Source: Escherichia coli
GTDB lineage: Bacteria > Pseudomonadota > Gammaproteobacteria > Enterobacterales > Enterobacteriaceae
Assembly (NCBI RefSeq): GCF_003334255.1
Contig: NZ_QOWU01000254.1
Reading direction: 5' to 3' (one strand)
DNA length: 357 bases
In this document: one piece after another, positions 1 through 357 of the stretch
Layout: the number at the start of each line of letters is the position of its first letter
Position numbering within the stretch: the first letter of the stretch is position 1
Notes under the pieces: model-generated
Seen by the model: only the letters and a program-made list of their open reading frames with translations
Database searches by the model: none
Told to the model about the DNA's origin: nothing
Made by a program: the position numbers and the translations under genes

Positions 1-240
1 GAACCCCAGAAAGCGGGGATCGCGTCATTCTGTCCGTACAACATTGGTCCCGGTAAGTGTTTCCCGTCGACGTTTTATAAACGAATTAATGCAGGCGATC
101 GCAGGGGGGCGTGTGAGGCGATTCGCTGGTGGATTAAGGACGGTGGCAGAGACTGCCGTATTCGCTCAAACAACTGTTACGGTCAGGTATCCCGTCGCGA
201 CCAGGAGAGTGCGCTGGCGTGCTGGGGAATTGACAGATAA
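1..240 (+). CDS. rrrD: Phage/prophage endolysin (T4-type lysozyme, glycoside hydrolase family 24), 5'-truncated by the window edge; only the C-terminal 79 codons plus stop are present
   Basis: Seen in sequence: frame 1 is open from base 1 to TAA at 238..240 and translates to EPQKAGIASFCPYNIGPGKCFPSTFYKRINAGDRRGACEAIRWWIKDGGRDCRIRSNNCYGQVSRRDQESALACWGIDR*. GC is about 55% here versus about 44% downstream. Established knowledge (recalled, not searched): this closely resembles the C-terminus of the RrrD/RrrQ-type lysozymes of lambdoid prophages in E. coli and relatives, and the stretch TFYKRINAGDRRGACEAIRWW aligns with the conserved C-terminal region of T4 lysozyme. The gene symbol is family-level only; the exact paralogue or host phage cannot be determined from this fragment. 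The catalytic Glu/Asp/Thr residues and any signal or SAR segment would lie upstream of the window. The ORF track omitted this frame because it contains no ATG/GTG/TTG in-window. Confidence 0.85.
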   Translation, partial: EPQKAGIASFCPYNIGPGKCFPSTFYKRINAGDRRGACEAIRWWIKDGGRDCRIRSNNCYGQVSRRDQESALACWGIDR

Positions 241-357
241 GCAGAATATTTTGCTGAAAAATGCGGTTTGCTCACACGGGCGGATAACACGAAATCCTGC
301 GAACTGACAAAAACTAAGTGAATAAAAGTAAAAACCCCGTTTGTTGGCTGCAAGCGG

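Follow-up and report, generated by a model that had tools for sequence, protein, structure and literature searches.

The 3' end of a predicted SAR endolysin gene, overlain by a shadow reading frame, in a 357-nucleotide stretch of Escherichia coli prophage DNA

Which reading frame is coding in this stretch of E. coli DNA (357 nucleotides, analysed whole and hereafter named the window), and what does it encode? The ORFs listed for it were 44..307 (plus strand, frame 2, TTG start), 75..173 and 183..353 (both on the minus strand). Upon translation of the window, frame 1 is free of stop codons over bases 1-237 and closes with a TAA at 238..240. A previous sequence-only reading had proposed that frame 1 carries the C-terminus of a phage lysozyme whose gene starts upstream, out of sight of a start-dependent ORF finder. 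The ORF lister did return only the three ORFs above, and frame 1 was invisible to it because it omits ORFs that run off the end of the source. A run of 79 stop-free codons has a chance of about 2%, by (61/64)^79, but frame 2 is open for even longer, so that ORF length cannot choose between frames; the choice was made by homology and by the pattern of substitutions. On this basis, bases 1..240 are, with a probability of about 0.96, the 3' end of R, the gene for a 177-residue SAR-type GH24 muramidase of a lambdoid (Stx-phage-like) E. coli prophage. The features of the window are the following:

1..240, plus strand: 3' end of endolysin gene R, codons 99-177 of 177 plus the stop codon (homology, RefSeq CDS, third-position bias)
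238..240, plus strand: TAA stop codon of R (translation and RefSeq CDS end)
44..307, plus strand: frame-2 ORF of 87 aa with a TTG start, a shadow ORF over R and not a gene
183..353, minus strand: ORF of 56 aa with a TTG start, not a gene
241..330, plus strand: non-coding spacer after R, left end of the R-Rz insert (no annotated feature, no Rfam family above threshold)
331..357 (331..363 in full), no strand assigned: first 27 bases of a 33-base perfect hairpin, AAAACCCCGTTTGTTGGCTGCAAGCGGGGTTTT, which is cut by the window end and followed by a T-rich tract

The 79-residue translation of frame 1 matched the Pfam family PF00959 (Phage_lysozyme) with an E value of 4.5e-9 and a score of 37.2, over model positions 68-125 of 125, i.e. 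at the C-terminal end of the domain. Among PHROG families it matched phrog_7 (endolysin), with E values of 4.2e-28 for the 79-aa fragment and 2.4e-62 for the full protein. The truncated lysozyme C-terminus proposed earlier was thus found in the frame, and with the stop, that had been given for it. The fold predicted from these matches is secure, and muramidase activity on peptidoglycan is predicted from membership of the GH24 family. No NCBIfam family scored above its cut-off for R, for its neighbours S and Rz or for the small ORFs of the locus; the sole match of R was BgtA, at 68.9 bits for a cut-off of 315, and no curated equivalog model names R. Nothing contradicts the identification of the gene.

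Substitutions point to the same frame. R was recovered from ten further loci (97% to 67% DNA identity), belonging to E. coli, Shigella-type Stx phages, and Klebsiella and Yersinia phages, and aligned by codon. Over the window part, positions 1, 2 and 3 of the frame-1 codons carry respectively 46, 41 and 324 of the 411 substitutions found in these ten homologues. The third-position bias is present in 10 out of 10 pairwise comparisons, the counts of which are phylogenetically non-independent and inflate a chi-square p-value. Read in frame 1, 315 substitutions are synonymous and 96 non-synonymous, that is 77% synonymous, where random mutation would give 22%.

Seven complete E. coli chromosomes match the window at 100% identity, and in all seven the match is labelled 'lysozyme'. 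The upstream part was examined in one of the seven, E. coli STEC17-183, where the window occupies positions 6001..6357 of the locus studied (L001; coordinates below refer to this locus when so stated). The corresponding RefSeq CDS, WP_062863247.1 'lysozyme' (177 aa, L001 5707..6240), ends at window base 240. It is an intact ORF whose start lies 294 bp before window base 1 and which is not interrupted by an in-frame stop; this agrees with the upstream start that had been proposed. The full-length protein contains the catalytic triad E35-x8-D44-x5-T50. These residues are encoded upstream of the window, and residues 99-177, encoded by the window, form a C-terminal lobe devoid of catalytic residues. 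All three catalytic residues are kept in 11 homologues, of which the most distant has 67% DNA identity; in L009 a one-residue insertion brings the Asp-Thr spacing to x6. The catalytic Glu, Asp and Thr, an upstream holin gene and possibly an N-terminal SAR or signal segment had been expected from an extension of the window; Glu35, Asp44 and Thr50, a holin gene and a SAR-like N-terminal segment were recovered in STEC17-183.

The gene order in L001 is three tRNA genes, a SASA-family esterase gene, DUF1378 and DUF826 genes, a class II holin gene, a DUF1327 pseudogene, a minus-strand gene, the lysozyme gene, two small ORFs, a 'lysis protein' gene, then terminase, portal and protease genes. The holin (L001 4659..4874) belongs to the P21 S family (PF04971 'P21 holin S', E 8e-33) and shares 93% identity with S of H-19B. 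The 'lysis protein' is Rz (L001 6737..7195; Rz-like spanin phrog_13, 6e-74), and an ORF for an Rz1-type lipoprotein with a lipobox is embedded in it (L001 6948..7133). Holin, endolysin and two-component spanin therefore follow the lambdoid S-R-Rz/Rz1 order, on one strand and upstream of the terminase genes, and DNA is inserted into this cassette at two places, S-R and R-Rz. The locus belongs to a lambdoid prophage in the chromosome, whose terminase and portal genes follow downstream. In one respect the sequence-only reading has to be corrected: it had taken the window for the distal end of a lysis cassette. The Rz/Rz1 spanin genes lie about 500 bp beyond the R stop, which gives the window a middle position in the cassette, the order being S - R - insert - Rz/Rz1.

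R is an already known gene: it is annotated in RefSeq and GenBank, its cassette is a textbook one, and the endolysin subfamily to which it belongs has been described and in part characterised. The R genes of Stx phages H-19B and 933W and of prophage Qin (rrrQ), all coding for 177-aa lysozymes, are the same gene as that of the window, with the same length, the same stop position and the same order, S upstream and Rz downstream. R of H-19B is 95% identical to the window in DNA, over its whole length, and differs at 2 of 79 residues; rrrQ is the RefSeq label of several of the 99.7% matches. The differences between these genes and the R of the window are allelic only, and it is the R-Rz segment that varies between lineages. 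Of 5,426 complete E. coli genomes, 3,987 contain relatives at 80% identity or more, nearly always on the chromosome. Matches were also found in 333 phage records, mostly of Stx-converting phages and including gene R of H-19B, and in 32 plasmid records. In the six other genomes with an identical window, the whole 1,151-bp segment from R to Rz is 98.5-99.3% identical and its annotation unchanged.

A rival reading is that frame 1 descends from an endolysin gene but is now decaying within a defective prophage, its expression or function lost. In its favour, several copies (at up to 12 places in one genome) are found in most E. coli genomes, a good many lambdoid prophages are cryptic, L001 has the DUF1327 pseudogene as a neighbour of R, and the window alone does not show the 5' part of R. 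In STEC17-183, however, R is full-length with all its catalytic residues, and the S, Rz, Rz1, terminase, portal and protease genes around it are intact. The window copy itself has no frameshift, and its divergence from H-19B R is the two residues mentioned above. We therefore consider a decayed gene very unlikely, and retain R as an intact endolysin gene.

The N-terminal part of R bears on how the enzyme would reach the peptidoglycan. Residues 8-24 (GLSAAVLALIAAGASAP) consist for 65% of Ala, Gly, Ser or Thr, with K4 and K6 ahead of them; over 15 residues, the Kyte-Doolittle mean of this N-terminal segment reaches at most 2.05. A weakly hydrophobic N-terminal transmembrane segment, rich in Ala, Gly, Ser and Thr and placed after 1-3 basic residues, is the mark of a SAR segment (PMC9239132), and the N-terminal segment of R fits this description. 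Its basic-plus-hydrophobic character persists across the 11 homologues, including the most distant, at 67% DNA identity. The first cysteine of R is C52, the SAR segment having none. A gene of the P21 pinholin family is present upstream of R in L001, as expected of a SAR endolysin paired with a pinholin. Stx-phage R proteins have been predicted to be R21-like SAR endolysins paired with pinholins (PMC8136144, PMC10462455), and S of H-19B has been classed as a pinholin (PMC10462455). R of 933W has been used as a SAR endolysin, and its expression rounds up cells (PMC9239132); the plasmid of that study comes from a thesis (Kuty 2011, as referred to there).

By analogy with R21 and 933W R, the SAR mechanism of R would comprise export, tethering and release on depolarisation. 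Sec would export R during late gene expression, and the weakly hydrophobic N-terminal segment would tether it, inactive, to the inner membrane. Upon depolarisation of the membrane by the P21-type pinholin S, the segment would exit the bilayer and R would refold, then cut the MurNAc-GlcNAc bond of peptidoglycan. Disruption of the outer membrane by the Rz/Rz1 spanin would follow.

The same N-terminus (basic residues, hydrophobic core, A-S-A) also resembles a Sec signal peptide, and R might instead be a lysozyme secreted with a cleaved signal peptide, or a cytoplasmic, holin-dependent one, rather than a membrane-tethered SAR endolysin. Against cleavage, Pro24 comes directly after A-S-A, i.e. at +1, and a Pro at +1 blocks signal peptidase I. 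The hydrophobic core is moreover rich in Ala, Gly and Ser, like SAR domains. The holin paired with R is of the P21 pinholin family, and a folded enzyme does not pass through the small holes that pinholins form (PMC10462455, PMC8136144). R of 933W, closely homologous, behaves as a SAR endolysin (PMC9239132). Taken with these points, both forms of non-tethered lysozyme appear quite improbable, and a SAR endolysin remains the preferred reading of R.

Among SAR endolysins of known structure, the prototypes of the R21 type, R21 itself (PDB 3HDE, 3HDF) and RrrD of DLP12 (4ZPU), share with R the GH24 family, the E-x8-D-x5-T motif and a Cys-free SAR-type segment. Sequence matches to R have E values of 6e-16 over residues 12-174 for R21 (3HDE) and 1e-15 for RrrD (4ZPU), and the P21 S-family pinholin partner is common to the R21 system and to the R of the window. 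R21 is nevertheless distant from R. The SAR segments of the two proteins are unrelated in sequence and share little; that of R21 contains Gly-Gly, which is missing from the N-terminal segment of R. In addition, the window part of R has a 7-residue insertion (IRSNNCY), holding C157, that is absent from R21. The best solved-structure match is 7M5I, an endolysin of an E. coli O157:H7 phage (E 8.4e-22 over residues 35-158), an alignment that begins past the N-terminal segment of R.

None of the eight cysteines of R varies among the 11 homologues, even at 67% DNA identity. C109, C118, C150 and C157, all four inside the window part, are lacking in both R21 and 7M5I. These cysteines of the subfamily probably form periplasmic disulfides. 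The Cys codons of the window are 31..33, 58..60, 112..114, 154..156, 175..177 and 220..222, i.e. residues 109, 118, 136, 150, 157 and 172.

Disulfide isomerisation or caging, as in P1 Lyz and Lyz103 of ERA103, requires a cysteine inside the SAR segment. Control of this type is excluded for R on sequence grounds, because no cysteine occurs before residue 52, and this candidate was discarded. The likeness to these two enzymes is confined to a GH24 catalytic domain and SAR-type export (Xu et al. 2004, as cited in PMC9239132), the latter predicted for R.

We next turn to the ORF that the start-dependent finder did report on the plus strand. Read in the frame of 44..307, the substitutions split into 28 synonymous and 370 non-synonymous (n=398), that is 7% synonymous, compared with 27% expected at random, and 13-14 of 65 residues are changed at just 92-93% DNA identity. 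Between two and four in-frame stops interrupt the ORF in the six most distant homologues (L006-L011), the TTG start has become TCG in L009-L011, and no Shine-Dalgarno-like sequence is found in the 20 nt upstream of the TTG. The frame-2 ORF does match two PHROG families, phrog_30041 (E 5.4e-30) and phrog_34797 (E 2.6e-20), both of 'unknown function', and some phage records (H40, H63, H76) have a 'hypothetical protein' annotated under the match. The simplest explanation for these matches is that the same ORF has been called in some closely related phage records; the two families probably owe their existence to mis-called ORFs that overlap the endolysin gene. That 44..307 is a real gene, replacing or overlapping frame 1, is thus hardly credible in spite of its being the sole plus-strand ORF of the list and of its family matches, and as a true overlapping gene it was ruled out by the substitution pattern, the stops and the lost start codon.

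The longer of the minus-strand ORFs, 183..353, has no PHROG match even at E<=1. A stop interrupts its R-overlapping part in 7 of the 10 homologues, and it is unannotated in every record examined.

Downstream of the R stop, bases 241..357 are non-coding and form the start of the mosaic insert that separates R from Rz. In mEp460, vB_EcoS-640R1, PhiR42_1, YeP4 and ST11-VIM1phi8.1 the two genes overlap by 4 bases, and homology to phages with this overlap ends at about window position 245-250. With the 933W/Sakai-type lineage, which has an antirepressor-like gene in its R-Rz segment, identity is about 87% over the approximately 90 bases that follow the R stop. The hairpin at the end of the window has a perfect 14-bp stem flanked by an A run and a T run, and lies between R and the next gene. 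It folds at -21.6 kcal/mol with a z-score of -3.4 (-2.5 on the minus strand), and looks like an intrinsic terminator in both orientations. The terminator scan reported this site (L001 6331..6363), one site being found for 1.2 expected in shuffles. When bases 236..357 of the window were folded whole, the z-score was -1.0, no different from shuffles, and only the terminal hairpin stands out. L004 and L005, of the 933W/Sakai-type lineage, have at the same position another hairpin of different sequence, also with a T run behind it. In a late operon under Q antitermination, transcription would normally read through such a terminator. A promoter scan of L001 5600..6800 gave nothing above shuffle expectation, and an Rfam scan of L001 4500..7600 at E<=1 gave no family above threshold. 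One match to the rimP leader (L001 6307..6395, minus strand), at 27.5 bits for a gathering score of 47 and with E 0.13, was rejected as due to chance, arising from the terminator-like stem.

From these elements one might suppose that disulfides of C109, C118, C150 and C157 help to inactivate the tethered enzyme or to stabilise the released one and, separately, that the R-Rz hairpin acts as a terminator setting the endolysin:spanin transcript ratio. We regard this proposal as speculative and rather unlikely. If true, cysteine control would be a third mode of control of SAR endolysins, besides refolding of the R21 type and thiol exchange of the P1 type. The extra cysteines and the hairpin may simply be structural disulfides and the leftover boundary of a mobile insert.

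R is in other respects a routine component of the lysis cassette beside the Shiga-toxin region of lambdoid prophages, where lysis releases the toxin, and this picture is unchanged. Beyond routine are the four invariant, subfamily-specific cysteines and the 7-residue insertion in the window part, as well as the shadow ORF of R, which has entered a protein-family library under the label 'unknown function'. This case also has a value for quality control, as a start-dependent ORF track misses genes cut by an edge and can substitute a shadow ORF for them.

The layout upstream of the cassette is that of Stx phages, with a methyltransferase gene, tRNA-Ile/Arg/Arg, then a nanS-p-like SASA esterase gene. 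The stx genes are absent from their usual position in L001, the gap between tRNAs and esterase (L001 981..1950) being about 970 bp with no ORF above 118 aa. Here at least, the prophage is a relative of Stx phages that lacks stx.

A second mosaic insertion within the lysis cassette occupies L001 4878..5595, between holin and endolysin. It holds the truncated DUF1327 pseudogene and the minus-strand gene, which matches phrog_2572 and is annotated DUF1823 in PhiR12_1. S and R are 4 bases apart in the Sakai-type phage. In the R-Rz insert of L001, the two small ORFs, 6397..6579 (60 aa) and 6594..6725 (43 aa), begin respectively 40 and 237 bases past the window end. They match phrog_1115 and phrog_4906, both of 'unknown function', and each has a strong Shine-Dalgarno sequence and one hydrophobic stretch. 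As predicted small membrane proteins, their products could modulate lysis timing in a pinholin/SAR cassette.

Follow-up and report, generated by a model that had tools for sequence, protein, structure and literature searches.

The window analysed here, a stretch of 357 nucleotides of Escherichia coli prophage DNA, holds the 3' part of an endolysin gene and the non-coding DNA that follows it (Table 1). Frame 1 of the plus strand is open for 79 codons from base 1, and its product, EPQKAGIASFCPYNIGPGKCFPSTFYKRINAGDRRGACEAIRWWIKDGGRDCRIRSNNCYGQVSRRDQESALACWGIDR, constitutes residues 99-177 of a 177-residue GH24 endolysin of the RrrQ / Stx-phage R type; the remaining 117 bases are intergenic. The full gene occupies positions 3707-4240 of the surrounding locus (L001) and encodes a 177-residue 'lysozyme' in E. 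coli STEC17-183. That the reading frame represents the C-terminal lobe of an endolysin, as the original prediction had it, is right: PF00959 matches residues 33-167 of the full protein (Pfam, E 3.7e-24), and PHROG 7, 'endolysin', matches it with an E-value of 2e-62. Prophage DNA annotated 'lysozyme' in several E. coli genomes is 100% identical to the window, some copies carry the RefSeq name rrrQ, and the R gene of phage H-19B is 95% identical to the window, its protein being 96% identical with the same eight cysteines. An RNA or other non-coding role for the window was rejected, as an Rfam scan of it gave no matches at E<=1. Other open reading frames (frame +2, 44-307; minus strand, 75-173 and 183-353) overlap the gene out of frame and were judged spurious. 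The one in frame +2, with 87 codons overlapping the endolysin frame, is not a real gene; its translation is confined to frameshifted chimeras in the databases, P0226 among them, which contaminate homologue lists. A hairpin of 14 pairs followed by a T-rich tail (AAAACCCCGTTTGTT GGCTG CAAGCGGGGTTTT GTGTTTCTG; dG -21.6 kcal/mol, z -2.9) has its 5' arm and loop at window positions 331-357 and its remainder ending at L001 4363, 6 bases beyond the window. Situated 90 bases 3' of the endolysin stop codon and split by the window end, it looks like an intrinsic terminator.

Table 1. Features of the window, with positions counted from its first base and residues numbered as in the full-length endolysin.
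Feature	Position	Strand	Evidence
3' part of endolysin gene R, C-terminal helical lobe of a GH24 / T4-lysozyme-fold muramidase	1..237	+	Translation, PF00959, PHROG 7, AF2 model, solved GH24 matches
Cys109 codon TGT, predicted partner Cys118	31..33	+	Co-occurrence and same-branch change
Cys118 codon TGT, predicted partner Cys109	58..60	+	Co-occurrence and same-branch change
Cys136 codon TGT, predicted partner Cys172	112..114	+	Co-occurrence and same-branch change; Cys aligned in R21 and P1 Lyz
Conserved loop D149-CRIRSNNC-YG159 with predicted C150-C157 closure, linking the final two helices of the C-terminal bundle	151..183	+	Conservation, DSSP
Cys150 codon TGC, predicted partner Cys157	154..156	+	Co-occurrence and same-branch change
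Cys157 codon TGT, predicted partner Cys150	175..177	+	Co-occurrence and same-branch change
Cys172 codon TGC, predicted partner Cys136	220..222	+	Co-occurrence with 136; paired substitutions
TAA stop codon of R	238..240	+	Translation

DNA of this kind is widespread. Matches to the window occur in 3,987 of 5,426 complete E. coli genomes, covering at least 80% of its length in 2,065 of them, and in 333 phage records at >=80% identity, mainly Stx-converting phages, whose lysis of the host leads to the release of Shiga toxin (PMC8136144). In the lysis region of the present prophage, a 71-residue 'class II holin family protein', also matched by PHROG holin families, is encoded about 0.8 kb upstream of the endolysin, while the genes for an Rz spanin and terminase lie downstream. 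In phage H-19B, the annotation of the S protein notes similarity to phage 21 S, and a pinholin partner, an S21 class II holin, is a feature present in the lysis region. The gap between the holin and endolysin genes (L001 2878-3595) holds a truncated DUF1327 pseudogene and a hypothetical gene on the minus strand, and these break up the lysis cassette of the present prophage. Two tiny predicted membrane proteins of 60 and 43 residues (phrog_1115 and phrog_4906) are encoded between the endolysin and Rz, at L001 4397-4725; the R-Rz spacing in phage H-19B is only ~300 bases.

The part of the protein encoded upstream of the window contains the GH24 motif Glu-x8-Asp/Cys-x5-Thr in the form of a catalytic triad, E35-x8-D44-x5-T50, whose numbering is the same in R21 and in the DLP12 endolysin (PMC8228626, Table 3). 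Every one of the 69 homologues of the curated set described below has E35 and D44, and T50 is kept in 90% or more of them. The alignment of these 69 sequences served to build an AF2 model (pLDDT 93.8, pTM 0.88) that has the T4-lysozyme fold and was matched by Foldseek, at a probability of 1.00, to 9kbq, 7m5i, 3hde, 4zpu, 2anv, 1xjt and T4 lysozyme entries. Its TM-score is 0.75 over 169 columns against the full-length active form of R21 (3hde) and 0.77 against the DLP12 endolysin (4zpu), with a poorer fit (0.54) to the inactive, N-terminally truncated form of R21 (3hdf). At the N-terminus, MNAKIKYGLSAAVLALIAAGASAPEIL, a basic head precedes a stretch of 18 residues without charge, in which Ala, Gly and Ser are abundant; residues 7-24, YGLSAAVLALIAAGASAP, include no charged or strongly polar residues and have a best 15-residue hydropathy of 2.05. 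A SAR-type segment, weakly hydrophobic, rich in Gly, Ala and Ser and located directly before the catalytic Glu, is therefore a feature of this endolysin, and according to Pinto et al. the endolysin families of Stx phages are predicted to be of the SAR class, their N-terminal domain resembling that of R21 and their partners being pinholins (PMC8136144; PMC10462455). The family to which it belongs leads us to expect that the catalytic domain folds in the periplasm, and since we appear to be dealing with an R21-like SAR endolysin near an S21-type holin, this domain would face an oxidising compartment. An A-G-A/S motif in the N-terminus could be a signal-peptidase site, which would mean a cleaved signal peptide instead of a SAR tether, but the domain would be periplasmic in both cases.

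All six cysteine codons that had been predicted for the window are found in frame 1 (Table 1), within the contexts FCPYN, GKCF, GACEA, RDCRIR, NNCYG and LACWG. The full protein has eight, at residues 52, 74, 109, 118, 136, 150, 157 and 172, of which C52 and C74 are encoded upstream of the window. A lack of conservation across close homologues had been named as grounds for refutation, and it is not what is seen: all eight, and hence the six of the window, are kept in 114 of 120 homologue clusters at 75-98% identity. In each of the six exceptions only one or two of the cysteines are missing, owing to a gap in the alignment or to a single substitution.

More telling is what happens in distant relatives, about 170 in all, at 32-63% identity to the endolysin. 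The curated set consists of 69 full-length sequences down to 32% identity, the fragments and chimeras of the first match list having been removed beforehand; as homologues were chosen by their similarity to the query, conservation values are biased upward. In these proteins the cysteines come and go only as pairs, namely 109 with 118, 136 with 172 (171 in distant relatives), 150 with 157, and 52 with 74. Across the 69 sequences, both members of pair 109/118 are present in 35, neither in 33 and one only in 1; the corresponding counts are 59, 9 and 1 for 136/(171 or 172), 62, 7 and 0 for 150/157, and 66, 3 and 0 for 52/74. Because co-occurrence tables such as these, and the Fisher p-values drawn from them, ignore shared ancestry, changes were also placed by Fitch parsimony on a simple NJ tree from which the cysteine columns had been masked. 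Both members of 109/118 changed together, on a single branch, in 8 of 8-9 cases, those of 136/(171 or 172) in 3 of 3-4, those of 150/157 in 4 of 4 and those of 52/74 in the single case (1 of 1), while the five cross-pair combinations gave 0-1 same-branch changes. An independent second set, found with a profile of the distant sequences, tells the same story, with complete pairs only in 104 of 105 proteins. The sequences that break the pairing rule are P0253 (A136 with C171, and an extra cysteine at 101), P0256 (C109 without C118) and P0319 (without C157).

Loss of one pair does not depend on loss of another, and five sequences (P0189, P0201, P0240, P0204 and P0250) that are without 109/118 all have cysteines at 92 and 119, around the same turn; for both reasons each pair can be regarded as an autonomous module. 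The 92/119 combination reads as an alternative co-varying pair that may correspond to C91/C118 of P1 Lyz. A subtler variation concerns the partner of C136 (window 217-222), which is residue 172 (LACWG) in the enterobacterial clade with eight cysteines and residue 171 (ELCL) in R21, P1 Lyz and most distant relatives, a register shift between clades that needs a local adjustment of the helix.

What replaces a missing pair is also informative. Where 109/118 is absent, A, V, S, T, E, I or G at 109 is found with F, W, Y, L or V at 118, and where 136/171-172 is absent, A, G, I, Y or S at 136 is accompanied by F, W or M at 171/172. Judging from the alignment, such replacements offset volume, small against aromatic, in the pattern that is expected of two side chains in direct contact. 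An hhalign profile alignment to T4 lysozyme places C109 at V103, C118 at V111 and C136 at A130, all three of which are buried in the core of the C-terminal lobe. For A130 of T4 lysozyme, the aromatic partner would presumably be F153, although this is only a lead, as the helix concerned lies beyond the reach of the profile alignment. In the model, C136 and C172 are on helices 132-141 and 159-171. As for the other two pairs of the window, bonding is sterically trivial because 150 and 157 are six residues apart and 109 and 118 eight.

Comparison with GH24 enzymes of known structure helps to place these pairs. The best full-length structural matches, at TM 0.75-0.77, are R21 (PDB 3HDE/3HDF) and its near-twin RrrD, the DLP12 endolysin (4ZPU), which share with the endolysin the T4-lysozyme fold, the E35/D44/T50 triad, a cysteine-free SAR N-terminus, an S21-type holin in the lysis region and cysteines aligned to C52, C74, C136 and C171. 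They are nevertheless only 27-28% identical to it, have V...F in place of C109/C118, lack both the DCRIRSNNC loop and C150/C157, and carry their C-terminal cysteine one residue earlier than C172. P1 Lyz (1XJT/1XJU), another exported GH24 SAR endolysin, has 18% identity to the endolysin in a structural alignment; it too has C-terminal-lobe cysteines aligned to C136 and C171, along with a further pair in that lobe, C91 and C118 in its own numbering. Since R21, RrrD and P1 Lyz all carry cysteines aligned to 136 and 171, a bridge at this position would predate the RrrQ subfamily. P1 Lyz differs in that its sequence contains seven cysteines, among them C13 in the SAR domain and Cys51, neither of which has a counterpart in the endolysin. 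The switch of P1 Lyz reportedly uses N-terminal cysteines, C13 and the catalytic Cys51 that stands in for Asp together making up the switch. At the position of loop 149-159, R21, RrrD and P1 Lyz all have a shorter connection.

The closest solved sequence is that of LysF1 from the E. coli O157:H7 phage FAHEc1 (PDB 7M5I; E 8e-22, 37-38% identity), whose last two helices are joined by a loop of equal length, reported to be a beta-hairpin turn (PMC8228626). Unlike the endolysin, LysF1 is a cytoplasmic, canonical enzyme without a SAR domain (PMC8228626); it has none of the paired cysteines, with K and L at 150 and 157. LysF1, P22 lysozyme and T4 lysozyme have been classed as cytoplasmic or as being without an N-terminal SAR helix (PMC8228626), and likewise AcLys, which has a single cysteine (PMC6024848). 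None of these four has the cysteine pairs of the endolysin, a statement that for LysF1 alone was checked by alignment. T4 lysozyme shares the fold at 13-16% identity, but is cytoplasmic and, as the original prediction pointed out, has only two cysteines in its wild-type form, C54 and C97, which are unpaired, so that it contains no natural disulfide. Engineered disulfides, as in the Matthews-laboratory variants, raise the stability of T4 lysozyme, and PDB titles document variants of this sort.

We consider it probable that the six cysteines of the window form three local, structural disulfides that stabilise an exported, R21-like SAR endolysin, and that they are not a redox switch. The analysis establishes the cysteines, their conservation and pairwise turnover, the fold and the gene context, while export, oxidation by DsbA, the S-S bonds themselves and their stabilising role are inferred. 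In the sequence of events that we envisage, Sec would export the endolysin and its weakly hydrophobic N-terminal SAR segment would hold the enzyme at the membrane, such that the catalytic domain would fold in the oxidising periplasm and would be oxidised there, presumably by DsbA. A C109-C118 bond would span the helix-turn-helix around a conserved YNxG motif, a C136-C172 bond would anchor the C-terminal helix on the core helix before it, and a C150-C157 bond would close the conserved loop DCRIRSNNC; a fourth bond, C52-C74, would lie upstream of the window. Being local and non-overlapping, the bonds would covalently stabilise and rigidify a small helical lobe, each Cys-Cys bond taking the place of the small-plus-aromatic core contacts of cytoplasmic relatives. 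Regulation would proceed through release from the membrane, as in R21. A full-text literature search returned no redox or biochemical data for this endolysin and nothing on C-terminal disulfides of R21, RrrD, P1 Lyz or RrrQ.

Several other explanations deserve consideration. Given the short window and the somewhat raised cysteine content of the local prophage genes, one might suspect a compositional excess without any paired function. Six cysteines in 79 residues amount to 7.6%, however, and the binomial probability of six or more is 3e-4 at a background of 1.16%, an E. coli-like figure, and still 3e-3 when set against the 1.8% cysteine content of ten neighbouring prophage genes. Beyond the count, the cysteines are invariant in close relatives, among which free substitution of single cysteines is not seen, and turn over pairwise in distant ones; chance is accordingly the least credible of the readings discussed here, and we give it next to no weight. 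A metal-binding (zinc) cluster is very improbable as well. Six to eight cysteines in a small domain could ligate a metal, and the CX6C and CX8C spacings are like those of zinc knuckles, but a site with three or four ligands would not tolerate the independent loss of pairs, which is what is observed: 34 of the 69 homologues are without a complete 109/118, 27 of these having 150/157, and P0207, P0216, P0218, P0222 and P0266 are without the whole of 136/171 yet have 150/157 (P0253 is without C136 only). There is, moreover, no co-variation of His or Asp, neither Pfam nor NCBIfam found a metal-binding domain in the endolysin, and the predicted location of the domain is the periplasm, a compartment in which paired cysteines are normally oxidised.

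In favour of a regulatory thiol-disulfide switch, the endolysin has its fold and export class in common with P1 Lyz, and two cysteines of P1 Lyz align to 136 and 171. Such a switch could take the form of SAR-domain cysteine isomerisation, as in P1 Lyz, or of active-site disulfide caging, as in Lyz103, in which a free SAR-domain thiol is said to open a disulfide cage around the active site. Residues 1-51 of the endolysin are, however, devoid of cysteine, position 44 is an invariant Asp and not a catalytic Cys, and the eight cysteines resolve into four co-varying pairs, leaving no free thiol from which an exchange could start. The three pairs of the window lie in the C-terminal lobe, far in sequence from E35, D44 and T50, and the SAR segment is cysteine-free in 66 of 69 homologues. 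Caging of the Lyz103 type was rejected on the same grounds, there being no SAR cysteine and an even number of cysteines in four co-varying pairs, and we regard a switch of either kind as quite improbable. The few distant homologues that do have a cysteine in the N-terminal segment, P0232, P0256 and P0264 (at query positions 21-27, with an odd total of seven in P0264), also count in its favour, and these three are themselves candidates for regulation like that of P1 Lyz or Lyz103. The original prediction had left two options for the density of cysteines, stabilising disulfides and thiol-based regulation; co-variation as three pairs bears out the former, while the latter finds no support in a protein with a cysteine-free SAR segment, Asp44 and no unpaired cysteine. 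The alternative that we take most seriously, though we still think it unlikely, is that the disulfides, and above all C150-C157 with its loop, are needed for activity, as a compartment lock through oxidation by DsbA, as a peptidoglycan-binding loop at the rim of the C-terminal lobe, or as both. Across 54 homologues of <65% identity (a similarity-chosen sample, and thus biased upward), only the catalytic block 42-52, YRDGAGIWTIC, surpasses block 149-159 in conservation among 11-residue stretches, and the loop is found near-verbatim in homologues of only 35-40% identity. It is located between the last two helices, at a point in the C-terminal bundle where, according to Love et al. (PMC8228626), the family has a beta-hairpin whose size varies. 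In the model, DSSP assigns short strands at 144-145 and 148-149, followed by the turn bounded by the two cysteines. In T4 lysozyme the corresponding stretch presumably runs as far as T142, at the lip of the cleft that holds the active site. Against a requirement for activity stand the seven of 69 homologues without 150/157, five of which are also without the surrounding loop (P0239 and P0268 keep a loop, without the cysteines), and R21, RrrD and P1 Lyz, all active enzymes that lack the pair and the loop; the equal-length loop of LysF1 likewise makes do without cysteines.

Alongside the preferred reading of local structural disulfides, the loop is conserved strongly enough for a role other than stability to be conceivable. 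One could imagine the loop and C150-C157 as a disulfide-stapled functional element, either a lip that contacts peptidoglycan or an oxidation-dependent check of competence, that defines a large, uncharacterised subfamily of SAR endolysins, although we would not count this as likely. Were it true, activity in the stapled-loop subfamily would need DsbA-dependent oxidative folding, which would add a further safety lock to that of the SAR tether.

The main value of the finding is practical. The endolysin type is very common and already recognised in E. coli prophages, and it is also that of most Stx phages, where lysis frees Shiga toxin. Its probable need for four disulfides implies that, to make it recombinantly as an enzybiotic, one would have to use an oxidising compartment or strain, and that the dsbA status of the host could influence both lysis and toxin release. 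The natural cysteine pairs mark places where the T4-lysozyme fold accepts stabilising cross-links, which may be of use in stability engineering. The conceptual gain is small: disulfides are expected in exported proteins, the paired cysteines are what would be expected of an exported enzyme's adaptation, and R21 and P1 Lyz have one of the bridges in common with it. The evidence speaks against a novel redox switch. Only three homologues are entirely free of cysteine, and two of these retain hydrophobic N-terminal segments. The third, P0239, is without an N-terminal hydrophobic segment and has a C-terminal extension that ends in a transmembrane-like stretch, LVAIAALALIGALAFLAF, which would be another way to tether the same catalytic domain.

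Follow-up and report, generated by a model that had tools for sequence, protein, structure and literature searches.

A conserved spacer with a terminator-like hairpin separates the endolysin gene R from intact Rz/Rz1 spanin genes in H-19B/933W-type prophages of Escherichia coli

Here, we analysed a stretch of 357 nucleotides of Escherichia coli DNA (the window) and conclude that its last 117 nucleotides, positions 241-357, probably form the first part of a conserved spacer within a lysis operon, where a terminator-like hairpin opens an accessory slot and intact Rz and Rz1 spanin genes follow behind. The missing gene start directly after the endolysin gene R is no chance oddity of this copy, because 2026 out of 5426 complete genomes of E. 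coli carry the same spacer at a coverage of at least 80%, in up to 12 places per genome. Indeed, the gap between R and Rz is a family trait of H-19B/933W-type prophages. What was seen in the window is therefore ordinary: it reflects the known lysis layout of these prophages and a window end that falls inside the terminator-like hairpin. Mild novelty is confined to the hairpin, the conserved spacer blocks and the small-ORF cassettes.

The window occurs at 100% identity in several E. coli chromosomes, including a lambdoid prophage in NZ_CP075652.1, and a match to it is present in 3987 of the 5426 complete genomes. It is 94-97.5% identical to PhiR12_1, H-19B and many Stx1- and Stx2-converting phages, in which the gene is always annotated as lysozyme/endolysin R; some window matches carry the annotation rrrQ. 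As the extended locus we used NZ_CP075652.1 61449-71805 (L001), whose coordinates exceed those of the window by 5000. The full-length R gene encodes 177 amino acids (L001 4707-5240; phrog_7 endolysin, E = 2.4e-62), and the R region is 95% identical at the nucleotide level to that of H-19B. R is a lysozyme gene of the H-19B/933W type, and the window consists of its last 240 nucleotides and 117 nucleotides of spacer. Upstream of R, the locus contains in order genes for an SASA esterase, a DUF1378 protein, a DUF826 protein and a class II holin, then a DUF1327 pseudogene and an antisense ORF. From R onwards follow the lysozyme gene itself, two hypothetical ORFs, a 'lysis protein' (5737-6195) and a further hypothetical ORF, and beyond these the small and large terminase, head-tail joining and portal genes. 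All genes lie on one strand except the antisense ORF, and phage PhiR12_1 shows the same gene order. The junction between S and R is also interrupted in this locus, by the truncated DUF1327 (YdfR-like) pseudogene and the antisense 86-aa ORF (L001 3878-4595); the intact version is found in PhiR12_1. Upstream of the esterase gene lie two tandem STnc100 copies (RF02076; L001 114-322 and 518-727), which score 122 and 156 bits (gathering score 47) and are the only matches of a gathering-threshold Rfam search of the locus.

Translation of the window places the R stop at TAA 238-240. An earlier note, made from the window alone, had found no credible gene start in 241-357, and both the translation and the ORF listing of the extended locus bear this out: on the plus strand, no ORF of at least 25 aa starts inside 241-357, and the next one begins with a GTG at L001 5364 (window-equivalent 364), past the window end. 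Its account of the individual frames was accurate but for one detail. Frame 1 past the R stop (AEYFAEKCGLLTRADNTKSCELTKTK) does run without an ATG to the TGA at 319-321. The ATG at 261 does give MRFAHTGG, but the stop had been placed at 282-284, a slip of three nucleotides. The frame-2 ORF that overlaps the end of R does end at 305-307; its tail crosses the spacer, where relatives carry 1-nt indels, and it is annotated in none of the fetched records. The GTG frame at 318 is, as described, open at the window end and lacks a Shine-Dalgarno sequence. In the extended locus it ends after 22 codons (L001 5318-5383, stop 5381-5383), nine codons past the window end, and none of the fetched records annotates it either; it is the terminator-like hairpin read as codons. 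The drop in GC content, put at about 44%, was confirmed as well (43.6% in 241-357 against 55.0% in 1-240). The spacer was judged non-coding on both strands, given the shortness of the ORFs and the 1-nt indels in relatives. The features are collected in Table 1.

Table 1. Features of the window and of the related loci. Positions without a locus name are window positions.
Feature	Position	Strand	Remark
R, lysozyme/endolysin, last 79 codons and stop TAA 238-240	1-240	+	NZ_CP075652.1 annotation
Frame-2 ORF, 87 aa, TTG start, overlaps R end	44-307	+	Spurious
Non-coding 3' flank of R	241-330	+	No credible ORF; 1-nt indels among relatives
ATG mini-ORF of 8 codons, MRFAHTGG, stop TAA 285-287	261-287	+	Not a gene; in hypervariable block of the spacer
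GTG open frame, VNKSKNPVCWLQA...	318-357	+	Not a gene; GTG codon at 318-320
Hairpin 5' arm, loop and first 6 nt of 3' arm	331-357	+	Cut by window end
60-aa ORF	L001 5397-5579	+	Hypothetical, between R and Rz
43-aa ORF	L001 5594-5725	+	Hypothetical, between R and Rz
45-aa ORF of H-19B	L003 1899-2036		Between R and Rz
Sites with the pattern of the hairpin + TTTCTGACCTTGRRTAAGGCAAGG unit	L007 2500-2711; L103, L114, L115, L120, L121, L131, L132		

The complete hairpin occupies the window-equivalent positions 331-363 and is followed by a U-rich tract up to about 372 (L001 5331-5372). It consists of a 14-bp stem with six G-C pairs and a 5-nt loop (AAAACCCCGUUUGU-UGGCU-GCAAGCGGGGUUUU), after which comes GUGUUUCU; the U-rich tract after the stem reads GTGTTTCT, or UUUUGUGUUU when the stem-closing U's are counted to the tail. 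On the plus strand it folds with -21.6 kcal/mol (z = -4.49, reached by 0 of 200 shuffles), on the minus strand with -14.3 kcal/mol (z = -2.42). In the minus-strand form, A-C mismatches take the place of two G-U pairs, which costs 7 kcal/mol of stability. The hairpin could not be seen from the window, because the window end cuts it and the part lying inside (to 357) is not significant (z = -1.07). In its form the element corresponds to a Rho-independent terminator, i.e. a GC-rich stem, a loop of 3-8 nt and a U-rich tract directly after. Over a region of 1.9 kb the number of terminator patterns equals the shuffle expectation (2 vs 2.1), and the case for a terminator rests on the strength and conservation of the single hairpin.

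Among 34 distinct close relatives, pairing is kept in 97.3% of cells. Variation in this set is one-sided (U-G to U-A, G-C to G-U, U-A to U-G) or a rare mismatch; we found no covariation in the stem among these 34 sequences, an alignment that is too conserved for it. Three hairpin variants have a mismatch in the GC core. A scan of IMG/VR for the conserved block after the hairpin, TTTCTGACCTTGRRTAAGGCAAGG, yielded 28 distinct hairpin versions with folding energies between -11.8 and -30.3 kcal/mol, all 28 with a U-rich tail. The diverged copies come from other phage contexts. In them, the inner stem GUUUG/CAAGC is changed to GACUG/CAGUC or GGCUG/CAG-CC, with GAUUG/CAGUC also seen, and an outer A-U is replaced by G-C. 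Compared with the reference stem, these are two-sided changes at three stem positions, as read by hand from the pairs, the gap in the MAFFT alignment A2 being one column off the stem register. From this comparison of sequences, we conclude that the hairpin is an intrinsic-terminator-like element that has been under selection as an RNA structure, chiefly on the plus strand. In the ant-carrying class, an unrelated hairpin with a T-tract (TTTGTCATTT) stands at the same place. This substitute is strong in one locus (L014 3610-3675, z = -4.25) and degenerate in 933W (L006 2575-2640). With its own hairpin being weak (z = +0.72), 933W shows that the R-Rz position does not require a strong terminator.

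The spacer comprises 156 non-coding nucleotides between R and the next ORF, the first 117 of which lie in the window. Divergence across 62 distinct R-plus-spacer sequences revealed an alternation of blocks 5' of the hairpin. The conserved blocks are window positions 241-261, 282-305 and 317-326 (spacer nt 1-21, 42-65 and 77-86, with a divergence of 3.0%, 4.8% and 0.7%), and the hypervariable ones positions 262-281 and 306-316 (spacer nt 22-41 and 66-76, with 29% and 19%). For R, the corresponding values are 16.4% at 4-fold sites and 2.4% at codon positions 1+2; the conserved spacer blocks are thus 3 to 20 times more conserved than the 4-fold sites, and the variable blocks lie at or above the 4-fold rate. 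No coherent or covarying helix was found in spacer nt 1-90 by RNAalifold and a mutual-information scan. The block pattern is compatible with a functional RNA, with a binding site or with recombination between old alleles, and a terminator alone does not explain the conserved blocks in spacer nt 1-86.

Does the spacer encode a regulatory RNA? In this explanation, an sRNA of roughly 130 nt would extend from the R stop through the hairpin, either processed from the 3' UTR of the R mRNA or separately transcribed, with the hairpin and its U-tail serving as an Hfq-binding terminator and the hypervariable blocks as target-pairing regions. We consider this distinctly unlikely, although the contrast of conserved and hypervariable blocks to the R 4-fold sites would fit it, as would an A-rich, A-R-N-like run (AAUAAAAGUAAAAAC) directly 5' of the terminator and its U-tail, and the linkage of the first 86 spacer nt to R whichever hairpin comes next. 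The late regions of EHEC and EPEC prophages are moreover rich in sRNAs (PMC4104026; bioRxiv Pas preprint), and the two STnc100 copies lie upstream in the same locus. Against these points, the plus strand shows no sigma-70-like promoter site, spacer nt 1-90 lack a conserved or covarying structure, and Rfam 15 returned no family for the spacer at E <= 1 other than a sub-threshold match to the rimP leader. A full-text literature search with the spacer and hairpin sequences found no paper that contains them. None of the 63 Sakai Hfq-CRAC peaks lies in an R-Rz spacer (Sp4 and Sp10 checked), in a screen from which sites up to 100 bp from a CDS had been removed and in which only the Sp10 spacer, of the hairpin-less ant type, was read. 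The nearest peaks of Tree et al. 2014 (Table S2), EcOnc11 and EcOnc35, are located beyond Rz or upstream of S. The RIL-seq data from EPEC are uninformative for the spacer, as the PP2 cassette is of the RrrD type with R and Rz adjacent. A known EHEC/EPEC prophage sRNA was ruled out by position: PasA/C lie between esterase and holin and PasD near Q (bioRxiv Pas preprint), and sRNAs of the AgvB/AsxR type at the PR' moron site (PMC4104026).

The sub-threshold rimP-leader match lies on the minus strand (L001 5307-5395; 27.5 bits, gathering score 47, E = 0.15); it is not a real leader, the match being driven by the hairpin. As the sole Rfam near-match, terminator-driven and on the minus strand, it would nevertheless agree with a hairpin that acts mainly on the minus strand, or both ways, and halts antisense transcripts from downstream before they reach R and S. 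So would the minus-strand sequence itself, in which a 9+3-bp hairpin is followed by UUUUUACUUUUAUU, and the A-tract 5' of the stem, which is kept in all variants. Relatives carry leftward genes after Rz (bor in 933W and TL-2011c), and in Sakai EcOnc10/11/12 lie antisense just past Rz. We regard such a minus-strand or two-way role as very unlikely, given the weaker minus-strand fold and the lack of an annotated leftward gene downstream in L001. One minus-strand promoter-like site lies about 40 nt away in the 60-aa ORF and is specific to this cargo variant.

Similarly low, in our estimate, is the probability that the hairpin is not a terminator but a conserved linker for module exchange or an element of RNA stability or processing, such as an RNase III site or a 3'-end protector of the S-R mRNA. 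The clustering of mosaic breakpoints at the hairpin edges (spacer nt 86/95 and 132) would suit such a role, as would the travel of the hairpin with small-ORF cassettes into operons with essential genes downstream, and 933W does without a strong hairpin. However, a U-rich tail is present in every variant, including distant ones with a changed stem. Such a tail typifies intrinsic terminators, and a stability hairpin does not need one. Furthermore, an internal terminator is tolerable in a Q-antiterminated operon.

Lambdoid late operons are transcribed by a Q-modified polymerase that reads through terminators. We propose that, in the lysogen, the hairpin would stop unmodified RNA polymerase arriving from upstream moron or sRNA promoters, and that after induction the Q-modified, terminator-resistant polymerase would pass it. 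The small ORFs, Rz/Rz1 and the head genes would therefore be made only in the lytic programme. The small ORFs of the slot need read-through, because no promoter-like site was found between the hairpin and these ORFs. The conserved R flank and Rz would act as recombination anchors, with the hairpin as the left edge of the slot, and it is because of these proposed anchors that the cargo between them would be exchangeable.

Is the distance between R and Rz a common trait of these prophages? We fetched 80 loci from IMG/VR with the R protein and located R and Rz there and in other loci. In all 84 loci in which both genes could be measured, Rz starts 298-1206 nt past the R stop, and in none are the two genes adjacent. 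The gap lengths form classes of about 307, 344, 435-447, 496-498, 651 and about 1002 nt. The gap is visible in the public annotation of H-19B, TL-2011c and 933W, and its cargo varies, consisting of small ORFs or, as in 933W, of ant, which fills the gap. Mosaic breakpoints were found at spacer nt 86, 95, 132 and 155.

The small membrane-protein ORFs in the gap, i.e. the 60- and 43-aa ORFs of L001 and the 45-aa ORF of H-19B, each have a Shine-Dalgarno sequence and one hydrophobic segment, and their stop codons directly adjoin the following start. They belong to the PHROG families phrog_1115, phrog_4906 and phrog_6632, which have no assigned function, and gave no Pfam or NCBIfam matches. Their pN/pS ratios are 0.18 (60 aa), 0.57 (43 aa) and 0.13 (45 aa), compared with 0.11 for R and 0.50 for Rz, and they are probably real genes under purifying selection.

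Behind them, the Rz gene extends over L001 5737-6195 (152 aa, ATG start) or 5722-6195 (157 aa, GTG start), so that the first spanin start lies at the window-equivalent position 722 or 737, 482-497 nt past the R stop. Rz has a hydrophobic N-terminus (MLSAFIVILLVACGALW...) and matches phrog_13 'Rz-like spanin' with E = 6.2e-74; it combines the N-terminal transmembrane segment and the homology of an i-spanin. Rz1 (L001 5948-6133) is embedded in the +1 frame of Rz, carries the lipobox LVVSAC (MRELKMKLFALTLPLVVSAC|G) of an o-spanin lipoprotein and matches phrog_3198 with E = 1.1e-30. Kongari et al. (PMC6139136) count H-19B, 933W and TL-2011c among the lambda families of embedded i- and o-spanins. 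Rz may start at the GTG at 5722, which overlaps the TGA of the 43-aa ORF (GTGA coupling), rather than at the annotated ATG at 5737; this start would give MNINRML..., parallel to MNRVL... in H-19B.

Neither in the window nor in the extended locus does a spanin start with a ribosome-binding site, or any Rz-homologous ORF, begin inside 241-357, and the statement that no spanin gene begins at or just after the endolysin stop holds in the extended sequence. The earlier note had offered three explanations for this. One, a gene relocated behind a spacer, was essentially right, Rz standing behind the 156-nt spacer and two ORFs. A lost spanin in a degraded cassette is wrong, because Rz and Rz1 are intact with strong PHROG family matches about 0.5 kb downstream in a 100%-identical locus, and the end of the late operon is wrong, because packaging and head genes (terminase, head-tail joining, portal) come next on the same strand. 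Decay or an operon end, to which the lack of a start codon with a ribosome-binding site, the fall in GC content and the DUF1327 pseudogene between S and R could have pointed, has next to no chance of being correct in view of these downstream genes and of a layout shared by PhiR12_1, H-19B, TL-2011c and 933W.

The order of holin, endolysin and i-spanin with embedded o-spanin is the same as in S-R-Rz/Rz1 of lambda and in essQ-ydfR-rrrQ-rzpQ/rzoQ of the K-12 prophage Qin, where rrrQ encodes a 177-aa lysozyme like R here. In Qin, however, rzpQ overlaps the rrrQ stop by 4 nt, and the Rz gene and the end of rrrD also overlap in EPEC PP2, whereas here the spacer, the hairpin and two small ORFs intervene. 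The adjacency in Qin and PP2 is the canonical layout that the earlier note had expected. H-19B, 933W and TL-2011c share with the locus studied here the R gene, the first 86-155 nt of the spacer and the Rz/Rz1 family, and differ in cargo: H-19B and TL-2011c have one 45-aa ORF in a gap of about 307 nt in place of the 60- and 43-aa ORFs, and 933W has ant and a 43-aa ORF in a gap of about 1002 nt with a different, weak hairpin. Intrinsic terminators in Q-antiterminated late operons have, as here, a GC-rich stem, a short loop, a U-rich tail and an upstream A-tract; the present hairpin, a putative terminator, lies between two genes of one functional cassette and not at an operon end. AgvB, AsxR, StxS, PasA-D and STnc100 resemble the spacer in their late-region neighbourhood, in their conserved and variable blocks and in transcripts ended by a terminator, which for the spacer is putative, but they are encoded upstream of the holin or beside stx, none of them in the R-Rz spacer.

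Juhala and co-workers are said to have described morons, in 2000, as promoter-gene-terminator units inserted between conserved late genes. The R-Rz slot is moron-like in that variable extra genes stand between conserved neighbours, which overlap in Qin and EPEC PP2, in that its boundaries coincide with a terminator-like hairpin, and in that the unit of hairpin and small ORFs recurs at other operon positions. Unlike in a moron, the hairpin lies upstream of the small ORFs, which abut Rz without a terminator between them, and no promoter-like site that could give the extra genes a promoter of their own was found.

For H-19B/933W-type prophages, which occur in thousands of E. coli genomes, the absence of a spanin start after the endolysin stop is no sign of a decayed cassette, and annotators and scanning programs should search 0.3-1.2 kb past R for the spanin. 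The R-Rz junction is an accessory-gene hot spot, marked by an unannotated terminator-like hairpin. The overall significance is small. It is unlikely, but conceivable, that the R flank and the hairpin are more than a passive terminator, i.e. a regulatory RNA of the 3' UTR or the leading edge of a mobile cassette. If so, the hypervariable blocks of a 3'UTR-derived RNA would be its target-pairing regions, and the cassette would enter late operons at several sites, where it would tune lysis or superinfection exclusion.

Judged by its sequence, the unit of hairpin, TTTCTGACCTTGRRTAAGGCAAGG and small ORFs looks like a mobile accessory cassette. The hairpin, the ribosome-binding region TTTCTGACCTTGRRTAAGGCAAGG and one to three single-pass membrane ORFs also occur together outside lysis cassettes. 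The unit sits after a 'baseplate protein' gene in several IMG/VR contigs and in a phage recorded under the name Actinobacillus phage vB_Apl-pPE4, and after a 143-aa ORF in L109 (3820-4341). In Sakai, the abundant Hfq-CRAC peaks EcOnc10/11/12 (Tree et al. 2014) lie on the antisense strand just past Rz; EcOnc11, the sole one of the three checked against the annotation, falls in Sp10 at about 5820-5868 of L009, as placed by the Table S2 coordinates on NC_002695.2.

Follow-up and report, generated by a model that had tools for sequence, protein, structure and literature searches.

Internal terminators read through under Q are to be expected in the late operons of lambdoid phages. These operons are switched on by Q antitermination, and transcription from pR′ is carried out by Q-modified, terminator-resistant polymerase (PMC2629481, PMC7547250). 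The element described here, a hairpin downstream of the endolysin gene R, resembles the canonical intrinsic terminators of E. coli and its phages in its G+C-rich stem of 9-10 bp, its loop of 5-7 nt and the T-rich tail directly 3′ of it, as well as in an upstream A-run that extends the helix, in its place just past a stop codon on the sense strand and in its setting, a Q-dependent late operon. One terminator of this kind that Q-modified polymerase passes is the pR′-proximal tR′, which yields the StxS/6S RNA; the present element is a different one, kilobases farther downstream and placed between R and the spanin genes. Neither an annotation nor a published description of this particular site turned up in the records and papers that we searched.

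The same type of prophage carries the EHEC/EPEC sRNAs HnrS, AgvB, AsxR, PasA-D and StxS, which are likewise multicopy and placed in the late region; HnrS and StxS, for example, end in intrinsic terminators. They differ from the R element in location: HnrS (EcOnc10-12) is encoded past Rz, on the strand opposite to it, with ACTGCTGTGACTCCAACACGGCAGTTTTTTT at its end; PasA and PasC are flanked by the genes for sialate esterase and holin; AsxR and EcOnc27 sit just 3′ of stx2B, and StxS at tR′. EcOnc10-12 had been suspected to be the R element from its copy number and its offset of ~5 kb from the AgvB/AsxR-type locus, a suspicion dropped since location, strand and sequence all differ; EcOnc35 of Sp4, also considered, sits upstream of the holin gene. 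The R element is absent from the EcOnc list, and the EHEC prophage sRNA paper does not describe hokW-sokW at the site of the R hairpin. Rfam returned only chance-level matches for the extended locus, to a rimP leader (− strand, E = 0.08) and to a Bacteroides sRNA (E = 0.047), both driven by the generic combination of a hairpin and a U-run; nothing in the 5.1-kb locus reached the gathering score.

The window (the whole 357-nt stretch analysed here) is open in frame 1 of the + strand from its first base to the TAA at 238-240, with a translation ending in ...EPQKAGIASFCPYNIGPGKCFPSTFYKRINAGDRRGACEAIRWWIKDGGRDCRIRSNNCYGQVSRRDQESALACWGIDR, and matching records label this coding part ‘lysozyme R’, ‘R protein’ or ‘phage endolysin’. 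Taken whole, it matches 333 phage records, nearly all of them from Stx-converting or related lambdoid phages. Its noncoding part, 241-357, is present in 1998 of 5426 complete E. coli genomes and can occupy up to eight places in one of them; among the E. coli genome matches listed, no annotated feature overlaps it. The parts of the window to which we refer below are as follows.

1-240, + strand: 3′ end of the endolysin (lysozyme) gene R, 79 codons followed by TAA at 238-240; the protein ends in ...ESALACWGIDR.
241-334, + strand: conserved 3′ UTR of R, with no annotated feature among the E. coli genome matches listed, characterised by folding, RNAalifold consensus and per-segment diversity.
240-255, + strand: small hairpin at the R stop codon.
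262-279, + strand: variable patch of the R UTR, neutral-looking (diversity 0.25-0.26).
282-285 with 294-297, + strand: 4-bp hairpin in the conserved box GGATAACACGAAATCC of the R UTR.
321-334, + strand: A-rich run of the R UTR.
330-334, + strand: A-tract AAAAA directly 5′ of the stem, which pairs with the downstream U-tract and would provide the T-run of the − strand.
335-343, + strand: 5′ arm of the terminator stem, CCCCGTTTG, pairing with CAAGCGGGG.
344-350, + strand: loop TTGGCTG, from the fold.
351-357, + strand: CAAGCGG, with which the 9-base 3′ arm begins; its two final G’s and the T-tract TTTTGTGTTT lie just past the window end.

A prophage locus of strain STEC17-183 (L001) agrees with the window base for base (357 of 357) and provides the surrounding gene order: sialate esterase, DUF1378, DUF826, holin, a DUF1327 pseudogene, a small − strand ORF, lysozyme, two small hypothetical ORFs, the lysis protein (Rz), another small hypothetical ORF and terminase. 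All listed genes lie on the + strand except the one small ORF ahead of lysozyme. H-19B and PhiR12_1 have the same order of S, R, small ORFs and Rz. We assign the window to the 3′ end of R and its conserved 3′ UTR, within the late-operon lysis cassette of a lambdoid prophage of the Shiga-toxin-phage type.

The original prediction had drawn, at the very edge of the window, a stem of 337-343 with 351-357 around a 7-nt loop, with one G-U pair, preceded by AAAAA (330-334) and a C-run (335-338), and had tentatively taken it for an intrinsic terminator cut by the window end. The bases are as described (335-338 read CCCC and 337-343 CCGTTTG), and so are all seven pairs: C337-G357, C338-G356, G339-C355, the wobble T340·G354, T341-A353, T342-A352 and G343-C351. 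U344·G350 may add a tenth pair to the complete stem and reduce the loop to 5 nt. Within the window, the structure is marginal: positions 318-357 alone fold at −9.8 kcal/mol with z = −1.79, and 12 of 200 shuffled sequences fold as well. The terminator scan called no terminator inside the window, because the T-tail is missing from it.

Past the window end the element is completed. L001 reads ...CAAGCGG up to the last base and GGTTTTGTGTTTCTGACC beyond it, and GGTTTTGTGTTT is the continuation in 67 of 68 fetched loci that have 330-357 in common with the window, just as had been anticipated (G’s and then T’s, lengthening the stem to about 9 bp). The complete element comprises five A’s, CCCCGTTTG, TTGGCTG, CAAGCGGGG and TTTTGTGTTT, its 9-pair stem being extended by A-U pairs. 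Its folding energy is −21.6 kcal/mol (z = −4.96), which none of 200 shuffles equals. In the Vienna fold the helix is lengthened by four A-U pairs, which are kept in 50-51 of 51 sequences, and the scan now calls a 14-pair + strand terminator with a T-run in L001, as it does in three other relatives. Extending the sequence and repeating the scan and the folding, the check that the original prediction had proposed, thus bears out a terminator truncated by the window edge.

The core hairpin on the + strand has six G-C pairs in a 9-bp stem that closes a loop of 7 nt (or 10 bp and 5 nt), and a predicted energy of −16.1 kcal/mol. Scored by a d’Aubenton-Carafa-type formula using modern energies, it reaches 18.9, far on the positive side, with a T-tract weight nT of 4.05. 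The U-tract itself is broken up (UUUUGUGUUU) and short before its first G. On the strand that encodes R, the stem begins 92-95 nt past the stop codon of that gene. A stable, G+C-rich stem-loop, a U-rich tract 3′ of it, just outside the window, and a site on the sense strand after a coding region are all found, as in intrinsic terminators. We consider it likely that the element is a Rho-independent terminator of the + strand, 94 nt after the R stop codon, and that it serves as an operon-internal stop that polymerase reads through under Q.

One hairpin with an A-run upstream and a T-run downstream is also the layout of bidirectional terminators, and the original prediction had proposed that the element could serve in addition a convergent gene beyond base 357. 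Read on the − strand, the stem is indeed followed by a T-rich run (the reverse complement of 321-334 is TTTTTACTTTTATT), and this T-run is good, with nT = 4.49. The hairpin is of unequal quality on the two strands, however. In the window variant the C-A mismatch expected in place of the G-U pair is present, the core folds at only −9.2 kcal/mol on the − strand, and the classical score drops to a borderline 0.2, against 18.9 on the + strand. Over the 51 distinct sequences of our alignment (A1), 97.8% of 458 stem cells pair when the RNA is read from the + strand and 86.9% when it is read from the − strand, and the mean hairpin energy is −19.3 kcal/mol against −13.6 kcal/mol. G·U wobbles occupy 55 of the 458 cells and form pairs on the + strand only. 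In 50 of the 51 distinct variants the + strand RNA gives the fold of lower energy, and in 45 of the 51 the U·G pair of the + strand is a C·A mismatch on the − strand.

The gene context agrees with this preference. Annotated genes run on the + strand from the hairpin through Rz to terminase in L001, H-19B and PhiR12_1; in none of the three does a convergent ORF end on the − strand just past base 357, and no convergent gene lies beyond the hairpin. The sole − strand ORF in that stretch of the annotated relatives is a hypothetical one of 123 bp in PhiR12_1, located beyond Rz. Whereas the truncated intrinsic terminator of the original prediction stands, its convergent gene and bidirectional role are not supported. 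As the + strand pairs and folds better and no convergent protein gene exists, we take the R-sense strand to be the main direction, and the element primarily to end or punctuate + strand transcripts of the endolysin gene.

A truly bidirectional terminator could still act on RNA rather than on a convergent gene: its − strand reading (CCCCGCUUG...CAAACGGGG followed by UUUUUACUUUUAUU) would end a short antisense RNA that starts in the first downstream ORF for a small membrane protein and covers its ribosome-binding site, in the manner of a type I toxin-antitoxin system. We regard this as decidedly unlikely. With its flanks, the − strand hairpin does fold, at −14.2 kcal/mol with z = −3.2, even with the C·A mismatch. 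A minority variant, CAAACGGGG, found in about a fifth of the fetched copies, has a perfect Watson-Crick stem and is equally strong on both strands, with − strand energies down to −20.8 kcal/mol, thus symmetric as in bidirectional terminators. The upstream A-run, which would serve as the T-run of the antisense RNA, is strongly conserved (diversity 0.03), and the ORFs that follow encode hydrophobic proteins of 37-60 amino acids with no known function. Set against this are the mismatch in most variants, the borderline − strand score of the window variant and the absence of a convergent protein gene in the annotated relatives. Nor does Table S2 of PMC4104026 list any Hfq-bound antisense RNA at the Sakai Sp4 copy, whose hairpin maps to about 1,184,830-1,184,854 of NC_002695.2 (minus strand), with the T-tract at about 1,184,820-1,184,829.

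Promoter-like sites aimed at the hairpin are found on the antisense strand in three of four independent classes of downstream module. They read TAGTCA or TGGACA, 18 nt and TATACT in L001 and Sakai Sp4, CTGACC, 18 nt and CATAAT in the H-19B class, and CTGACA, 18 nt and CACAAT, preceded by TG, in the class of locus L019; the class of locus L176 has none. The matches reach only 9-10 of 12 positions, lie at inconsistent distances (~40-150 nt) and are close to the background of 0.3-0.7 expected per 400 nt scanned. Conservation of the −10 element in 62 of 66 copies is uninformative here, because in L001 and Sp4 it sits within codons for K-Y-K.

The conservation of the element was followed in a second sample, in which the search was anchored on the last codons of R, so that loci were not pre-selected for the hairpin. 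Of its 65 new loci, 46 have a member of the hairpin family after the R stop codon: 39 fold at −15 kcal/mol or better and seven carry weakening mutations. Ten loci have instead an antirepressor module, as in Sakai Sp5 and Sp10, and in nine Rz or another ORF abuts R directly, as in Qin of K-12. Counted from the R stop codon, the A-run starts at 88-89 nt in 44 of the 46 copies of the family, and the remaining two have it at 100 nt. With antirepressor modules in 10 of 65 loci, abutting Rz or other ORFs in 9 of 65 and weakened hairpins in 7 of 46, a terminator at the position after R is not indispensable.

Where the hairpin is present, its pairing depends on the register of the two arms: sliding the 3′ partners by 1-3 columns lowers the paired fraction from 97.8% to 34-58%. 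Most of the support for pairing is plain sequence conservation. Both sides have changed in a single pair (U·G to A-U), in two sequences (L176 and L197) of one divergent lineage, and the other changes in the stem are one-sided wobbles. The UTR of that lineage is substantially different, yet it has a 14-pair hairpin and a T-run at the same place.

The strongest hint of selection comes from diversity in the R-anchored sample, which follows the structure. It is 0.04 at codon positions 1 and 2 of R and 0.25 at codon position 3; it falls to 0.03 in the A-run, 0.04 in the 5′ arm, 0.08 in the 3′ arm and 0.07 in the T-tract, while the loop stands at 0.20. The larger sample repeats this pattern. The stem arms and the T-tract are therefore 3-6 times less variable than the third codon positions of R, and the loop is almost free. 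Constrained arms and tail around a near-free loop are what one would expect of a structural terminator and not of a DNA linker.

Such a linker, a palindrome with no function at the RNA level that serves as a homology patch for recombination between phage modules or persists as a hitch-hiking relic, is suggested by the recombination joints found on both sides of the element. Upstream, conservation of the UTR in the Sp5/Sp10 type stops just ahead of the hairpin (after ...GTGAATAAA and immediately before GT), and the antirepressor gene takes over. Downstream, the T-tract is the last conserved sequence: in the 40 nt past it diversity jumps to 0.35-0.39, and at least four types of module start within ~10 nt. 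The linker reading predicts neither constraint on arms and T-tract around a near-free loop nor wobbles that keep pairs solely in + strand RNA. The divergent lineage, moreover, keeps hairpin and T-run with different bases, and the architecture is that of a textbook terminator, so that we judge a mere linker highly improbable. Because modules are swapped on both sides, the terminator appears as a small conserved unit bounded by recombination joints, and as such it marks a joint and helps to read the mosaic structure of medically important phages. The element is real and conserved across a large E. coli prophage family, and it is probably functional, though of an ordinary kind.

Each of the modules that follow the T-tract has one to four of the small hydrophobic proteins ahead of Rz/Rz1, belonging to PHROG families 1115/4493/3246, 4906 and 6632, all listed as of unknown function. 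In the Sp5-type antirepressor module, a GGCACC...GATGCC palindrome was considered as a substitute terminator; it folds at −8 kcal/mol with z = +1.23 in Sp5 and the scan does not call it. In Qin of K-12, rzpQ overlaps rrrQ, which leaves no intergenic element and hence no K-12 copy of the terminator.

The UTR between R and the hairpin is unevenly conserved. Its diversity is 0.03-0.08 at 238-261 and 0.05-0.09 in the box at 280-300, values well below the 0.25 of third codon positions in R, and segment 262-279 in between appears to evolve neutrally. Conservation below the synonymous rate would fit an sRNA processed from the R 3′ UTR, with the hairpin as its 3′ end and with the U-tail and the A-rich run as the sites of Hfq binding. 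Directly 5′ of the terminator hairpin stand five A-R-N triplets in a row (AAU AAA AGU AAA AAC, 321-335), A-R-N repeats being the Hfq motif reported in EHEC (PMC4104026). EHEC prophages are also rich in sRNAs at conserved positions of the late region. The absence of the site from published lists has a possible technical reason: the sRNA screen of Tree et al. retained an Hfq site only if it was antisense to a coding region or lay over 100 bp from one, and would probably drop a site in the R UTR because it lies ~35 nt upstream of the next ORF.

Several features speak against a processed sRNA, which we see as a slim prospect. The scan shows no + strand promoter-like site in the window or the UTR, the element has no Rfam match and does not figure among the EcOnc, HnrS or Pas sRNAs, the U-tail is short before its first G, and the middle of the UTR looks unconstrained. 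Three further candidates within the window were set aside. The hexamer TTGACA at 230-235 is a perfect −35 element for a promoter of an independent sRNA, but no −10 element follows at 16-18 nt; it changes along with synonymous codon changes in relatives, is not conserved and is not called by the promoter scan, and the 16-nt-spaced version in the divergent L176 lineage is not shared by the others. A mini-ORF of eight codons at 261-287 has no Shine-Dalgarno sequence, and its ATG is ATA in many relatives. An alternative antiterminator fold could use only one complementary patch, situated in or adjoining the variable segment 262-279, and neither the minimum-free-energy fold nor the consensus fold uses it.

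That the hairpin holds a second job of either kind, as the bidirectional end of an antisense RNA resembling a type I antitoxin or as the Hfq-binding 3′ module of an sRNA from the R UTR, is in our estimate unlikely. If true, it would mean a new regulatory RNA in the lysis cassette of Shiga-toxin-type prophages, a group found in over a third of the complete genomes of E. coli.

The preferred reading, a + strand terminator within the late operon, leads to a simple mechanism. Polymerase would transcribe the run UUUUGUGUUU while the nascent RNA folds as CCCCGUUUG/CAAGCGGGG, with one G·U pair and the A-U extension, and the hairpin would destabilise the weak rU:dA hybrid, so that the transcript is released. 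The element comes third in the order of holin S, endolysin R, terminator, ORFs for small membrane proteins, Rz/Rz1 and terminase. Unmodified polymerase, coming in a lysogen from leaky or moron-driven transcription, would stop there, and Q-modified polymerase arriving from pR′ after induction would pass, an arrangement that would keep the spanin, packaging and structural genes dependent on Q. After read-through, the hairpin may also shield the 3′ end of a processed S-R message.

We infer termination in vivo, read-through under Q and the insulating role from the gene order and from textbook lambda biology. In L001 the next start codon follows ~35 nt past the T-tract, behind a strong Shine-Dalgarno sequence, and the scan finds no + strand promoter-like site between the hairpin and this ORF. 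As no such site intervenes, the small ORFs, Rz/Rz1 and everything downstream would need polymerase to run past the terminator, and for the same reason we assign to the element the role of an operon-internal stop.

The site challenges no current view and would not surprise a specialist. A terminator here would bear on how tightly the spanin, packaging and structural genes are silenced in lysogens, and on how much endolysin is present relative to spanin once the prophage is induced; it also represents a gap in annotation that extends over thousands of genome copies. A second strong terminator-like hairpin of the + strand is found at 853-881 of L001, just upstream of the holin gene, and because of its position S and R appear bracketed by two terminator-like elements.

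The 3′ untranslated region (UTR) of the endolysin gene R carries a near-invariant box, GGATAACAC(G/A)AAATC (window positions 280-300, core 283-298), which is shared by the divergent L176 lineage. Diversity per site among relatives is 0.05-0.09 in the box, against 0.25 at synonymous sites. The box folds as a small hairpin, with GGAU at 282-285 pairing with AUCC at 294-297; in L176 itself it is lengthened to 7 bp and is called by the terminator scan. A stretch of the box, GCGGATAACA, is also a match to half the lac operator, probably by chance.

A second small hairpin spans 240-255 (AGCAGA-AUAU-UUUGCU) and overlaps with the stop codon of R. It was reported as an 11-nt palindrome and forms when the UTR is folded to minimum free energy; conservation of this segment is good (diversity 0.03-0.08). 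Diversity rises to 0.25-0.26, the synonymous-site rate, in the patch at 262-279, which is flanked by conserved patches on both sides. This patch lies within an 8-codon mini-ORF (ATG at 261, TAA at 285-287). As its ATG is replaced by ATA in many relatives, the mini-ORF at 261-287 is probably not meaningful.

The last codons of R contain a perfect −35 hexamer, TTGACA (230-235), and no −10 element was found 16-18 nt from it. In the Sakai prophages Sp4 and Sp5 the hexamer is changed to TCGACA through synonymous substitutions. At the equivalent place, the L176 lineage has a promoter-like site made of TTGTCA and AAAAAT, 16 nt apart. At the other end of the UTR, directly 5′ of the terminator stem, five A-R-N triplets follow one another (AAU AAA AGU AAA AAC, 321-335). 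Such repeats are reported in PMC4104026 as the Hfq distal-face motif of EHEC RNAs; the triplets may be nothing more than the terminator's A-rich half.

Two Sakai prophages depart from this arrangement:

L120 7540-7820 (Sp5): break of the R 3′ UTR and antirepressor gene
L121 785-1056 (Sp10): break of the R 3′ UTR and antirepressor gene

In both Sp10 and Sp5, the Stx2 prophage, the conserved UTR ends at ...GTGAATAAA, just before GT; the terminator is missing, and R is separated from the spanin gene Rz by an inserted antirepressor gene. The hairpin-like GGCACC...GATGCC followed by TTTGTCATTT in this module was not significant in Sp5; a perfect 6-bp version of this hairpin is found in other phages.

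Between the terminator and Rz lie one to four small hydrophobic ORFs of 37-60 aa, shuffled into at least four arrangements. They were located in L001, a prophage locus that matches the window at 357 of 357 bases, and in three other loci:

L001 2657-2985: small hydrophobic ORFs
L002 1899-2036: small hydrophobic ORFs
L019 about 4313-4800: small hydrophobic ORFs
L122 615-728, − strand: small hydrophobic ORFs

They include families ending in ...IRWW that adjoin the Rz start codon. Their products, which could be lysis-timing or membrane factors, fall into PHROGs 1115/4493/3246, 4906 and 6632, none of which has a known function. After the T-tract and ahead of the first small ORF, class-b modules carry CCTTG-AGTAAGG-CAAGG (L001 2634-2656 and equivalents). 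This sequence can base-pair with itself and shares bases with the Shine-Dalgarno sequence AAGGGAG; a hairpin formed here could control translation of the small ORF.

On the strand opposite the late genes, the small ORFs also harbour promoter-like sites of the sigma-70 type, weak at 9-10 of 12 matches and oriented towards the hairpin:

L001 2693-2664, − strand: antisense promoter-like site
L122 731-760: antisense promoter-like site
L002 2021-1992: antisense promoter-like site
L019 4457-4428: antisense promoter-like site

Transcription from these sites, ended by the hairpin and T-run of the − strand, might yield short antisense RNAs over the small-ORF ribosome-binding sites.

Finally, there is another strong terminator-like hairpin, just upstream of the holin gene S (at 919):

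L001 853-881, + (late-gene) strand: 12 pairs, then TTTGTTGTTG

The sRNAs PasA and PasC have been reported from this same region, bounded by the sialate esterase and holin genes. S and R are thus bracketed by two terminator-like elements.
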